Shown here: positions 1-64,000 of the stretch, piece after piece
How positions within the stretch are numbered: position 1 is the first letter of the stretch
Layout of the letters: every line of letters starts with the position of its first letter
Source of the DNA: a virus
Lineage: Duplodnaviria > Heunggongvirae > Uroviricota > Caudoviricetes
DNA: 64,000 bases
Direction: 5' to 3' (one strand)
IMG/VR virus record: IMGVR_UViG_3300017963_000223
The notes under the pieces: generated by a model
Told to the model about the DNA's origin: nothing
The model's database searches: none
What the model saw: the letters and a program-made list of their open reading frames with translations, nothing else
Program-made: the position numbers and the translations under genes

Positions 1-1
1 A

Positions 2-166
2 ACCGTTTGGTGGAACATCCTGACCGTCGCCGCCGGAGCCCTCGCGTGGTTCGCAGGCAACGAGGTCGTGGTCGAGAACTGGGGCGCCGCGATTCCGATT
101 CTGGTCGCCGTCCAGGGCGCAGTGAATATCGCCCTCCGGTTTGTGACCAGCAAGCCCATCGTCTGA
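2..166 (+). CDS. C-terminal fragment of a hydrophobic (membrane) protein, truncated by window start
   Basis: Frame 2 reads TVWWNILTVAAGALAWFAGNEVVVENWGAAIPILVAVQGAVNIALRFVTSKPIV* with GC-rich third positions and TM-like hydrophobicity; stop TGA at 164-166. Preferred over the Arg-rich frame-1 ORF 7..189. Confidence 0.35.
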   Translation, partial: TVWWNILTVAAGALAWFAGNEVVVENWGAAIPILVAVQGAVNIALRFVTSKPIV

Positions 167-237
167 TCCGCGACCCTCCCGCATCATAGACGCAACCCCG
201 GCGCCCAGGCGCCGCTTACCCAAGAAAGAGAATATCG

Positions 238-441
238 ATGTCAGACGTAGTTCGATCAGATTATCCGGCCAAGCCGAGCAACCCACCCGCCTCCATGGGC
301 GCCGTTGGCAACGTAGGCGGTGGCCCAGACCCGGCCGTCGTGCGGCCAGAGCATCCAGCCAAGCCGATGAACCCGCAGGCTTCCATGGGCGCCGTCGACA
401 ATGTCGGTGGCGGCACCGAGAAGCCCGTCGTTCGCGGCTAA
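238..441 (+). CDS. small protein with two tandem ~27-aa repeats (YPAKPxNPxASMGAVxNVGGG)
   Basis: ORF with RBS-like aaagagaa upstream of ATG; internal ~84-bp direct nucleotide repeat giving duplicated peptide motif. Confidence 0.3.
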   Translation: MSDVVRSDYPAKPSNPPASMGAVGNVGGGPDPAVVRPEHPAKPMNPQASMGAVDNVGGGTEKPVVRG

Positions 442-464
442 GAGCCCACCTCGCTGGGCTCCCT

Positions 465-538
465 TCGGGTGTAGCTCAGCCTGGAAGAGCGCGTGGTTTG
501 GGACCATGATGTCGCAGGTTCAAATCCTGTCACCCGGA
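465..538 (+). tRNA. tRNA-Pro (anticodon TGG)
   Basis: Manual cloverleaf: acceptor TCGGGTG/CACCCGG, D-stem GCTC/GAGC, anticodon stem CGTGG/CCATG with loop TTTGGGA (TGG), T-stem GCAGG/CCTGT with TTCAAAT loop, discriminator A. Confidence 0.8.
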
Positions 539-740
539 CTGATAACATGAACAAAGCCTTCTGCCAATGCGGTCGAGAGTGTGAGTGGCCTGAGAGCCAC
601 GACTACGCCCTCTGCCGCTGTAGCAGAACGGTTGAGCCTCAGACGGACATGGAGCGGGCAGACACCCGCCAGATGCACGAAGCGAGGCTACAGCGGATTT
701 ATGATGCGTCTCCGTTTCACTTTCGCCTCAAAGGATAACC

Positions 741-1454
741 ATGAAACCTCGAATCGCCTCACTCGCCCTTCTTTTCTGTTTGACCACGCCGTTTCTCGCC
801 CAGTCCGACCCAACCGCTCCCGCCCCTGCTCCCTCAGCGGCGGCAGCCCAAGACACGGACGACCAGGCCGAGGCGAAAATTGTGCTCGTTGCTCCAACTT
901 CTGCTCGCATCGGTGAGTTGGTCCGCCTTGACGCTTCTGGATCGGTAGCTTCTGAAATTCGGTGGAAGCTGACACCCGGTTCTGTTGACTTCGAGGTGTA
1001 TGATGCCGGAGCACGGGCCGTTTTTTCAGCGAGAGAGGCGGGTGAGTACCAGTTTATTGTGGCATGTGCAAAGGGTGACACCGTCGACTTCACAATTCAT
1101 ATTGTGAAAGTGCTGGCGCCGCCGCCCATGCCACAAACGGACAGCCTCGCGGATTGGATTCCGTACTGGAACTGGACAATCGATCTGCCGAAGGAGGAAA
1201 TTTCGAGCCTGGCAGCCGGTTTTGAGGAGATCGCCGCCCGCGCAGATGAGTTTGAGGACGTGAGCGACTTCATCCGAGCGACAGCGGTGGCCAGTCGAAC
1301 GATCCTTGGGGACCGAATCGACGCATGGAAGCCCTTGCTGGATAAAGTCGGCGCCAACCTGAAGGAGAAAGCAGAAACCGGCGCGATGACGAGCCCTGAA
1401 GAGTGCCGAGCGGAGTGGCTCAGAGTGGCCGAAGGCCTGAAAAACTGCTTGTAG
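741..1454 (+). CDS. secreted protein with N-terminal signal peptide (Ig/PKD-like beta-sandwich region)
   Basis: MKPRIASLALLFCLTTPFLAQS signal-like N-terminus; RBS aaaggataacc before ATG. Confidence 0.55.
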   Translation: MKPRIASLALLFCLTTPFLAQSDPTAPAPAPSAAAAQDTDDQAEAKIVLVAPTSARIGELVRLDASGSVASEIRWKLTPGSVDFEVYDAGARAVFSAREAGEYQFIVACAKGDTVDFTIHIVKVLAPPPMPQTDSLADWIPYWNWTIDLPKEEISSLAAGFEEIAARADEFEDVSDFIRATAVASRTILGDRIDAWKPLLDKVGANLKEKAETGAMTSPEECRAEWLRVAEGLKNCL

Positions 1455-1514
1455 TGCCTGTTTTTTAGGCAGAAATTGGCCATTTGTTGGAAATCACCCA
1501 TCGAAAGGACGGAA

Positions 1515-2510
1515 ATGGACCGACGGAACGCATTGAAGACGATCGCGACGGCAGCCGGGAGCATCTTTGTCCCGACGTTCATCAAAGCCGAGGTCATCAG
1601 GCCGGACACCCGCTTCGGTTGGCACTCAGACCCAGCAAGCCTCCGCGATTTCATCCGACGATACCGGTATCCCTTCGTCTCGCAACTGAATGCGGACATC
1701 AAAGGCACCGGAAAAGGCAAGAAAGCCTTCCTGCACCTCGCTTACGAGCGAGTTTCTGGTAAGAAGTTCGTCCCACACTTCCAAGGGGCCCCAGACTGCG
1801 TCTCCCAGGCGGCAGGATTGGGCGTCGACTTCCTTGCCAGCGTGCAAATTGCCATCAAACGGCAAGCACAGCGTTGGGTCGCCAAGACGGCGACCGAGCC
1901 GATCTACGGCGGCAGCCGAGTTGAGATCGGCGGCTACAGTGGCGGCGGCGGAGGCTCCACCGGCCACTGGGCAGCCGAATGGCTGTCGAAGTACGGCAAC
2001 ATTTTGCGGCAAGAGTACCCCACAGGGCACGATTTCCGCGTTTACAGCGCCTCGAAAGCTGAGGAATTTGGGAGAAAAGGCTGCCCAGATTCGTTAGAGC
2101 CGATCGCGAAGCTTCATCCGGTGAAGAAGGTGGCAATCTGTCGCTCCTACGCCGACCTTTGCGATTTGGTTTACAACGGCATGCCCGTCATGGTTTGCTC
2201 CAATGTTGGGTTCGGCAGCCCCACTTGCACACGCGATTCGGAAGGATTCTTGACTCGAAAGCGACGGCCATGGTATCATGCCATGCTGTTCGGCGGCTAC
2301 GATGACTCGTACCGTCGCAAGGGCGCCTTGTGTTTCAACTCCTGGGGCGAGCGGTGGGTCAACGGCCCAACACGCGGACCTCAACCGGCAGGCACCTTTT
2401 GGATCGATGCCGCCACAGTTGACGCAATGCTCCGTCAAGGTGACTCGTTTGGGTTCAGTGCCTATGTGGGCTTCCCGCGAGTCGTTATTCCACCGTTCAT
2501 TCTGTACTAA
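1515..2510 (+). CDS. Tat-signal papain-like (peptidase C1 family-like) cysteine peptidase
   Basis: Start MDRRNALKTIATAAGSIFVP (twin-arginine motif) with AGGA RBS. Papain-like motifs: QGAPDCVSQAAG (Cys), WYHAMLFGGYD (His), NSWGERWVNG (Asn-Ser-Trp-Gly). ORF 1476 in table is an upstream in-frame extension. Confidence 0.5.
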   Translation: MDRRNALKTIATAAGSIFVPTFIKAEVIRPDTRFGWHSDPASLRDFIRRYRYPFVSQLNADIKGTGKGKKAFLHLAYERVSGKKFVPHFQGAPDCVSQAAGLGVDFLASVQIAIKRQAQRWVAKTATEPIYGGSRVEIGGYSGGGGGSTGHWAAEWLSKYGNILRQEYPTGHDFRVYSASKAEEFGRKGCPDSLEPIAKLHPVKKVAICRSYADLCDLVYNGMPVMVCSNVGFGSPTCTRDSEGFLTRKRRPWYHAMLFGGYDDSYRRKGALCFNSWGERWVNGPTRGPQPAGTFWIDAATVDAMLRQGDSFGFSAYVGFPRVVIPPFILY

Positions 2511-2551
2511 CTAAGCCCCTGCGGGACCCGTGGGGCATCGGGAGAATACCA

Positions 2552-3025
2552 GTGAAAGAGAGGTTCATTCATGGGTTTGCGGCGTTCTACATCATGGCGT
2601 CAATCCTTATCGCTCATTCCGCTTTGGTTACGGCTGAAACGACTGCTTCGCGACACGCTCATCAAGGGAGCGTCGTGGGCGAGATTGAAGACTCTGTACG
2701 GGATCATCAACGACTACATCAGTCTGACGCGAACCAGCCAAGAACCGACAAGTCCTGCTACGTCGTCGAAATCTGGACAGGAGACTGGTGTAGACGATGC
2801 CCAGCCTACAAGCAGCAAGTCGTGCCAACTCTACTGAGTCTCGGCTACACTGTGACGTACAAGGACTGGGATGACGATGCCGAGGAGCGGCCAAAGAACA
2901 TGAGAGCGGTGCCTTCGGTGCGACTGTATTACAAAGGCACGTTCCTCCGTATGTGGGTCGCGCCGCCCGCTATGGCAATCGATCTCTTTGTTGAGCGGCG
3001 AATGTCGCTGAAAGCAGGTGACTGA
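2552..3025 (+). CDS. thioredoxin-like protein (WCRRCP CxxC motif), GTG start
   Basis: ORF with GGGAGA RBS 8 nt upstream of GTG; CxxC preceded by Trp, typical of thioredoxin fold. Confidence 0.45.
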   Translation: MKERFIHGFAAFYIMASILIAHSALVTAETTASRHAHQGSVVGEIEDSVRDHQRLHQSDANQPRTDKSCYVVEIWTGDWCRRCPAYKQQVVPTLLSLGYTVTYKDWDDDAEERPKNMRAVPSVRLYYKGTFLRMWVAPPAMAIDLFVERRMSLKAGD

Positions 3026-3489
3026 TGGCGAAAAGGAAACCTCTTGTAATCACCAACGGCCAGATCGAGCGCCTGCAAAGTGGCGATCGCCTTGATTTGG
3101 CCAACAGCGCGACGAAGCAAAACGATTCTGGCAACACGATCAATATCGCGACGCCGGTTTACGTCAGTGGCAATAATGTGCTACCCGCACAGGCGGACGC
3201 ACAGAGCACCGTTCGAGTGGCGGGCCTTGCAGACGCAACCACCGCCAACGGCAACCCGATCGAAGTGGTTGCTGACGGTGTATTCACCGCGACAACCGGC
3301 GAGTGGGACGCCGTCACTGGTCAGACTGGTGGCTTGACGCCTGGCGCCGACTACTGGCTTAGCGCCGCGACAGCAGGCGAGTTGACAACGACCGCTCCTG
3401 ATGCTGATGGAGAGTTCGTGCAGCGTGTTGGTCACGCTTTGTCGGCGACCGAACTCGAAATCGAAGTGGGGCAGCCGATCAAACTATGA
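3025..3489 (+). CDS. hypothetical phage protein; C-terminal domain paralogous to 12104..12811 product
   Basis: RBS aggtgactgATG; C-terminus GADYWLSAATAGELTTTAPDADGEFVQRVGHALSATELEIEV aligns with GTVYFLHTTDGQMRATPPTGDGEVVVTMGVAVTTTKFDIEV of the 12104 gene. Confidence 0.55.
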   Translation: MAKRKPLVITNGQIERLQSGDRLDLANSATKQNDSGNTINIATPVYVSGNNVLPAQADAQSTVRVAGLADATTANGNPIEVVADGVFTATTGEWDAVTGQTGGLTPGADYWLSAATAGELTTTAPDADGEFVQRVGHALSATELEIEVGQPIKL

Positions 3490-3812
3490 AGCAACCCCTT
3501 ATCATGCGGCAAGGATTGTTCCAAGCCGCAGACGGGGAGCCTCTTCAGATTCTGTCGCTCAACTTCGGGGCCGCCGAGCCGATAGTTGTTGACAGTCGAA
3601 CGATTGTCAAGTCTCAAACCCGCCACACGCTAGTGAGAGGGTCATCGAGACGAGTGAGATGGATTCAAGGTGGTGAGGAAGGAGACTTGCTGCTACTACA
3701 AGGTGATGTCACTTTAGTGTCAGGCGGCAACATCGTTGAAAGGATTGTGTTGAGCACGGATCGAATCACTTCACTCTTGTTTACGGGTGGATTTTGGACA
3801 CCTTTATTGTAG
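3486..3812 (+). CDS. hypothetical protein
   Basis: ORF with ATGA start/stop overlap to upstream gene (translational coupling). Confidence 0.45.
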   Translation: MKQPLIMRQGLFQAADGEPLQILSLNFGAAEPIVVDSRTIVKSQTRHTLVRGSSRRVRWIQGGEEGDLLLLQGDVTLVSGGNIVERIVLSTDRITSLLFTGGFWTPLL

Positions 3813-4189
3813 CTCTTCAGCATGCGGCAGCCGTGGGCGTACTCGCCTGCCTCATCAGTGAAAGCAACATCGCGGCTCCCGTCCGTGACAGATTGGGGTG
3901 GCGAGTCTTGTATTGTCCAATTTGCTTGGGCTTTTGGCTCGCCTTGCCTGCGTTTGTTTACGGCCCGTTGCACTACCTGTTCGTCGTTGCGTTGTCGAAC
4001 GTGTGGATGCTCATCATCTTGAAGGTGTACGCAGAACTCGACGCTATTGGAGACAGTGATGCCGATTCAGAAGTGCAAGACGAAGACCGGCAAGTCGGGC
4101 TTCAAGGCGGGGAAGACAGGGAAATGCTACGCAGGAAAATCAGGGAAGAAGAAAGCCATCAAGCAAGAACTCGCTATAGCCCATTCTAG
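3794..4189 (+). CDS. predicted multi-TM membrane protein (GTG start), acidic C-terminus
   Basis: Hydrophobic segments VGVLACLI, LGFWLALPAFVYGPLHYLFVVALSNVWMLIIL; overlaps previous stop. Function unknown (holin-like topology is only a guess). Confidence 0.4.
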   Translation: MDTFIVALQHAAAVGVLACLISESNIAAPVRDRLGWRVLYCPICLGFWLALPAFVYGPLHYLFVVALSNVWMLIILKVYAELDAIGDSDADSEVQDEDRQVGLQGGEDREMLRRKIREEESHQARTRYSPF

Positions 4190-4207
4190 CGGCAGAAAGC
4201 CACATCT

Positions 4208-4525
4208 ATGAGACTCAAGAGACTTCGCAAGAAGATTCGCAGGCAGGCCAAGCGTGAGTTGCGAACCGGTCGTATCACGCAGCAGCAAGCCGACCATTGT
4301 TTGGCAGTCGCCAATGCTAGCGACGCCGTTCTTCAGAGAGTCAACACACGGATCGAGAACGAGATCAATCCGTGGAATCGCCCCGACGGCCTTGTTGGTG
4401 CAGGTTGGAAAGACTGGCTCTCCAATGCTTGGGACTGGTTCGTTGCGAACTGGCCCAAGATCCTGAACATCATTATGACCGTCGCACCCTTACTGCTAAT
4501 GGAGGCCGATCGTGAAGATTCCTAG
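4208..4525 (+). CDS. hypothetical protein (basic N-terminus)
   Basis: ORF, Arg/Lys-rich N-terminus. Confidence 0.4.
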   Translation: MRLKRLRKKIRRQAKRELRTGRITQQQADHCLAVANASDAVLQRVNTRIENEINPWNRPDGLVGAGWKDWLSNAWDWFVANWPKILNIIMTVAPLLLMEADREDS

Positions 4526-4898
4526 TCCTTTCCCACGTCAACAGCATATCCGCTTCAACGTCAACAACGGCGAGTGTCTTGGTGCGTGCGGCGAAGGGCC
4601 AGAGATCGAGGTCCCTGACATGGCGGTCGAAGTTCTCATTGAGCCGGTCAACAGAGGAAGGTACGATGCCGATGTAATCGGTTCCGGCTATGTCTGGTCG
4701 AAAGAATTCGGCATGCTGAGCGTCGAAGACCATGTGAAGAAGATGCAGATCAAGGAAGAGGAAGCGGCCCTCAAAGCGCGGCAGAAAGCCGAGCGAGATC
4801 GCAAGCGGGAAGAGGCGAAGGTTGCCAAGCCGAAGGCTGAAGTCAAAGTCGATCGGGCACCGTCCGGGATGGCGAAGGTAACGAAAACCAAGAAGTAG
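4512..4898 (+). CDS. hypothetical protein immediately upstream of large terminase (possible small terminase subunit by position)
   Basis: GGAGG RBS before GTG; Lys-rich C-terminus; position directly 5' of terL. Confidence 0.4.
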   Translation: MKIPSPFPRQQHIRFNVNNGECLGACGEGPEIEVPDMAVEVLIEPVNRGRYDADVIGSGYVWSKEFGMLSVEDHVKKMQIKEEEAALKARQKAERDRKREEAKVAKPKAEVKVDRAPSGMAKVTKTKK

Positions 4899-4905
4899 GC
4901 ACGGT

Positions 4906-6567
4906 ATGGGGTTGCTTACTGACTTCGGCGACGTGCTCAAGACGGGATTGGTTTCCCGCACGTTGAGCACATGTAGTCGCTGGGTGACAAAACGCCGGAT
5001 CATGGGCGAGCCCCTGAGTGGTCCTTACGGCTTCAAGTACCATCCTTGGTGCCGCGAGGTCCATGACTCCAGCGCTGGCTTCAACACGATTATGAAGTCA
5101 GCCCAGATGGGGCTGACCGAAGTAGCGATCAATGTCGCGTTCTTCACCGTGGATGTTTTGAAGCGAGATGTATTGTACGTGCTGCCCACAGCCCTCAATG
5201 CGTCAGACTTTAGCAAGTCAAGGTTCAACACTGCCTTGCTGCACAGCGAGTACCTTTCCAACTTGTTCACGGATACGAACTCGGTCGGGCTGAAGCAGGC
5301 GGGCGGAACCAACTTGTACATTCGCGGATCACGCGGAAACTCAAACTTGAAGTCGATACCTGTCTCGGTTCTGATTCTTGATGAAGCAGACGAGATGGAT
5401 CAGCGGGCCATCTGGCTTGCTCTCGAACGACTGTCAGGTCAGCTACACAAGTTCGTGTTCAGTTTGAGCACGCCGACGATCCCGAACTTCGGGATTCACA
5501 AACTGTATTTGCAAGGAACGCAGGAGCACTTCTACTTCAAGTGCCCGCGATGCGGTCGGACCACCGAGTTGCTTTTCCCAGACTGTTTGGAGATCTGTGG
5601 CGAAAGCATAACCGATCCTGACATAAAGCGGTCACATCTGAAGTGCCAGGAATGCAAGAAGGAGATCAAGCACGAAGAGAAGCCCGAGTTTTTGGAGCCC
5701 GCTTACTGGGAACCAACAGTGAGCGTCGATGACGACCATCGTAGTTTCTACATCAATCAGATGTACAGCTACATGGTTAAGCCATGGGAGCTTGCCGCTG
5801 CCTATTTTCGGGGGATCGGTGACGAAGCGGCCATGGTTGAGTTCTTCAACTCAAAGCAGGGCTTGCCTTACATTCCGGACGGTGGGCAAGTCACTGACGG
5901 TGAGATTGAGAACTCTATCCAGGGCTATTTCAAAGAGAATCAGCGTCCCGACATCGGCACCGATCGTTGCATTGTGATGGGCATCGATCAAGGAAAGATG
6001 AACAACGTCGTTGTCGTTGAGTATTTGTTGAAGGGCACCGGCACCGACTTGAATGCGGCGTCGCATGCGAAGATTCTTTGGGAAGGAAAGCTGCCAGGGG
6101 ACGATTTCGAGACGCTAGACCCGCTCATGCGGGAGTGGCAGATTCGGGCGTGTGTTATTGATGCCGACCCGCAAATCAACGACGCACGACGATTCGCTCG
6201 ACGCTTCCCTGGCTACGTGTACCTGTGCCGCTATCGACGGGGCGTCACAGGGAAGGAACTACAAGTTTCAGAAGAAGATAGCGGGGCTCCGATCGTAACA
6301 GTAGATAGGACGAACTGGCTCGACGCCTCAATGGGCCGGTTTCACTCCGATCGCGTTCACGCTCCTGCGGACACGTCGCATGAGTTCAAGGAGCACTTGA
6401 AAGCTCTTGTGCGAACGTATGAGAAGGACGAACTAGGAAATTCCAGAGCCGTCTATTTGAATACCGGCCCTGATCACTTTGCACATGCTTTTAACTATGC
6501 AGAGATCGCTCTCACATTGGCAGCGGGCATCGGGTCAGGTGGGGATGTAGAGGGCGAGGTGCTTTGA
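4906..6567 (+). CDS. terL: terminase large subunit (GpA-like family with zinc ribbon)
   Basis: 553 aa; Walker-B-like VLILDEADEMD; CPRCG...CQECK zinc ribbon as in lambda gpA-type terminases; followed by portal. Confidence 0.8.
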   Translation: MGLLTDFGDVLKTGLVSRTLSTCSRWVTKRRIMGEPLSGPYGFKYHPWCREVHDSSAGFNTIMKSAQMGLTEVAINVAFFTVDVLKRDVLYVLPTALNASDFSKSRFNTALLHSEYLSNLFTDTNSVGLKQAGGTNLYIRGSRGNSNLKSIPVSVLILDEADEMDQRAIWLALERLSGQLHKFVFSLSTPTIPNFGIHKLYLQGTQEHFYFKCPRCGRTTELLFPDCLEICGESITDPDIKRSHLKCQECKKEIKHEEKPEFLEPAYWEPTVSVDDDHRSFYINQMYSYMVKPWELAAAYFRGIGDEAAMVEFFNSKQGLPYIPDGGQVTDGEIENSIQGYFKENQRPDIGTDRCIVMGIDQGKMNNVVVVEYLLKGTGTDLNAASHAKILWEGKLPGDDFETLDPLMREWQIRACVIDADPQINDARRFARRFPGYVYLCRYRRGVTGKELQVSEEDSGAPIVTVDRTNWLDASMGRFHSDRVHAPADTSHEFKEHLKALVRTYEKDELGNSRAVYLNTGPDHFAHAFNYAEIALTLAAGIGSGGDVEGEVL

Positions 6568-6594
6568 TGGCCACGAACACTTAGAGGAAAACTG

Positions 6595-8535
6595 ATGGCA
6601 CGCGACTCAAAATTCCTGACAGCCATACGGCATCCAGAGTACCTTGAGGATGAGGCATACTGGTACGACTGGAGAGATTGCTATAACGGCGGCCAGCGGT
6701 ATGTGCGTCGGAATTTGAAGAAGTTTAGCAATCGGGAAACCTCTGAAGAGTTTGCAAATCGCAAGTTTTTCACGCCAATCCCGAGCTATGCCAAGGCGGC
6801 CGTCAACGATGTCCGTAACGCAATTTTCCAGAGACTTCGAGATGTCTCACGTAGGAACGGCAGCGAGAACTATATGAGGGCGTCGGCCGGGGAGATCGGC
6901 GGCGTCGATAACAAAGGTGCCTCGATGCAATCGTTCCTTGGTATCGATGTGCTCACCGAGTTGCTCGTCATGGGTCGCGTCGGTGTGTACGTCGATATGC
7001 CTCAACTTTCTAGCCCGCGTTCTTTGGCTGACGAGGACAACACCAGACCATATTGCTACATGTACCGTGTCGAAGATATTTTGTCATGGGCGGTAGCGAA
7101 GCCGGAAGAGCCGGGCGACTTCACTGCTTTGCTGCTTCGTGATCGTGGAGTCGATTACAATCAGGGGTTTGCCAATGGTGCATACCTGCCGAGTGGAGGT
7201 TACAATCGATACCGCTTCATGTGGATCGACCCGTTCTCTGGCAAAGTCAAGATGAAGATGTACGACGAGGAAGACAACATCATTGACTTGGACGGTAACA
7301 TCCTTGTCGGTAGGAAGCGGAACGGCCAGGAGAAGGGTCAAATCACTGATGATACGATCGAGATTGAGAACCAAGGTGGTTTGGATGACGAGACGGGCAT
7401 CATCAATCTTGACTTGACGAGACTTCCCTTCACCATGCCAAGCATCGGTTCGAGTCTTTTGAAGGACGTGTACAAGCATCAGGTCGCTTTGTTGAATCTC
7501 GGTTCAAGTGACGTCGCCTATGCGTTGAAGGCAAACATTCCGCTCTACGTTGAGCAGCGTGATACTCGCGCCGTAGGCCATCACTTGAAGCAGTTTGTTG
7601 ATGACGATGGAACCTCTGTTACATCGGATAATCACAAGCCCGGAGAGGAAATGCGCACAGGCGTGTCTCATGGCCGCTACTATGATCTGAAGGCTGATCA
7701 GCCCTCTTTCATTCATCCCAGTCCCGAACCCCTCATGGCGTCAATTAAGCTGCAAGAGAAGCTTGAGGACGACATCAGGAAACTAGTGAACCTCGCTGTG
7801 CAGAACAAGACGGGCCAGCGGGCCATCTCTGCTGAAGCCATGAAGCTGTCGGATCAAGGGTTGGAGGCCGGGCTTTCGTATATCGGTCTGGTGCTGGAGA
7901 ACTCGGAGCGTCAGATCGCTGAACACTGGGCCGCCTATGAAAGCCGCGATCCAGAACAGCGACAGGTTGCCACGATTAAGTACCCGGATCGTTACAGCTT
8001 GAAGAACGATGAGGATCGCGTGAAGGAAGCCACGCAACTGTCCGAACTCATGTACACGGTGCCTGGCGATCAAGTCAAGAAGGAACTGTCGAAGAACATC
8101 GTTACCGCCTTGTTGTCGGGCAAAATCAATACGGCCACGATCGATAAGATCTTCACTGAGATCGACAACGCCAACTACACAACGTCTGATCCCGACATCA
8201 TCATCCGGGCGCACGAAGGCGGTCTGGTCGGCGGCGCCACGGCGTCCCGTGCTATCGGCTTCGACAAGAACGAATGGGGCAAAGCGAAGGAAGACCATAT
8301 CGAACGTGTTCAAGCCATCGCCGACGCTCAAGCCCCTCCCCAACCTGAAGGCGAAGAGGACGAAGAAGGCATGGAAGAAGGCATGGCTGCCAGAGGTGTG
8401 AAGGATGTGGACCCCGACCCTGAATCCGGTAAGAAAGAACGTGAAGCCGCAAACGACACGACTCTGGAAGCCGACAAAAAGAAACCCACGCGAGGTGAAG
8501 GCAAGAGCCTCAAGAAGGGAAGAAAGGAAGACTAA
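6595..8535 (+). CDS. portal protein
   Basis: 646 aa directly after terL, AGAGGAAAA RBS, acidic C-terminal tail (EGEEDEEGMEEGM). Confidence 0.65.
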   Translation: MARDSKFLTAIRHPEYLEDEAYWYDWRDCYNGGQRYVRRNLKKFSNRETSEEFANRKFFTPIPSYAKAAVNDVRNAIFQRLRDVSRRNGSENYMRASAGEIGGVDNKGASMQSFLGIDVLTELLVMGRVGVYVDMPQLSSPRSLADEDNTRPYCYMYRVEDILSWAVAKPEEPGDFTALLLRDRGVDYNQGFANGAYLPSGGYNRYRFMWIDPFSGKVKMKMYDEEDNIIDLDGNILVGRKRNGQEKGQITDDTIEIENQGGLDDETGIINLDLTRLPFTMPSIGSSLLKDVYKHQVALLNLGSSDVAYALKANIPLYVEQRDTRAVGHHLKQFVDDDGTSVTSDNHKPGEEMRTGVSHGRYYDLKADQPSFIHPSPEPLMASIKLQEKLEDDIRKLVNLAVQNKTGQRAISAEAMKLSDQGLEAGLSYIGLVLENSERQIAEHWAAYESRDPEQRQVATIKYPDRYSLKNDEDRVKEATQLSELMYTVPGDQVKKELSKNIVTALLSGKINTATIDKIFTEIDNANYTTSDPDIIIRAHEGGLVGGATASRAIGFDKNEWGKAKEDHIERVQAIADAQAPPQPEGEEDEEGMEEGMAARGVKDVDPDPESGKKEREAANDTTLEADKKKPTRGEGKSLKKGRKED

Positions 8536-8703
8536 ATGGTAGCCAAGTTCAACGGCAAAGGACCGGTCATCAAGAAGGGCGGAGCGAATAAGCCCAGCGG
8601 ACAGCCGGTTCAACCTGCCACCAAGGAAGTCAAGTCACCTTATTCAGAAGCAAAGAAGAAGGGCGGCTCGGCTAGTGTTGGCAGCGGCATCGGCAACTCA
8701 TAA
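8536..8703 (+). CDS. small basic/Gly-rich protein (55 aa)
   Basis: ATG at 8536 with GGAAGAAAGGAAG RBS; not in ORF table because <60 aa. Confidence 0.3.
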   Translation: MVAKFNGKGPVIKKGGANKPSGQPVQPATKEVKSPYSEAKKKGGSASVGSGIGNS

Positions 8704-8714
8704 GGATCACTCAG

Positions 8715-9266
8715 ATGTCTTCATACTACGGCACTCTTAGCGGAGCCAACGACTACTTCGACAACCGCCTACATTCGGAGAGTTGGGGCGATAGTAGTAC
8801 AGCAGATCGTCCCAAGGCGCTGCTTGAAGCGACTCGGCTTATCGATTCGCTGAACTACCGTGGCCTGAAGCATTCTGTGTGGTTGGTGATGTACGAGGAA
8901 GACCCATATCAAACAGGCAACTACACGAAGATTCTTGTGGACCAACCCAGCCGACAGGCCATTATTACTGCGGATGGGACACAAGCGTTGGAGTTTCCTC
9001 GTGGGCAGGATACAACTGTTCCTGAAGAGATTGAGTGGGCGTGCTATGAGATTGCGCTCGCAATTATCGAAGGCTTTGACCCGGAAGACGCCATTGAAAG
9101 GGCGAACATCACCCGGCAAGCATACGCATCCGTTCGGACTACCTACGCCGACGGAAATGCTGCAATGGAATACCTCGGATATGGTATTCCGACGGCCAGA
9201 GTGTGGAGATGGCTCAAGCCATATCTTGTGCTCGACCGTACTATCAGAACCAGTAGGGCCGACTAA
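8715..9266 (+). CDS. hypothetical head-morphogenesis protein
   Basis: ORF between portal and scaffold; RBS aaggatcac. Confidence 0.5.
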   Translation: MSSYYGTLSGANDYFDNRLHSESWGDSSTADRPKALLEATRLIDSLNYRGLKHSVWLVMYEEDPYQTGNYTKILVDQPSRQAIITADGTQALEFPRGQDTTVPEEIEWACYEIALAIIEGFDPEDAIERANITRQAYASVRTTYADGNAAMEYLGYGIPTARVWRWLKPYLVLDRTIRTSRAD

Positions 9267-9282
9267 CGAAAGGTTAGGAACT

Positions 9283-10086
9283 ATGAGAATGTTCTTCAAG
9301 TCTGTTTCCATTTTGTGTTTTGACGGCGACAACGGTGGTGCTGGTGGCGATGCTGGCGGCGCGACTGGTGGCGATGCTGGCGGAAACGCTGGCGGAGACG
9401 CTGGTGGAAGCGGGGGCGGGGATCGCACGTTCACGCAAGCTGAGTTGAACAAGATCCTTGCCGAGGACAAGCGAAAGCATCAGGAGCGGTACGCTCAACT
9501 TGAAAGCGAGCACCGCGAACTGCTGCAAAACCAAAGCCTCACTGAGGAAGAGCGAAAGAAGCTGAACGGTCGAATTGCCGACCTGCAAGCCGCTCAACGA
9601 ACGAAGGAACAGCAGATCGAGTTCGATCGAAAGCAAGCTGAGGAAAAGCACACCGAAGCCCTTACGGCGGCGGAAAAACGAGGCGACCATTGGGAGTCCT
9701 TGTACAAAAAGGAAACCGTGGCTCGTTCATTGCAGGACGCGGCTGCTCAGGGGGATGCTTTCAACCCAGCGCAGATCGTTGGCTTGTTGCAGCCGATGAC
9801 CGAACTCAAAGACATCGAAGGCATTTTGACTCCGATGGTCAGCTTTCCTGACAAAGATGAAAAGACAGGAGAAGATGTTCAAACCCTTTGCACTCCGACC
9901 GACGCCGTGAAGCGTATGCGTCAGTTGCCGAAGGTGTGGGGCAACCTCTTCAAGAGTAACATCGTTAGCGGTGTTGGTGCTGGTCAAGGTGACCCTGCCC
10001 CCTCTGACGCTGACTACAAATCGATGGATGCCGAGACGTATCGCAAGAATCGTGCTGCGATCATCAGTCGGGTATCAGGAAGATAA
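9283..10086 (+). CDS. scaffolding protein with GGDAGG hexapeptide repeats and coiled-coil region
   Basis: ATG at 9283 with AGGTTAGGAA RBS; position just before major capsid; 18-bp tandem nucleotide repeats 9331-9423; charged helical central region. Confidence 0.55.
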   Translation: MRMFFKSVSILCFDGDNGGAGGDAGGATGGDAGGNAGGDAGGSGGGDRTFTQAELNKILAEDKRKHQERYAQLESEHRELLQNQSLTEEERKKLNGRIADLQAAQRTKEQQIEFDRKQAEEKHTEALTAAEKRGDHWESLYKKETVARSLQDAAAQGDAFNPAQIVGLLQPMTELKDIEGILTPMVSFPDKDEKTGEDVQTLCTPTDAVKRMRQLPKVWGNLFKSNIVSGVGAGQGDPAPSDADYKSMDAETYRKNRAAIISRVSGR

Positions 10087-10242
10087 CAGCGACTTAGCTG
10101 CCCAGCTTGGAAGTCCGCGCCTCTAAGCCATCGGGCCAACCGGGAAGACCGGGCGTACTGTGCGTAGAACCAGGGCACGCATAGTGTAAAATACCTGGGA
10201 GTCGGTTTTCACAAACTTACTCGAAACTCAAGGAGTTCCTCA

Positions 10243-11634
10243 ATGAACTTTTACCCCCTTTGCTACGCGAACGATAACGATGCCCTGATTCCCGAACTGT
10301 GGGCGAATGAGTCTCTCGCGATTCTTGAAGAGAACATGGTGATGGCGAATCTCGTCCACCGTGACTTCTCGCCGCTGGTCGCCAGCTACGGCGACGTGGT
10401 CAATACTCGTCGACCGGGCGAGTTCTCGACTAAGCGTAAGGCGCAGGCCGATAGCGTGGTCAGCCAGAACGCTTCCAGCACGAACGTCCAGGTCCCCTTG
10501 GATCAGCACGTTTACGTGACGTTCACCATCAAGGACGAGGAAGCCAGCCTCTCGTTCAAGGAGTTGATCTCTTACTACATGCAGCCCGCTGCCATGCAGA
10601 TGGCTCGCACGGTGGATCGCATTCTGTGCGGTCAGGTGCATCGCTTCTTCACCAACAACTCCGGCAAACTGGCTGGCATGACGTCTTCCAACGCTAAGGA
10701 TTACATCCTGGAAACCCGCGAAGACATGAATGTCAACAAGGCCTACCAGAACGGTCGAAATCTGGTCATCAGCCCGCAGGCTGAGACCGAGATGTTGAAG
10801 ACCGAATTGTTCATCGCTGCGAACCAGCGTGGAGATGGCGGAACGGCCCTCGAAGAGGCTCGCCTTGGTCGTATCCTTGGCTTCGATACCTTCCTGGATC
10901 AGAACGTGAACTACGTCGCGCTGGCTAGCGCCGACACGATCACGCTGAATCATACGGCAGGTGCTTCGGCTGGTGACACGGGCAACAAGACTTGTACCAC
11001 GGCTTCGGCCAACATCGCCAACGGCGCGTTCGTCTGGTTCACGGGCGACCAACAGCCGCAGGTGGTTTCGGCTCACACCGGTACGGGCCCGATCACAGGT
11101 ATCACCCTGGTCGATCCGTACAAGTATGATGTCTCGGCCAACGCGGTTGGCTATGCCTTCAACGCAGCGGACGCTAGCGGCAATTACGCGGTCGGCTACG
11201 ACAAGGGTATCACGCTTGATGGCATCACGGCCAACAAGCTCCCTGTTGTGGGTCAGTTGCTTGCCACCGGCACGGGTGCGACTCGTAAGACGTACACGAT
11301 CATCGAAGTGGACTCGGTCAACACCACGTCCGCCGTTGTGTGGCTGGACCGTCCTCTTGAGGTCGCTATCACTGACGACGACGAAGTGTTCCCCGGCCCG
11401 CATGGCTCGATGTGCATGGCGTTTCATCGGGATGCTCTCGCCCTCGTCAGCCGCCCCTTGGCTCTGCCAGCCGATTCTCTCGGCGTGCAAGCGGCCGTCG
11501 GCAGCTACAATGACTTGGCGATGCGAGTCGCGATGCAGTACGACATCTCCAGCCAGGGCACGATTGTGACCCTCGACATGCTGTGCGGTGTTGCTCTGCT
11601 CGACGTGAACTTGGGCGCTGCTCTCTACGCTTGA
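10243..11634 (+). CDS. major capsid protein
   Basis: 463-aa ORF after scaffold, strong RBS caaggag, followed by strong hairpin terminator. Confidence 0.65.
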   Translation: MNFYPLCYANDNDALIPELWANESLAILEENMVMANLVHRDFSPLVASYGDVVNTRRPGEFSTKRKAQADSVVSQNASSTNVQVPLDQHVYVTFTIKDEEASLSFKELISYYMQPAAMQMARTVDRILCGQVHRFFTNNSGKLAGMTSSNAKDYILETREDMNVNKAYQNGRNLVISPQAETEMLKTELFIAANQRGDGGTALEEARLGRILGFDTFLDQNVNYVALASADTITLNHTAGASAGDTGNKTCTTASANIANGAFVWFTGDQQPQVVSAHTGTGPITGITLVDPYKYDVSANAVGYAFNAADASGNYAVGYDKGITLDGITANKLPVVGQLLATGTGATRKTYTIIEVDSVNTTSAVVWLDRPLEVAITDDDEVFPGPHGSMCMAFHRDALALVSRPLALPADSLGVQAAVGSYNDLAMRVAMQYDISSQGTIVTLDMLCGVALLDVNLGAALYA

Positions 11635-11668
11635 GCCCAACCGGCTTAGGGCCGGATTCGATAGCGTA

Positions 11669-11699
11669 CCCGGCGGGAGGCATCTCACCTCCCGCCGGG
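11669..11699 (+). terminator. perfect 12-bp stem hairpin (cccggcgggagg/cctcccgccggg) after capsid gene
   Basis: Seen directly in sequence; no long T-tract, so intrinsic terminator assignment moderate. Confidence 0.5.
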
Positions 11700-11703
11700 C
11701 CTT

Positions 11704-11776
11704 GCTAGTGTAGCTCAATTGGCAGAGCCGTTGATTTGTAATCAACAGGTTAAAGGTTCGAGTCCTTTCGCTAGCT
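11704..11776 (+). tRNA. tRNA-Thr (anticodon TGT)
   Basis: Manual cloverleaf: acceptor GCTAGTG/CGCTAGC, D-stem GCTC/GAGC, anticodon stem GTTGA/TCAAC loop TTTGTAA, T-stem AAAGG/CCTTT with TTCGAGT loop. Confidence 0.8.
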
Positions 11777-11816
11777 CTACTGTTTGACAGTATCGGACTT
11801 TCTTTGGAGATTTCAC

Positions 11817-12107
11817 ATGGCATGGGCCGACCGATTTCAAGCCGACGCGATCATTGAGCCTTCGGGCTACAGGAAGGTCACTTCTCTCTCGTCAGCCAAG
11901 GGTGTGCTGATCGGCGAAGGTCGTGTCGCACTTATTCAAGCAATCAATCAAAATGTGCGTTACCGTGATGACGGCGTCGACCCGACCGCCAACACAGGGA
12001 TGGTGCTGTTCGCAGGTCAAAGTATCTGGTACACTGGCGATCTACGCGCCATCCGGTTCATTGAGGAAGCAGTAGGGGCCGAAGTCAACATCCTGACGTA
12101 CAAATGA
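11817..12107 (+). CDS. hypothetical protein (96 aa)
   Basis: ATG 11817 with GGAGA RBS 7 nt upstream; ORF table entry 11784 is upstream extension. Confidence 0.5.
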   Translation: MAWADRFQADAIIEPSGYRKVTSLSSAKGVLIGEGRVALIQAINQNVRYRDDGVDPTANTGMVLFAGQSIWYTGDLRAIRFIEEAVGAEVNILTYK

Positions 12108-12811
12108 TCCCATTCGCAAGTAACATCAGAATCCCGATGGCGCCAAATCTAGGCGGAGTCGCCGCCGGTTTGAAAGAGAAGAGGTTGCTTGCGGCCTCGT
12201 CGTTGGCCTTGGTGCATACTGTTTCGCAAACCGGCAACAGGAATGCTGCTGCTGAAAACACACTGCTTTTGGATCACGCAGCCGTGTGGCATAACAACCA
12301 CGCCGAAGACCCCGGCAGCAGCACGTTGAACTTTGCTCAAGGCGCGACGTTCAACATTGAGAGGCCTAGGTCATGTGAGTCGACGTTGTCTTTCAGTCAG
12401 TATGTTCACGTCATTCTTGAAGGCTATCACGCACCTAGCACAACCCTTGCTCTTGTTGCTGGTGAAACGGTCAACGTAGGGGCTCCTGCATACATCACCA
12501 GCAATAACACGGCAAATCTTGCGTCCGCATCCGATGCCGTCAAGTCCAGAGCGATTGGGCTGATAACACAGGCTGCTTCTGCAAACAGCGCCACAATTGT
12601 TCAGACTGATGGCTCGGTAGAGGTCGCAGATTGGACTTCAATCATTGGCGCCGCCGCTCTCACTCCTGGCACGGTTTACTTTCTGCATACTACTGATGGT
12701 CAGATGAGAGCTACGCCACCGACCGGAGACGGAGAGGTCGTAGTGACCATGGGTGTCGCGGTCACAACAACCAAGTTTGACATCGAAGTCAACGAGGTAG
12801 CTGTTCTATGA
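12104..12811 (+). CDS. hypothetical structural protein, C-terminal domain paralogous to 3025..3489 product
   Basis: ATGA overlap coupling; shared C-terminal motif ...DGEVVVTMGVAVTTTKFDIEV. Confidence 0.55.
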   Translation: MIPFASNIRIPMAPNLGGVAAGLKEKRLLAASSLALVHTVSQTGNRNAAAENTLLLDHAAVWHNNHAEDPGSSTLNFAQGATFNIERPRSCESTLSFSQYVHVILEGYHAPSTTLALVAGETVNVGAPAYITSNNTANLASASDAVKSRAIGLITQAASANSATIVQTDGSVEVADWTSIIGAAALTPGTVYFLHTTDGQMRATPPTGDGEVVVTMGVAVTTTKFDIEVNEVAVL

Positions 12812-15800
12812 GCACATACAAACCAACTGTAATCATTGACGGTCGAGAGAATCAGCTTGATGATCCGGACGGGTTGGAAGTTGCTCACCTGACCAGTACC
12901 GATTACGTGCAGTTTGATACCTCTTATGTCGACAGCATTGCGGAAGGTCGTCTTCAATGGAATAGCGAGGACGGCACGTTGGAAGTCGGGATGCCGGGCG
13001 GCGACGTAACACTGCAAATTGGTCAAGAGCAGTTGGTGCGATGTCGAAACGCTTCTGGCAACACGATTAACAACGGAAGTGTAGTCTATGTTAGTGGGCA
13101 ATCTGGAAATAAACCTCTCATTGAGTTGTCCAAAGCTGACGACAAAACGACCGCCATTGTATTTGGAGTGGCCACCGAAGACATTGCAAACAATGATAAT
13201 GGCTATGTCAATGTCGGCGGACTGGTGCGAAGTATGAACACCAACGGCCTCAATGAGGGTGCCTATGTGTTCTTGTCAGCTAACACTGCCGGGGCTCTTG
13301 AAAATTCTCCAGCAACGGCCCCCAATTACAAGGCTCGTGTAGGTTATTGCCTCATAACACATAACACTGAAGGAGTCATATTTGTTGACTCATCAGTCGT
13401 TCCGGTCCTTCAATCCTTATCTAACTGCTTTGGCACCCCATCAGATGACGGCGACCACATGGCATGGGTGTCAGCGAACAGTCGTTTTGAGGTAACCACA
13501 GGAGGCGCCGTCAAAACTGGTTGGAATACTGGAGCAGATACTGAAGCCACCATCACGCACAACAGTGGCAACCTCACCCTCTCTGTTACCCCGACTGGCA
13601 ACAGCTTCGACTTCTGGGTCGAAGGAGACAAGTACACCAAGTCGTCTGCTCAAAGTGCGACCATAACGGACACTGAAGGTCTTTGGTTTTTCTACTTTGA
13701 CTCCACCGGTACTTTGCAAGCCAGTCAAACACCTTGGGTCATAGCCGATGATAACAAAGCTTTGACGGCCATTGCTTATTGGGACGCCGACAACAACGAA
13801 TTTGTTACAGTCGGGCAGGAGTTTCATTCTTGGGTGATGGATGCAGACACCCACGCCCGCTTGCATTACGCAGAAGGGGCAATTTATGCTTCAGGTTTGG
13901 CTCTTGGCAACATGACTGTTGATGGAAATGGTAGCAGTAACACACACGCTCAAGTATCAGTTGGAAATGGGGTATTTTACGATGAAGACATAAAGCATAC
14001 CATCACCGATGGCTCACCGCAAGACCTGTCGCCAACCTTGAATGTCCCTGGTCTTTATCGTTCTGGTGCCTCCGGCCTGTGGCGAAAGATCGCGAACTCA
14101 GATTACCCGATAACCACTACGGGGACCGGACGAGCCGCATGGAATGAGTACACAGCCAACACATGGCAACTGACTGAAGTCACCAACACACGCTACGTAC
14201 TGTCTCATTTGTTTGCGACCAGTGATATTGACAATCCGATTGTGTACGTGGTAGGGCAAAACGAATACGCCACCAAAGCTGCCGCCAGAACCGGAGCAGA
14301 AACGGAGTTGAACACCCTGTTGCTTGGCGACCTTGCTGCGGCGTTTCAAGAGTTCATCCCAATTGCTACTCTTATCTACCAGACGCGGGACTCATACTCT
14401 AATGCGGTCCAGTCTCGTATTGTGTCCACTGAGGAAGGTGATGACTACATTGATTGGCGAGGCTCGGCGACAGCCGCGTCCACAGTCAGCGGCGTCACTG
14501 ACCACGGGCTCCTGTCTGGTTTGACAGCCGACGACCACCCACACTACGCCTTAGCCGATGGCACGCGAACCTTCACCGGTAACGTCACGGTGCAAGGCAC
14601 GGTAAATGCCTACAACTATGACACGGGCAACTACAGAATTGATGAGATAAACTCCCGCCTGCAAATTATGAATCAACGTGATTCGGGAGACACTCACTTC
14701 GACTTCATGCCGGACAAGAACGGTGGGGACGGTGAAGATGATGCAGCTATAAATCTCTGGGCGACCGGAGGTGTCAGCTACGAATACTTGACAATTGGGT
14801 ATGATTCCGACGCCAGCCCGCAGCGATATGTAATCGAGACCCTCGCTATTGGCGCCGGTGTGCATCATCCGATCTACTTCAAGCACTCCGGCTCGGACAT
14901 AATGTCCATCAACTCGACTGGACTCCACATGGCTAGTGGCGCGGATGTCACGGTCAACAGCGGAGACGTTGAAGTCACCAGTGGTAACGTATCTGTCAAC
15001 AGCGGTAACATTGCTGTCACGGATGGCACCATCACTGTCGACGATTACGAAGTCGCCTTGATGCTTGGCGCGAACAAGACCATCTATGTGCGAACGACCG
15101 GAAACGACTCGAATGACGGCACAACAGTCCCCACTGCTTTTTTGACACTAGGCAGGGCACTCACCGAGGTCCGTAAATGGCAGATCGAAGACTATATAGT
15201 TACGGTAGATATTGGTGAGGGTACATACAATATCTCCGGCATTTTGAACCCTTCTTGCACACACGGTTCAAACATTGGCTGGTATGGCAAGGCAACTGAG
15301 TACACAAATCGAACGATCAACAATATCGATGCGTCAACTTCAAACTTAGCTACTGGTTTGGAATACATTGATTTTGATGTCAGCCTTCCATCAGGTTCAG
15401 GTGCCGCAGAAGGTCAATATATCATTATCAAAACTACCTCCGGAGGCACCAACCCCAATTTGGTCAAAGGGGTCCATGAAATTGTCACTTGGAACGGCAC
15501 AACAAATATCGCGACAGTACGATGTGCCCGAACTGACAGTGTGACTACGCTTCCAAGTGGCACAATCACAGCCAACACACTGACACTAGTCAAAACTGTC
15601 TTTTCCTTCAGCGGTTCCCAAGGTATTTATTCAATTGACGGTCTTCATTGTGGTCATTGGGATAACATAGTTGTTGTAGGAGGGGCCGGTTATTCAGGTG
15701 TCTGGATGTCGCGACATTCAACAATTGTCCTCGGTGCTAACTTCGCGACCAGCAATTGGGGCACCAACCTTCATTGTCAGTACCATGCTAGTATATCCGC

Positions 15801-16173
15801 CGACCAGACGGTGCACTCATACTCACATGGGTATCTTGTAACAGCAAGTAGTAGTGGGTCTATATCACTCCGGACTGCGGCCATTTTGAGCGGAGGTCGA
15901 ACCCTAGGGTGTCGAGCTTATGACGGCGGGCTAGTAAATTTTAACAGCGGACAGGTATATTGTGGCGGCCACCCTTACCATGTTCAGTCCACAAGAGGCG
16001 GCACCATTGTCGCCATCAACGCCAACGTCGAAGGCACAGTTGCCGCCGGTAGTATTGCCTTTTACGCGACAAGCGGAGGCGGCATCGATGCAACTGGCGC
16101 CACCGACGATGCCGCAACATCTTACAATACGGCTGCCACTCCTAATGGGGCTGGTGCTTGGATCTCTTACTAG
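12808..16173 (+). CDS. tail fibre / tailspike-like protein (1121 aa) with DDHPHY motif and C-terminal beta-helix-like domain
   Basis: Large Gly/Thr/Ser/Asn-rich ORF; segment HGLLSGLTADDHPHYALADGTRTFTGNVTVQG typical of phage fibre proteins; C-terminal ~400 aa homologous to 16571 gene. Confidence 0.65.
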   Translation: MSTYKPTVIIDGRENQLDDPDGLEVAHLTSTDYVQFDTSYVDSIAEGRLQWNSEDGTLEVGMPGGDVTLQIGQEQLVRCRNASGNTINNGSVVYVSGQSGNKPLIELSKADDKTTAIVFGVATEDIANNDNGYVNVGGLVRSMNTNGLNEGAYVFLSANTAGALENSPATAPNYKARVGYCLITHNTEGVIFVDSSVVPVLQSLSNCFGTPSDDGDHMAWVSANSRFEVTTGGAVKTGWNTGADTEATITHNSGNLTLSVTPTGNSFDFWVEGDKYTKSSAQSATITDTEGLWFFYFDSTGTLQASQTPWVIADDNKALTAIAYWDADNNEFVTVGQEFHSWVMDADTHARLHYAEGAIYASGLALGNMTVDGNGSSNTHAQVSVGNGVFYDEDIKHTITDGSPQDLSPTLNVPGLYRSGASGLWRKIANSDYPITTTGTGRAAWNEYTANTWQLTEVTNTRYVLSHLFATSDIDNPIVYVVGQNEYATKAAARTGAETELNTLLLGDLAAAFQEFIPIATLIYQTRDSYSNAVQSRIVSTEEGDDYIDWRGSATAASTVSGVTDHGLLSGLTADDHPHYALADGTRTFTGNVTVQGTVNAYNYDTGNYRIDEINSRLQIMNQRDSGDTHFDFMPDKNGGDGEDDAAINLWATGGVSYEYLTIGYDSDASPQRYVIETLAIGAGVHHPIYFKHSGSDIMSINSTGLHMASGADVTVNSGDVEVTSGNVSVNSGNIAVTDGTITVDDYEVALMLGANKTIYVRTTGNDSNDGTTVPTAFLTLGRALTEVRKWQIEDYIVTVDIGEGTYNISGILNPSCTHGSNIGWYGKATEYTNRTINNIDASTSNLATGLEYIDFDVSLPSGSGAAEGQYIIIKTTSGGTNPNLVKGVHEIVTWNGTTNIATVRCARTDSVTTLPSGTITANTLTLVKTVFSFSGSQGIYSIDGLHCGHWDNIVVVGGAGYSGVWMSRHSTIVLGANFATSNWGTNLHCQYHASISADQTVHSYSHGYLVTASSSGSISLRTAAILSGGRTLGCRAYDGGLVNFNSGQVYCGGHPYHVQSTRGGTIVAINANVEGTVAAGSIAFYATSGGGIDATGATDDAATSYNTAATPNGAGAWISY

Positions 16174-16182
16174 GAGACAACG

Positions 16183-16527
16183 ATGCCTGCTATTGCACCG
16201 ATCGACAAAACTAACCCGGTTGTCATTCCGGCCCGAGTCGAGAGAACCTACAACGCTCTCGATGTGAAAGAGATCAAAATCACTCGCAGAGGAGATCAAT
16301 ATACTCTTCAAGCGACCTTCCTGCCTCGCGACCCGATCAATGATGAGAACTTGACAACTCACAAACTTACCTGGCTAGTTAGCGACCTTGTTACCTATCT
16401 CTCTGACAAGCCAGGCGCACTGAACAAAGTGAAAGACTTTGTCAAAGCCATAGCGGCCCAAGCTCAGGCCGATCCAGAAGCAGACAAACCACAGACGGTC
16501 GACCCAGGACCGGACCTCGAACCTTAG
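16183..16527 (+). CDS. hypothetical protein between the two fibre genes (possible fibre assembly/attachment factor)
   Basis: ORF with RBS ctaggagacaacgATG. Confidence 0.45.
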   Translation: MPAIAPIDKTNPVVIPARVERTYNALDVKEIKITRRGDQYTLQATFLPRDPINDENLTTHKLTWLVSDLVTYLSDKPGALNKVKDFVKAIAAQAQADPEADKPQTVDPGPDLEP

Positions 16528-16570
16528 TACCTAACTCTTAACCCTACCTTGAACTCTAAAGGACAACACA

Positions 16571-17833
16571 ATGTCTGACCATGGCGCTCTTACCGGTCTT
16601 TCTGACGACGATCATTCTCAATATGTTTTGGCTGATGGCTCACGAGACATCACCGGCAATCAAACAGTCAACGGAGTCGTAACTGCTGAGGATTTTGTTG
16701 ACGATGCTGACAACACAGCCATCAAACTTCTTGATGCAAACAAAACATTCTATGTGAGAACAACGGGTAGCGACTCGAATAACGGTTTGTCGGCTCAATA
16801 TGCTTTCTTGACGTTTGAAAGAGCGATAGAAGAGACACAGAAGTGGAGGACCGGGGATAAGAGCATCACTATCAATGTTGGCTCGGGCAACTATACCAAA
16901 ACGAGTCACATTGACCCAGCGCACAGTGACGGGCATAGGATTACATGGACGGGTGACGCGGATGAGTATACAAGTCGAACGATAAATAACATCGATGCCT
17001 CAACCACACCTTACGTGACCGGTATTGATACTTTTGACTTTGATGTCAGTCTACCAGCAGGCTCAGGGGCAGCCGCCGGACAATTCATTATTGTTAAAGA
17101 AGCTTCAGGAGGCACAAATCCGAATTTGGTAAAAGGCTGCCACCTGATTACCTGGTGGGACTACAACAACAACATCGCCACTGTGACGGTTGCTAGAAAC
17201 AGCAACTCAAGCAAATTGCCGAGTGGCACTATCACAGCTAATGTGACATTGGTAAGAACTGTTAGCGTCACGTCCACTGCGCAAGGCATCTATTCAACGA
17301 GTGGAAAGCACTGTGGCAATTGGAACAACATGGTTTTCAGAGGCTGCGCAGATTACGTGGGTGTTTGGCTGTCGAATCAATCAAAGATCGTCCTGCAAGA
17401 TAACTTTGCTACAGCGATGTGGGAAGAGAATTTGAAGTGTATGAACTCTACTATCGAAGCCAAAGGCTCAGTTCACTCTTTTGCTTTTAACTACATTGTG
17501 TCAGCCAGCGACGGAGGTTTCGTGACACTTCGCGCCGGGAGCATTTTGTCTGGCGCAGCGGGTTTGGCGGCTCGTGCCTACAATAACGGGATGCTAGACC
17601 TTTTAGCTAGCGAGGTATGCTACGGTGGTTACGTGTACAACGTGCAAGCTTTTCAAGGTGGTTTTGTGTCCGCCCAGAACGTCAATGTTGAAGGGTGCGC
17701 GACCACCGGTAGTAATGCTTTCTACGTGACCTCCGGTGGCGGCATCGACTCGTCTGGTGCGACAAACGACGCCGCGACCGCCCGTGGTCAAGAAAGCGCT
17801 CCTGGCGGTAACGGCTCTTACCACGTCTATTGA
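16571..17833 (+). CDS. second tail fibre/tailspike paralog (420 aa)
   Basis: N-terminus HGALTGLSDDDHSQYVLADGSRDITGNQTVNG matches internal motif of 12808 gene; rest aligns with its C-terminal domain (KTIYVRTTGNDSNDG / KTFYVRTTGSDSNNG; SGGTNPNLVKG; SGGGID..GAT.DAAT). Confidence 0.65.
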   Translation: MSDHGALTGLSDDDHSQYVLADGSRDITGNQTVNGVVTAEDFVDDADNTAIKLLDANKTFYVRTTGSDSNNGLSAQYAFLTFERAIEETQKWRTGDKSITINVGSGNYTKTSHIDPAHSDGHRITWTGDADEYTSRTINNIDASTTPYVTGIDTFDFDVSLPAGSGAAAGQFIIVKEASGGTNPNLVKGCHLITWWDYNNNIATVTVARNSNSSKLPSGTITANVTLVRTVSVTSTAQGIYSTSGKHCGNWNNMVFRGCADYVGVWLSNQSKIVLQDNFATAMWEENLKCMNSTIEAKGSVHSFAFNYIVSASDGGFVTLRAGSILSGAAGLAARAYNNGMLDLLASEVCYGGYVYNVQAFQGGFVSAQNVNVEGCATTGSNAFYVTSGGGIDSSGATNDAATARGQESAPGGNGSYHVY

Positions 17834-17848
17834 GAAAGGACTAATACG

Positions 17849-18085
17849 ATGGAACTGATGGACCTTGCGAAAGACTTTGGGCCGCTCGTTGGTATCGTTC
17901 TGTTCTTCATTTGGCGGGACTGGCGACGCGAGCAAAACTTAGTCGATCGAGTCCAGAAGTTGGAGGACTTCAATACTGAAGTCCTCACAACCATCGTGAA
18001 AGAGCAGGCCATGGTCATCGCAACCAACACTGAGGTTGTCAAAGTCAACACCGACCTAATTCGTCGCATCACTGAGGTGAAGTAA
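17849..18085 (+). CDS. small single-TM protein with C-terminal coiled coil
   Basis: LVGIVLFFIW hydrophobic helix; RBS gagaaagga. Confidence 0.45.
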   Translation: MELMDLAKDFGPLVGIVLFFIWRDWRREQNLVDRVQKLEDFNTEVLTTIVKEQAMVIATNTEVVKVNTDLIRRITEVK

Positions 18086-18595
18086 ATGGTTCGACCCAAT
18101 TACAACTTGATTCGATTCATCCGGCGAAGCGTCCGTATGATGAAGAAAGAGTACGGAAACTCGATCACTGTCTACAAGCTTGGAACGGCGACCACGAACT
18201 ACAGCACGGGTGTGAAGACAGAGTCGCACACTTCGACGTTCATTCGTCGTGCTGTGGTGCTTCCTGTCAAGTTGACTCGGGATGTTGTTCAGACGATTTC
18301 GATGATCTCGGCAAACAAGAAGATTGTGCAAGGAGGCACCTTCGACCCAGGTCTTCGGACATTCATCATCGACCGAACTGACGTGGCGACCACCTGGACG
18401 ATCGAGAAGGATGATTGGATCGTCTACGACGGGTCTCGATATGATGTGAAATCCGTCGAAGAATACGAGTACAAAACTGGCTGGATTGTTACAGCCAAGA
18501 AAATTGAAGGCGCTCCGGCGTATGAGGATCACCACCTCAAAACGAATGCGTACCTTCTCTCATTGACACAGACTGCTTCGGCAGTCATAGCTTAA
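18086..18595 (+). CDS. hypothetical protein (possible head-tail joining)
   Basis: ORF with GAGGTGAAG RBS; position between fibres and tail tube. Confidence 0.45.
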   Translation: MVRPNYNLIRFIRRSVRMMKKEYGNSITVYKLGTATTNYSTGVKTESHTSTFIRRAVVLPVKLTRDVVQTISMISANKKIVQGGTFDPGLRTFIIDRTDVATTWTIEKDDWIVYDGSRYDVKSVEEYEYKTGWIVTAKKIEGAPAYEDHHLKTNAYLLSLTQTASAVIA

Positions 18596-18611
18596 CCGGA
18601 GGCAGACGACA

Positions 18612-19097
18612 ATGGACAAGAACCTCGCGCGGTGGATCTTCCAGTCTCTTGCGTCACACTTCAAAAGTGTTGCCGATGGGATCTCTTTACTGTATTTTGT
18701 CGAAGGCATCGACGAGCGATCTAACGACACTATGCAGGACAATCACGTTGAACTCAGAGTGTCCGGACCTGAACTGAAAGAGGTCAGCAACGGCTATTAC
18801 GATGTCAAAGTCATTGTGAACTTCCTGTTCACCAAGAATATGGACGAAGTCAGTGCGGATGCCTTCGACATAATTCAGTGGACTGGTGTGTTTGCGGACG
18901 AGATGTTGAAGCCGATTCCGATCTACAAGCTAGGCACAGGTGCGGAGGACGATGGAACACTTGTTGGGTGTCTCCAAGTACACAAAGGGCGAAACCAAGC
19001 GGTTCGAGTTTTCCACTACGGACAACTCGATAAGGACACCCGTGTAAGACAGTCCGCGATGGACGCCTTGTACGGAATGAACTATCAATCTTCATAA
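18612..19097 (+). CDS. hypothetical protein (possible tail completion)
   Basis: ORF with CCGGAGG RBS. Confidence 0.45.
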   Translation: MDKNLARWIFQSLASHFKSVADGISLLYFVEGIDERSNDTMQDNHVELRVSGPELKEVSNGYYDVKVIVNFLFTKNMDEVSADAFDIIQWTGVFADEMLKPIPIYKLGTGAEDDGTLVGCLQVHKGRNQAVRVFHYGQLDKDTRVRQSAMDALYGMNYQSS

Positions 19098-19109
19098 GGA
19101 GAAACCATA

Positions 19110-19865
19110 ATGGCGCGTATTGAAATGCGTGACGTGACCATCTATTTTCAAGATGGTCTTGCGGGGACGGCCAAGCTCACCGCGAACGGAAGTCAGAACG
19201 ACACCACGATCAATATCAACACTGTCGTTCTCAACACGACCACCACTTGTTTGGTGCCTGTTGGTGCTCGGCTGTATCTTGCTAACGAGACCGCTAACAC
19301 GATCCACACCGTCACGGCTCGTGACCCGTCGACCAACTCCCCGACCACTTGTGTCACCATCACCCCCGCTCTGGGTGCTGGTTCTTACAACAGTGGCAAC
19401 AGTGAGAATGCGGTCACGTTCATCAATCAACGAATCGAGATTCAGATTGGTGAAGGCAACTTGACCTGGACCGAGGCGAAGGAATACGAGTACCTTCGCG
19501 AGCGCGGCGATCTTGACACAGTCAAGGAAGCCGACGAACAGCCGGTCGAGATGTCGCTGGAGTTCGTGTACGAGTACATCAAGACTCAAACCGGTTGCAC
19601 TATTACTCCGGTCGACGCCGTGAAGCGAACTGGCTCGGCATCCGAGTGGGTGTCAAGTTCGAGCGATTTGTGTGAGCCCTACGCTATCGACGTTCTTGCG
19701 AAGCACTGCGTACCGTGCGGAACGGATGAGGACGAGGATGTCCTGTTTACCGACTTCCGTTACGAGTCGCTAGACTTCGATATGGGCGAGGCCACAATTG
19801 CTGTGAGTGGCCGTTGCAACGTCAGTGCGCCGACCGTGACGCGGTCGACTGACGCCGAGTGCTGA
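19110..19865 (+). CDS. major tail (tube) protein, putative
   Basis: 251 aa, strong RBS aaggagaaacc, followed by hairpin terminator and then chaperone-like genes and tape measure. Confidence 0.5.
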   Translation: MARIEMRDVTIYFQDGLAGTAKLTANGSQNDTTININTVVLNTTTTCLVPVGARLYLANETANTIHTVTARDPSTNSPTTCVTITPALGAGSYNSGNSENAVTFINQRIEIQIGEGNLTWTEAKEYEYLRERGDLDTVKEADEQPVEMSLEFVYEYIKTQTGCTITPVDAVKRTGSASEWVSSSSDLCEPYAIDVLAKHCVPCGTDEDEDVLFTDFRYESLDFDMGEATIAVSGRCNVSAPTVTRSTDAEC

Positions 19866-19874
19866 TAACCCCTT

Positions 19875-19908
19875 GTCTAGCGGAGTGGCTTTTGTCGCTC
19901 CGCTAGAC
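19875..19908 (+). terminator. hairpin gtctagcggag...ctccgctagac after major tail gene
   Basis: 11-bp perfect stem with T-containing loop. Confidence 0.45.
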
Positions 19909-19943
19909 ACCTCATTTCCTGCACCTCAACTAGGAGACTTACT

Positions 19944-20396
19944 ATGAAAATTGGCGGTGTTCAAGTCACAAGCAGCGATGCGTTGCTCGTTCTTCCTCGT
20001 TCTGGCGAAGACATTCCGATCAGGGCGAAGGCCGTCTCGATCACTGAGGAGTTTGACGAGAAGTGCCCCGAGCCTATCGTTCCTGTGCTTCAAACGAAAA
20101 ACGGCAAGGAGCCGGATTATGCCGACAAGGACTACAAGGAAGCGATGGAGCGTCGAGGCAAGCTGCGTTTTGCTCTAATGTGTGTTCGATCCCTGGAGCC
20201 TAGCAACATTGAGTGGGACGAAGTGGACGTTGACAAGCCGTCGACTTGGCTCAAGTGGCCGGACGAACTGCAAGCAGCAGGCATCTCGGAGGTCGAGTGC
20301 AACCGAATCCTTGGCTTGGTTCTTGAAGCCAATTCTCTCGATGAGAACAAGATCAAAGAAGCCCGCGCGACTTTTCTACTTGGTCAGGGGGAGTAG
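19944..20396 (+). CDS. tail assembly chaperone-like protein (by position upstream of tape measure)
   Basis: 150 aa acidic protein, RBS ctaggagac. Confidence 0.4.
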   Translation: MKIGGVQVTSSDALLVLPRSGEDIPIRAKAVSITEEFDEKCPEPIVPVLQTKNGKEPDYADKDYKEAMERRGKLRFALMCVRSLEPSNIEWDEVDVDKPSTWLKWPDELQAAGISEVECNRILGLVLEANSLDENKIKEARATFLLGQGE

Positions 20397-20589
20397 CTCG
20401 GAAGGTCCTCTGGCCGAAATATCGAACGGCTGAGTACACGATTTGGGCCGCCTGCTTAGAGCTAGGTATAAGACCCCCAGGCGTGAAGGATCGGTGGGAG
20501 AGCATGGACGCTCTAACGCAGGCGAAGGTCATCGCGTTCTATCAGACCGCCGAGCATGTAAGATCCAAAACAGGGTCACTGAGGTTCTA

Positions 20590-21099
20590 ATGAAGTTCAA
20601 GGCCGACTTCTATGCACTGGATTTTGATGCCGCAGGATATGCTAAAGTCCTTTTGCAATACCTGCGAAGCATCAATGAGAAGGCCGGACAGGCGTGGATA
20701 GACACTGCTGTCAATCAGACACCTATCCCGACTTGGTCAGGTGCTTCACGAGCGACGTTTCAGAAGCTGGCACAAGAACTTGGAACCTCGGTCCCTATTG
20801 GGCCGATCAAATCGTCAATAGACCGGGTAGGCCTTGGAAGAGCCTCCGCTTCTGGCAGCGGGGTGCTTGAAAACAAATCTGAAGGCTATGTTGGTTTCGT
20901 GTATGAAACCAACCTCCGATACCTTGCCTACAATGAATACAATCTTGCTACGGCGGGCCCGCCTCCCCAGCCGTTCAGCAATAACGTGAGGTTCACGCCT
21001 TACAATTTTCAATCACGGGCTCAAGTTGCTTGGCTACAAATAGCTGAGACGGCTAAGCTGCCCAACCCCTGGCGACACTTGAAGAAGAGGAAGATATAG
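20590..21099 (+). CDS. hypothetical tail-assembly protein
   Basis: ATG 20590 with GAGGT RBS; ATGA-type overlap with tape measure start region (stop 21097-21099, next start 21099). Confidence 0.4.
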   Translation: MKFKADFYALDFDAAGYAKVLLQYLRSINEKAGQAWIDTAVNQTPIPTWSGASRATFQKLAQELGTSVPIGPIKSSIDRVGLGRASASGSGVLENKSEGYVGFVYETNLRYLAYNEYNLATAGPPPQPFSNNVRFTPYNFQSRAQVAWLQIAETAKLPNPWRHLKKRKI

Positions 21100-24000
21100 T
21101 GGCTGAGATCAGACAGAAACTTGGCTTCGATGCTCAACAGGCAATTCAAACTCTGAGCCAGTTGACCACCGCCCTCAACAACGCCAACGATGCGTTGGCC
21201 AAAATGAAAACCTCCGCCACTGGTGCGCAGGCACTGACTAAAGTCACAGAAGGAACGAAGAAGGCCTCAAAGGCAGCCAACGAGTTCTTGGTTAGTTGGA
21301 AGACGATTATCCGCGTCCTGGAAACTCAGCTTATCGTTCGCGGTCTCAATACGATGATCACCGGTCTGAAGGAAGCGGTAGAGTCTGCCCGCGAGCTTGG
21401 GTTGGCAATCGAAGAAGTTCGGACGATCGATGCGGCCGGACGCACTGCTGCGGACATCAGTAAGCAGGTGTTGGCATTGTCTGATGCCATTGGTCAAGCT
21501 CCAACAGACTTGGCTGAAGGCCTCTATCAAACCTTGTCGAACCAAGTCGTGGAAGCGGCCGACTCGTTTCAATTTATGAGTGAGTCCGCACGACTCGCCA
21601 AGGTGACGGCGTCCGAGACTGGCGACGCTGTGAATGCCTTGTCTTCGGTGATGAACTCTTACAACAAGTCGATACAAGAGGCCGAGCACGTCTCTGGCAC
21701 GTTGTTTGCGACCGTTGAACAGGGTCGTTTGCGATTGGGAGAAATCGCGAATGTAATCGGTCGAGTGACCCCTCTCACCTCTCAGTTGGCCATTTCGTGG
21801 GAAGAGACGGCTGCTGCAATTGCGACCATGACTCGTCAGGGTGTTCGCGCCGACACAGCGATTACTCAGTTGCGAGCCGTCGTCACCCGCCTGCTGAAAC
21901 CGACCGACGATCTCCGTGAGATCTTCAGGAAGTGGGGCGTCGAGGACGGCCGACAAGCCATTGAGACCTTTGGCGGCCTGACAGGTGTCTTGAGGAAGTT
22001 GTCCGAGGAGACCGGTGGCAACTCGCAAGAGATGGCTGTGCTGCTCCGAAATGTTCGCGCCATCGCTGGTGTGTTCGGCATAATGAATGATGAAGGCAGG
22101 ACCATGGAAGAGATCCTGGGAATCATCACAGAGTCAACAACAGCGGCTACTGACGCCTGGGCCGAATTCACTAAGTCCGATGCGCAAAAGTTGACAGTGG
22201 AGATGCAGAGGTTTGAGAATCTGTTGACCCGCATCGGTAGCAAAAGTCTGCCCACCGTCACGAAAGTGCTTGCTGGATTAGTGACAGGACTGGAAGGCTT
22301 TGGTGTAGGTCTTCAAGTCATCACCGGCACCTGGACTGAAGCAGAGCAGGGTGCTGTAGACTTTGAACACGCCGTACAAAGAGGCATACAGCAAGGGCGG
22401 CAACTTCAAAAAGCCTGGGCAGAAGCCGGTAAAGATGCCTATAGTGTCATCACCAAGGCGTCCCTGAAATACTATGCAGAAGCCAACAAGAAAGAACAGC
22501 AGTTGGCCACTGTACGCGACAACGCCATCGAGAGTGCGACCGCTGCTTTCGAGAACGTCGTTGACAGGTTGACTGACATGTACGCGAACAACTTGAAAAA
22601 GATCGAGAAGTTCGCACAAGAGGCAGCCAGCAACGTGGAAAGTGCGTTCCAAAAGATAGCTGACATCCAGCGTGACATTGCCGATCGCACGTTGGAGCAC
22701 CAACTGGACAAAGCCAAGTCCAACTACAAGAAGCTCGAAGTTTTGAACGAGGCATACTTAGATTCCTTGCAGAAACAACGCAAGGCTGCTGCCGGTATCA
22801 CTGCTGACCCGAAGTCGATAAAGGATTTTGAGGATGCACAGGATGGCTTGATCGATAAACTTGACAGGCGATTGCAGTTATTGAAAGAGATGGATGCGCC
22901 TCAAAGTGTAATCGACAAGACTCAAAAACGCATCACGGATGAATTACGAAATGGTCAGCGTGCTCAAGTGGCATTCGCTAAGCAAAGTGTGGGCGTTATG
23001 CGAACCTCGGACGAGGTGGCCGCCAACTTCTCTGACGTGAATGCTCGCGTGCAAGAAATTGGCAAGCGTATGAAAGAGATCCATGCCGACGGGGTCGTTG
23101 ACCCTGGGGAAGAAGCTGAACTTGCGTCCCTTACTGCTGAGCTAGGAAAGCTCAATGACAAAGCCCAGGAGGCGGCCGATACCATGCGGTCTTTTGGCTT
23201 GGACATTCAATTCAGTGATGTGGTCGATGGACTCACGAACGCCTTGAATCAAGCTCACAAGGACTGGAGTGCAGAGGTTGCGCGAGCCAGATCCGCTTTT
23301 GAGGGTGAGGTCTTCAAGATAAGTGTTGCTCTTGATCCAGAAGGCGCCCGAAGAGAATTTCAGCAGGTCGCAGGTATGGAAGCCGTCCCAGGTGAAGGTG
23401 CGGCAGCTTTTCAAAGGCGTATCGACACAGAGGCCGCTGCCACGTTGCAGAAGCGTCTTGACTTGACCAGCCAAATCCAAGTCCTTGAGAAGCAAAATCA
23501 AGCCCCGCTGAAGGCAACAGTTGATCTTCTAGGTTCTGCGGCGAGAATCAACAGTGAGGATGTGGCCACTTACGCACAGCGGCGACAAGAGGCGAACGGT
23601 TTATTCAGTATCCTGACGGGCCAAAAAGGCACGATGGATATAATTCTGGCGAACGAACAAAATCGCCTAGCAGCGGCATTCTCATTGCAGAACGCATACT
23701 CTGGTATGCTTCAAGATCTGCAAGCCTCCCGCCCTGTTGAGGAGTCTGCTCTTCAAAACTTGAAGGAGCGAACTCAAGAAGCTTTCAACAATAAGAATAT
23801 CAGCCAAGAGCAGTTTGACATCTATCAGCAGATGGGTAAGCAGCTTGACCTTCTTGTGCAGACTAGTCAGCGACAAGCTGAGTTGGAAAGTCAAATGCCT
23901 ACAGAAGAGCGAGCAGCCGCCGCTGAAAAAGTAAAAGCTCAAGCAGACGGTATCGCCGCATCAACTCAGAATGAGTTAAGCATTCGTAGCACTCTCAATG

Positions 24001-24566
24001 AGCGCATGAACACTGCATCTCAGACAATGGAAGGTATGAGAACTTCCACGGAAGGAACCGCAAACGCTGCGGAGAAAACAGCCAACGCTACAGGAGAGGC
24101 CGCCACGCAAGGCGGTAACTTCACCTCTAATGTTGCCGGGGCCGTTGAGCCGCTAGGCACTGCTGCCGGACAAGCAACGGTGCTGGCTGACGAGATGGAG
24201 CGAGCAGCGGCGGCGGCAGCGGCCGTCTCAAATGTATCTGTTCCGACCGGTGGCGGGGCGGCCCAATTCCATGGTGGCTCGTTCTACGCGGACGGAGGTA
24301 TGTTCCGAGGACAGGACCGTCAACTCGCTGCTCTTGCACAAGGCGAGATGGTGATAAACCAAAAGAGTTCGCGTCGATTCTTCTCTGAACTCAACGCAAT
24401 AAACCAAGGCAGCCAGCCTGTGTACCGTGAGCAGGGTGGGCCTGTCACCAATGTAGGTGATGTTAATGTCACGGTTCAAGGCGGAGACTCCTCGCAGCAA
24501 ACGGTGCGCGAGATAGGCCACGCTCTTCGTCGTGAGATCAGGCGTGGCAATATAAAGCTTCGTTAG
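21099..24566 (+). CDS. tail tape measure protein
   Basis: 1155 aa, Ala/Gln/Glu-rich helical, position after chaperones; length implies long non-contractile tail. Confidence 0.8.
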   Translation: MAEIRQKLGFDAQQAIQTLSQLTTALNNANDALAKMKTSATGAQALTKVTEGTKKASKAANEFLVSWKTIIRVLETQLIVRGLNTMITGLKEAVESARELGLAIEEVRTIDAAGRTAADISKQVLALSDAIGQAPTDLAEGLYQTLSNQVVEAADSFQFMSESARLAKVTASETGDAVNALSSVMNSYNKSIQEAEHVSGTLFATVEQGRLRLGEIANVIGRVTPLTSQLAISWEETAAAIATMTRQGVRADTAITQLRAVVTRLLKPTDDLREIFRKWGVEDGRQAIETFGGLTGVLRKLSEETGGNSQEMAVLLRNVRAIAGVFGIMNDEGRTMEEILGIITESTTAATDAWAEFTKSDAQKLTVEMQRFENLLTRIGSKSLPTVTKVLAGLVTGLEGFGVGLQVITGTWTEAEQGAVDFEHAVQRGIQQGRQLQKAWAEAGKDAYSVITKASLKYYAEANKKEQQLATVRDNAIESATAAFENVVDRLTDMYANNLKKIEKFAQEAASNVESAFQKIADIQRDIADRTLEHQLDKAKSNYKKLEVLNEAYLDSLQKQRKAAAGITADPKSIKDFEDAQDGLIDKLDRRLQLLKEMDAPQSVIDKTQKRITDELRNGQRAQVAFAKQSVGVMRTSDEVAANFSDVNARVQEIGKRMKEIHADGVVDPGEEAELASLTAELGKLNDKAQEAADTMRSFGLDIQFSDVVDGLTNALNQAHKDWSAEVARARSAFEGEVFKISVALDPEGARREFQQVAGMEAVPGEGAAAFQRRIDTEAAATLQKRLDLTSQIQVLEKQNQAPLKATVDLLGSAARINSEDVATYAQRRQEANGLFSILTGQKGTMDIILANEQNRLAAAFSLQNAYSGMLQDLQASRPVEESALQNLKERTQEAFNNKNISQEQFDIYQQMGKQLDLLVQTSQRQAELESQMPTEERAAAAEKVKAQADGIAASTQNELSIRSTLNERMNTASQTMEGMRTSTEGTANAAEKTANATGEAATQGGNFTSNVAGAVEPLGTAAGQATVLADEMERAAAAAAAVSNVSVPTGGGAAQFHGGSFYADGGMFRGQDRQLAALAQGEMVINQKSSRRFFSELNAINQGSQPVYREQGGPVTNVGDVNVTVQGGDSSQQTVREIGHALRREIRRGNIKLR

Positions 24567-24595
24567 CCTCTTTTCCCTTTTCAAGGAGCATTGTA

Positions 24596-25090
24596 ATGCA
24601 ACATCCTATGGCTATTTCAGGTCGCTTTGTCGTCGAGCACCGGGACTGCGATGACACTCTCAAAGCAATCTACGAGGTCCCGAATGGTATCGTGGACGTC
24701 GGCTTGAACCACATCCTTGACACTCAGTTCAATGGTGGTTCGCAGATTTCGACGTGGTACATCGGCCTAGTCGACAACTCCGGTTTCTCGGCATTTGCTG
24801 ACGCTGACACGTTGGCCTCACACGCTGGCTGGTCTGAGTTCACCAGCTACACTGAGTCAAATCGTGTGACTTGGTCAAGCGGTGCGGCGTCGGCACGAGC
24901 GGTCAGCAACAGCTCGACGGCTGATTTCTCTATCAATGCCACCGGTAACGTCAAGGGCATCTTCGTGTCCTCGAACAATGTCAAATCGACCGGAAACACG
25001 GGCACGCTTTGGTCAACGGCCGCGTTCTCGTCTGTCGTTGCCACGGCTAACGGCGACACGCTGAAGGTAACGTACACCGTCAGCGGCTAA
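24596..25090 (+). CDS. hypothetical tail protein
   Basis: RBS caaggagc; followed by intrinsic terminator. Confidence 0.5.
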   Translation: MQHPMAISGRFVVEHRDCDDTLKAIYEVPNGIVDVGLNHILDTQFNGGSQISTWYIGLVDNSGFSAFADADTLASHAGWSEFTSYTESNRVTWSSGAASARAVSNSSTADFSINATGNVKGIFVSSNNVKSTGNTGTLWSTAAFSSVVATANGDTLKVTYTVSG

Positions 25091-25099
25091 CCCGTCTTC

Positions 25100-25144
25100 G
25101 TCTTGAGAAGGTGGCGCCGACGCCACCTTCTCAAGACTTTGTTT
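25100..25144 (+). terminator. rho-independent terminator (17-bp stem gtcttgagaaggtggcg/cgccaccttctcaagac + TTTGTTT)
   Basis: Perfect inverted repeat followed by T-rich tract. Confidence 0.7.
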
Positions 25145-25166
25145 ACTCGCACCGTAGGAGCAACAA

Positions 25167-25658
25167 ATGGCTACTCGACTTGGCCCTATCTCCTCCTTCC
25201 CTGCCACAGTAGCGAAGACATATCCTGATGTCATCAAGACTGCTTCAAATGACTACTGGGTCGAAGGTCTTGGAGTGATGGCGTCCCTCGACGCGGACGC
25301 GGAGCTTCACTATATCTGGCACGTTCCGAAAGGCACACTGCCCACTGGTACTTGCAAGCTGGAAGTCATCATGTTCTCTTATGATGCCTCTGGTAATGCT
25401 GCTTTCAATCCGAAGTGGAAGTCGGTCGCCTTCGATGAGAACATGGACCTAGCAGCCGGTAGTTTGAACGCCGAAGGCGAAAGCACCATCTCTTGGACCT
25501 ATGGTGCTAACGCACATGAAATGAGGCGTGCTACTGTCAATCTTGACGCTGACACAGTTGTCGCCGACGAGTTCATCCAGATGCGTCTGGCACTCATCTC
25601 GACCAACTGGACTCTGAATCAGCGTAGCATCGTGCTTCCCTCGATCATCTGGGAATAG
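25167..25658 (+). CDS. hypothetical tail protein
   Basis: RBS gtaggagc. Confidence 0.5.
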   Translation: MATRLGPISSFPATVAKTYPDVIKTASNDYWVEGLGVMASLDADAELHYIWHVPKGTLPTGTCKLEVIMFSYDASGNAAFNPKWKSVAFDENMDLAAGSLNAEGESTISWTYGANAHEMRRATVNLDADTVVADEFIQMRLALISTNWTLNQRSIVLPSIIWE

Positions 25659-25680
25659 CCTTCTTTGACGGAGAGGCCTT

Positions 25681-27693
25681 ATGGCTTGGACATTCAATGG
25701 CACCGGTTCGCAAACCACTATACCAAACGGCTCCCATCTCAATATCCCAGATGGTGACTGGGGCTTCTATGGGTGGTTCCGTCTTGAGTCGGATCTTAGC
25801 GGCACCGCTATCAGGCGCCTCCTTGCTTGGGGCACGCCTGCCGCCACGCCCCACCTTCAGATATTCTACATCGAGAAGGACTCTGGATTCGGCAACGCCG
25901 ACCGCCTCAGTGGTCGGTTCATTGATGCTGCTGGCAACGACACAGGTATCATATACCCGAACTTCACCTTGTCCAATCATCTTAGCGATTGGCTTGGCTG
26001 GTGTTTCACGCATGAAGAGTCGACAAACACCACACGGATTCGGATCTTTGATACTGTCACCCGGTTCACTTACACACAGACCTCCGTCCAGGCTTTAGGT
26101 GCTGTCTCCACTGCGAATATCGGCGGCCCTCTCTACATCGGGGCGACCAACGCTGGAACAAATACGACCAGATTCAAAGGCGACATGTACGAAGTAACGT
26201 ACACGCCTAACCTAAACCTCGACTTCAACACCATTTGGGGAGCCTATAATCGCGGCAAGCGAGGGTTTCGCTCCTCTTCCGTCGGCTGGTCCGTTCCTAT
26301 GTTGGGCGACCGGACAGAGGTGTGGGGCTCCGGCAACACAATCATCACGCCGTCTTCGACGAACGTGTCAACGGCGACCTATGACAACCCGCAGCTAGAA
26401 CTGACCTCGCGACGAAGACTGGTCACGTTGGAAGGTCGCGAAGACTTGGCGACTCAGAACGTCACAAGCACGCTGAACTTCACTCAAAATGCTGCCACAC
26501 CTCTTCAAGAAGTGTCGGCCAACAATACTTTGAATTTTGTGCAGTCACTTCTTTGCTGCACTGATATTCCCGCATCTGCCAGCAACGCCTTGACTCTGAC
26601 TGATGTCGCCGGTCAAACGCTGGAGCTTTCTGGCAACAATGTGATGGTGTTCGCTAGTGTTGTTGGACACTTGAATCTCGTCAACGATCGTGCGCCATGC
26701 GGCAGCACGCTCAATCTAGTGCAACTAGTGGAGGTGGCGGACAATCGTAATCCAACGAATAATCTTGGTCTCACTCAGACTGTAAATGTGCAAGCCCCGA
26801 TCAAGCCGGTGATCACTCAACTTCTGGGCATCACACATCACACCACCACGCCGCATCGAGCGTTTGTCACTCAGAATCTTGGTATCACAGATGCTTTGGT
26901 CACCCCGCTTCCAACGCAGTCGGTAACCAGCACGTTGAACTTTGTGCAAGACGCGCCGATCGGCAACGTCGATAGCACGTTGAACTTCGTGCAAACGATT
27001 ACCTTTTCAAAGTCTCTGACTGCTCGAAATACCATAAACCTGACTCACGAGATGAGCAGGATTATGATCTATAATCGAACGCTCACCCACAACAATGTTG
27101 TTGGGCATGCTCTTACATGGTACGAAGACTCTCCGTGTGGCAGGAAGCAATATACTCCGTTCCAAGGAGAGAATACGCTTCCATTGGATGTGACTTTGCC
27201 AAGCAACACGCTAGGAGATCCGCAAGGTGAAGACGCGACCTTCAAGTTGTACATACCATACCTCGGCGTGCATACAAGTGAAGTAGAGCTACGCCAACCT
27301 GAGTTGGATAACCGAGATCGCAATGCTTTCAGTCGGGCCAGCCAGGAAACACGCGGCGGTAAGCTGATCATTTTCTCTGATCCTATTTGGCCAAAGATCC
27401 GCACCTTAGCAATCACAGTTGTTGGGCTGACCGAAACTCAGGTGGACGCTTATCAGGCTTTCGCATTGTCGACCGTCGGGCAAGAGATCGGCTTGACTGA
27501 CTGGGAAGGCCGTCTTTGGAAAGGCTTCATCAAGAATCCAAATGAGCGAGCCACGCAAGACGGGAGATCGCGGTGGACGGTCACCTTTGAGTTTGAAGGC
27601 GAGATGCTGGACGTTCAGCAGCCTGGTGAAGAAGGAGACGGCAACGGAATGGCAATGAATCTCACACACTCAGCGACGGTGGTAAAAGTATGA
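25681..27693 (+). CDS. tail protein with N-terminal lectin/LamG-like region and C-terminal LNFVQ repeats
   Basis: 670 aa; repeated TLNF(T/V)Q motifs; RBS gacggagagg. Confidence 0.5.
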   Translation: MAWTFNGTGSQTTIPNGSHLNIPDGDWGFYGWFRLESDLSGTAIRRLLAWGTPAATPHLQIFYIEKDSGFGNADRLSGRFIDAAGNDTGIIYPNFTLSNHLSDWLGWCFTHEESTNTTRIRIFDTVTRFTYTQTSVQALGAVSTANIGGPLYIGATNAGTNTTRFKGDMYEVTYTPNLNLDFNTIWGAYNRGKRGFRSSSVGWSVPMLGDRTEVWGSGNTIITPSSTNVSTATYDNPQLELTSRRRLVTLEGREDLATQNVTSTLNFTQNAATPLQEVSANNTLNFVQSLLCCTDIPASASNALTLTDVAGQTLELSGNNVMVFASVVGHLNLVNDRAPCGSTLNLVQLVEVADNRNPTNNLGLTQTVNVQAPIKPVITQLLGITHHTTTPHRAFVTQNLGITDALVTPLPTQSVTSTLNFVQDAPIGNVDSTLNFVQTITFSKSLTARNTINLTHEMSRIMIYNRTLTHNNVVGHALTWYEDSPCGRKQYTPFQGENTLPLDVTLPSNTLGDPQGEDATFKLYIPYLGVHTSEVELRQPELDNRDRNAFSRASQETRGGKLIIFSDPIWPKIRTLAITVVGLTETQVDAYQAFALSTVGQEIGLTDWEGRLWKGFIKNPNERATQDGRSRWTVTFEFEGEMLDVQQPGEEGDGNGMAMNLTHSATVVKV

Positions 27694-28076
27694 GCTTCAT
27701 CATAAGAGGCCCGTATCCAGGGCTTGTAACAACAACTCTGCTTCCTGCACCTCAGTGGGGCGATTCAAAGTCTTTGACATCAACAGTGATCAGCCAGAGG
27801 TCCATGAACGGCACACTGTACACCTACGTCAAGAGCCGTGATGGCAGGAAGCGGTTCCTCTGGCGGTTTGAGATCGCTCGCAACAAAGCTTTGGAGTTGC
27901 GAGAGTTCATCAATACTTACTTTGGAAAGATCGTCCAAGTAACTGACCACGACGGCGATATATGGGTCGGCTATCTTCGCAACAACCCTTTTGAATTCAT
28001 GGGCGCCGGGAGGGCGGGCCCAAGTTGGCCTGGCGGCGAGACCATGACTATTGAACTGGAGTTTGAAGAACGATGA
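27690..28076 (+). CDS. hypothetical tail protein
   Basis: ATGA overlaps both neighbours. Confidence 0.5.
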   Translation: MSFIIRGPYPGLVTTTLLPAPQWGDSKSLTSTVISQRSMNGTLYTYVKSRDGRKRFLWRFEIARNKALELREFINTYFGKIVQVTDHDGDIWVGYLRNNPFEFMGAGRAGPSWPGGETMTIELEFEER

Positions 28077-31000
28077 GAACAGTAACAGCTAACGCCTCGG
28101 CCTCACTGTCACAGAATACAGGCGCGGAGATGATTGTGCTGCTGGAAGTCGAATGGTCTTCCGGTGGCACTTATCTTTACTCTGACCAGACATTCAATGG
28201 CGCTGATCCAAAGATCATCGCTATCGACGGTTTCGACTCCTCTATGATTCTGGAAGGCTCCAGTGACACTCAAGAGTTAGGCGTCGTGCTCGACGACAGC
28301 GATGGCAGCATCCGAGCAATCTATGACAGCTTGGATGTTCACAAGCGTCCTGCGCGTGTCTATTTGGTTCATAAAGGCTTGACGACACTGGATAAGATCT
28401 TGGTTTTCAAAGGCCAGCTTGTCACCCCCATCGAGTGGGACGAAGCCCAAAGAGCTATCTCGTTCAACATCCTCTCCGAACTGGATGCCCGCCAAGTAGG
28501 CTTCAGTATGGAAGAGGGCGACTTCCCGAACATCCCAGAAGAGGCGCTGGGAAAGGCGTGGCCGCTCGTATTTGGTCAGGTTTGTCACCTGCCCGCCGTC
28601 AAAGTGCGAGCGCCACGCCGAGGTTATTTGCAGGCAGGGACCGGTATCCATGACTTCACTCTTCAGCCGCGAATCTGCCAAGCCATGCAGATTCAGTGCG
28701 CTGTTCAGTCGACCGGCACCCACAACGGCACCGACACTGTTGGCCCTGACCTGGAGTGCGTGAACCGTCGGTTCGGCGAGATCTGTAAACTGAGAGATCT
28801 CTATAACCAGCAGGTTGCCTACGAGCATGCCACGTTGAACATTTACAACGGAGTGTCCTTTCCTCAAGGCGAGCGATTGTCAATTCACATCGACTCATCC
28901 ACCTACAACGGCACGTTCAACGGTAATACGTTCACTGTGTTCTCTCGTCAACACCCTGAGTGGGCGACCTTCAACCATCAGCAGTGTGTGTCAGTCAATG
29001 ATGTTCACTACTCCCAGGTTCCAGGAAGGGCTCAGTACGGAGGCACAAACAACATTCGCCAAGGTGCGGGCGGCAACTACGATCCAGACAGCACCTACCA
29101 CCTAACAACTGAAGGTGCGGAATTCTTCTCAGGTAACCGGGCGTGGGTCCCTGATGAAAACGTGTCAGCATTCGTTCCGAATCAGTCGCAAGAGCAGGCG
29201 TTCGCATCTTGTGACGCCGCACTTGTCAGCACCCCAGGAATGGCAGGAGGCCCGAAAGAATCCTGGGAGATCTATGATACCATGGAAGAATCCACCTTCT
29301 GGTGGGCACCTGCTGGTTCCGAAGTTTACTATGAAGGCGAGCAGGAGATCCTCTACATCGTGTCTTTGCTGCCCGGCACAGTTGACAAAGTGTCGGCGTT
29401 TCGTCAAGCCCCGAACGGGTTCCGCTATCTGACAGAAGTTCAGGCGGATCGCTACACTGTCTATGAGACCGACTACGACGGCTACCAAGTCGTAGAGATC
29501 GGTATGGACAAAGCGCTGTCTCACTACTATGACTCAACGACTCAAGAGAGCGAAGGTTGGGAAGACCAAATCTATGTCTCGTTCACTTCATCAGTCGGCC
29601 CGAGTCCGTGCGACATCATCGAGTGGCTGGTCAACAAGTACACTGACTTAACGGTCGACGCCACATCGTTCGCCAGTGTCAAGACGCTGTTGACCAACTA
29701 TCCAAATAACTTCTACCTGTTGGACCGGCCAGACGTCTTCGATTTGATCAACGATATTGCGTATCAGTCGCGGTGCGCGGTCTACATACGAAACGACGTG
29801 GTTTACATCCGCTACTTGTCGTATGAACCAACCAGCGTCCGGACACTATCTGAGAGCGACATTCTGTTTGGCACATTCAAGGAAAGCTTCAGTGCGACGG
29901 AGGATGTGGCCACTACACACAATATCGATTGGAAGACCGGCGGGGCCGCTGTTCGAGACGACCAAACTCCTGAGCGGAAGTTGATCCTGAAGTACAATGT
30001 TGACAAGTATGGAACGGTCGAATCAGATTGGGACTACTACACCTACAATATCTATGAGAACGTCTTGAAGTCGGGCACCTTCTGGCTGATACGCAAGTCG
30101 AACTCATGGAAGAGACTTCAGTTTCAGTTGCCTCTCAAGCACATCGACTTGGACGTAGGTGACGCGGTCACAATAAACGTGGCGCAATTCAACAGCAGCC
30201 CAATCAAATGCGTCATCGAATCGATGAACGTCAACCCAGATGATTACACGATCGACGTGTCTGTCTGGACCCCGATCCGGGTAGGTGAGGACACTCCGTA
30301 CTTCTGGGCATGGCCGTCGCAACAAGTGGCGCACCAGATTTGGCCCCTCAGCGGCGATACGCACGGAGGTGGCGGGTACGACTTCGATGTCACCCCGCCT
30401 GTCAATCACATCCTGCTTGGGGGCTCCGGCAGCGAAGACCAGATCGTCATCTCGTCAGGTGACAAGAACCCAAGTGACTTGGATGATTCTCTTCTCACGC
30501 CTCGGTGCCCGGTGAGCAACTACCTGAATTTCAATGAGAAGCCGCCCGAGATCGTCGCCAAGGAGATCGCTCAGTCAGCCGCAAGGCAAGCCACAGAGAG
30601 CACCATGACTGAGGGCAACCCAAGAGCCGGAAACAAAGCCAAGACCGAAGGTGCCGAGTGCGGCAAGTCGTTTGCAGGTTGCGGCTACAAGGTCATCATC
30701 ACTTGGCATAGGTCGACCAAGCAGGGTCAAGCCTACGCTTTGGGTGGCCCGCCTGTCAACAGCGATGGTCCGTGTGGTGGCCCGTGCTCTTGTCGAGGCG
30801 GCTGCCCGTCATGCACCGGCCCGATCTATCAATCCTGCCATACCTTTGGTACGGTGTGGTCGGCCAAGTGGTTCGCTCAGTACATGTGGGCGACGTATGG
30901 CAACAGGATTGGCTGGTACTGGCAGTGTCAGCAGACAGCGGTCATCGCCACCAAAGTGCAGAATGGAAGCCACGCGGCCGAGTACACCAACAATGGAGCC

Positions 31001-31162
31001 GACTGCATGGACGCCGGGAGCAGCAGCGCGACTTCCGAGTCCCCGGACGGCAGCGTGGCGGCCGAAACGATTCTCCCGACGGGCTTGACTGGCAACGAGC
31101 CGGTTTACTGCACCTACTATCCGAACGATCCTGGGTGTACTGAAGAGGAGGAGGAAGCCTAA
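28073..31162 (+). CDS. tail tip / central tail fibre (host-specificity J-like) protein with Cys-rich C-terminus
   Basis: 1029 aa distal to tape measure; C-terminal CGGPCSCRGGCPSCTGP cluster. Confidence 0.6.
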   Translation: MRTVTANASASLSQNTGAEMIVLLEVEWSSGGTYLYSDQTFNGADPKIIAIDGFDSSMILEGSSDTQELGVVLDDSDGSIRAIYDSLDVHKRPARVYLVHKGLTTLDKILVFKGQLVTPIEWDEAQRAISFNILSELDARQVGFSMEEGDFPNIPEEALGKAWPLVFGQVCHLPAVKVRAPRRGYLQAGTGIHDFTLQPRICQAMQIQCAVQSTGTHNGTDTVGPDLECVNRRFGEICKLRDLYNQQVAYEHATLNIYNGVSFPQGERLSIHIDSSTYNGTFNGNTFTVFSRQHPEWATFNHQQCVSVNDVHYSQVPGRAQYGGTNNIRQGAGGNYDPDSTYHLTTEGAEFFSGNRAWVPDENVSAFVPNQSQEQAFASCDAALVSTPGMAGGPKESWEIYDTMEESTFWWAPAGSEVYYEGEQEILYIVSLLPGTVDKVSAFRQAPNGFRYLTEVQADRYTVYETDYDGYQVVEIGMDKALSHYYDSTTQESEGWEDQIYVSFTSSVGPSPCDIIEWLVNKYTDLTVDATSFASVKTLLTNYPNNFYLLDRPDVFDLINDIAYQSRCAVYIRNDVVYIRYLSYEPTSVRTLSESDILFGTFKESFSATEDVATTHNIDWKTGGAAVRDDQTPERKLILKYNVDKYGTVESDWDYYTYNIYENVLKSGTFWLIRKSNSWKRLQFQLPLKHIDLDVGDAVTINVAQFNSSPIKCVIESMNVNPDDYTIDVSVWTPIRVGEDTPYFWAWPSQQVAHQIWPLSGDTHGGGGYDFDVTPPVNHILLGGSGSEDQIVISSGDKNPSDLDDSLLTPRCPVSNYLNFNEKPPEIVAKEIAQSAARQATESTMTEGNPRAGNKAKTEGAECGKSFAGCGYKVIITWHRSTKQGQAYALGGPPVNSDGPCGGPCSCRGGCPSCTGPIYQSCHTFGTVWSAKWFAQYMWATYGNRIGWYWQCQQTAVIATKVQNGSHAAEYTNNGADCMDAGSSSATSESPDGSVAAETILPTGLTGNEPVYCTYYPNDPGCTEEEEEA

Positions 31163-31755
31163 TGGAGCCATGCAAGAAGCGACAGAAGATCGTCAAGAAA
31201 CCGAGCAACGAAGTTCGTTTCCGCTGCATGAATGATAAGTGCAGTTTCATGGGCAACGTCGTGGATGAAGGCATCTGTTCTAGGTGTCCTGTCCGTGCGA
31301 AGGAGCATAAGAAGCCCTGCGCAATTCGACGTAAGCAAGTCCGTAAGCAGCCCGCCCCCGCTCCTGGAGTCTTCCCAACAGAGGAGATGCTGAATATCAG
31401 CGACGAAGAAGTTCGGGAGATGATTCAAGACGCTGGGCTTGACATGGAGGAGTTGGAGCAGGAGGTGCTCCAACGAGAGCCCACGCCGGAGGGCGAGGTC
31501 CCCAGCTACCCGCCACTCTCCATGCAGGCGTGGTTCTACAAGGAGGCACTCATACGCTGGAACAAGGCAGGGAGGCCAAAGCGGTCGGACGACGAAGTGA
31601 GGGAGCTTCTCGACGGCCACTGCAAAGTGTGCTCGTGGTTTGACGCTGAGAAGAACCGCTGCAAAGGTTGTGGCTGTGCTATCTCTGAAAGTTCGATTGC
31701 CATCTTCAACAAGCTCCGGATGGGGACCGAGCACTGCCCACAGGAGAAATGGTGA
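31162..31755 (+). CDS. Cys-rich (two zinc-ribbon-like clusters) protein
   Basis: CxxxC...CSRC and CKVC...CKGCGC motifs. Confidence 0.45.
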   Translation: MEPCKKRQKIVKKPSNEVRFRCMNDKCSFMGNVVDEGICSRCPVRAKEHKKPCAIRRKQVRKQPAPAPGVFPTEEMLNISDEEVREMIQDAGLDMEELEQEVLQREPTPEGEVPSYPPLSMQAWFYKEALIRWNKAGRPKRSDDEVRELLDGHCKVCSWFDAEKNRCKGCGCAISESSIAIFNKLRMGTEHCPQEKW

Positions 31756-32315
31756 TGGAAGCTGCTTTCGCTTGGCTTGGTCAGATATTCGAGGCGTTGC
31801 TTGAGTTCGTGCCGCGTCGGATCATCGTGCGTGCGACCGAGGGAGGAGTCAAGTGGAGCCTGTGGCGGGAGCCCAAGGAGGTGAAGCCCGGTATCCGAAT
31901 TTACTGGCCCTTCATCTCAGATGTTGAAGTGATTGTGACGGCGAGGCAATCATTCAACACCCCTCACGAGCCGTTGCAAACGAACGACGGTATTGAGGTC
32001 GTGGCGGGTGGCGTCGTTGTCTACAACATCAACGACGTTGTGCGGGCGATCGGCAAACAGAACTGGTCGCCAGAGAACACCGCCCAAGACATTGTCCAGG
32101 CGGTGCTTGCTGACGTTGTGATCTCTCATTCGCACGATGACCTTCTGGCCGGTTTGAGTGGCGAGATCGAGAAAGAGATCACTGAGAAGTGTCGAAAGCA
32201 GTTGAGGAAATACGGCGTGTACGTCGAGCGAGCAGGGCTATGCGCCTTTTCTTCGACCCGCAACTGGCATCACTCAGGCATCAACATTCAGGTGAATCAT
32301 GGCGAAGAAGTGTAG
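31749..32315 (+). CDS. SPFH/band-7 (stomatin/prohibitin-like) domain protein
   Basis: Segment IEVVAGGVVVYNINDVVRAIGKQNW...AQDIVQAVLADVVISHSHDDLLAG...KYGVYVERAGL matches SPFH-domain pattern. Confidence 0.5.
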   Translation: MVMEAAFAWLGQIFEALLEFVPRRIIVRATEGGVKWSLWREPKEVKPGIRIYWPFISDVEVIVTARQSFNTPHEPLQTNDGIEVVAGGVVVYNINDVVRAIGKQNWSPENTAQDIVQAVLADVVISHSHDDLLAGLSGEIEKEITEKCRKQLRKYGVYVERAGLCAFSSTRNWHHSGINIQVNHGEEV

Positions 32316-32431
32316 AAAGTGCCGCGAAGGCAAGCCGAATATGGACTTCAGCCCAAAAAGACCGCCTCGCGGCTCCCTCCGAAAACGGGAGCGCCAGGCG
32401 ATGAGGGCCGCGAAGATGGCTAAGATGGCGG

Positions 32432-33049
32432 CTATCCGTGAAGGAACCGCATGATCGAGGCGTACAGCTTTGCTGTCGCAATGCAGTCGGCTAAAGCGTC
32501 GTGTGCATTGTCGAGTGTGATGTCGAACTTCTTACACAAGTCTCCAAGGTTGACGAAGCCGAAGGGCGGTTTCCGGCCATGCCACGAATACAGGTCGTCG
32601 ATGCTGGACGCTAGCGTCATCGTGTCTCTGGCTGTCGACTGCCACAACTCGTTGAACCCCTCCATACCGAGCCAGGGAATGAGCATCGAACGCTCAAACG
32701 CCCAGTTGTGTGCCAGAGGAATCAGTCGCTTTTTGTGCGGCAGATTGAGCTTCCGGAACCAGTCGTGGAACAGTTCGATCGCTTGCTCCTGAGAGGGGCA
32801 GCCTTCAAGGCTTTCCAGTGTGATGCCGTGCTTTCGAGTGGCCCCAGCATTGATCCTCTCTGGGTGATCCGGATAGATGTTCATGTAGAAGAACCTCTTC
32901 TCCGGGTCCGGTTCGAGATGCTGGTTGAGCGGCAGCACCGCGATCTGAATGATCTCATGCCACCCAGGCAGCGTGCCGGTCGTCTCCACATCCACTGCAC
33001 ACATACAGTGGCCCCATTGACTTTGTAGTCCTGGCATCACGGCCTCCAC
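32432..33049 (-). CDS. DnaQ-like DEDDh 3'-5' exonuclease
   Basis: Exo motifs AVDVETTG (I), HNWAFE (II), HDALAD (III). Confidence 0.65.
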   Translation of the reverse strand: MEAVMPGLQSQWGHCMCAVDVETTGTLPGWHEIIQIAVLPLNQHLEPDPEKRFFYMNIYPDHPERINAGATRKHGITLESLEGCPSQEQAIELFHDWFRKLNLPHKKRLIPLAHNWAFERSMLIPWLGMEGFNELWQSTARDTMTLASSIDDLYSWHGRKPPFGFVNLGDLCKKFDITLDNAHDALADCIATAKLYASIMRFLHG

Positions 33050-33777
33050 ATCGGGGCAAAGTATTGGGCAACAAGGGCGTCGAACGCCTCGCTGCGAGGG
33101 GCGTCCAATATGACGAATTTGATCTCCTTAGTTTCATCCTGACAGGGCGGGGCCTCGGGACCGATCGGGACGTCGAAGATTTCGCCACAGGCAACGCACT
33201 CTCGTCCATGGTCCGTCAGCCATGTGAAATCAAAGCCACACTTTGGGCATTCACCGTCTATGACTGCCTCATCCCACTCGAATTCAAGCTCACAAGTGTG
33301 TGTAAATTTGACGTCATCAAACGGGGAGATGTACCATGTTGAGTCTGGCGGATCACCATCGCACTCGGCAGCCCATCCTTCAACGGCCTTTTCGTCCTGC
33401 TTCTCCTCCTTGGCCTCCCGCTTCTTCTTCTCCTCGGCCCAGTGTTTGGCACATCCGGCCCAAATCTCATCGTCGCGAGCGGGCAGTTCGGGGTAGTTGA
33501 GTTCGAGCAGGGCACACATGTTCCACACCGCATGGGCGATGTGCAGACAGCCGGTGTCCGGGTCGTAGACTTCGCCGTTGAAGATGTAGTTCAGGTGGCG
33601 GAACATACTGTTCCAATACTCATCGTCCGGCTTGTTGCCTAGTCGCCAGTTGCCGTCATTGTACTTGATGGCTCCCATCTCTTTCACTCGGGCGATCGCT
33701 TCCGCCATTCTAGGGAAGCTCCGCATGAAGTAAGACATCATGGGCTTGTCGTCATTGAAACGTAAGGCTTCACTCAT
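33037..33777 (-). CDS. phage dNTP pyrophosphohydrolase-like (DUF5664-like) N-terminal domain protein with C-terminal zinc ribbon
   Basis: KYNDGNWRLG...HIAHAVWNMCALLE motif recalled from phage dATP/dGTP pyrophosphohydrolase family; CPKCG...CVACG. Confidence 0.4.
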   Translation of the reverse strand: MSEALRFNDDKPMMSYFMRSFPRMAEAIARVKEMGAIKYNDGNWRLGNKPDDEYWNSMFRHLNYIFNGEVYDPDTGCLHIAHAVWNMCALLELNYPELPARDDEIWAGCAKHWAEEKKKREAKEEKQDEKAVEGWAAECDGDPPDSTWYISPFDDVKFTHTCELEFEWDEAVIDGECPKCGFDFTWLTDHGRECVACGEIFDVPIGPEAPPCQDETKEIKFVILDAPRSEAFDALVAQYFAPMWRP

Positions 33778-36533
33778 GTCAAATCATCCTCTCTTACTAG
33801 GAATCGGCCGTCCCTCACGAACGGCACACTCGGTTTGGTGTTTGGGTCCAACGATAGGTTTCCTATGATCGCTTGGTTGTGATGGCGAGAAGTCCCTAGC
33901 ATAAGCTTCTCAGACACAATCGCGCGTATCGTATGTTGCTTCCATTCACTCTGTTGAAATACTTCCAGCGAAGCTTGAAACGCTTTCACAAACTCAGTGA
34001 AGCGAATTGCCGCACCAGGGATCTTGTAGCAGTGGTCGGCGATGAACTGCTCAAGCTCATCGACGTTGTCGGCGGCAGCATCGTGCTTGCCTTGAGTTTC
34101 TATCACCGGCAGCATCATACGGCCCGTGGCTTCCGGTCTCTCGTAATTGAGGAGTGTATACATGAAGTGGGGTGCCTCTTGCCGTAGGAGTTCAAACAGT
34201 CGATCCTTTGGGATTTCTTCTTCAAGCGCGGGCACGTTCATCGCCGTGATTCGTGTATCGTCCGGCAGCACAGGGAGGGCTCGCCTAGTGTTTGCCAATT
34301 GAACGAAGTGCAAAGTGTTCGTAATGGTTCTTGGCTGTCCATACTTGGCGTGCAAACAGAAAGTCAGACCGGTAGTCCAGTCCTTGATTCGATTGTATGC
34401 TGTCGCACCAGCCTTGGCGATGTTGACTTCATCAATCACCGCCAACACTACACCCTCCAATTCCCCGTTGTAGCCTTGGTCCGAGGTCAGAGCCTTGTCC
34501 GCCCGCTCCATACCGCCCGGAGTCATCAACAGATCAATAGCCTCATAGAAGCTTGACTTCCCACTGTTCTGCGGGCCATACATGAAGAGGTAGGGTAGCT
34601 TGCCGTGTGGGTTTTGTATCATGCTGGCAACCCACGCGGTCAAATAATCACCGCCGGTAGTGATGTTCCAGTCTTTGCACCAAGGCAGGTCAGGGATGTA
34701 GTCGCTCAATTCAACGCCGCAGTGCCCCATCACACGATCCCACGTTGGGTGTATCGGGGATTCGTCTTCCCCCAATTCTACAGGAGCGTAGACAAGCTGG
34801 GTTGCCTTCCTGTTCCATTGGCGCCCTCCTGGGTACTCGGGCTGAAATGGCTCGTTGATGAGCGACCACGCTTTGTAAACCGCGCCGCCTAGTATCGGAG
34901 CGGGCTTGTTGAATCCCTCTTTCGCGAGGAACGAACTAATGTTGTCGCGCGGGTGGTTTATCCACCTATTGTCATGGTCCTTCATTACCCACGAGTCAAA
35001 CTGAGCCATGCCTTCGGACTCCGTCTTCAAGGCTCGAATCTTCTCGTCAAGTTCAGACCAGATCGCCTCCTCTTTCACTTCATTGTCAGATGTTTCGATC
35101 GCGCCATCTAGCCAGCGTTCCCAGCCCTTTGCGGTCTTGACAAACCGAGGGAACTCAGGGCGTCTATCTCCCCGTTTCTTCTCGATCACCATAACTACCT
35201 TACCACGATCGTTGACGTATAGCGACAACCCGCGATCGACAGCCTTCTCCGGCACAGGTACGTTGGACTTGAGAATCTTCAGCGCCTCTTTCAGGTCTTC
35301 AACTGTTTCAAAGAGGAAGCCCTGTTTCTCTTCTGGGCCTTCATATCCATTGCACGCCAGACAGATCTGACGCAGGGTGGAGGGGAAGTTGAGGGTGGTG
35401 TGCGTCCACTTGCCCTGCTGATCCCACATCGGGTGCTCGTCCGTCCCCTCGCCAAACCGGTACACGTCCCACGCCCCATCGGGCTTTGGTCGCATGAAAC
35501 AGTTGGGCTTGCCAGGATCGCTGTCCAGCGAATTGGTATCGAACAGTCCTTTCATCGGGTGGCCCCGCTCGGCCCAGTCGTCGAACACGGCCTTGATACC
35601 TGCGGTGTGTCCCTGCCACAAGTGGTGGTCGGACACCCACAAGCTGGTGTGACCGGTGGACTCAAGGTCTTCCAGAACTTTCAGGTGCTGCTCATCGAGC
35701 GGCACCTTGGCGACGGCCTGGGTCATCTCATCAAGAACGTCTTCGTCGCCTGATGGTGTTCCGTCGGCGGTCCATCCTTGGACTCGCACTCGGGCTCTGC
35801 TGCCGGAGACAACTTCGAGATTGTCTCGCCAGTTGGGCGGGACATGCGCGGCAGTCAGAATTTGTGTCGCTGGTTTGACTTGGGCATAGCCTTGGTTCTC
35901 GGCTGTGGCGTTCTCATGGTGAATCCACATCACGCCTCCGCACACATCAACACTCGCTTCAACGTCGAGTCCGGTGTGCTTGGCGATGAGCGGGATGAAC
36001 GCCCGCGCGATCGCGGCATGCTCAGTATGGTTCACGGTAACTGGAGCGTCGTTCTCATCGAACCAGATATAGATGTGACGACCCGCACCGCGAGTCGAGC
36101 GGATGACTTCGAGCCAGGGCACGTCGATCTTGTCCAGCTTGGCGAGTTCCTCATCGGAGACGCCGACGCCTTTCGCGTGCCCTATAATACTGTCGAAGTC
36201 GTAACCCAGGCCGATAGTCTTCTGGTTCTTCCAGTCCCACCATGTTGTGCCAATGCACTTCATGCGGGTCTCGACTATATAGGGGATGGGCGGGTCCGAA
36301 TAGTTGGCATTTCCTGCTGAGTCATAAGGCCAGCGGTGGGAGCCGAAGACCTCCCCATCCTGCTCAAACTTGCCATTGTCAAGCTTTACGCCAGCACTTC
36401 GACACATGATCTGTGTCTCAAACCGACCTGGGTCGGCGCCCCACCGCCCTATAAGCTCTGGATGGTTATGCTGCTTTGACAGCACGTTGTTGTAGAAGGC
36501 CTTGTAGGCCTCGGTTGTGCGTGTATTACGCAT
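33774..36533 (-). CDS. DNA primase / SF3 helicase (D5/P4-type primase-helicase)
   Basis: Walker A YGPQNSGKSSF, Walker B VLAVIDEV; start ATG at 36533 (MRNTRTTEAYK) with GGAG RBS; the table ORF to 36800 is an upstream in-frame extension. Confidence 0.75.
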   Translation of the reverse strand: MRNTRTTEAYKAFYNNVLSKQHNHPELIGRWGADPGRFETQIMCRSAGVKLDNGKFEQDGEVFGSHRWPYDSAGNANYSDPPIPYIVETRMKCIGTTWWDWKNQKTIGLGYDFDSIIGHAKGVGVSDEELAKLDKIDVPWLEVIRSTRGAGRHIYIWFDENDAPVTVNHTEHAAIARAFIPLIAKHTGLDVEASVDVCGGVMWIHHENATAENQGYAQVKPATQILTAAHVPPNWRDNLEVVSGSRARVRVQGWTADGTPSGDEDVLDEMTQAVAKVPLDEQHLKVLEDLESTGHTSLWVSDHHLWQGHTAGIKAVFDDWAERGHPMKGLFDTNSLDSDPGKPNCFMRPKPDGAWDVYRFGEGTDEHPMWDQQGKWTHTTLNFPSTLRQICLACNGYEGPEEKQGFLFETVEDLKEALKILKSNVPVPEKAVDRGLSLYVNDRGKVVMVIEKKRGDRRPEFPRFVKTAKGWERWLDGAIETSDNEVKEEAIWSELDEKIRALKTESEGMAQFDSWVMKDHDNRWINHPRDNISSFLAKEGFNKPAPILGGAVYKAWSLINEPFQPEYPGGRQWNRKATQLVYAPVELGEDESPIHPTWDRVMGHCGVELSDYIPDLPWCKDWNITTGGDYLTAWVASMIQNPHGKLPYLFMYGPQNSGKSSFYEAIDLLMTPGGMERADKALTSDQGYNGELEGVVLAVIDEVNIAKAGATAYNRIKDWTTGLTFCLHAKYGQPRTITNTLHFVQLANTRRALPVLPDDTRITAMNVPALEEEIPKDRLFELLRQEAPHFMYTLLNYERPEATGRMMLPVIETQGKHDAAADNVDELEQFIADHCYKIPGAAIRFTEFVKAFQASLEVFQQSEWKQHTIRAIVSEKLMLGTSRHHNQAIIGNLSLDPNTKPSVPFVRDGRFLVREDDLT

Positions 36534-36559
36534 GTCGTCTCCATTACGATTCTCGAAGT

Positions 36560-37045
36560 GTCTACCTATACTGTATGCAGATTCAATAATTCGACAACCC
36601 TGAAAATCTGTCTTGTGATGATTTTCTGCTGTCTCACCACCCACCGGAGGGAGCGGAATGGCGCCGGAGTTCTTGCGTGGCCGCCCTTCCAGTAGGTGGG
36701 CGGGTGGGAACCTACTTTGTGGTTTGGCTCTCCCTCGCTTTGCCTGTAACACCCCATTAGAGGGAGCGGAACGGCGCGCGCCATTCCGCTCCCTCCGCAT
36801 GGGGGTGTGTAACGCAAGTCCTTGGCGCCGAAAGACTTATGAAGACCTTTTCAAGAGCGCCGGAACCGGAGTCACAAAAGAAGTCATCCGCGAATTTGTG
36901 CAAGTTGCACAAATCACACTAGAAGAGTCTTTTGGAACTCCGCATTCCGGCGCCCGCATTAGCAGTTGGAAAATCACCTGAAAATTCGACTTTTTGTCGA
37001 TTTGATGGTTGTCGGAAGGCCAGATCTGCATACAGTATAGGTAGA
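36560..37045. promoter_or_regulatory. bidirectional control region / candidate replication origin bounded by 21-bp inverted repeat ctacctatactgtatgcagat and containing GAGGGAGCGGAA iterons and hairpins
   Basis: IR copies at 36562-36582 and 37025-37045 (reverse complement); both sit 5' of divergent genes as TTGTCG-N17-ACAGTATAG; centre has 3 copies of GAGGGAGCGGAA(T/C)GGCGC (36648, 36752, inverted 36779-36795) and AGTAGGT/ACCTACT hairpin. Confidence 0.5.
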
Positions 37046-37048
37046 GCA

Positions 37049-37984
37049 ATGAACGATACCCAAAAGGAAATCCCGATCAAGCAGATCATGCGACCGAAGC
37101 ACCCAATCCGGGCTCTTCGTCGCAACGCGCCGGAATACATCGAGATGCTGGAGTCGATTCGGAAAGACGGCGTCCTTCAGCCGATCCTCGTGCGACCGTG
37201 CGACCCCAGCACGGGCTTTCAGTACGAGGTGGTCGAAGGCTGGCATCGTTATGAGACCTCAAAGGAGTGTGGCTTGGAAACGATCCCGGCCCTTGTGAAA
37301 GACTTGACAGATGACGAAGTGCTTGTCATACAATTGAAATGCAACGCCATTCGTCCGGTGACCCATACGTTTGAGTATGCTCGTCGGCTGAAGCTTCTTA
37401 TGGATAAGGGCTTGACGATTGTTCAACTCTCACAACTAGTTGACAAGAGCGTTCAATGGGTCAGGGATCAACTTCAACTCAACCGATTATGTGAGGAAGC
37501 CAGAGCGCCCATCGAGCAGGGCGAGATAAGAATGCAGTCGGCTCTTGCTTTAGCAAACTTGCCGCAAGATTTGCAGCCTAAGTTTGTTGATGACGCGATA
37601 GCCTTGAAGGCAAAGGACTTTGTCGATCGCGCCGAGTACGCTTTGCGTGATTTCAAGTCTTGCCTTCAACGAGAGCACGAAGCAGATAAGTTAGCTGGGG
37701 TCGTGAAACCCCGCCTGCAAGCCGTCAACATACTGAAACGTGAGACGGTTAAGCCTAAGAACGCCAAACGTGTCCTGAAGGCCGCAGGGGCGAAGACAGC
37801 ACTAGACGGCTGGCGTGCGTGTCTCGCTTGGGTGTTTTCTATTGATCCCATCTCAGTCAAGAACAGAGTAGCCGGAAATAAGGAGGGCCGCGAGGGCGTA
37901 ATAGCAAATCAACAAGAGTACAGAGAACTGAATCGATCGCTGATTGAACAATTTGTGAAACCTCATTTGAAAACTGGAGACTAA
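37049..37984 (+). CDS. ParB-like nuclease domain protein
   Basis: ParB N-terminal domain pattern IPIKQI..P...R.......IEMLESIRKDGVLQPILVRP....FQYEVVEGWHRYE; ATG immediately after control-region motif with no RBS (likely leaderless). Confidence 0.6.
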   Translation: MNDTQKEIPIKQIMRPKHPIRALRRNAPEYIEMLESIRKDGVLQPILVRPCDPSTGFQYEVVEGWHRYETSKECGLETIPALVKDLTDDEVLVIQLKCNAIRPVTHTFEYARRLKLLMDKGLTIVQLSQLVDKSVQWVRDQLQLNRLCEEARAPIEQGEIRMQSALALANLPQDLQPKFVDDAIALKAKDFVDRAEYALRDFKSCLQREHEADKLAGVVKPRLQAVNILKRETVKPKNAKRVLKAAGAKTALDGWRACLAWVFSIDPISVKNRVAGNKEGREGVIANQQEYRELNRSLIEQFVKPHLKTGD

Positions 37985-37988
37985 GACT

Positions 37989-38684
37989 ATGTCGAATGAA
38001 CTCGTACCTTTCAAAGTCAACCTTCCTGCCGTCACCAAAGAGCAACTGAACGCCCTTGACGAGGTCGCAAAGGGCTCGGAATTCCTTCCGCGTATCCAGC
38101 TTATCACCAAAGGTAAGTACGTGGACACCGGCAAGATCAAGCCCGGCCGCTGGGGCGTCCCCTTGCCAGGAGGAGATGACATCGACGACCTCGGGGAGTC
38201 GATTGACGTTGTGCCGTGGGCGGTTCGCCCGAAGGCGTTGGATGTGGCCGACAAGGACGCTATCGTATCGGTCTATGAAACAAGTGACCCCGAGTTTCAG
38301 CGGATCAAGAACGCTCCGAAGAACACGGGCTGCATGTGGGGCCCCTCCTTCCTCGTCCTTGAACGCAGCACCGGCAAGTTGTACGAACTCTACTTCGGCA
38401 ACAAGTCCGGTCGACAGGAAGCTGGCAAGCTGAAGCCATTCTTGCCCACCGAGGAGAACGGCGGCCAAGCGAGTCCTGCAACGCTGAACATCCGTTACGT
38501 GAAGATGCCGGAGTACGGCTGGCATGTTCCCGTTGTAACGAAGTGCTCGGAGCCCTTCGATCCGAAGGCCGTACAGGTCACGCCTGATCAATTGATCGAA
38601 GAGCGTGTGAAGTTCCTCAACCCTGAGAAGGGCGCGGAGAAGGTCTCCGAAGAGGAGCAAACCACGCAGGAGCGCGCTCGCTAG
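37989..38684 (+). CDS. hypothetical protein (231 aa)
   Basis: ORF followed by hairpin terminator. Confidence 0.5.
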   Translation: MSNELVPFKVNLPAVTKEQLNALDEVAKGSEFLPRIQLITKGKYVDTGKIKPGRWGVPLPGGDDIDDLGESIDVVPWAVRPKALDVADKDAIVSVYETSDPEFQRIKNAPKNTGCMWGPSFLVLERSTGKLYELYFGNKSGRQEAGKLKPFLPTEENGGQASPATLNIRYVKMPEYGWHVPVVTKCSEPFDPKAVQVTPDQLIEERVKFLNPEKGAEKVSEEEQTTQERAR

Positions 38685-38698
38685 CCTGCATCTTCATA

Positions 38699-38731
38699 CC
38701 CGCGAGGCCTCCGGTTGCGGGGCCTCGCGGG
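38699..38731 (+). terminator. hairpin cccgcgaggcc...ggcctcgcggg
   Basis: 11-bp perfect stem, followed by cctttcatc. Confidence 0.5.
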
Positions 38732-38752
38732 CCTTTCATCAAAGAAAGCACC

Positions 38753-39284
38753 ATGGACCAAACACCTGACGCCGACTTAACCGCAGTCCTCGCATGGAGC
38801 GTCGAAAACGACATCACGTTCTCCATAGACAATGACGATGGAGTCCTTGTCGTTCGAGCACGCTGCAACAACATTTCATCTGAGTACAAGATCAATGAAC
38901 CCTACTCCGGACCACAACTTGGAGCTTCCGTCTGGGCCGCCCTTTTCGCTGTCAAGTACGGAACAGAGCACCACGCCCGCTTTGGATTCTTCCCACCAAG
39001 ACCAACTCAACAGACTCGCCCTGGCAAAGGCCCAGGTGGAGTTGACGGAAGCCAGCCTCAAGGTGCAGATAGCGAAGGAGCGATTGAAGGAAGCGGAGCA
39101 GGAGCATCTTTCATCCCGGATGCTGAATCTGCCTCACCGAGCATTACCCATCAAGATTTACAATGACGGCCTGGTCTGGGTCGCGAAGTACGAATGTGCT
39201 GAAGGCGAGCCGGTGGTGGGTCGCGGCGAAAGCCCTCAACTCGCACTGGTCGACTTTGATCATCACTGGTTAGGATTGAAATGA
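38753..39284 (+). pseudogene. hypothetical gene apparently split by a +1 frameshift near 38985-39000 (frames 38753.. and ..39284)
   Basis: N-terminal part codes well in frame of 38753 (to ...YGTEHH); C-terminal coiled-coil part codes well in the frame of ORF 38832..39284 (from ...QDQLNRLALAKAQ); the other frame in each half is low-complexity. Confidence 0.3.
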
Positions 39285-39445
39285 TGCGTGACTTCAAGAA
39301 GTCTGCAAAGGAGAAGGCCAAATCGGACCCGGCATACCGTGATGGCCTTTTGGTTGAAGCGGCCGAGGCCATCGATCGTGGTGAACATGATGTAGCAGAC
39401 ATCCTTCTATCTGAATATCAAGACGCATGCACGGAGTTGGAATGA
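39281..39445 (+). CDS. small protein (54 aa)
   Basis: ATGA overlaps with neighbours at both ends. Confidence 0.3.
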   Translation: MMRDFKKSAKEKAKSDPAYRDGLLVEAAEAIDRGEHDVADILLSEYQDACTELE

Positions 39446-39957
39446 GCGGCGTAGCCTTAGTACAGTTTTCCGATGTCGATCTGAAGACCTTGCTGCCTAT
39501 TGGCCGGGAGGCGTTCGATCGAAACCTTGCGGCCAATGCCGATAGCCAAGGGCATGAGCCTCCGTTGCATCACATGCTGTGCGTCGCAGGGATGAAGAAC
39601 CCGCAGGCGAAGACAGCCGAGGACACCCGGCCGTATGCCAACCTTTTCCACGCTGGCTTTCTGATCGTGTGCAACGATCGTGATGCTGCTGAAATCTTGG
39701 AGGTGGCGGGTATGCCGTCCGTCATGGTAGAGACAGTTGAGCGGGGATACGTCGCCCTCTTCATCTCAGGCTCGGTCGCACAGTGGCGGGAGGCCGTGCT
39801 GCGTGGCTGCCAGCCGGAGGTAAGCCGGGGCACCCGGCAGATCTACAACGGGGTCTATACGAAGTTCAAGTCAATGGGACTAGCCGGTCTGTTCAACGTG
39901 AAGTCCAAACCGAGCCGCCGCGACCAAACTTTCCTTTTGGAATACAAACCCTCTTGA
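39442..39957 (+). CDS. hypothetical protein
   Basis: ATG 39442 overlapping upstream stop; table ORF 39427 is extension. Confidence 0.45.
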   Translation: MSGVALVQFSDVDLKTLLPIGREAFDRNLAANADSQGHEPPLHHMLCVAGMKNPQAKTAEDTRPYANLFHAGFLIVCNDRDAAEILEVAGMPSVMVETVERGYVALFISGSVAQWREAVLRGCQPEVSRGTRQIYNGVYTKFKSMGLAGLFNVKSKPSRRDQTFLLEYKPS

Positions 39958-39986
39958 CACAAGCCACTCCGTATGGTATACTTGAG
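39954..39986 (+). promoter_or_regulatory. phage promoter copy 1: TTGACA-N17-TGGTATACTTGA
   Basis: TTGACA 39954-39959, TATACT 39977-39982; ATG of SNF2 gene at 39990 (leaderless-like). Confidence 0.6.
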
Positions 39987-39989
39987 ATA

Positions 39990-41912
39990 ATGATTGAATC
40001 CATCAAGCTAGTAACGACGACTCCCAAAGGCACCAAGCTGAAGGTGCCCGCGAAGATTGAGCGCACTGAAGGTCGCATCTTCTTTGTGCAGTCGCCCTTT
40101 CACTTGAAGGACGAGATCAAGGCGATGAAGGGCTCGAAGTGGCACGGCTACATGCCGGGCGACGGGCGGAAGATGTGGTCCGTCGAAGACTGCTGCCGCA
40201 ACAACTTCCAGCTTGACTTCATGCAGGGCGGGAACCCCTACGCCAACTGGGATCAGCCACTGCGGAACTTCGGGTACTCCCGCCCACTGTTCGACCACCA
40301 GAAGCTGATGGCCGATCACTGCCTGACGTACCACTACAAGATTCTTGCGGCCGAGATGGGCGTGGGCAAAACCCTATCCGCGATCGAGGTGATAGAGAAG
40401 TCCGGGGAGCTTGACTGGTGGTGGGTGGCTCCCAAGTCGGGCCTCGCTGCCGTTGAGCGGGAGTTCGAGAAGTGGAACCTTCAAGTGACCCCACGGATGC
40501 TGACCTACGATCGGCTCCGCATTGAGATGGAACGGTGGCAGTCTGGCGACCCGGCCCCTCGCGGCGTCATCTTTGATGAGTCCTCCCGGCTCAAGACGGC
40601 CACGTCCAAGCGGACCAAGGCCGCCATGCACCTTGCCGACAGTGTTCGGGCCGAGCACGGCTGGGACGGCTACGTGATCCTCATGTCCGGAACACCCGCT
40701 CCCAAGTCGCCTGTCGATTGGTGGGCGCAGGCTGAGGTCTGCTATCCAGGGTTTGTTAAGGAAGGCAACATCAAGGCCTTTGAGTGGCGGCTCGCCATCT
40801 TCGAGAAGCACATCACATCTGCCGGAGAGTTCTGGAAGCGGAAGACCTGGAGAGATGATGAGAACAAGTGCAACAAGTGTGGCGAGTACGCGGACCATGA
40901 AAGTCACACCCTGGATGAGATGGACGAGATGTTTGGCAACGAAGCCAGTCACGAGTTCGAGCCCAGCAAGAACGAGGTGGGCTATCTCCGTCCACGACTG
41001 GAAGGCCTAGTCCTCCCGCTCGCCAAGAAGGACTGCTTGGACATCCCAGAGAAGATCTACCGTGCTGTCGAATTGTCTCCGACCTCCACGATCAAGCGAG
41101 TCGGGAAGGCCCTGGCCAAGTCCGCCATCTCCGCGATCCAAGGCCTCACATGGCTGCGGGAACTGAGCGACGGGTTCCAGTACAACCAAGTACAGAGCGA
41201 GAAAGAGCCCCTCATCACTTGCCCGGTATGCAAAGGCGCCAAGGAAGTCAAGCAGTGGTTCAATCGTCACACCAACGAGCTTGCCTACATCGACCCGAAC
41301 CTGGCGGTAGATGAAGACGACTATGAACTGCGAATGGATACATGCCCCCGTTGCGAAGGCGACGGGATGGTCCCGAACATGGTCCGCGAGACCAAGGAGA
41401 TTCGATGTCCAAAGGACCAAGCCTGTCGTGACCTGCTGGAAGAGAACGAAGACCAAGGGCGCATCGTGTTCTTCGCAGGCTTCCAGGGCTCGATCGATCG
41501 CATCGTCGCCCTCTGCCACAAGCATCATTGGAATGTTGTGAAGGTCGACGGGCGTGGCTGGAAGATCTTGCCGTGCGGTGACGAGAAGACGCCGAAGAAG
41601 GTGAAGCCGTTAAGCTACTGGGCCAACCTGGACAACGAGCGTGTCGCGTTCGTCGCCCACCCAGAGTCGGGTGGTATGGGGCTCACGTTAACGGAGGCTC
41701 GCATGGCAGTCTTCTACTCGAATGACTTCAAGCCGGAGAGCCGGATGCAGGCCGAGGATCGTATCCATAGGCCGGGCATCGACGAGAACAAAGGTGCAAC
41801 CATCGTCGACCTGTTCCATCTCGGGACGGATCGTAAGGTGCTTAACGTGTTACGCGATAACCGCAGACTGGAACAGATGACTCTTGGAGAGATGAGGGCT
41901 ATGGTAGAATGA
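39990..41912 (+). CDS. SNF2-family DNA helicase with internal zinc-ribbon insertions
   Basis: Walker A AAEMGVGKT, DExx FDESSRL, helicase-C region; CNKCG and CPVC...CPRC insertions. Confidence 0.7.
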   Translation: MIESIKLVTTTPKGTKLKVPAKIERTEGRIFFVQSPFHLKDEIKAMKGSKWHGYMPGDGRKMWSVEDCCRNNFQLDFMQGGNPYANWDQPLRNFGYSRPLFDHQKLMADHCLTYHYKILAAEMGVGKTLSAIEVIEKSGELDWWWVAPKSGLAAVEREFEKWNLQVTPRMLTYDRLRIEMERWQSGDPAPRGVIFDESSRLKTATSKRTKAAMHLADSVRAEHGWDGYVILMSGTPAPKSPVDWWAQAEVCYPGFVKEGNIKAFEWRLAIFEKHITSAGEFWKRKTWRDDENKCNKCGEYADHESHTLDEMDEMFGNEASHEFEPSKNEVGYLRPRLEGLVLPLAKKDCLDIPEKIYRAVELSPTSTIKRVGKALAKSAISAIQGLTWLRELSDGFQYNQVQSEKEPLITCPVCKGAKEVKQWFNRHTNELAYIDPNLAVDEDDYELRMDTCPRCEGDGMVPNMVRETKEIRCPKDQACRDLLEENEDQGRIVFFAGFQGSIDRIVALCHKHHWNVVKVDGRGWKILPCGDEKTPKKVKPLSYWANLDNERVAFVAHPESGGMGLTLTEARMAVFYSNDFKPESRMQAEDRIHRPGIDENKGATIVDLFHLGTDRKVLNVLRDNRRLEQMTLGEMRAMVE

Positions 41913-42076
41913 GACTCGATGACTTTCTCAATCGATTGGAATGCTTAGGCGAGACGGACTCTGAAGTCTGCATCGAAGTGAACGGCATTGTTCATGTGGT
42001 GCAAGACGTGTACGATGACTCGCAAGGCATCACTATTGTTGTCGACACTGACGCCGAAGAGAGGGCGATGCGGTGA
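41909..42076 (+). CDS. small acidic protein (55 aa)
   Basis: ATGA overlap with SNF2 stop. Confidence 0.3.
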   Translation: MRLDDFLNRLECLGETDSEVCIEVNGIVHVVQDVYDDSQGITIVVDTDAEERAMR

Positions 42077-42081
42077 GGCGA

Positions 42082-42273
42082 ATGATAGTGTTCAAAAGAC
42101 CTGATGGTGTTCGATTCGCGATCGCCGCTCCCGATATTCGACAAGTTTTTCAACGGGCTGACCTTGTCTCATGTGACATTTTCTTCCTGGATTCCAAGAA
42201 AACATTACATACAGAAGTCGTCTCCGGTACATTCGACAACATCATAACTCGAATTGAAGAGAACACCGAATGA
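42082..42273 (+). CDS. small protein (63 aa)
   Basis: ATG with GAGG 4 nt upstream; stop overlaps next start. Confidence 0.35.
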   Translation: MIVFKRPDGVRFAIAAPDIRQVFQRADLVSCDIFFLDSKKTLHTEVVSGTFDNIITRIEENTE

Positions 42274-43463
42274 GATGTACAGCTACCACCTGCCCTGCGT
42301 GCGGCTCAAACGACGTTGAACTGTTGATTGACATGGGCGAGCAGCCGATGTCCCTTGTCGCGTTGGAGAAAGACCCACACCACTCCAAGGTGCAGGAGTG
42401 TTATCCTATCGTGATGCTAATCTGTCGAAACTGCACACACGTCTTCAATAGCGAGTACAAGAGCGAGAATGTCAAGTACACGGCCGCAGGCTGCCGCATG
42501 TTCAATGCTGGGTCTGGGTGGCAAGAGCATATCAACGATGTCTATCAAATGCTGCATCCGATCACGGCAGATGAGGCTCTTGATCTGGTAATTGAGATCG
42601 GGGCAGGTGACTGCGAGTTTCTTGCGGGTATTGACACTAAGGCCGGGAAGATCGCGGTCGATCCGTGCGAGTCGGTACTGAATGCCGCGAGGTATGGCTT
42701 CACATTCTATCGCGAGCACTTCGATCCGGTTCAGCACATCCCCAGAGGAGCGGGGAATGTGCTTCTTGTTTTGCGACATTTGCTGGAGCACTTTGAGCGT
42801 CCTCGCGACATCCTTGAAAGTATCGCCCGCGCCACCAAGGCTCGGCCTAACCCGTCCATCCTCTACATCGAGGTGCCGTCGTGTGAGAATGCTCTTCGCC
42901 GATGTCGCATTGAAGACTGGACCTACGAGCATCCACAGCACTTCACTGTAGGCAGCATGCGGGCTTTGCTCCGGTCAGCCGGGCTCGATCACTTCATCGT
43001 GTTGCCGAAGTATAGTGGTGAGGTTCTCTCAGTCATCGTGAAGATTGCACCGGAGGAGCCCCACGACTCCGACCTATGTACCGATCTTGTCCTTATGGAC
43101 TATGAGCGGATGGAGCAAAACATCGCACGAGAGATGGGCTGGATGCGTCATCATTCTCTCAACACGGTCTTCTGGGGCGGGGCGGGTAAGTCGGCGATGT
43201 TCATTCGCAAGTTCCACTTGCCGGAAGATGACACGACTGTCGTTGATAGTGATGAAGAGAAGTGGGGCATGTGCGTTCCCGGCACCGGCATCAAGATTCA
43301 GCCACCGAACATCCTTTATCATGTTCGGCCAGATTACGTCATCGCCACAACGTCGTGGCGAGCGGACGACATCCGAGACGAGATCGTTCGTGATGACATC
43401 CCATGTAAAACGCTCCTCAAATTTGAGGGCGGAGAATTGAGGGAGGTTCCTCTTGGCAGGTAA
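42270..43463 (+). CDS. SAM-dependent methyltransferase of the sugar C-methyltransferase type (N-terminal zinc ribbon + class I MTase + C-terminal domain)
   Basis: N-terminal CPACGS...QPMSL...CRNC zinc-binding motif, motif I VIEIGAGDCEF; architecture as in NDP-hexose C-methyltransferases (TylCIII-like). Confidence 0.65.
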   Translation: MRCTATTCPACGSNDVELLIDMGEQPMSLVALEKDPHHSKVQECYPIVMLICRNCTHVFNSEYKSENVKYTAAGCRMFNAGSGWQEHINDVYQMLHPITADEALDLVIEIGAGDCEFLAGIDTKAGKIAVDPCESVLNAARYGFTFYREHFDPVQHIPRGAGNVLLVLRHLLEHFERPRDILESIARATKARPNPSILYIEVPSCENALRRCRIEDWTYEHPQHFTVGSMRALLRSAGLDHFIVLPKYSGEVLSVIVKIAPEEPHDSDLCTDLVLMDYERMEQNIAREMGWMRHHSLNTVFWGGAGKSAMFIRKFHLPEDDTTVVDSDEEKWGMCVPGTGIKIQPPNILYHVRPDYVIATTSWRADDIRDEIVRDDIPCKTLLKFEGGELREVPLGR

Positions 43464-45339
43464 GAAGCCCACGAAGCACCAGAAACGGATCATCAAGAAC
43501 AGGAAGCAAAAGGCCGTCCGCCAGCGCAAGGACCGCCGTGCTCAGCCCATCTGCTTGCCGCCACCCAGCCCGGAAGTCGGAATCCCTGATTTCGATCTCG
43601 CCTTGGCCTATGATTTGATCTCCCGTAGCGACCCTCGGGTGTGGAGTGAGTTCCTCAAATATCTTGGGTGGTTTGAGCAGCATCACTATCTCAAGTTCGG
43701 ACGGGAAGCGATCAAGTGCCTGAACAGATTTGCTGCCGCTTTTAGCGCGGCGATCGCCAAGGAGGACTGCCTGCCTCCGTCAGATGAAGCTATCAACTTG
43801 ATTCAGTCCAATCACTTGATACACCACCTCGTTGCATCGTCGTCGTATCAGGACTGTGACACCTTGTTGGACATGTCTCTCGGCCTGCAAAACAACTTGC
43901 CGAAGCTTCTCATGTTGCAGAACCCTCGCTGCAAGATTCAGATCGACCAGAAGAAGTTCTTTGACATGGAACCCTGGCTGGCGTCGCTCTGGTTCAACTC
44001 GTACCCGCTCGGCATCTCGTCGCCGACGGAGTTGATCCAGAAGAACATGTACCGACACTTTGAGTGCATGGACGAGCGGTGGGTGCCAACAACCCACGTC
44101 GTCTCCGGCCTCTACTTCTCCTGCACCTATCATAACCCGGCAGCGGTCCCTCGCGTCAAGCGGATCATCAACAAAGCGATCAAAGCCAGCCGAAAGAGAT
44201 GTCCGAAGTTTGTGAACAATCCGAATCCGGACTCGGTTGCCATCATCACGAACAAGTGGCATCGAAACCACGCGGTCTACAAGTCCGCCTCTCCCCTGGT
44301 AGAGCAGTTGGTTGGTAAGAAGCGGCTGACTCTCATCTGGTGCGGTGACAAGGACTCCATGCCGGACACGACTGTCACCAACTACTTCAACCAAGTTGCT
44401 CACTGTTACTTCCAGTCGAATGGCGAACTGATCATTCCGGCCGAGTTGCAGAGCAATGACTTTGGGATGATCTACTTCCCCGACATTGGTATGAGTGACG
44501 AATCTATCTGGCTGTCGAACTGTCGGATGGCGCCGATCCAGGCCGTCGGCTATGGCCACCCCGACACGACGGGCGAGGGCAACGAGATCGACTACTTCGT
44601 TGGCGGTCAGGTTGAGGCCGACTCAGCCGACTTCTACTCGGAGACAATGGTTCTGCTTCCTGGCTTGGCACAAGAGCCCGCTTGGCCGACCGCCCCTCGG
44701 CAGAACAACTACAAGGACGATGGAGTAGTGCGGGTCAATTGCGTGTGGGGCCCGGACAAGTACAATTTCTCCCTGCTGTCTATGCTCAAAAAGATCAACG
44801 AAGAGGTCGCCAAAATCGACCCTGAGTCGAAGCATGAGTTTCACTTGTTCGCCAGCCCCGGCATCAATCGATACGCAGCGCTGCCGCCATTCAGTCGTGA
44901 GATCGCACAACTCCTGCCCAACGCGGTGCTTCACTCTGAGCAGGAATACTTCGACTACATGGTCAACGCCGAGATGCACGACTTCGCCCTGAACTCGTTC
45001 CCGTTCGGCTGTTACAACGTGTTGATCGAGAGCCTGTACATGGGTCTGCCCTTCCTCTCGCTCGTTGGCGAGAGATTCTACAACCGGGCGGGCATGTACT
45101 TGAACGAGCAGGTTGGCATGGACGAGAACAACTTCCATGATCCGGTGGAGCTTATCGAGAAAGCGGCCGAGTTGATCACCAACCCTGATGAGTTGAGGCG
45201 TCAGAGAAGCCATCTGGCATCCATAGACCTGAAGGAGCGGCTCTTCACGCTGAAGGGAGATCACTTCCTCGAAGCAGTGGAATATATGCAAGAAAATCAC
45301 CCCTTCACAGAGACGAAGAAGATCGGAGTTGACGCATGA
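43453..45339 (+). CDS. glycosyltransferase, GT41 (O-GlcNAc-transferase-like) catalytic domain
   Basis: C-terminal HDFALNSFPFGCYNVLIESLYMGLPFLSLVGERFYNRAGMYLNEQVGMDE resembles OGT-family motif LDTFPYNGHTT..D.LWMGVPVVT..GE.FASRV; start codon uncertain (TTG 43453; first in-frame ATG is far downstream). Confidence 0.5.
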   Translation: MAGKKPTKHQKRIIKNRKQKAVRQRKDRRAQPICLPPPSPEVGIPDFDLALAYDLISRSDPRVWSEFLKYLGWFEQHHYLKFGREAIKCLNRFAAAFSAAIAKEDCLPPSDEAINLIQSNHLIHHLVASSSYQDCDTLLDMSLGLQNNLPKLLMLQNPRCKIQIDQKKFFDMEPWLASLWFNSYPLGISSPTELIQKNMYRHFECMDERWVPTTHVVSGLYFSCTYHNPAAVPRVKRIINKAIKASRKRCPKFVNNPNPDSVAIITNKWHRNHAVYKSASPLVEQLVGKKRLTLIWCGDKDSMPDTTVTNYFNQVAHCYFQSNGELIIPAELQSNDFGMIYFPDIGMSDESIWLSNCRMAPIQAVGYGHPDTTGEGNEIDYFVGGQVEADSADFYSETMVLLPGLAQEPAWPTAPRQNNYKDDGVVRVNCVWGPDKYNFSLLSMLKKINEEVAKIDPESKHEFHLFASPGINRYAALPPFSREIAQLLPNAVLHSEQEYFDYMVNAEMHDFALNSFPFGCYNVLIESLYMGLPFLSLVGERFYNRAGMYLNEQVGMDENNFHDPVELIEKAAELITNPDELRRQRSHLASIDLKERLFTLKGDHFLEAVEYMQENHPFTETKKIGVDA

Positions 45340-46604
45340 CGATATTGAACAAGGACACAGTAGCGAAGATCAAAGACCACCTGATTCGCAAAGACCTGAC
45401 CCAGAAACAGATCGGCCAGAAGTTCGGAGTCAGCCGATCGGTCATCAGCGACATTGCGTGTGGGCGGGTCCACAAGGGTGTGAAGCCTTCCAATGAGGCC
45501 ACCCCTGAAGAATCTGAGATCTTCAAGCTGCAAGCGGAGGTCACCCACTTACGTGAAGAGCGAAACGACGCCCGACGCAAGCTGAAGGCCGCCGCGAAGA
45601 CGCAGGGGTTGTTTGATGCGATCACTGAAGAGATCGAAAGCACGATCGTTCCGATGCGTCCTCTCCCTCCTGCTCGTCGGACACTTGAAGCCCCGGCCAA
45701 ACAGTTGACCGAGCACCTTGTCCTGCACTTGTCGGACGGGCATCACGATCAGGTAGTCACCCGCGAGGACACGGGCGGCCTGGAAGAGTACAACTTTCCC
45801 ATCAGCCTCTGCCGCGCGGAGCAGTTGGTCGACACGACCATCAAGTTCACGCAGCAGACGCTGGCCTCAACCTACAGCTTCCCCACCTTGACGGTGCTGG
45901 CCTACGGTGATCACACCAGCGGGGAGATTCACGGAGCCGTCCGTCGAAGCTACTTCAAGAACTGCTTCAAGAACTGCCACGCGACAGGTCAGTTGCACGC
46001 CTTGATGTATCGCGACTTTGCTCCGTACTTTCAGCAGATCAATGTGATCTATGTGCCTGGCAATCACGGTCGCCGCACTCAGAAAAAGGATTACCATGGT
46101 GCCCATGACAACTGGGACTACCTGATTGCCAAGATGGCTCAGATGTACTGTCGAGGAATCGACAACATCAACTTCGTGATCCCAAATGCCTTTTCCGCTG
46201 TCGTCGACATTGACGGCGTGGGCTTCCACATCAGCCACGGGGACGACATTCGCTCGCAGTTGGGCATCCCGTGGTATGGTTTGGAGAAGCGGAAGCATCG
46301 CCTCATGGCTCTCGAAGGGGTTCGCCAAGGCGTCCCCATCAAATACTACTGTTGCGGACACTTCCATCGTCCCGGCACGACGACCGAGATCGATGGCGAG
46401 TTGATCCTGAACGGAGCGTGGCCTGCCACTGATGCTTATGCGTTCAACGCGCTGGGCGGGTTCACGGAGCCAAACCAGTTGATCCACGGTGTCAACAAGA
46501 AGTATGGCATTACGTGGAGGCTCCCAGTGAAGCTTCGCTGCGAGTACGAGAAAACAGGGCCGCGACGTTACCGGCTCGAAGACATGGACGAAGTTTCTAT
46601 CTAA
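45336..46604 (+). CDS. HTH DNA-binding domain fused to calcineurin-like metallophosphoesterase
   Basis: HTH KQIGQKFGVSRSVISDIACG; MPP motifs LSDGHHD, GDHTSGE, VPGNHG, SHGD, GHFH. Confidence 0.6.
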   Translation: MTILNKDTVAKIKDHLIRKDLTQKQIGQKFGVSRSVISDIACGRVHKGVKPSNEATPEESEIFKLQAEVTHLREERNDARRKLKAAAKTQGLFDAITEEIESTIVPMRPLPPARRTLEAPAKQLTEHLVLHLSDGHHDQVVTREDTGGLEEYNFPISLCRAEQLVDTTIKFTQQTLASTYSFPTLTVLAYGDHTSGEIHGAVRRSYFKNCFKNCHATGQLHALMYRDFAPYFQQINVIYVPGNHGRRTQKKDYHGAHDNWDYLIAKMAQMYCRGIDNINFVIPNAFSAVVDIDGVGFHISHGDDIRSQLGIPWYGLEKRKHRLMALEGVRQGVPIKYYCCGHFHRPGTTTEIDGELILNGAWPATDAYAFNALGGFTEPNQLIHGVNKKYGITWRLPVKLRCEYEKTGPRRYRLEDMDEVSI

Positions 46605-46628
46605 CTCGTTTCTTTAGGAGGCCTTTTC

Positions 46629-47351
46629 ATGGCTGGTGTTATTGCGACTCTTTTGACAAGTGCCAAGGCGATTTCCAAAGTGGACGCCGGTAATCGGGCC
46701 AAGCAGCGTCATGCTTATGACGAACTGATCCAGTTACAGGGCAAGGGCGATCCGACCCTGGCGTCACCTTACCTTGCCGCATCGGCAGTATCGACTATCG
46801 CCGCCAACGGCGGCACAAGCGGCAACTTCAAGATCACCATCAACTTCCCTGAGCAGAGCGTTGCTGTTACGACGGCGAACATTGCTTACAACGCGGCTGA
46901 GGCCGCGATCCAGTCGGCAATTGACACGGCGTTGAATGGTCAGACGATCAAGGCCACTTATGTGGCAGGGCATGTTGATGCCGGGTCTTGTGCAAACATG
47001 GCTTCGGCTTCGTGTAACATCACGGCCAACGGTGCGTCTGTCAATCAGGCTCACATGGTTGTGACGACCACGAATGTTGATCTTGACGTGGCGGCCCCTG
47101 CTGTAACGGTGGTGACGGTCGGAACGATCAACCGCCCGGCGGAAGCCATCCTTGCTCTCTACAGTTGTCTCACCCCGGCGTCGGCACCTTTGGGGTATGG
47201 CATCACCCCTGGGGAGAGCGATTACGAGGTCGGCGGCAACCCGCTCAGCCTCAGTCCTGGTTTGAAGGACCTGCTTGTGACGGAGGTGGAAGTCACCGAG
47301 AACGAGGTGCTGGGTCAATTCTTCCGCACCCAGATCGAATGCGTGGGCTAA
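46629..47351 (+). CDS. Ala/Thr-rich hypothetical protein
   Basis: RBS taggaggcc; followed by terminator. Confidence 0.5.
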   Translation: MAGVIATLLTSAKAISKVDAGNRAKQRHAYDELIQLQGKGDPTLASPYLAASAVSTIAANGGTSGNFKITINFPEQSVAVTTANIAYNAAEAAIQSAIDTALNGQTIKATYVAGHVDAGSCANMASASCNITANGASVNQAHMVVTTTNVDLDVAAPAVTVVTVGTINRPAEAILALYSCLTPASAPLGYGITPGESDYEVGGNPLSLSPGLKDLLVTEVEVTENEVLGQFFRTQIECVG

Positions 47352-47391
47352 CCCCACTGGAGTAGGAGCCACACTGTCTTGATGGATTATC

Positions 47392-47424
47392 AGCGGCAGC
47401 ATCGCAAGGTGCTGCCGCTTTTTC
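47392..47424 (+). terminator. rho-independent terminator agcggcagca...tgctgccgct + TTTTCC
   Basis: 10-bp stem, T-tract. Confidence 0.6.
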
Positions 47425-47436
47425 CATATTTTCTAC

Positions 47437-47468
47437 TTGACTTTCTGGCTCCATGTGGTATACTTGAT
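47437..47468 (+). promoter_or_regulatory. phage promoter copy 2 (TTGACT-N16-TGGTATACTTGA)
   Basis: -10 TATACT 47459-47464; RBS AGGAG then ATG 47482. Confidence 0.6.
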
Positions 47469-47481
47469 ATAGGAGAACACA

Positions 47482-47799
47482 ATGAACGTACAGACTGATC
47501 TTTCCCAGTATGATGCCATGGAGCGTGCTCAATACTACCTACAGGTGGGCGCCTTATGGGAGCATGTCCGCGAGCACCTTGGTGAGGATACCCACAGGCG
47601 GGTGGTGTCGTTCCTGTTTCGCGAGGACTTCCTTGAAGAGCACCAGCGTACATTCCCTTCGTTGGGAGAATTTCCATTGTTGCCCGGTAAAGCCCTCAAC
47701 GCCGCACGTTTGGACAACGACGACATAGTGCCCTTCCCGCCGTTTCCCACTCCTGAAGTTCCCGGCTCCATGCCGGTCAAACTGACGAGGATTCAATGA
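47482..47799 (+). CDS. promoter-proximal early protein, unknown function
   Basis: First ORF after promoter copy 2. Confidence 0.5.
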   Translation: MNVQTDLSQYDAMERAQYYLQVGALWEHVREHLGEDTHRRVVSFLFREDFLEEHQRTFPSLGEFPLLPGKALNAARLDNDDIVPFPPFPTPEVPGSMPVKLTRIQ

Positions 47800-48101
47800 A
47801 ACATTGCCAGATCATTTACGGCCGGGTCACAGTCTTTGACGGAGTGATTCAAGAACTGAACGTGTTTGTGTGGGAACTGGAGCCACTTGATGATCAGACA
47901 AGGTCTGTTCGCGAGTGGGTTGAAGAGTACATCCGGGAAGATGTGGGCTTGCTCTCGACTATCGGTATCAAAGACACTGGCGGGTGGGAAGCGGTTTTCT
48001 CTGCGACAATTCACGCAGGCTCTTGGTATCCTGATGAAGGTGCAGATATTGTGTTGAGAGACTGGCAGTCACAACAACTACCTTCGGAGATGTTTGAATG
48101 A
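47796..48101 (+). CDS. hypothetical protein
   Basis: ATGA coupling. Confidence 0.45.
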   Translation: MKHCQIIYGRVTVFDGVIQELNVFVWELEPLDDQTRSVREWVEEYIREDVGLLSTIGIKDTGGWEAVFSATIHAGSWYPDEGADIVLRDWQSQQLPSEMFE

Positions 48102-48466
48102 GTCAACTACCTTGTCCGTTCAACGAACTGGACTACACCGGCCTGATCTTTCAGGCTGAGTATTCCATGTGTTCTGCGGCCACGAAGATTTACATCGCTC
48201 GCCGGAAGTTTGAGGGCGGGCAGTCCGTCGGCACCGAGTTCGCGAAACTGGAGTGGGAGGAGATCGACCCCAGCAACATACCGGAGCCAACCATCGTTTG
48301 TCGCGACAGGGAAGACGGCAACGAACTTCAAAACCTGTTCAACTCGCTTTGGCAAATGGGCTTCCGCCCGCCGAAGCACGACCCGTCCGGTGAGGTGATT
48401 CAAGCAAAGGATCAAAACCTTGCCGATCTCCGTAAGATTCTTTTCAATCAACTTGGACTGGAGTAA
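48098..48466 (+). CDS. hypothetical protein
   Basis: ATGA coupling. Confidence 0.45.
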   Translation: MSQLPCPFNELDYTGLIFQAEYSMCSAATKIYIARRKFEGGQSVGTEFAKLEWEEIDPSNIPEPTIVCRDREDGNELQNLFNSLWQMGFRPPKHDPSGEVIQAKDQNLADLRKILFNQLGLE

Positions 48467-48469
48467 CTG

Positions 48470-49273
48470 ATGAGCGACCGAACTGACAATTACCTGTTTG
48501 TATGTGTTCTTATTGCTTTGCTGTGCTTGGGTGCCTGTCTCATGGCTGGGGCGGCTAATGGCGCCGAGCAGCCCAAGGGCGAGTGGGTCCGCGTGTCTGT
48601 GAAGACTGATACCACAATCAACAGCGGGACCGGCTACTATCTCGGCGGCGGTGTTGTTGTGGCAGAGCAGGAGCTTGCGAGAGGCTCCATCAACATGCGA
48701 GCCAAGGTCACGTTTCCATGCGGCAAGATTTACCACGGAACCATCATCTTTCAAGATCGCCGACCCGACTTGTGCTTCATCAAGCTGGACCACATGCCTA
48801 AAGGACTCAGGCTGGTAGGGCGTTATCACCAGCGAGGGCGGACCAGCAACTTCTTTCGGCGGGTGTCCAACCAGCAGGCCACACCCACGCAGCAAGCATT
48901 GATCGATGCCGTGCGAGCCCACCCGGATGCCCCGGCGAGCGCCAACGGCAAGTTCGATTCGATGCTCGCCAAGGAGGCGGAGCGACACTCGCTGCATCAG
49001 GCCCGGATTCAGAAACAGGGACACCACAACTGGGATCGTCGCTTCCGTCGGATCAACGCACAGTTGCCTGCGGGTCTAACGGCCTGCGAAGTCTGTGCGG
49101 AGAGTTGGCCGGGACAAACCTTGGAGGAGGCAGCCGCCGAGTGTGTCAATAGCTGGCGGCAGTCCCCAGGCCATTGGAGGGCAGTCAGCGGAGAGTGCCC
49201 GCTTTACGGTTACGACATGAAGCGAGGCCGCAACGGTGTGTGGTATGCCACCGGCATCTTCGGCCAGGAGTGA
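48470..49273 (+). CDS. secreted/membrane-anchored protein, possible CAP/SCP-like C-terminal domain
   Basis: N-terminal hydrophobic LFVCVLIALLCLGACLMAGAA; C-terminal HNWDRRF...GHWRAV motifs weakly CAP-like. Confidence 0.4.
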   Translation: MSDRTDNYLFVCVLIALLCLGACLMAGAANGAEQPKGEWVRVSVKTDTTINSGTGYYLGGGVVVAEQELARGSINMRAKVTFPCGKIYHGTIIFQDRRPDLCFIKLDHMPKGLRLVGRYHQRGRTSNFFRRVSNQQATPTQQALIDAVRAHPDAPASANGKFDSMLAKEAERHSLHQARIQKQGHHNWDRRFRRINAQLPAGLTACEVCAESWPGQTLEEAAAECVNSWRQSPGHWRAVSGECPLYGYDMKRGRNGVWYATGIFGQE

Positions 49274-49276
49274 CAC

Positions 49277-49513
49277 ATGAAGATACTTGCCACGACACCT
49301 TTTTCATCTCCGATACATTGTGCTCCCGGTGACATGTTGAGAGTCATCTGGCGCAATGAGCAACGCACCACGATGGAAACCAAAATCGAAAAGGCTCAAG
49401 TGTTGGATACCGCAGTGTTGGTGGAGTATGAAGCTGGTGAAGCAAAGGAGCTTGGATTCAGGGAAGTCTTAGGCGTGTTTGCCGGGGAGGCGATCAATGA
49501 AGACGCTCGCTGA
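49277..49513 (+). CDS. small protein, tandem paralog A
   Basis: Similar C-terminal half to next gene (VLVEYEAGEAKELGFREVLGVFAGE vs IVQLDSEEARQLGLKSALGVLEGR). Confidence 0.4.
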   Translation: MKILATTPFSSPIHCAPGDMLRVIWRNEQRTTMETKIEKAQVLDTAVLVEYEAGEAKELGFREVLGVFAGEAINEDAR

Positions 49514-49775
49514 ACGTGACTTTGCTACACCGTGGCGGTTTGAAGATAAGCTTTTGGTTCGGTGGTATGAGGGGCAGACAGAGATCGCACCGCTGGCTGG
49601 GCGGGAGGCGAGTCGTTTCAAAGTCCATGAAGACGTGCGATGCGAACAAGAGATGACTCTTGAGAAGCCTCACGTTATTGACCACGCACGCATTGTGCAG
49701 CTTGACTCAGAAGAAGCCAGACAACTTGGTCTCAAGAGTGCTCTCGGCGTTTTGGAAGGAAGAAAACTAACTTGA
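49497..49775 (+). CDS. small protein, tandem paralog B
   Basis: ATGA overlap start at 49497. Confidence 0.4.
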   Translation: MKTLAERDFATPWRFEDKLLVRWYEGQTEIAPLAGREASRFKVHEDVRCEQEMTLEKPHVIDHARIVQLDSEEARQLGLKSALGVLEGRKLT

Positions 49776-49803
49776 CTTTTGGAGGTTTGTATGATAGACT
49801 TGA
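49772..49803 (+). promoter_or_regulatory. phage promoter copy 3 variant (TTGACT-N17-TAGACTTGA)
   Basis: Spacer ...gtatga matches copy at 54607 (gtatgatatacttga vs gtatgatagacttga). Confidence 0.45.
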
Positions 49804-49917
49804 TAGGGCCCTGGATAGGGCTAGGCACGATCGTCACCTTGACGCTCTTCATCCTTGCGGTGGGCTTCCGGCTCATCGACATCGTCACTCGTGTCGGCGG
49901 TGAAGAGGATCAGCCGG

Positions 49918-52512
49918 ATGGCTATAACGGCGAGGAATAGCGTGAGATTCAGAAGAGATGCCTATTATATTGATAGTGAGACCTGTGGGTTCCACGGGCT
50001 CGCTACCCTCATACAATGGGCGTATGAGGATGGCGATGTCCACCTGCACAACCTGTGGGACGTGCCGGTCCAAGAGACCCTCGACCTGATCGAGCGGTTC
50101 TGCGGGTCGACGTGCGTCTTCTTCAACGCGACTTACGACTGGTTCCATCTGTGCAAGATCTATACAATGTGGAGCCTGCTGCCGCCGGACGCCATACCCG
50201 CCAACCTCCCGACCTCCACACTGGTGGAAGCCGAGAAGGAGGCACGGGACGGCCCCTGCCTCAAGCCCAAGGATGTGATGTGCCTGATGATGCACAGCCG
50301 CAAGGGCGAGTTCCAAACTCTCATGTCGCGGCATGACGTGAAGGTCACGAAGGTGCCCACTCCATTGGCCGAGCCGCTCCGTAATGTGTTGGAAGGCCTG
50401 ATCGAGTTCGACGGCATCTTGTTCGCTGGCCGAGCCAACCCCAACGCTCCGAAGTGGGGCGTCTACGATCGGATCAAGAAGGGCAAGGAAGACACGGTTG
50501 ACCCGAATTTCAAAGACGTGACGCTCAAGTTCAAGCCTGCTCGCGGGTTGAAATATCTCGCCCAGCACTGCCTTGGCCTGGACCCTGAGTTCCACTCGTT
50601 CAAGGATGTATATCCGGAACGGGAGGGGCAGAAGTTGTTTGAGTTGGGCTACGCCCCCTTCGCCCTGGCGGTGTCGGACGCAGACCAGGGCTGGAAGGTC
50701 TACGACAAAAACAACAAGCTGAAAGGCCGAGCATGGCCTGCACTTATTCACTATGACATTGACCATTGGAGAGAGAATGACGAAGCGCGACGCTATGCAA
50801 GAGACGACGTTGTTTACACCCGGCTTCTGGATGAATACTTTGGATTCCCTGAATCCGGCGATACGGACTCGGTGCTCTCCTGCATGGTGGCTGCCGTCCG
50901 GTGGCATGGTTTCGTCGTCGACACTGAGGCGATCACCCAGCTACACGCAAAATCCAAAAGGGTGCTTGAGGCATCCCCAGTAAACATCAACAAACCGTCT
51001 CAGGTCAAAAGATACATCCGCGAGGTGATGGCCGAGGAAGAGGCGACCCTCATCGACAAGAGCACGAAGAAAGCCAACCTGGAGAAGATCCGGGCGGACT
51101 ACGTTGTGATGCCCGACTCGGAAGACTTCGACCCGGAACTCGGCGGCGAGTTGTGTGTGCGTTGCCTGGGCGATGGTTGTGTCCGCTGCGAAGGCCGAGG
51201 CTATCTGCCCGAGGGTCCTACCCTGGCGTCCAAGCGGGCGGACGAGATTCTCAAGTGCAAGATCGCCGCGAAGGAAGTCGAACTCTACACCAAACTGCTC
51301 AAAGCGGGACGATTTCACGCGGCCTTCAAGGTGATCGGAACACTTTCCAGCAGAATGGCCGGAGGTGAAGGCCTCAACGCTCAGGGCATCAAAGGCTCGG
51401 CCGAGGTTCGTGGGGCGTTCCCTCTCAAGTGGGACGGGATGATCCTGTGCGGCGGCGACTTCGACGGGTTCGAGGTTACGATCGCTGACGCTGTGTTCGG
51501 CGACGAGAAGCTACGCACCAACTTGCTGGCGGGTGTCTCCATCCACACGATGATGGCGGAGAAGATCTACCCGAACAAGACCCGCGAGCAGATAAAGGCC
51601 AGCAAAGGCTTTGCCGACGGTGGCGACATCGACATGTACACTCGCGGCAAACAGGCGGTGTTCGCCACACTGTACGGCGGGGATGCCAACACGATCAACA
51701 AGAAGCTGTCTATTCCGAAGAAGATCGCCGAGGCGGCCTTCGACGGCTTCCAGGAGGAATACCCCGGCATCAAGGAGACCCGCGAGCAGATCGCAGAAAG
51801 GTTCCAAGCATTGGAGCAGCACGGTGAGGTGGGGACCGGCCACATCAGCTACAAGAAACCCGACGATTATATTGAGACCTTCCTCGGCTTCCGACGATAT
51901 TTCACGCTGGAGAACAAAATCGCGAAGGCCTTGTACGATCTGGCGCACAACACCCCTGTCGCATGGAGAAAGCTGGACTGGAAAGTCGTCCGACGCGACA
52001 GGGAGCAGTCTCCGGCGGGCGCCATCTCCTCGGCCCTGTACGGAGCGGCCTTCCAAATCCAGGCCAGCACCATCCGAGCCGCCAACAACCACTTGATCCA
52101 GTCGCCGGGCGCCCAGATCACCAAGCAGTTGCAGCGAAACATCTGGGACTTACAGCCCTGGGGTGTGAGCGAGTGGAGGGTGGCCCCGATCAACGTCCAT
52201 GACGAAGTGCTGAGCGTGACCGTGCCGGACGCCGTCGAAGAGGTCACAGCGGTCACGGTGGAGACCGTCGAGTCGTTTCGTGACAGGGTGCCGCTGATTG
52301 GAATGGATTGGGTAAAAAGTATGGAAAACTGGGCGGGCAAGAAGGGCGGAGGCGAGAACCTGGAAGTCAAGATCAGCCCGCACGGCATCTCCGGCTGGAA
52401 CGATGAAGACACCGAGTACGTCGAGCCAGTCAGCGCCCAAGAGTTAGACGACCTGGACGAAGAGGACGACCCCTGCCCCGTGAACAATGAATACCTGGAG
52501 AGCCTGATATGA
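49918..52512 (+). CDS. family A DNA polymerase with N-terminal 3'-5' exonuclease domain
   Basis: Exo I YYIDSETCGF; motif A DFDGFEVTIADAVFGDEKL; motif B RGKQAVFATLYGG; motif C VHDEV. Start 49918 (ATG) or 49941 (GTG) uncertain. Confidence 0.8.
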   Translation: MAITARNSVRFRRDAYYIDSETCGFHGLATLIQWAYEDGDVHLHNLWDVPVQETLDLIERFCGSTCVFFNATYDWFHLCKIYTMWSLLPPDAIPANLPTSTLVEAEKEARDGPCLKPKDVMCLMMHSRKGEFQTLMSRHDVKVTKVPTPLAEPLRNVLEGLIEFDGILFAGRANPNAPKWGVYDRIKKGKEDTVDPNFKDVTLKFKPARGLKYLAQHCLGLDPEFHSFKDVYPEREGQKLFELGYAPFALAVSDADQGWKVYDKNNKLKGRAWPALIHYDIDHWRENDEARRYARDDVVYTRLLDEYFGFPESGDTDSVLSCMVAAVRWHGFVVDTEAITQLHAKSKRVLEASPVNINKPSQVKRYIREVMAEEEATLIDKSTKKANLEKIRADYVVMPDSEDFDPELGGELCVRCLGDGCVRCEGRGYLPEGPTLASKRADEILKCKIAAKEVELYTKLLKAGRFHAAFKVIGTLSSRMAGGEGLNAQGIKGSAEVRGAFPLKWDGMILCGGDFDGFEVTIADAVFGDEKLRTNLLAGVSIHTMMAEKIYPNKTREQIKASKGFADGGDIDMYTRGKQAVFATLYGGDANTINKKLSIPKKIAEAAFDGFQEEYPGIKETREQIAERFQALEQHGEVGTGHISYKKPDDYIETFLGFRRYFTLENKIAKALYDLAHNTPVAWRKLDWKVVRRDREQSPAGAISSALYGAAFQIQASTIRAANNHLIQSPGAQITKQLQRNIWDLQPWGVSEWRVAPINVHDEVLSVTVPDAVEEVTAVTVETVESFRDRVPLIGMDWVKSMENWAGKKGGGENLEVKISPHGISGWNDEDTEYVEPVSAQELDDLDEEDDPCPVNNEYLESLI

Positions 52513-52784
52513 CCCCGGAACTCAGTGAAGCGGCCCGAAAGTGCCCGTTCGTCAAGACGATGCTCCAGACAGGTGAGACGCCAGACGCAATCATCCTGAT
52601 GCTGGTCAAACTGAAGGCCCAATTGTTGGAAGACGTTTCCGAACTGAAACTGTTGGTGCCAAAGCGTGTCAAAATGTCGGACGGCAGTATGAGGATTTGG
52701 CGCTGCCCCGAGGAGTGTATCCCGAAGGACGAGTACAGTTCCGTGGAGATAGGAAACGTAAACTACAAGATTCGGAGAACCTGA
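52509..52784 (+). CDS. hypothetical protein
   Basis: ATGA coupling to polymerase. Confidence 0.4.
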   Translation: MTPELSEAARKCPFVKTMLQTGETPDAIILMLVKLKAQLLEDVSELKLLVPKRVKMSDGSMRIWRCPEECIPKDEYSSVEIGNVNYKIRRT

Positions 52785-52785
52785 T

Positions 52786-53043
52786 ATGCCGTTCATTCGC
52801 ATTCCCAAGACGATGCCGGTCTACTTCCTTCGCAAGAAGGGAACCACCGACCAGTTCTATCAGAGGCGGGGCGGCCGGAAGTGCCACTCCGGGTGCAAGC
52901 GAGGAACTCGCACCGCTATCTGGGGCCCGATGACTACTGCCGCCTGCTGGACCTCGCCGAACGGACCCCGCCCCATCAAGGGGCGGGTCGGCGGCGAGAT
53001 TGTGGCCTTTGCTCTAACCATTGAAGAAGGAGAAGCACTATGA
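52786..53043 (+). CDS. hypothetical basic protein
   Basis: ORF. Confidence 0.4.
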   Translation: MPFIRIPKTMPVYFLRKKGTTDQFYQRRGGRKCHSGCKRGTRTAIWGPMTTAACWTSPNGPRPIKGRVGGEIVAFALTIEEGEAL

Positions 53044-53234
53044 GCGCACGACCTGAGCCTTTACTACCTCCCACGTCTCCATTGATGCCGTACCGGAGCC
53101 GCCTGTGGGTCGCTCCCGGTCCTGGCGGGTTCTCCGTGATGTTTATGAATGATCGCCCGAAGTGGTGGTATCGTTTGTGGCAGCGGCTGTTCTTGGGCTT
53201 CGTCTGGGAGGACATCAGTGAGCAGAACTCGTAA
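53040..53234 (+). CDS. hypothetical protein
   Basis: ATGA coupling. Confidence 0.35.
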   Translation: MSARPEPLLPPTSPLMPYRSRLWVAPGPGGFSVMFMNDRPKWWYRLWQRLFLGFVWEDISEQNS

Positions 53235-53297
53235 GGGGTCAAAAGGCCCAGGATGGCAATACTGGAGTCGCCGAGGACATAATTTGCCGGAATTCAT

Positions 53298-53329
53298 TTG
53301 ACATTCCCAAGTTTTGTGGTATACTTGAA
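53298..53329 (+). promoter_or_regulatory. phage promoter copy 4 (TTGACA-N16-TGGTATACTTGA)
   Basis: TATACT 53320-53325; RBS AAGGAG; ATG 53358. Confidence 0.6.
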
Positions 53330-53357
53330 GTATACAGCAAACAACAAGGAGACAAGC

Positions 53358-53627
53358 ATGAATGACAAAGCAGTGTTGAACATCCAGCGTCAGGTTGACA
53401 CCCTCAGCGACGGGCACCGAGCCGTCGTTGACCAAGCCGTGAAGGCGACGGGAATGATCGTCAGGATGGATGATCGCCTGGAATCAAAGGGCGGAGCCGG
53501 TATGCTGTCTAGGCTGTCTGGCAAGGGACTGGAAGAACTGCGATACCTTCTTCTGGCTCAGGCCGCTCGTGCCTTGCGGGTGTGTGCCGAGGTCGAAGAA
53601 ATCCAAAGAACCCTGAAGGTTAACTGA
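53358..53627 (+). CDS. promoter-proximal early protein, unknown function
   Basis: ATG 53358 after AAGGAG RBS. Confidence 0.5.
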   Translation: MNDKAVLNIQRQVDTLSDGHRAVVDQAVKATGMIVRMDDRLESKGGAGMLSRLSGKGLEELRYLLLAQAARALRVCAEVEEIQRTLKVN

Positions 53628-53629
53628 CC

Positions 53630-53824
53630 ATGAAGAAATGTAACCAGTGTGGATCAGACGCGACCTGCAAACTCACTTGGGGCGGGAAGGGTCGAGCGAG
53701 CGAGTTTCTTTGCGCCTTTCACATGCACGAAGTTTGTGAGAGAATCAACCCACAACTGAAAGCAGGGACGATGTGGTGTGTCATTGAAAAAGTGGAGGAA
53801 GACCTTGAACCAGCCAACGCCTAA
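53630..53824 (+). CDS. small zinc-ribbon protein (CNQCG...C...C)
   Basis: ORF. Confidence 0.4.
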   Translation: MKKCNQCGSDATCKLTWGGKGRASEFLCAFHMHEVCERINPQLKAGTMWCVIEKVEEDLEPANA

Positions 53825-54233
53825 GCAACTTGCACGCCTGCCGAAGTGGGCGCAAGAGCACATCGCAGACCTTGATCGACAGCGGCGAGTTGCCATCCGC
53901 GCCCTGGAGAGGTTCCAAGACTCCAACGAGCCGACGCCGGTTTCCTATGAGGAGTTTGAGAACCTCGATGGTGCGCCACAGTTCTTCAAGCGGTATATCG
54001 ACACACACTGCGTCGAGTTCACCAAGAACGGCGTCACCCTGACAGTGACGTTGCTTGATGATACCCGAGGCATCGCACTGTCCTGGGGCCCGGAAGGCGG
54101 GCACGGTCTTGGTGATATGTGCTTCACCCCGACCAGCTACCAACAGGCTCGGATCACCAACTTGGCGTACCAGCCTAACGAGTACAAATCACTGATGCAG
54201 AGAAAAAGAAAACAAGAAAGGGTAAAAGCATGA
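53805..54233 (+). CDS. hypothetical protein (TTG start after GGAGGA; alternative GTG at 53778)
   Basis: No in-frame ATG until late; RBS ggagga 6 nt before TTG. Confidence 0.4.
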   Translation: MNQPTPKQLARLPKWAQEHIADLDRQRRVAIRALERFQDSNEPTPVSYEEFENLDGAPQFFKRYIDTHCVEFTKNGVTLTVTLLDDTRGIALSWGPEGGHGLGDMCFTPTSYQQARITNLAYQPNEYKSLMQRKRKQERVKA

Positions 54234-54589
54234 CTGTAAAAGACATGCAGAAAATCACCCAGAAAGCAAAGGAAGAGGCCGAACGACAAGAGGAGGAAGA
54301 AAAGAGACAAGCGGACCTCAAGCAGCGAAAAGCCCAGGAGGCCGAAAAGCATTGGTGGCTTGATAAAGGAATCCCGAAAATCCTCGACAACATCAAATGT
54401 GCTGCCAAGCGTGGCGAGGACACCTATGAAGAAGTGATTGATTGTTGTCCTGACTATGTTGTAGAAAGGCTAGAGAAAGAAGGCTTTACAATAAATCTCA
54501 CAACTGAAAAACGTGGCGTGCGTTTAGGTCGTGGAGACGGCGATAGTTGGGAATGCTACTATGCTCACGTCCTAGTAGTGAAATGGTGA
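54230..54589 (+). CDS. hypothetical protein with charged helical N-terminus
   Basis: ATGA coupling. Confidence 0.45.
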   Translation: MTVKDMQKITQKAKEEAERQEEEEKRQADLKQRKAQEAEKHWWLDKGIPKILDNIKCAAKRGEDTYEEVIDCCPDYVVERLEKEGFTINLTTEKRGVRLGRGDGDSWECYYAHVLVVKW

Positions 54590-54606
54590 AGGCAGAAGAA
54601 AACCAC

Positions 54607-54639
54607 TTGACAAATGGCATTTCGTATGATATACTTGAG
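54607..54639 (+). promoter_or_regulatory. phage promoter copy 5 (TTGACA-N17-TGATATACTTGA) upstream of tRNA-Asn
   Basis: TATACT 54630-54635; tRNA begins ~87 nt downstream. Confidence 0.55.
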
Positions 54640-54721
54640 TGTATCCTTTGAGAAAGCAAACCGACACACTCAAGCCCTGAGGACAGAACGATGCCGTCTT
54701 GTTAGACTAAAGCTCTAACCC

Positions 54722-54794
54722 TGTACAGTAGCTCAATGGGTAGAGCACCTGACTGTTAATCAGGTGGTTGCTGGTTCAAGTCCAGCCTGTACAG
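54722..54794 (+). tRNA. tRNA-Asn (anticodon GTT)
   Basis: Acceptor TGTACAG/CTGTACA, D-stem GCTC/GAGC, anticodon stem CCTGA/TCAGG loop CTGTTAA, T-stem GCTGG/CCAGC loop TTCAAGT. Confidence 0.8.
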
Positions 54795-54813
54795 CTAACC
54801 CTGGAGACCTGAG

Positions 54814-54999
54814 ATGACACGACAAGAAGCGATCGACAAAGGCTTTGTGTTCTATTGCTTGGAGTGTACGGCCGTGTACAAGAAAGTTCCGACGCGGGAT
54901 TACGCAGACGGCCACAGCCACCGGCAATTGGAGTCATGCCGTCGGTGCGGGTGCGACCTGTTTGCAAGACTTGACAACAACGAGAGAGCCAAAGCATGA
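54814..54999 (+). CDS. small zinc-ribbon protein
   Basis: CLEC...CRRCGC. Confidence 0.4.
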   Translation: MTRQEAIDKGFVFYCLECTAVYKKVPTRDYADGHSHRQLESCRRCGCDLFARLDNNERAKA

Positions 55000-55577
55000 A
55001 CAGCCCATACATCGCCATCGACATCGAGACGACCGGCACCGACCCAGAGCGACACCAAGTCCTGGAGATCGCGGCAGTCTACAACCAGCAGTGCGTTGAT
55101 GTGATTGACTGCCCAACCTTTCATACCATAGTTAATCCGGGCGAGATTGTTGGCACCTCTTACGCCTTGAACATGAACGCTCGAATCCTTGAGCATCTCG
55201 CAAGTGGCCTGGGCTGGGCGCCCGCCACCGCAATGGTTCAGTTGATGAACTGGGTGGGGGACCTCCGCAATCGATTCAACATCGATAAGTTTCACCTGAT
55301 TGGGAAGAACGTCGCTTCATTTGATCTTCAGTTTCTGAAACGTGTCCATGGCTGGAATAAGAACTACTTCAGCCACCGGCACTTGGATGTTGGCTCTCTC
55401 TATTCGACGCCCGCCGGTATAGCTAGTCAAGACGAACTGGCTGAGCACTTGATAGCGGAGGCCGGGATCGAAGGCTGCCCGCATGAGGCCCTGTTTGATG
55501 CTCGCGTGTCGCTTGAACTGGCTCGCCGGGCTTGGCGGGACATGCTTGAGCCGCCCTACGGAGCCCAAGGACTTTGA
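54996..55577 (+). CDS. second DnaQ-like DEDDh 3'-5' exonuclease
   Basis: IAIDIETTG (Exo I), ...HEALFDA (Exo III). Confidence 0.65.
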   Translation: MNSPYIAIDIETTGTDPERHQVLEIAAVYNQQCVDVIDCPTFHTIVNPGEIVGTSYALNMNARILEHLASGLGWAPATAMVQLMNWVGDLRNRFNIDKFHLIGKNVASFDLQFLKRVHGWNKNYFSHRHLDVGSLYSTPAGIASQDELAEHLIAEAGIEGCPHEALFDARVSLELARRAWRDMLEPPYGAQGL

Positions 55578-55597
55578 TCAAAATCCGAAGAAATCAC

Positions 55598-55630
55598 TTG
55601 ACAAACCGCTGCGAGTATGGTATACTTGTA
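55598..55630 (+). promoter_or_regulatory. phage promoter copy 6 (TTGACA-N17-TGGTATACTTGT)
   Basis: TATACT 55621-55626; RBS AAGGAGG; ATG 55645. Confidence 0.6.
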
Positions 55631-55644
55631 ATAAGGAGGCCACA

Positions 55645-55932
55645 ATGGCTAACAAGACGCGAAAACACCTGCTGACTCTGACTCGCCCGCAACTGATCGC
55701 CTTGGCGGTACAGAAGAAGGTGATGACTTACCAAGACGCCGCCGCCAAGACGAAAGAGCAGCTTGCTGATCTTTTGTGGGGTGTGGTGGGTCTCCTGAAA
55801 CCCGCCAAGACCTGGGATCTTGATGACGACATCCTTGACAATGATCAGCGGGTCATTGAAGAAATCGCTGGAACAACCCCTGGAGACATCATCGATGGAA
55901 CAGAGAGCGGAGAAGCTCCGGTCCCTGTGTGA
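55645..55932 (+). CDS. promoter-proximal early protein, unknown function
   Basis: ATG 55645. Confidence 0.5.
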   Translation: MANKTRKHLLTLTRPQLIALAVQKKVMTYQDAAAKTKEQLADLLWGVVGLLKPAKTWDLDDDILDNDQRVIEEIAGTTPGDIIDGTESGEAPVPV

Positions 55933-56155
55933 GTCAGGGACACCTGCCGACCTTTGGGACTTCATCTCCAATGAGACAGAGATCGATCGCCATGTTTGCA
56001 AGGAGGTCGTCTTCCAAATAATCTTCGGAGCCAAAGTCATCGAAACCGCAATCGAATACGGCCTGATGCTTGCCGAAATGGTGTGCATCCGGGCCGCCTT
56101 CGACCAGTACACCCATGAACACAGGAAAAGCGATGCCGTACATCAAGAAAACTGA
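55895..56155 (+). CDS. hypothetical protein overlapping previous gene by 38 nt
   Basis: ATG 55895 in alternate frame; coding-like composition. Confidence 0.35.
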   Translation: MEQRAEKLRSLCESGTPADLWDFISNETEIDRHVCKEVVFQIIFGAKVIETAIEYGLMLAEMVCIRAAFDQYTHEHRKSDAVHQEN

Positions 56156-56771
56156 CCGAGCGAAACTCGACGTGATGATCGACGGGCTCGTCCCGAAGAT
56201 CAGAGACCTAAACCGCAACCAAGCGAGCGAGCTTGTTGCCAACCTCGTGATCTACGCCCTGACCTCTACCTGCCGCCAATACATGGTTGGTGCTCAGATC
56301 GACAGTATCGTCAAAGATCTCGCCAACCGAATCGAGACTCGCGGCGAGGCTAACTATTGTCTCTGTCGCATCTTGCTGGAGGGTATGAAACCAGAAACTG
56401 GCTGGTCTTACCACTCACTCAGTGATATGGTGGCGGCGGGTAAGATGGCGATCACCAAGGTCTTCGACGTACAACAGCTTGAATCCCTCGGCGACGCCGA
56501 CGTATTCGACGCCGTTGCAGCATTAGATGATGCGACGGTCGAGATCGAGCGCCGCCTGCTGAGTCCTTATGAGGACAAAGCCATCCTGAAGAACGGCGAC
56601 ATGCCGTGCTTCAACGAGCCCTTTGCCTTGAGGCCACTCAGTAATCCAAAGGTGACTTGCGGGTGCGTGTGTGATCCGTGCCGGTGCGAGCCACTCCCGC
56701 CGATCACCGAAGCGTTCACTCAGGAGCAATACGACGCCATTGATGAGGAGCGCAGACAAGACGAAGGGTAG
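56133..56771 (+). CDS. hypothetical protein with C-terminal Cys cluster
   Basis: ATG 56133 with AGGAAAAG RBS. Confidence 0.45.
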   Translation: MPYIKKTDRAKLDVMIDGLVPKIRDLNRNQASELVANLVIYALTSTCRQYMVGAQIDSIVKDLANRIETRGEANYCLCRILLEGMKPETGWSYHSLSDMVAAGKMAITKVFDVQQLESLGDADVFDAVAALDDATVEIERRLLSPYEDKAILKNGDMPCFNEPFALRPLSNPKVTCGCVCDPCRCEPLPPITEAFTQEQYDAIDEERRQDEG

Positions 56772-56773
56772 CT

Positions 56774-57190
56774 GTGGAACCGAAGAAGTTCAGGAGCAAG
56801 ACCGGCCCGGAAGCCATCATCCAGCGGGAGTTCATCAGCTACCTGAAAGACAGGGGGTGGCATGTTGAAAGAATGATCGGGAACCAACTACAGAAGGGCA
56901 TCCCCGACATTTACATCATGCACCCGTCGCACGGCTGCCGCTGGATCGACTTGAAGAACCCGATTGACTATGAATTCACCCGAGCACAGAGAATCAAATG
57001 GCCGATCTGGGAAGCCCACGGCATCGGCATCTGGATCATAACGGGCTGGTCAGATGAGGACTACGCGAAACTTTGGAAGCCGCCGAACTGGCGAGAGTAT
57101 TGGAAGCCGAAATACGATGAAGAGGCTGAGGAACTAGCACAATCATTGCAGGAACTGTTTGATGAATTTGAAGAAGACAATCTTGCTTGA
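56774..57190 (+). CDS. VRR-NUC (PD-(D/E)xK) nuclease domain protein
   Basis: GIPDIYIMHP...RWIDLK motif; GTG start. Confidence 0.5.
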   Translation: MEPKKFRSKTGPEAIIQREFISYLKDRGWHVERMIGNQLQKGIPDIYIMHPSHGCRWIDLKNPIDYEFTRAQRIKWPIWEAHGIGIWIITGWSDEDYAKLWKPPNWREYWKPKYDEEAEELAQSLQELFDEFEEDNLA

Positions 57191-57794
57191 CCTGGACGGC
57201 GTGCTGATCGACATGGTCGTGCCTCTTATGCAGTGGTGGGGCGTCCGCATCACAGGTGAAGCACAGTACCCGCGAGACTTTGGGTGGGATGTGAAAGGCG
57301 CCATCTCCTACGCCCTGGAAATACAGGGAAGGAGAAACAAGTCGAAGACCGTCCATGATATGTCGAGAAAGGAATTTTGGCACACTATGCCTTACTCCTT
57401 CTGGCGAGATCTTCTGCCCTATCCGACAGTCGATGCTTTTGTTAGGTTCCTTGAGCAGCAGGGGCTGGACATATACTTTATGACAGCCCACGCTAACCCC
57501 GACTGCGCCTCCGCCAAGCTGAATTGGATCAATGACTACTTCCCGAGGTATTGGGATCGAGTTCTCGTCGGCCACCCGAAGCATCTCGCTGCCAACTCGC
57601 AATCGATCCTGATTGATGACAGTGACAAAAACTGCGACGACTTTATAGCGGCCGGAGGCTTGGCCATTCTATGTCCGAGACCTTGGAACAGGAGGTGGGG
57701 CGAGTCGAGAGGTTTCAATTCGTGCCCTGAACCACGTCCCCTGGAACATGATACTGTTATCAAAAACCTCTACGAAATCGCGGAGCGGCTATGA
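57159..57794 (+). CDS. HAD-superfamily 5'(3')-deoxyribonucleotidase-like hydrolase
   Basis: HAD motif I LLDLDGVL; later IDDS. Confidence 0.55.
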   Translation: MMNLKKTILLDLDGVLIDMVVPLMQWWGVRITGEAQYPRDFGWDVKGAISYALEIQGRRNKSKTVHDMSRKEFWHTMPYSFWRDLLPYPTVDAFVRFLEQQGLDIYFMTAHANPDCASAKLNWINDYFPRYWDRVLVGHPKHLAANSQSILIDDSDKNCDDFIAAGGLAILCPRPWNRRWGESRGFNSCPEPRPLEHDTVIKNLYEIAERL

Positions 57795-58294
57795 GATTAC
57801 AAGGAGCAAACCAGAACGATTGTGTCGCCGCCTCGCTCGCTATGTTGCTTGGCGTCAGCATGGAGCACATCAAGGGTCGGTTGTTCGTCGCACTCACGAG
57901 ACCGTTCCCTAATCCGTGGGCAGAGTTTCCAAAAGTCCCGGACATGAACGTCATTTGTGACTGGCTATGGGAAAAGCACAAAGTAGCATTGACTCCGTTC
58001 GAGTACGATCCGCAATGCTCCCCTCACAAAGATTGTCCGCCCGTCTCAGTGTATCCTCAAACTTGTGGCTCCCTGCATGTAGATGCTGACTGGGCATTCA
58101 ACAAGCAGACGGCGTATGGCCCAGGGTTGTTTGAGGGCTGCATCGTCGGCAAAGAGATCGGCCACATGTGTGCTTGGGATGGGCAGACCATCTTCGATCC
58201 GCGAGGCTACTGCTATTCACGCAACGTCGCGCAAACGAAATTCAACTATCAGATCACACGCTTCTGGTTAGCAACCAAAGGAGAAGCGTTATGA
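57791..58294 (+). CDS. peptidase C39-like domain protein
   Basis: QNDCVAASLAMLLG resembles C39 catalytic Cys motif (Q..DCG.A.LAM...G); His in GHMCAWDG. Confidence 0.4.
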   Translation: MRLQGANQNDCVAASLAMLLGVSMEHIKGRLFVALTRPFPNPWAEFPKVPDMNVICDWLWEKHKVALTPFEYDPQCSPHKDCPPVSVYPQTCGSLHVDADWAFNKQTAYGPGLFEGCIVGKEIGHMCAWDGQTIFDPRGYCYSRNVAQTKFNYQITRFWLATKGEAL

Positions 58295-58992
58295 ACTACA
58301 TCCACTTGAAGCACTACCACACGAATGTGATGAACTTTGAGCATCCTATGCTTGATGATGTGGTCGAGTCTTATGATAGTGATAAGCTTGACGCCCTTGC
58401 CTGGAAAGTTGTCGATGGGGCCGATCCTGAAGAGTTGGTGTTGGCTCTTCGGTCTTGCCTCAAGTTGCTGGTGGGTCGGCTCCTCGGCAACTGGCCAGAG
58501 AGCGAGCCTTATGTGGATGATATGGTCAGTGAGGGCTTCGCTGAGATCGTTCGGCTATGTAACGACATCCCGGAAGACCTGCTGGCGGAGAAAAGCATCT
58601 TCAAGATCGCTGACTCTCGCGCACAGGCCGGTATTGAAAGAATGTTGAATAGTTTGAGAGCCCTTGCAGCCGTCAGTCCTAGAACTCAGATGGCACGATT
58701 CAACCGAGATGAGGACCCTTTCTATGTCCAAAGTGTGAGCGACTCAACACTGCGGACTCCAGAAGATGAGACGGCTTGGCACCCGATTGAAGACGGGGAT
58801 GAGCAGATCAGAGATGTGTTGGAGTCTATCAGAATGCTTCCACCCTCTGATGAAATTGACAAGAAGATACTCAATCCTCTCTATTGGAACATGTCGGATT
58901 CAGAATTAGCAAACGAAGTGGGAGTCAGTAGGCAAGCTATCCGAAAACGGAAGCGTCGCCTTTACAATCAATATCTCAAAATTACGGAGTAA
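58291..58992 (+). CDS. phage-encoded ECF-like sigma factor
   Basis: C-terminal region-4 HTH MSDSELANEVGVSRQAIRKRKRRL; region-2-like segment upstream; ATGA coupling. Confidence 0.55.
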   Translation: MNYIHLKHYHTNVMNFEHPMLDDVVESYDSDKLDALAWKVVDGADPEELVLALRSCLKLLVGRLLGNWPESEPYVDDMVSEGFAEIVRLCNDIPEDLLAEKSIFKIADSRAQAGIERMLNSLRALAAVSPRTQMARFNRDEDPFYVQSVSDSTLRTPEDETAWHPIEDGDEQIRDVLESIRMLPPSDEIDKKILNPLYWNMSDSELANEVGVSRQAIRKRKRRLYNQYLKITE

Positions 58993-58995
58993 GCC

Positions 58996-59466
58996 ATGAA
59001 GAAGTCGTTTTGCGCGTTTTGTATCCTTGCGTTGCTCGCCATGAACATCACGATGGCTGTAGGCGTCGCCAATACTGAGTGGTGTGCCGCACGATGGGCC
59101 GAGCGAGTGAGCAGCTATGAGGAAGTTCGGCAATTGAATCGGGAGCTTTATGTCTCGAATCAGTATTCGTCTCATCTCGTTGAAGGCGTGAGGATGCTGG
59201 CGGTGGAAAACGGCCTCTTATGTGAGCGAGACATTGCGGCAGCGAAGGTCGTCATGCAGTACGAGGAAGAAAATCGACGACTGAAAACGTCGCTCGGCGA
59301 CGCCTGCAAAAGACTCGAAGAGCAGATCGATCAGATCAACACGCTGATGGATGAAGTCGAGAATCTCAGGTGGCAGATCAAAGTCTTGGAAGACGCGATC
59401 GCCAGATCCAATGAAGAAGAGCCTCCCGCAACTGATGAAACTGTTTCACCAACGAGGACACTATGA
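58996..59466 (+). CDS. N-terminally anchored coiled-coil protein
   Basis: Hydrophobic N-terminus then heptad-rich region; topology recalls i-spanins or anti-sigma factors. Confidence 0.4.
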   Translation: MKKSFCAFCILALLAMNITMAVGVANTEWCAARWAERVSSYEEVRQLNRELYVSNQYSSHLVEGVRMLAVENGLLCERDIAAAKVVMQYEEENRRLKTSLGDACKRLEEQIDQINTLMDEVENLRWQIKVLEDAIARSNEEEPPATDETVSPTRTL

Positions 59467-59900
59467 AAGACGAAGCCCCGAAAGTGCCGTTCCGATTATC
59501 AGAGGTCCCGTCCCTCGCCCCGATTGTCACCCAGGCGATCATCGACGCGGGAATCTCAATTGTACAAGGCCGAGTGACTGACACCAACGGTCAGATATTT
59601 GCCAACTTCTCAATCTCGTCCAGCGAGGTGGCAGAGATGACGGCCTCCGACCTTTTCCTTGACTTCCTGAAACCCGCAACAGAAGAGGTGGCCAAGAAGA
59701 TCATCAAGTACGCAGGGGATTGCAACCTGTGTACATCGGCCGCCCCGCTGCCGCCAAAGGGAAGCCCTGTTGTCGGGTTCCGCTGTATCGGCGGTTTGAT
59801 TCCGGTGAACATCTATGTTGCACGTAGACAATCGCCGGATCGTCATCAGTTCATCATCGAAACCCGTGTCACTCGTGTGGAGAAAGAAGATGGCGCGTAG
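59463..59900 (+). CDS. hypothetical protein
   Basis: ATGA coupling. Confidence 0.4.
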   Translation: MKDEAPKVPFRLSEVPSLAPIVTQAIIDAGISIVQGRVTDTNGQIFANFSISSSEVAEMTASDLFLDFLKPATEEVAKKIIKYAGDCNLCTSAAPLPPKGSPVVGFRCIGGLIPVNIYVARRQSPDRHQFIIETRVTRVEKEDGA

Positions 59901-60984
59901 AGAATTCTTACAGCTTGCGAAGAAGTTCACGCTGGGCAAGGATGATCCCAGCGGCATGTTCATCTCGGAGAAGCTCGACGGGACTCGGGTGTTCTGGGAC
60001 GGCGGCATCTCGCGTGGCATGTCGACCATCGAAGTGCCTTGGGCCAACGTCGTCAACCCAAAGACCGGGGAGTTGAAGCCCAAGATCAAAGAAAGAGCAA
60101 CCGGCCTCTGGTCGCGATACGGCAACCCGATCATCGCCCCAGACTGGTGGTTGAACCGCCTGCCGCAGATCTTCCTTGACGGTGAGTTGTTTGCGGGTAG
60201 GGGCAACTTCCAGACGCTCCGGTCGATCGTGGCAAAGGATGTCGCCGACGAAGCGGCTTGGCGGGATGTTCAATTTGCAGCGTTCGGCTGCCCTTCCGCT
60301 GAGCAGGTATTCGCTCCTGGCGAAATCAAGAACTCAAACATGGTGCTCGACATCCACCCGATGGTTATCACACAGTTCCTCCGTAGCCGAATCGAAAGGG
60401 GCTTTGCAGAAGAGTTATCATACGCCTATACACACACCTTCACGTTCGAGCAAGAACTGAAACACCTTCAAAGTGCCCTTCCCCAGGACGACTTGGTCTA
60501 TCTACATCGCCACGTCCAGTTGCCGGGCGATCGCTCAGCAGCCGAATCGCACATGGGCCGGTTCATGGATGAGGTGTTGAACGAAGGCGGTGAGGGCGTC
60601 ATGCTCCGTGACCCGCAAGCGATCTGGACGCCCAAGCGTGTGAAGAGCCTGCTGAAGCTGAAGCCGTTCAGTGACGATCAGGGGACGTTGATCGGCTTTG
60701 TCTCCGGGCGGCAAACTGACAAAGGCAGTAAGCTGCGTGGACTGATTGGCGCCATGGTTCTTGACTATAAGGGCAAGCGACTGGAGTTGAGCGGGTTCAC
60801 CGATGAGGAGCGACGGTTTGCCACTGAGGGGATGACGAAGTTTGCCTACAACAACCCCGGTGAAGAAATGTCTTTCCACTTCCAGGGGAAACACTTCAAA
60901 GTCGGCGACACGATCGAATTCCGCTACCGAGAGCTATCTGATGATGGAATCCCGAAGGAGGCCCGCTACCTGCGAAAGACCTGA
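59890..60984 (+). CDS. ATP-dependent DNA ligase
   Basis: Motif I SEKLDGTR; motif IV EGVMLRDP; motif V LLKLKP; size typical of T7-like ligases. Confidence 0.75.
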   Translation: MARREFLQLAKKFTLGKDDPSGMFISEKLDGTRVFWDGGISRGMSTIEVPWANVVNPKTGELKPKIKERATGLWSRYGNPIIAPDWWLNRLPQIFLDGELFAGRGNFQTLRSIVAKDVADEAAWRDVQFAAFGCPSAEQVFAPGEIKNSNMVLDIHPMVITQFLRSRIERGFAEELSYAYTHTFTFEQELKHLQSALPQDDLVYLHRHVQLPGDRSAAESHMGRFMDEVLNEGGEGVMLRDPQAIWTPKRVKSLLKLKPFSDDQGTLIGFVSGRQTDKGSKLRGLIGAMVLDYKGKRLELSGFTDEERRFATEGMTKFAYNNPGEEMSFHFQGKHFKVGDTIEFRYRELSDDGIPKEARYLRKT

Positions 60985-61158
60985 GCCGGTAGCGTATGAT
61001 GTGAGTATCAAGGTGGAGAACGGAAGCTTCACCGTCGAGATCAGGGAGGACGCGGAAGTCAAAAGGTTTCCCGCTCGCTCGTTGAGACATGCTCAAGCAA
61101 TCAGGAATTTCCTTGGGCCGGATGTTTACGAAGGATCGCTGACAACAATGAAGAGGTC

Positions 61159-61389
61159 GTGATGTCGGACAAGAAAGTCAAGGATAAGCACATCACTCGG
61201 AAAGGTCATGCAGGCTTAATTTACCTAGCGACCGTGGAGTATTATCAAGATCGACCGTTCCGTGATGAACACTTCCCTGTAGTGAGAGAGTTCTCAGACT
61301 TGAAAGCGGCTCAGAAGTTTCTGGAGAAGTATCCGCGAGACGTTTGGGACGGGCTAGCACACAAAGGCAGAAAACAACCCATACTGTAG
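61159..61389 (+). CDS. hypothetical protein
   Basis: ORF. Confidence 0.4.
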   Translation: MMSDKKVKDKHITRKGHAGLIYLATVEYYQDRPFRDEHFPVVREFSDLKAAQKFLEKYPRDVWDGLAHKGRKQPIL

Positions 61390-61396
61390 GAAGACA

Positions 61397-61813
61397 ATGC
61401 TTGAAGTGAAGTGCTATGGCGGCCCAGCGCACGGGCGCACAATGAAGTTGACCGACCATGCGGTCCCTCGAATTGAGATGATACCTAAGCCTCATCTCCT
61501 GCCCCGTCTCAGTTCGATGCCCTTTGACATGATACCGCCTGCCCCGATCGCCTACGAGACCTGCACATACTATCTGCAAACGCACCGACAGTATGGGGTC
61601 ACTGAATGGCACTCCGAAGTCTATCGACAGTTAATGGTCTTGGTGCTAGATGGCGCCGATCTGACGATCCGCGAGGAGCACGACCTGGAACGCGACCTGG
61701 AACGAGTCCCATGGATTTGGAAGCACAAGCCATCAATCCTGCGCTGGTTTGAGGCATGGTGGGAGAAAGCCCTCCACGATGAGGGTGTGAAGAAAGCAAA
61801 AGTCTACTACTAA
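61397..61813 (+). CDS. hypothetical protein
   Basis: ORF. Confidence 0.4.
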   Translation: MLEVKCYGGPAHGRTMKLTDHAVPRIEMIPKPHLLPRLSSMPFDMIPPAPIAYETCTYYLQTHRQYGVTEWHSEVYRQLMVLVLDGADLTIREEHDLERDLERVPWIWKHKPSILRWFEAWWEKALHDEGVKKAKVYY

Positions 61814-61828
61814 CCCGAGGAGTGTCCG

Positions 61829-62137
61829 ATGCGAGAACAGTTGCTTGCCATGTTGAAGCCTTACATTTCTGACGTTGAACAATGCAACTCAGTTGTTGAG
61901 AAGCTAGTCGATCTCATCGAAGAACACCGTGAGTTGCAGGTTGAGATCGCCCGAGACGAAGGTTATGACTCAGGTCGGGCTGACGGCCTAGCTGAAGGCC
62001 ATGACGAAGGCTATGACGAAGGCTATGACGAAGGCTCTGACGAAGGCAAGGAGGAAGGCTACGACGATGGCTACACCAGAGGGTATAACCATGGATACGG
62101 TGAAGGCTACGACGACGGCATCGACGAAAGAATGTGA
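61829..62137 (+). CDS. highly acidic protein with (D/E)EGYD tandem repeats
   Basis: EGHDEGYDEGYDEGSDEGKEEGYDDGY...; encoded by 12-bp tandem repeats. Confidence 0.5.
   Translation: MREQLLAMLKPYISDVEQCNSVVEKLVDLIEEHRELQVEIARDEGYDSGRADGLAEGHDEGYDEGYDEGSDEGKEEGYDDGYTRGYNHGYGEGYDDGIDERM
61978..62095 (+). repeat. 12-bp tandem repeat (gacgaaggctat-like) array inside acidic-protein gene
   Basis: gaaggccatgacgaaggctatgacgaaggctatgacgaaggctctgacgaaggc... Confidence 0.6.
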
Positions 62138-62150
62138 ATTTCTTTGTGAT

Positions 62151-62188
62151 TTGACTTGACAAACACCATCCCGTAGGGTATACTTTAG
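62151..62188 (+). promoter_or_regulatory. phage promoter copy 7 (tandem TTGACT/TTGACA -35, N17, GGTATACTTTA)
   Basis: TATACT 62179-62184; RBS GTAGGAGA; ATG 62201. Confidence 0.6.
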
Positions 62189-62200
62189 TAGGAGACCAAC

Positions 62201-63037
62201 ATGCTTGACAAACTAGTGAACAAACATGGGCAGGTGATTGAAGGCTCAGAAAACTATGAGCCCAAAAAGACACACCTTGACCTATTCAAGGCGCTGGCTG
62301 CTCAGCCTGATGACACTCGTGGTATGAAGCAGGCTTTGCTGATTCTATCGACGCCTCGTTGCGGGTCGACTCTCTTCTGCGAGGCGCTGAACAACACTCG
62401 TCAGCTTGGCGTCGCTGACGAGTGGCTGAACTATGAATACTTCTCTGCCTGGGCGGCCGTTCTTGATTTGAACCACTTTGACTTGAACGAGTACATGACC
62501 TGGGTTTCCCGAAAAACGATGCGAAACACCGGGGTGCTGGTGATCAATTGGCATGTCGGTCAGATCATCGCCATGAACCATGATTTTGGTCTCGGCCTTC
62601 AATCGATAGACTTCAAGAAGATCGTCTATCTGACACGACGAGACAAGATTGCTCAGGCTGTGTCTCTTGCGAAAGCGATTGTCACGAACCAATTCCGCTC
62701 GTATGAGGAAGCCGAGGAGAGTCCAGACAAGGAAGGCGGGCTTTCGCTTCCGTCGATCGCCAAGTCCTTGTACAGTATCACCGATTTCGACGGTGTCGTC
62801 CGCACCCACTTCAGCAAGGAGATTGACTACACCTGGGACTATGAGGACTTCAGACAACTCGGCAGCGACACAGTTCCGCCGCACGAAAGCTATGAGATCA
62901 TCTTGAGAGAATTCGGCGGCGTCCCTCAACCTTGCTATTCGGCAGGCAATTTGAAGAAGCAGGGAGGTGATGAAAACGCGCAAGCTGCCGCCCGCTTTCT
63001 GAAATACATCACAGGAGAGCCCAATGAGAACGATTGA
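62201..63037 (+). CDS. Stf0-like sulfotransferase
   Basis: N-terminal LLILSTPRCGSTLFCEALNN...G..DEWLNYEYF matches Stf0/sulfotransferase PAPS-binding P-loop region (..RSGSTLL.E.L...G..GEP.E.F). Confidence 0.55.
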   Translation: MLDKLVNKHGQVIEGSENYEPKKTHLDLFKALAAQPDDTRGMKQALLILSTPRCGSTLFCEALNNTRQLGVADEWLNYEYFSAWAAVLDLNHFDLNEYMTWVSRKTMRNTGVLVINWHVGQIIAMNHDFGLGLQSIDFKKIVYLTRRDKIAQAVSLAKAIVTNQFRSYEEAEESPDKEGGLSLPSIAKSLYSITDFDGVVRTHFSKEIDYTWDYEDFRQLGSDTVPPHESYEIILREFGGVPQPCYSAGNLKKQGGDENAQAAARFLKYITGEPNEND

Positions 63038-64000
63038 AAAACTGTCGCCCACCAGCCTGCATTTGTGGGAAAGAGACCGCGACGGCTTCTACGTGAAGTA
63101 CCTCTCTGAGGCGCCCAAACCGTGGGAGCCTCAAACCGAGGCGATGACAATTGGTAGTGCGTTTGACGCCTTCGTTAAGTGCTCGCTGCATTATCACTTG
63201 TTTGGCCACGACGGCGACGGTGAGTACGATCTCAAGACGCTACTGGAGAAGCAGTGCCAGGTCGCTGAATTGAGGCCTTGGGCTTGGGAAGCTGGCAAGT
63301 ACGCCTTCGACTGTTACCGCACATGGGGTTGTTACGACGAACTGCTTAGCGAGTTGCAACAGAGCGAGGAAGACCCTCAGTTTGAGTTTGAGCTACGCGG
63401 AACAGTCGGGGGCGTGCCCCTTGTCGGCAAGCCTGACTTGTGGTATCGCAAGACTATCCAAGTCATCTATGACTGGAAGGTGATGGGCTTCTGCTCACGC
63501 CATCCACAGTCTCCGAAAAAGTTCTACAAGACATGCCGTGATTGCTGGGGCGATGATCGTGCGAAACCGACTCGCGGTTTCAAAGGCAAGCCTTTGGCGC
63601 ACAAAGGCTACAAGGAGATCGACCACCACGGCCATAAGATCGGTGGCCACTTCCTTGAAGAGGTCGACAAGAAGTGGGCGGATCAAATCGCGATCTACGG
63701 GTGGATGTCCGGTGTGTCAGTTGGAGATGAAGACACTGTGGTGGGTATCGACCAACTGGCCTGCAAGCCGTCACCTGACCCTGACAAAGAACGGTTCCCG
63801 CTTATCCGGGTGGCTCAGCATCGTTGTCGTATTTCGCATGTCTATCAGCAGCAGCTTGTCGCCCGCTTGCAAGATTGCTGGAATCAGATTCAGTCCGGGT
63901 GGATTTTCCCCGACTTGTCCCGTGAGGAAAGTGACGAGCGGTGCGAAATGATGGACTTGCAGCTTCAGGGCGACGCCGCTGGATTCAGTAAAGAGGCTGT
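63024..64000 (+). CDS. PD-(D/E)xK family nuclease (Cas4/RecB-like), 3'-truncated by window end
   Basis: Open frame from ATG 63024 to window end; motif GKPDLWYRKTIQVIYDWKV; multiple Cys. Not in ORF table because no stop in window. Confidence 0.5.
   Translation, partial: MRTIEKLSPTSLHLWERDRDGFYVKYLSEAPKPWEPQTEAMTIGSAFDAFVKCSLHYHLFGHDGDGEYDLKTLLEKQCQVAELRPWAWEAGKYAFDCYRTWGCYDELLSELQQSEEDPQFEFELRGTVGGVPLVGKPDLWYRKTIQVIYDWKVMGFCSRHPQSPKKFYKTCRDCWGDDRAKPTRGFKGKPLAHKGYKEIDHHGHKIGGHFLEEVDKKWADQIAIYGWMSGVSVGDEDTVVGIDQLACKPSPDPDKERFPLIRVAQHRCRISHVYQQQLVARLQDCWNQIQSGWIFPDLSREESDERCEMMDLQLQGDAAGFSKEA

What the first reader, a model, noticed from the sequence alone, without database searches (positions are those of the whole stretch)
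62201..63037. Stf0-like sulfotransferase expressed from a dedicated strong phage promoter
The N-terminus matches the PAPS-binding motif region of Stf0-type carbohydrate sulfotransferases. Sulfotransferases are very rare in phages. The gene has its own consensus promoter copy, suggesting deliberate high expression. The target (glycan, small molecule or nucleic acid) is unknown.
Basis: partly seen in the sequence, partly recalled or inferred. Interest (0 to 1): 0.65.

Follow-up and report, generated by a model that had tools for sequence, protein, structure and literature searches.

The report
Phage-encoded Stf0-family sulfotransferase gene
An uncultured 94-kb tailed phage carries an apparently intact sulfate-transferring enzyme of the bacterial Stf0 family as a conserved gene at the head of a replication-phase operon; the enzyme class is well supported, but what it sulfates, and why a phage needs it, is unknown.

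The parts
62156..62184 (+). Sigma-70-type promoter-like site, TTGACA-17 nt-TATACT. The consensus of the copies is cTTGACa-N16/17-TGGTATACTTgA (this copy reads GGGTATACT).
   Evidence: Found (4 exact copies against 0.08 expected). One search finds 6 copies in the window and a copy at or just upstream of the sulfotransferase unit in L005, L006, L011, L013, L015 and L016. Promoter function is inferred, not shown.
62191..62194 (+). Shine-Dalgarno GGAG, 6 nt before the ATG
   Evidence: Read directly from the sequence.
62201..63037 (+). Stf0-family sulfotransferase CDS, 278 aa
62351..62371 (+). Codons for T51-P-R-C-G-S-T57, the 5'-phosphosulfate-binding (PSB) loop with Arg53
   Evidence: P52, R53, G55 and S56 are invariant in 43 homologues and in 10 phage and bacterial copies. 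The loop aligns to Stf0 'QRSGST'. Arg replaces Lys in the Stf0 PSB loop according to PMC11625862.
62420..62422 (+). Codon for E74, the candidate general base
   Evidence: Invariant. It aligns to residue 56 of the 1TEX chain, which is native Glu36 after the 20-residue tag. That Glu36 is the proposed base of Stf0 is from my own recollection of Mougous et al. 2004. PMC11625862 says the base is His or Glu in this superfamily.
62636..62677 (+). Codons for R146-A159, the 3'-phosphate-binding (3'PB) strand-turn-helix RRDKIAQAVSLAKA
   Evidence: R146, Q152, S155 and A159 are invariant. R146, V154 and S155 align to Stf0 R143, V151 and S152, which PMC10638397 names as 3'PB residues.
63024..64000 (+). 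Downstream gene whose start overlaps the sulfotransferase stop. It encodes a 346-aa PD-(D/E)XK nuclease and runs past the window end to about 64064.
   Evidence: The full gene is read in L001 10824-11864. Twelve of its listed homologues carry PF12705 PDDEXK_1. It sits downstream of the sulfotransferase in L005, L006, L011, L012, L013, L015 and L016.
39954..39982 (+). Sister promoter copy, before the SNF2-type helicase gene
47437..47464 (+). Sister promoter copy (16-nt spacer)
53298..53325 (+). Sister promoter copy (16-nt spacer)
54607..54635 (+). Sister promoter copy, upstream of tRNA-Asn
55598..55626 (+). Sister promoter copy

Best explanation
The gene encodes a soluble, cytoplasmic O-sulfotransferase of the Stf0 family that is probably catalytically competent.

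Shown: family membership by sequence and by predicted fold, and invariance of the residues that bind the donor. These are the PSB loop with Arg53 and Ser56, and the 3'PB motif with Arg146 and Ser155. The Glu aligned with the Stf0 general base (Glu74) is also invariant.

Inferred mechanism: the enzyme binds host-made PAPS. APS, a weaker donor for Stf0 itself, is not excluded. Glu74 deprotonates an acceptor hydroxyl, which attacks the sulfuryl group in-line while Arg53 stabilises the transition state. The products are a sulfate ester and PAP.

Inferred expression: host sigma-70 RNA polymerase starts at a near-consensus promoter (62156-62184). This is the last of six copies spread through the replication and nucleotide-metabolism region. 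The sulfotransferase is the first cistron of a roughly 7-kb polycistronic unit: nuclease, GNAT acetyltransferase, N6/N4 DNA methyltransferase, dCMP deaminase, MazG and others. It would therefore be made together with the replication genes, not with the virion genes.

Inferred acceptor, the weakest step: a host-derived carbohydrate-type hydroxyl, such as an envelope glycan or glycolipid precursor or a soluble sugar. Three observations point that way. Every characterised enzyme of this family branch acts on sugars. The nearest cellular relatives sit among glycosyltransferases. The phage enzyme's non-catalytic surface diverges much faster than the neighbouring replication enzymes, as expected for adaptation to host-specific acceptors. 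The plausible benefit is remodelling of the infected cell's surface or solutes, for example masking a receptor against superinfection or against loss of progeny on cell debris.

The confidence of 0.6 is for the explanation as a whole: about 0.9 for the enzyme class, about 0.5 for a carbohydrate-type acceptor, and about 0.3 for the surface-remodelling role.
For: Enzyme class:
- Pfam PF09037 scores 44.3 bits against GA 22.
- The profile of 43 homologues hits 1TEX Stf0 at E 7.9e-23.
- The AlphaFold2 model has pLDDT 94.8 and pTM 0.91.
- P52, R53, G55, S56, E74, R146, Q152 and S155 are invariant down to 22% identity.
- The 3'PB residues match those named for Stf0 in PMC10638397, and the Arg-type PSB loop matches PMC11625862.

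No signal peptide or membrane segment is visible in the sequence.

Selection:
- 96 homologues were found.
- The representative library holds 635 clusters at E<=1e-3, of which 23 are at E<=1e-30.
- The gene is kept at the same place in six diverged relatives.

Carbohydrate acceptor:
- Bacterial relatives L017 and L018 lie next to GT4 and GT41 glycosyltransferases. L018 also carries type I secretion genes, a giant Calx-beta protein and an Inositol_P (CysQ-type PAP phosphatase family) gene.
- Identity of the sulfotransferase and GNAT to the window phage is 67/67, 45/42, 47/41, 42/35, 36/39 and 37/37% across six relatives. Ligase, nuclease and methyltransferase run from 83/82/83 down to 66/55/65%.

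Promoter. Absence of a terminator.
Against: - No acceptor is identified, and no experiment exists.
- Pfam found no glycosyltransferase, sugar-nucleotide enzyme or PAPS-synthesis gene in the part of the phage examined (window 1-64 kb plus 9 kb beyond). One methyltransferase with domains typical of sugar C-methyltransferases is the only possible exception.
- All immediate neighbours are DNA or nucleotide enzymes, which could point to a nucleic-acid-related role instead.
- The host is unknown. The only hint is that two related contigs were binned into Planctomycetota MAGs. Whether the host makes PAPS is therefore unknown.
- Faster divergence could simply reflect weaker constraint.
- Conserved gene order across the whole block means that adjacency says little about function.
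- The protein is not an orthologue of trehalose 2-sulfotransferase.
Confidence: 0.6

Rival explanations
1. The enzyme acts on nucleic acid or nucleotides. It might sulfate a hydroxyl on a modified base, a sugar of phage DNA, or a nucleotide signalling molecule. The sulfate could be a new protective DNA mark, a leaving group for further substitution (as sulfation is used by CurM/OLS, retinol dehydratase and LGS1), or a means of anti-defence.
Against: No sulfated nucleic acid or nucleotide is known. No base hydroxymethylase or DNA glycosyltransferase was found. The relative in L015 carries an ordinary ThyX, which suggests normal thymidine. The whole region keeps its gene order as a block, so adjacency is weak evidence. 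In L007 the sulfotransferase is not next to the nuclease. The nearest cellular relatives are in glycan contexts. The enzyme diverges faster than the DNA enzymes around it.
Confidence: 0.1
2. The enzyme works with the co-transcribed GNAT acetyltransferase as a small-molecule modifying pair. Together they would inactivate anti-phage or toxic metabolites, such as aminoglycoside-like or glycosylated natural products, inside the infected cell.
For: The sulfotransferase and the GNAT are kept together in all six relatives examined with enough flanking DNA and diverge at the same fast rate. The GNAT has weak, sub-threshold similarity to AAC(3)-XI and RimI. Antibiotic-tailoring sulfotransferases (StaL, Cpz8) share the fold.
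Against: The GNAT hits are far below their cut-offs (17-24 bits against 86-300). A nuclease gene separates the two. O-sulfation is not known as a resistance mechanism. No data exist on the host's chemistry.
Confidence: 0.07
3. The enzyme is an auxiliary metabolic gene that redirects host sulfur flux. It would drain PAPS or produce PAP (an inhibitor of oligoribonuclease-type enzymes) or a sulfated solute such as sulfotrehalose. The donor side would then matter more than the acceptor.
For: Virome studies list sulfotransferases among auxiliary metabolic genes (PMC8290583, PMC10580990). Stf0 itself makes a soluble sulfated disaccharide. One bacterial relative has a neighbouring gene of the CysQ PAP-phosphatase family, which suggests PAP turnover matters there.
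Against: No companion sulfur-assimilation genes (cysC, cysD, cysN, cysH) were seen in the region examined. Auxiliary metabolic genes are usually patchy, whereas this gene is fixed in the clade. The protein is not orthologous to trehalose 2-sulfotransferase.
Confidence: 0.08
4. The enzyme O-sulfates tyrosines of the phage's own acidic (D/E)(D/E)G-Y repeat protein (61829-62137). The result would be a hyper-anionic protein acting as a DNA or heparin mimic.
Confidence: 0.03
5. The protein is not a sulfotransferase but a P-loop kinase-like protein, or an inactive relic, that only resembles Stf0.
Confidence: 0.03

Closest known systems
Stf0 (Mycobacterium smegmatis/tuberculosis trehalose 2-sulfotransferase, PDB 1TEX; Pfam PF09037)
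   Different: Only about 20% identical. It scores 30.6 bits against the 400-bit equivalog cut-off for trehalose 2-sulfotransferase. It has a roughly 45-residue N-terminal extension. Ala stands at the position of Stf0 Trp154. It is phage-encoded, and there is no sulfolipid gene context (pks2, papA, mmpL8). The acceptor is unknown.
Cellular 'Stf0 family sulfotransferases' of Pseudomonadota, Actinomycetota and Cyanobacteriota (e.g. Caenimonas, Ramlibacter, Kordiimonas MAGs; loci L017, L018)
   Same: These are the nearest cellular relatives (about 25-38% identity). They share all catalytic motifs and the N-terminal extension.
   Different: They are embedded in glycosyltransferase, type I secretion and PAP-phosphatase neighbourhoods, not in a phage replication module. 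None is closer than about 38% over partial segments in one genome for each of 185,579 species. None is characterised.
NodH / LpsS-type rhizobial sulfotransferases (PDB 9VKI; COG4424, the label JGI gives these proteins)
   Same: PAPS-dependent, soluble carbohydrate sulfotransferases with an RxG-type PSB loop. The homologue profile gives a weak match to 9VKI (E 6e-4).
   Different: No Pfam Sulfotransfer_3 (PF13469) hit for the window protein at E<=10. The similarity is confined to the 3'PB region. NodH acts on lipo-chitooligosaccharides within a nod operon.
Sulfotransferases already reported in phages and viruses (Sulfotransfer_3 in viral genomes related to OM43 phages and in Synechococcus phages S-SRM01 and S-SCSM1; giant-virus sulfotransferases)
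   Same: Virus-encoded proteins with the PAPS sulfotransferase fold and unknown acceptor (PMC10580990: 'biological function ... remains unclear'). They appear as structural matches in BFVD.
   Different: They belong to other Pfam families and have no detectable sequence similarity to this protein (no tblastn hit in GenBank phages). They are sporadic accessory genes, whereas this one is fixed at one position in a phage clade.

Membership tests
Stf0 sulfotransferase family (Pfam PF09037) | Whole-protein score above Pfam's gathering threshold | tested here: met
   44.3 bits against 22, E 2e-11. 94 of 96 homologues carry PF09037.
Stf0 sulfotransferase family (Pfam PF09037) | 5'-phosphosulfate-binding strand-loop-helix with Arg in place of the usual Lys | tested here: met
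   The loop is T51-P-R-C-G-S-T57. P52, R53, G55 and S56 are invariant. It aligns to Stf0 QRSGST. The feature is described in PMC11625862.
Stf0 sulfotransferase family (Pfam PF09037) | 3'-phosphate-binding motif with conserved Arg and helix Ser (Stf0 R143, S152) | tested here: met
   R146 and S155 are invariant and aligned to R143 and S152. The residues are named in PMC10638397.
Stf0 sulfotransferase family (Pfam PF09037) | Catalytic general base (Glu36 in Stf0) | tested here: met
   E74 is invariant and aligned to chain residue 56, which is native Glu36. The role of Glu36 is from my own recollection of Mougous et al. 2004, which could not be read here.
Stf0 sulfotransferase family (Pfam PF09037) | Stf0-type three-dimensional fold | tested here: met
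Stf0 sulfotransferase family (Pfam PF09037) | PAPS-dependent sulfuryl transfer activity | not testable with these tools
   Needs a recombinant enzyme assay.
Trehalose 2-sulfotransferase (NCBIfam NF047724 equivalog; sulfolipid-1 pathway) | Equivalog-level sequence score | tested here: not met
   30.6 bits against a cut-off of 400.
Trehalose 2-sulfotransferase (NCBIfam NF047724 equivalog; sulfolipid-1 pathway) | Sulfolipid biosynthesis gene context | tested here: not met
   The neighbours are a nuclease, a GNAT, a DNA methyltransferase, a ligase and nucleotide enzymes.
NodH/Sulfotransfer_3 (PF13469) | Match to the PF13469 profile or to the NodH structure sequence | tested here: inconclusive
   No PF13469 hit at E<=10. 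The homologue profile hits 9VKI NodH only weakly (E 6e-4, 3'PB region).
Tyrosylprotein sulfotransferase | Closest structural or sequence neighbour is a TPST or RaxST-type enzyme | tested here: not met
Phage 'moron'/stand-alone accessory gene with its own promoter and terminator | Own promoter and own terminator, with patchy presence among related phages | tested here: not met
   A promoter is present. There is no terminator, and the stop overlaps the next gene. The gene is present at the same position in all six relatives examined with enough flanking DNA.

The most novel reading that the evidence does not exclude
The sulfotransferase is fixed at the head of a nuclease, GNAT and DNA-methyltransferase cassette in a whole phage clade. 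It may act not on a glycan but on nucleic acid or a nucleotide. It could install a sulfate ester on phage DNA or on a modified base, as a mark or as a leaving group. Alternatively it could sulfate a host immune signalling nucleotide. Either would be a new class of phage nucleic-acid chemistry or of anti-defence.
Probability: 0.1. Interest if true: 0.9.

Novelty: new member of a known kind. Interest (0 to 1): 0.4.

Why it matters
Virome surveys list phage-encoded sulfotransferases, but none has an assigned acceptor or role. Here the enzyme appears intact, the predicted structure is confident, and the gene is a fixed, promoter-proximal part of the replication-phase programme of a whole uncultured phage clade (contigs of about 87-105 kb). 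That implies a selected function during infection rather than a passenger gene. The protein is small and soluble, so expression and acceptor screening should be tractable. Identifying the acceptor would show whether phages use sulfation to remodel host surfaces, host metabolites or, more provocatively, nucleic acids. The promoter family it shares with five other sites also gives a ready map of early and middle transcription units in this phage group.

Tried and rejected
- Single-sequence searches gave nothing: PDB sequences, PHROGs, tblastn against GenBank phages and megablast of the region. Only profile and fold methods linked the protein to solved structures.
- I considered that the gene was a recently acquired moron or auxiliary metabolic gene. 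I rejected this because relatives that seemed to lack it (the contigs of P0108 and P0145) turned out to carry diverged copies at the same place.
- I considered a functional pairing with the 346-aa downstream gene. That gene is a PD-(D/E)XK nuclease more widely spread than the sulfotransferase, and it is not adjacent in L007, so no specific link is claimed.
- I considered tyrosine sulfation of the upstream acidic repeat protein. This is weakened because that family occurs in 77 GenBank phages without the sulfotransferase, and the gene lies before the promoter.
- I looked for phage-encoded glycosyltransferases, PAPS-synthesis genes or PAP phosphatase genes in window 1-64 kb plus 9 kb beyond. None was found.
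- I tried to infer the host. The only hint is the two Planctomycetota MAG labels on related contigs. No prophage copy exists in one genome for each of 185,579 species.
- The original Stf0 structure paper could not be read.

Full report
**Observation.** The ORF at 62201-63037 (+) is present as described. It has an ATG start, encodes 278 aa, and has a GGAG Shine-Dalgarno 6 nt upstream. The long antisense ORF at 62345-63052 is a shadow of it. A TTGACA-17-TATACT site lies at 62156-62184.

**Source of the window.** The window is part of a 93,682-bp metagenomic contig (ENA ERZ27256798 k141_859899). The identical protein occurs on nine contigs from ENA, JGI and Logan samples. The contig is a tailed phage:
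- gpA-type large terminase and a P22-type coat protein
- a tape-measure protein
- family A DNA polymerase, a DUF5906 primase-helicase, an SNF2 helicase and a ParB-like protein
- an exonuclease
- a ligase, an NT5C nucleotidase, dCMP deaminase and MazG

It has no nucleotide-level relative in 50,697 GenBank phage records. Its terminase is at most 26% identical to anything there.

**What the protein is.** Pfam places it in PF09037 'Stf0 sulphotransferase' at 44.3 bits (cut-off 22, E 2e-11), with the best stretch at residues 46-92.

The metagenome protein search returned 96 homologues, 94 of them with PF09037. The exhaustive representative search found 635 clusters at E<=1e-3, 134 at E<=1e-10 and 23 at E<=1e-30.

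A profile of 43 homologues matches the sequence of PDB 1TEX (M. smegmatis Stf0 with trehalose) at E 7.9e-23, and NodH (9VKI) weakly at 6e-4. The single sequence alone found nothing.

**Catalytic apparatus.** Across 43 sequences down to 22% identity the invariant residues are P52, R53, G55, S56, G70, E74, N77, Y98, R146, Q152, S155, A159 and Y214. The same residues stay invariant when further phage copies and two bacterial copies are added.

- T51-P-R-C-G-S-T57 is the 5'-phosphosulfate-binding loop. Arg in place of the usual Lys is the stated peculiarity of Stf0 (PMC11625862).
- R146, V154 and S155 align with Stf0 R143, V151 and S152, which PMC10638397 names as 3'-phosphate-binding residues. 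Stf0 W154 is Ala here.
- E74 aligns with residue 56 of the tagged 1TEX chain. This is native Glu36, and the 20-residue offset is confirmed by R163 corresponding to R143.
- My recollection, which could not be verified here, is that Glu36 is the proposed general base. PMC11625862 says only that the base is His or Glu in this superfamily.

The protein is not, however, an orthologue of trehalose 2-sulfotransferase (30.6 bits against the 400-bit equivalog cut-off).

**Promoter.** The exact pattern TTGACA-N17-TATACT occurs four times in the window against 0.08 expected. Allowing 16-18-nt spacers and one mismatch gives six sites, at 39954, 47437, 53298, 54607, 55598 and 62156. All are on the + strand and all lie in the replication and nucleotide-metabolism half of the genome. 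Their consensus is cTTGACa-N16/17-TGGTATACTTgA; most copies carry TGG before TATACT, whereas the 62156 copy reads GGG and the tool scores it as lacking the TG. None occurs in the structural region or in the 9 kb after the sulfotransferase.

A copy sits at or shortly before the sulfotransferase in every relative examined:
- L005 at 7953
- L013 at 5910
- L006 at 7689
- L011 at 6672
- L015 at 4272
- L016 at 4704

That positional conservation across 36-68% protein identity is good comparative support that the site is functional.

The promoter is not dedicated, for four reasons:
- The next gene starts at 63024, inside the sulfotransferase's last codons.
- No + strand terminator-like site follows.
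- The + strand block continues for about 18 genes and 7.3 kb.
- In L006, L011 and L016 a 92-93-aa membrane protein (plus an 80-aa protein in L016) lies between promoter and sulfotransferase, and in L015 a PhoH gene does.

There is also no terminator between the upstream gene and the promoter, so read-through from earlier promoters is likely.

**Genomic context and evolution.** The 346-aa downstream protein is a PD-(D/E)XK nuclease. Twelve of its listed homologues carry PF12705, and the D...(D/E)xK signature is visible in its sequence. A GNAT acetyltransferase and an N6/N4 DNA methyltransferase follow.

tblastn of the cassette proteins against all fetched loci shows the order ligase, sulfotransferase, nuclease, GNAT, methyltransferase (ligase not held for L013) in six independent relatives (L005, L006, L011/L012, L013, L015, L016). 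Two of these first appeared to lack the sulfotransferase because the word-indexed search had missed their diverged copies.

The gene is therefore a fixed, syntenic component of this clade of contigs of about 87-105 kb, not a sporadic insertion. Many short contigs also carry both the sulfotransferase and the nuclease, judging by matching contig lengths.

In L007, where the neighbours differ, a 36%-identical copy follows RNR, dCMP deaminase, ThyX and an MT-A70 methylase, and is not next to the nuclease.

No copy closer than about 38% over partial segments exists in one genome for each of 185,579 bacterial and archaeal species. The phage clade is thus distinct from cellular genes and is not a prophage gene. 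A pattern-limited scan of IMG/VR found two loci.

The sulfotransferase and the GNAT are consistently the fastest-diverging genes of the cassette. Their identities to the window phage run from 67/67 down to 36/39 and 37/37%. Ligase, nuclease and methyltransferase run from 83/82/83 down to 66/55/65%. The catalytic motifs nevertheless stay invariant.

**What it most likely does.**
- *Shown:* family, predicted fold, donor-binding and catalytic residues, conservation, and the presence and conservation of the promoter motif.
- *Inferred:* PAPS-dependent O-sulfation in the cytoplasm of the infected cell, with expression alongside the replication genes. APS is a poorer donor for Stf0 itself (PMC10638397) and is not excluded.
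- *Inferred more weakly:* the acceptor is a host-derived carbohydrate-type hydroxyl.

The reasons for the last inference are as follows. Characterised enzymes of this branch (Stf0; NodH, LpsS and KpsS according to PMC11625862) sulfate sugars. The nearest cellular relatives sit among GT4 and GT41 glycosyltransferases; in L018 they sit also with type I secretion genes, a giant Calx-beta protein and a gene of the CysQ PAP-phosphatase family. Rapid divergence outside the catalytic core fits adaptation to host-specific acceptors.

Pfam found no phage glycosyltransferase or PAPS-synthesis gene in the 73 kb examined. Both donor and acceptor would therefore come from the host. A role in remodelling the envelope, by masking a receptor or excluding superinfection, is plausible but untested.

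**Rivals.**
1. *A nucleic-acid or nucleotide target.* This is suggested only by the DNA-metabolism neighbourhood. Nothing positive supports it: no hydroxymethylase or DNA glycosyltransferase was seen, and a relative has an ordinary ThyX.
2. *A small-molecule detoxifying pair with the GNAT.* The GNAT's similarity to AAC(3) and RimI is far below the cut-offs.
3. *A PAPS/PAP or sulfated-solute metabolic role.*
4. *Tyrosine sulfation of the acidic repeat protein at 61829-62137.* The idea is attractive because that protein's Tyr residues are flanked by Asp/Glu and Gly. However, the protein belongs to a Yae1_N/FliH-type GX3-repeat family present in 77 GenBank phages that lack the sulfotransferase, and it lies in the preceding transcription unit.
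5. *Not a sulfotransferase at all.* The invariant sulfotransferase-specific motifs and the margin of the Stf0 match argue against this.

**Comparison with what is known, and novelty.** The protein works like Stf0 and passes every sequence and fold test for the Stf0 family. It fails the tests for the trehalose 2-sulfotransferase orthologue group and is at best a distant relative of NodH.

Sulfotransferases of other families have been noted in phages and giant viruses, with function 'unclear' (PMC10580990, PMC8290583, PMC11309003, PMC11625862; BFVD matches). 'Very rare in phages' therefore holds for this family in sequenced isolates, not for the fold in general.

**Verdict.** This is a new member of a known enzyme kind in an uncommon but not unprecedented setting. 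Its most notable features are its fixation in an uncultured phage clade and its place at the start of a promoter-driven replication-phase operon. Interest is moderate (0.4). The unexcluded nucleic-acid reading (about 10%) would be of high interest if true.

Noticed in passing
window 61829-62137 (+): A 102-aa very acidic protein with period-4 (D/E)(D/E)G-Y/H repeats. It matches Pfam Yae1_N (31.4 bits, GA 27.5), gives sub-threshold FliH hits, and matches phrog_4785. Homologues occur in 77 GenBank phages, mostly Streptomyces phages, one of which is annotated 'flagellar assembly-like protein'. It is conserved 0-2 kb upstream of the sulfotransferase in relatives. Function unknown.
   Followed up: partly
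window 39954, 47437, 53298, 54607, 55598, 62156 (all +): A family of six near-consensus promoter-like sites, cTTGACa-N16/17-TGGTATACTTgA. They are confined to the replication and nucleotide-metabolism half of the genome and are conserved in related phages. They probably define the early/middle transcription units. The copy at 54607 precedes tRNA-Asn (54722-54795).
   Followed up: partly
window 33037-33777 (-): A 246-aa protein with PF18909, the N-terminal domain of dATP/dGTP diphosphohydrolase (75.9 bits). From memory, this resembles the MazZ nucleotide-pool enzyme of phages with 2-aminoadenine DNA. It lies next to an RNase_T exonuclease and the DUF5906 primase. No PurZ-like gene was seen in the region examined.
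   Followed up: no
window 42270-43463 (+): A 397-aa protein with Methyltransf_13, Methyltransf_23 and Methyltransf_14 domains. From memory, this architecture is typical of NDP-sugar C-methyltransferases. It lies between an SNF2 helicase and an exonuclease. Substrate unknown.
   Followed up: no
window 465-539, 11704-11777, 54722-54795: Three phage-encoded tRNA genes: Pro-TGG, Thr-TGT and Asn-GTT.
   Followed up: no
L001 11861-12334 (just beyond the window end, about window 64061-64534): A GNAT acetyltransferase co-transcribed with the sulfotransferase. It diverges at the same fast rate as the sulfotransferase across relatives (35-67% identity, against 61-83% for the neighbouring methyltransferase).
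   Followed up: partly
L016 2747-2911: A related phage encodes a 54-aa protein with the Acb2/Tad1 hairpin domain (an anti-CBASS/anti-Thoeris sponge family), just upstream of its ligase gene.
   Followed up: no
L011, L012 and proteins P0029, P0102, P0111: Contigs of this phage group were binned into two different NCBI MAGs labelled Planctomycetota. This is a weak hint at the host, or a binning artefact.
   Followed up: no
L018 4483-10114: In a Pseudomonadota MAG the cellular Stf0-family relative sits between a GT41 glycosyltransferase and a gene of the CysQ PAP-phosphatase family (Inositol_P). A 1711-aa Calx-beta protein and type I secretion genes are beside it. This may be a system for sulfated glycosylation of a secreted adhesin.
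   Followed up: no
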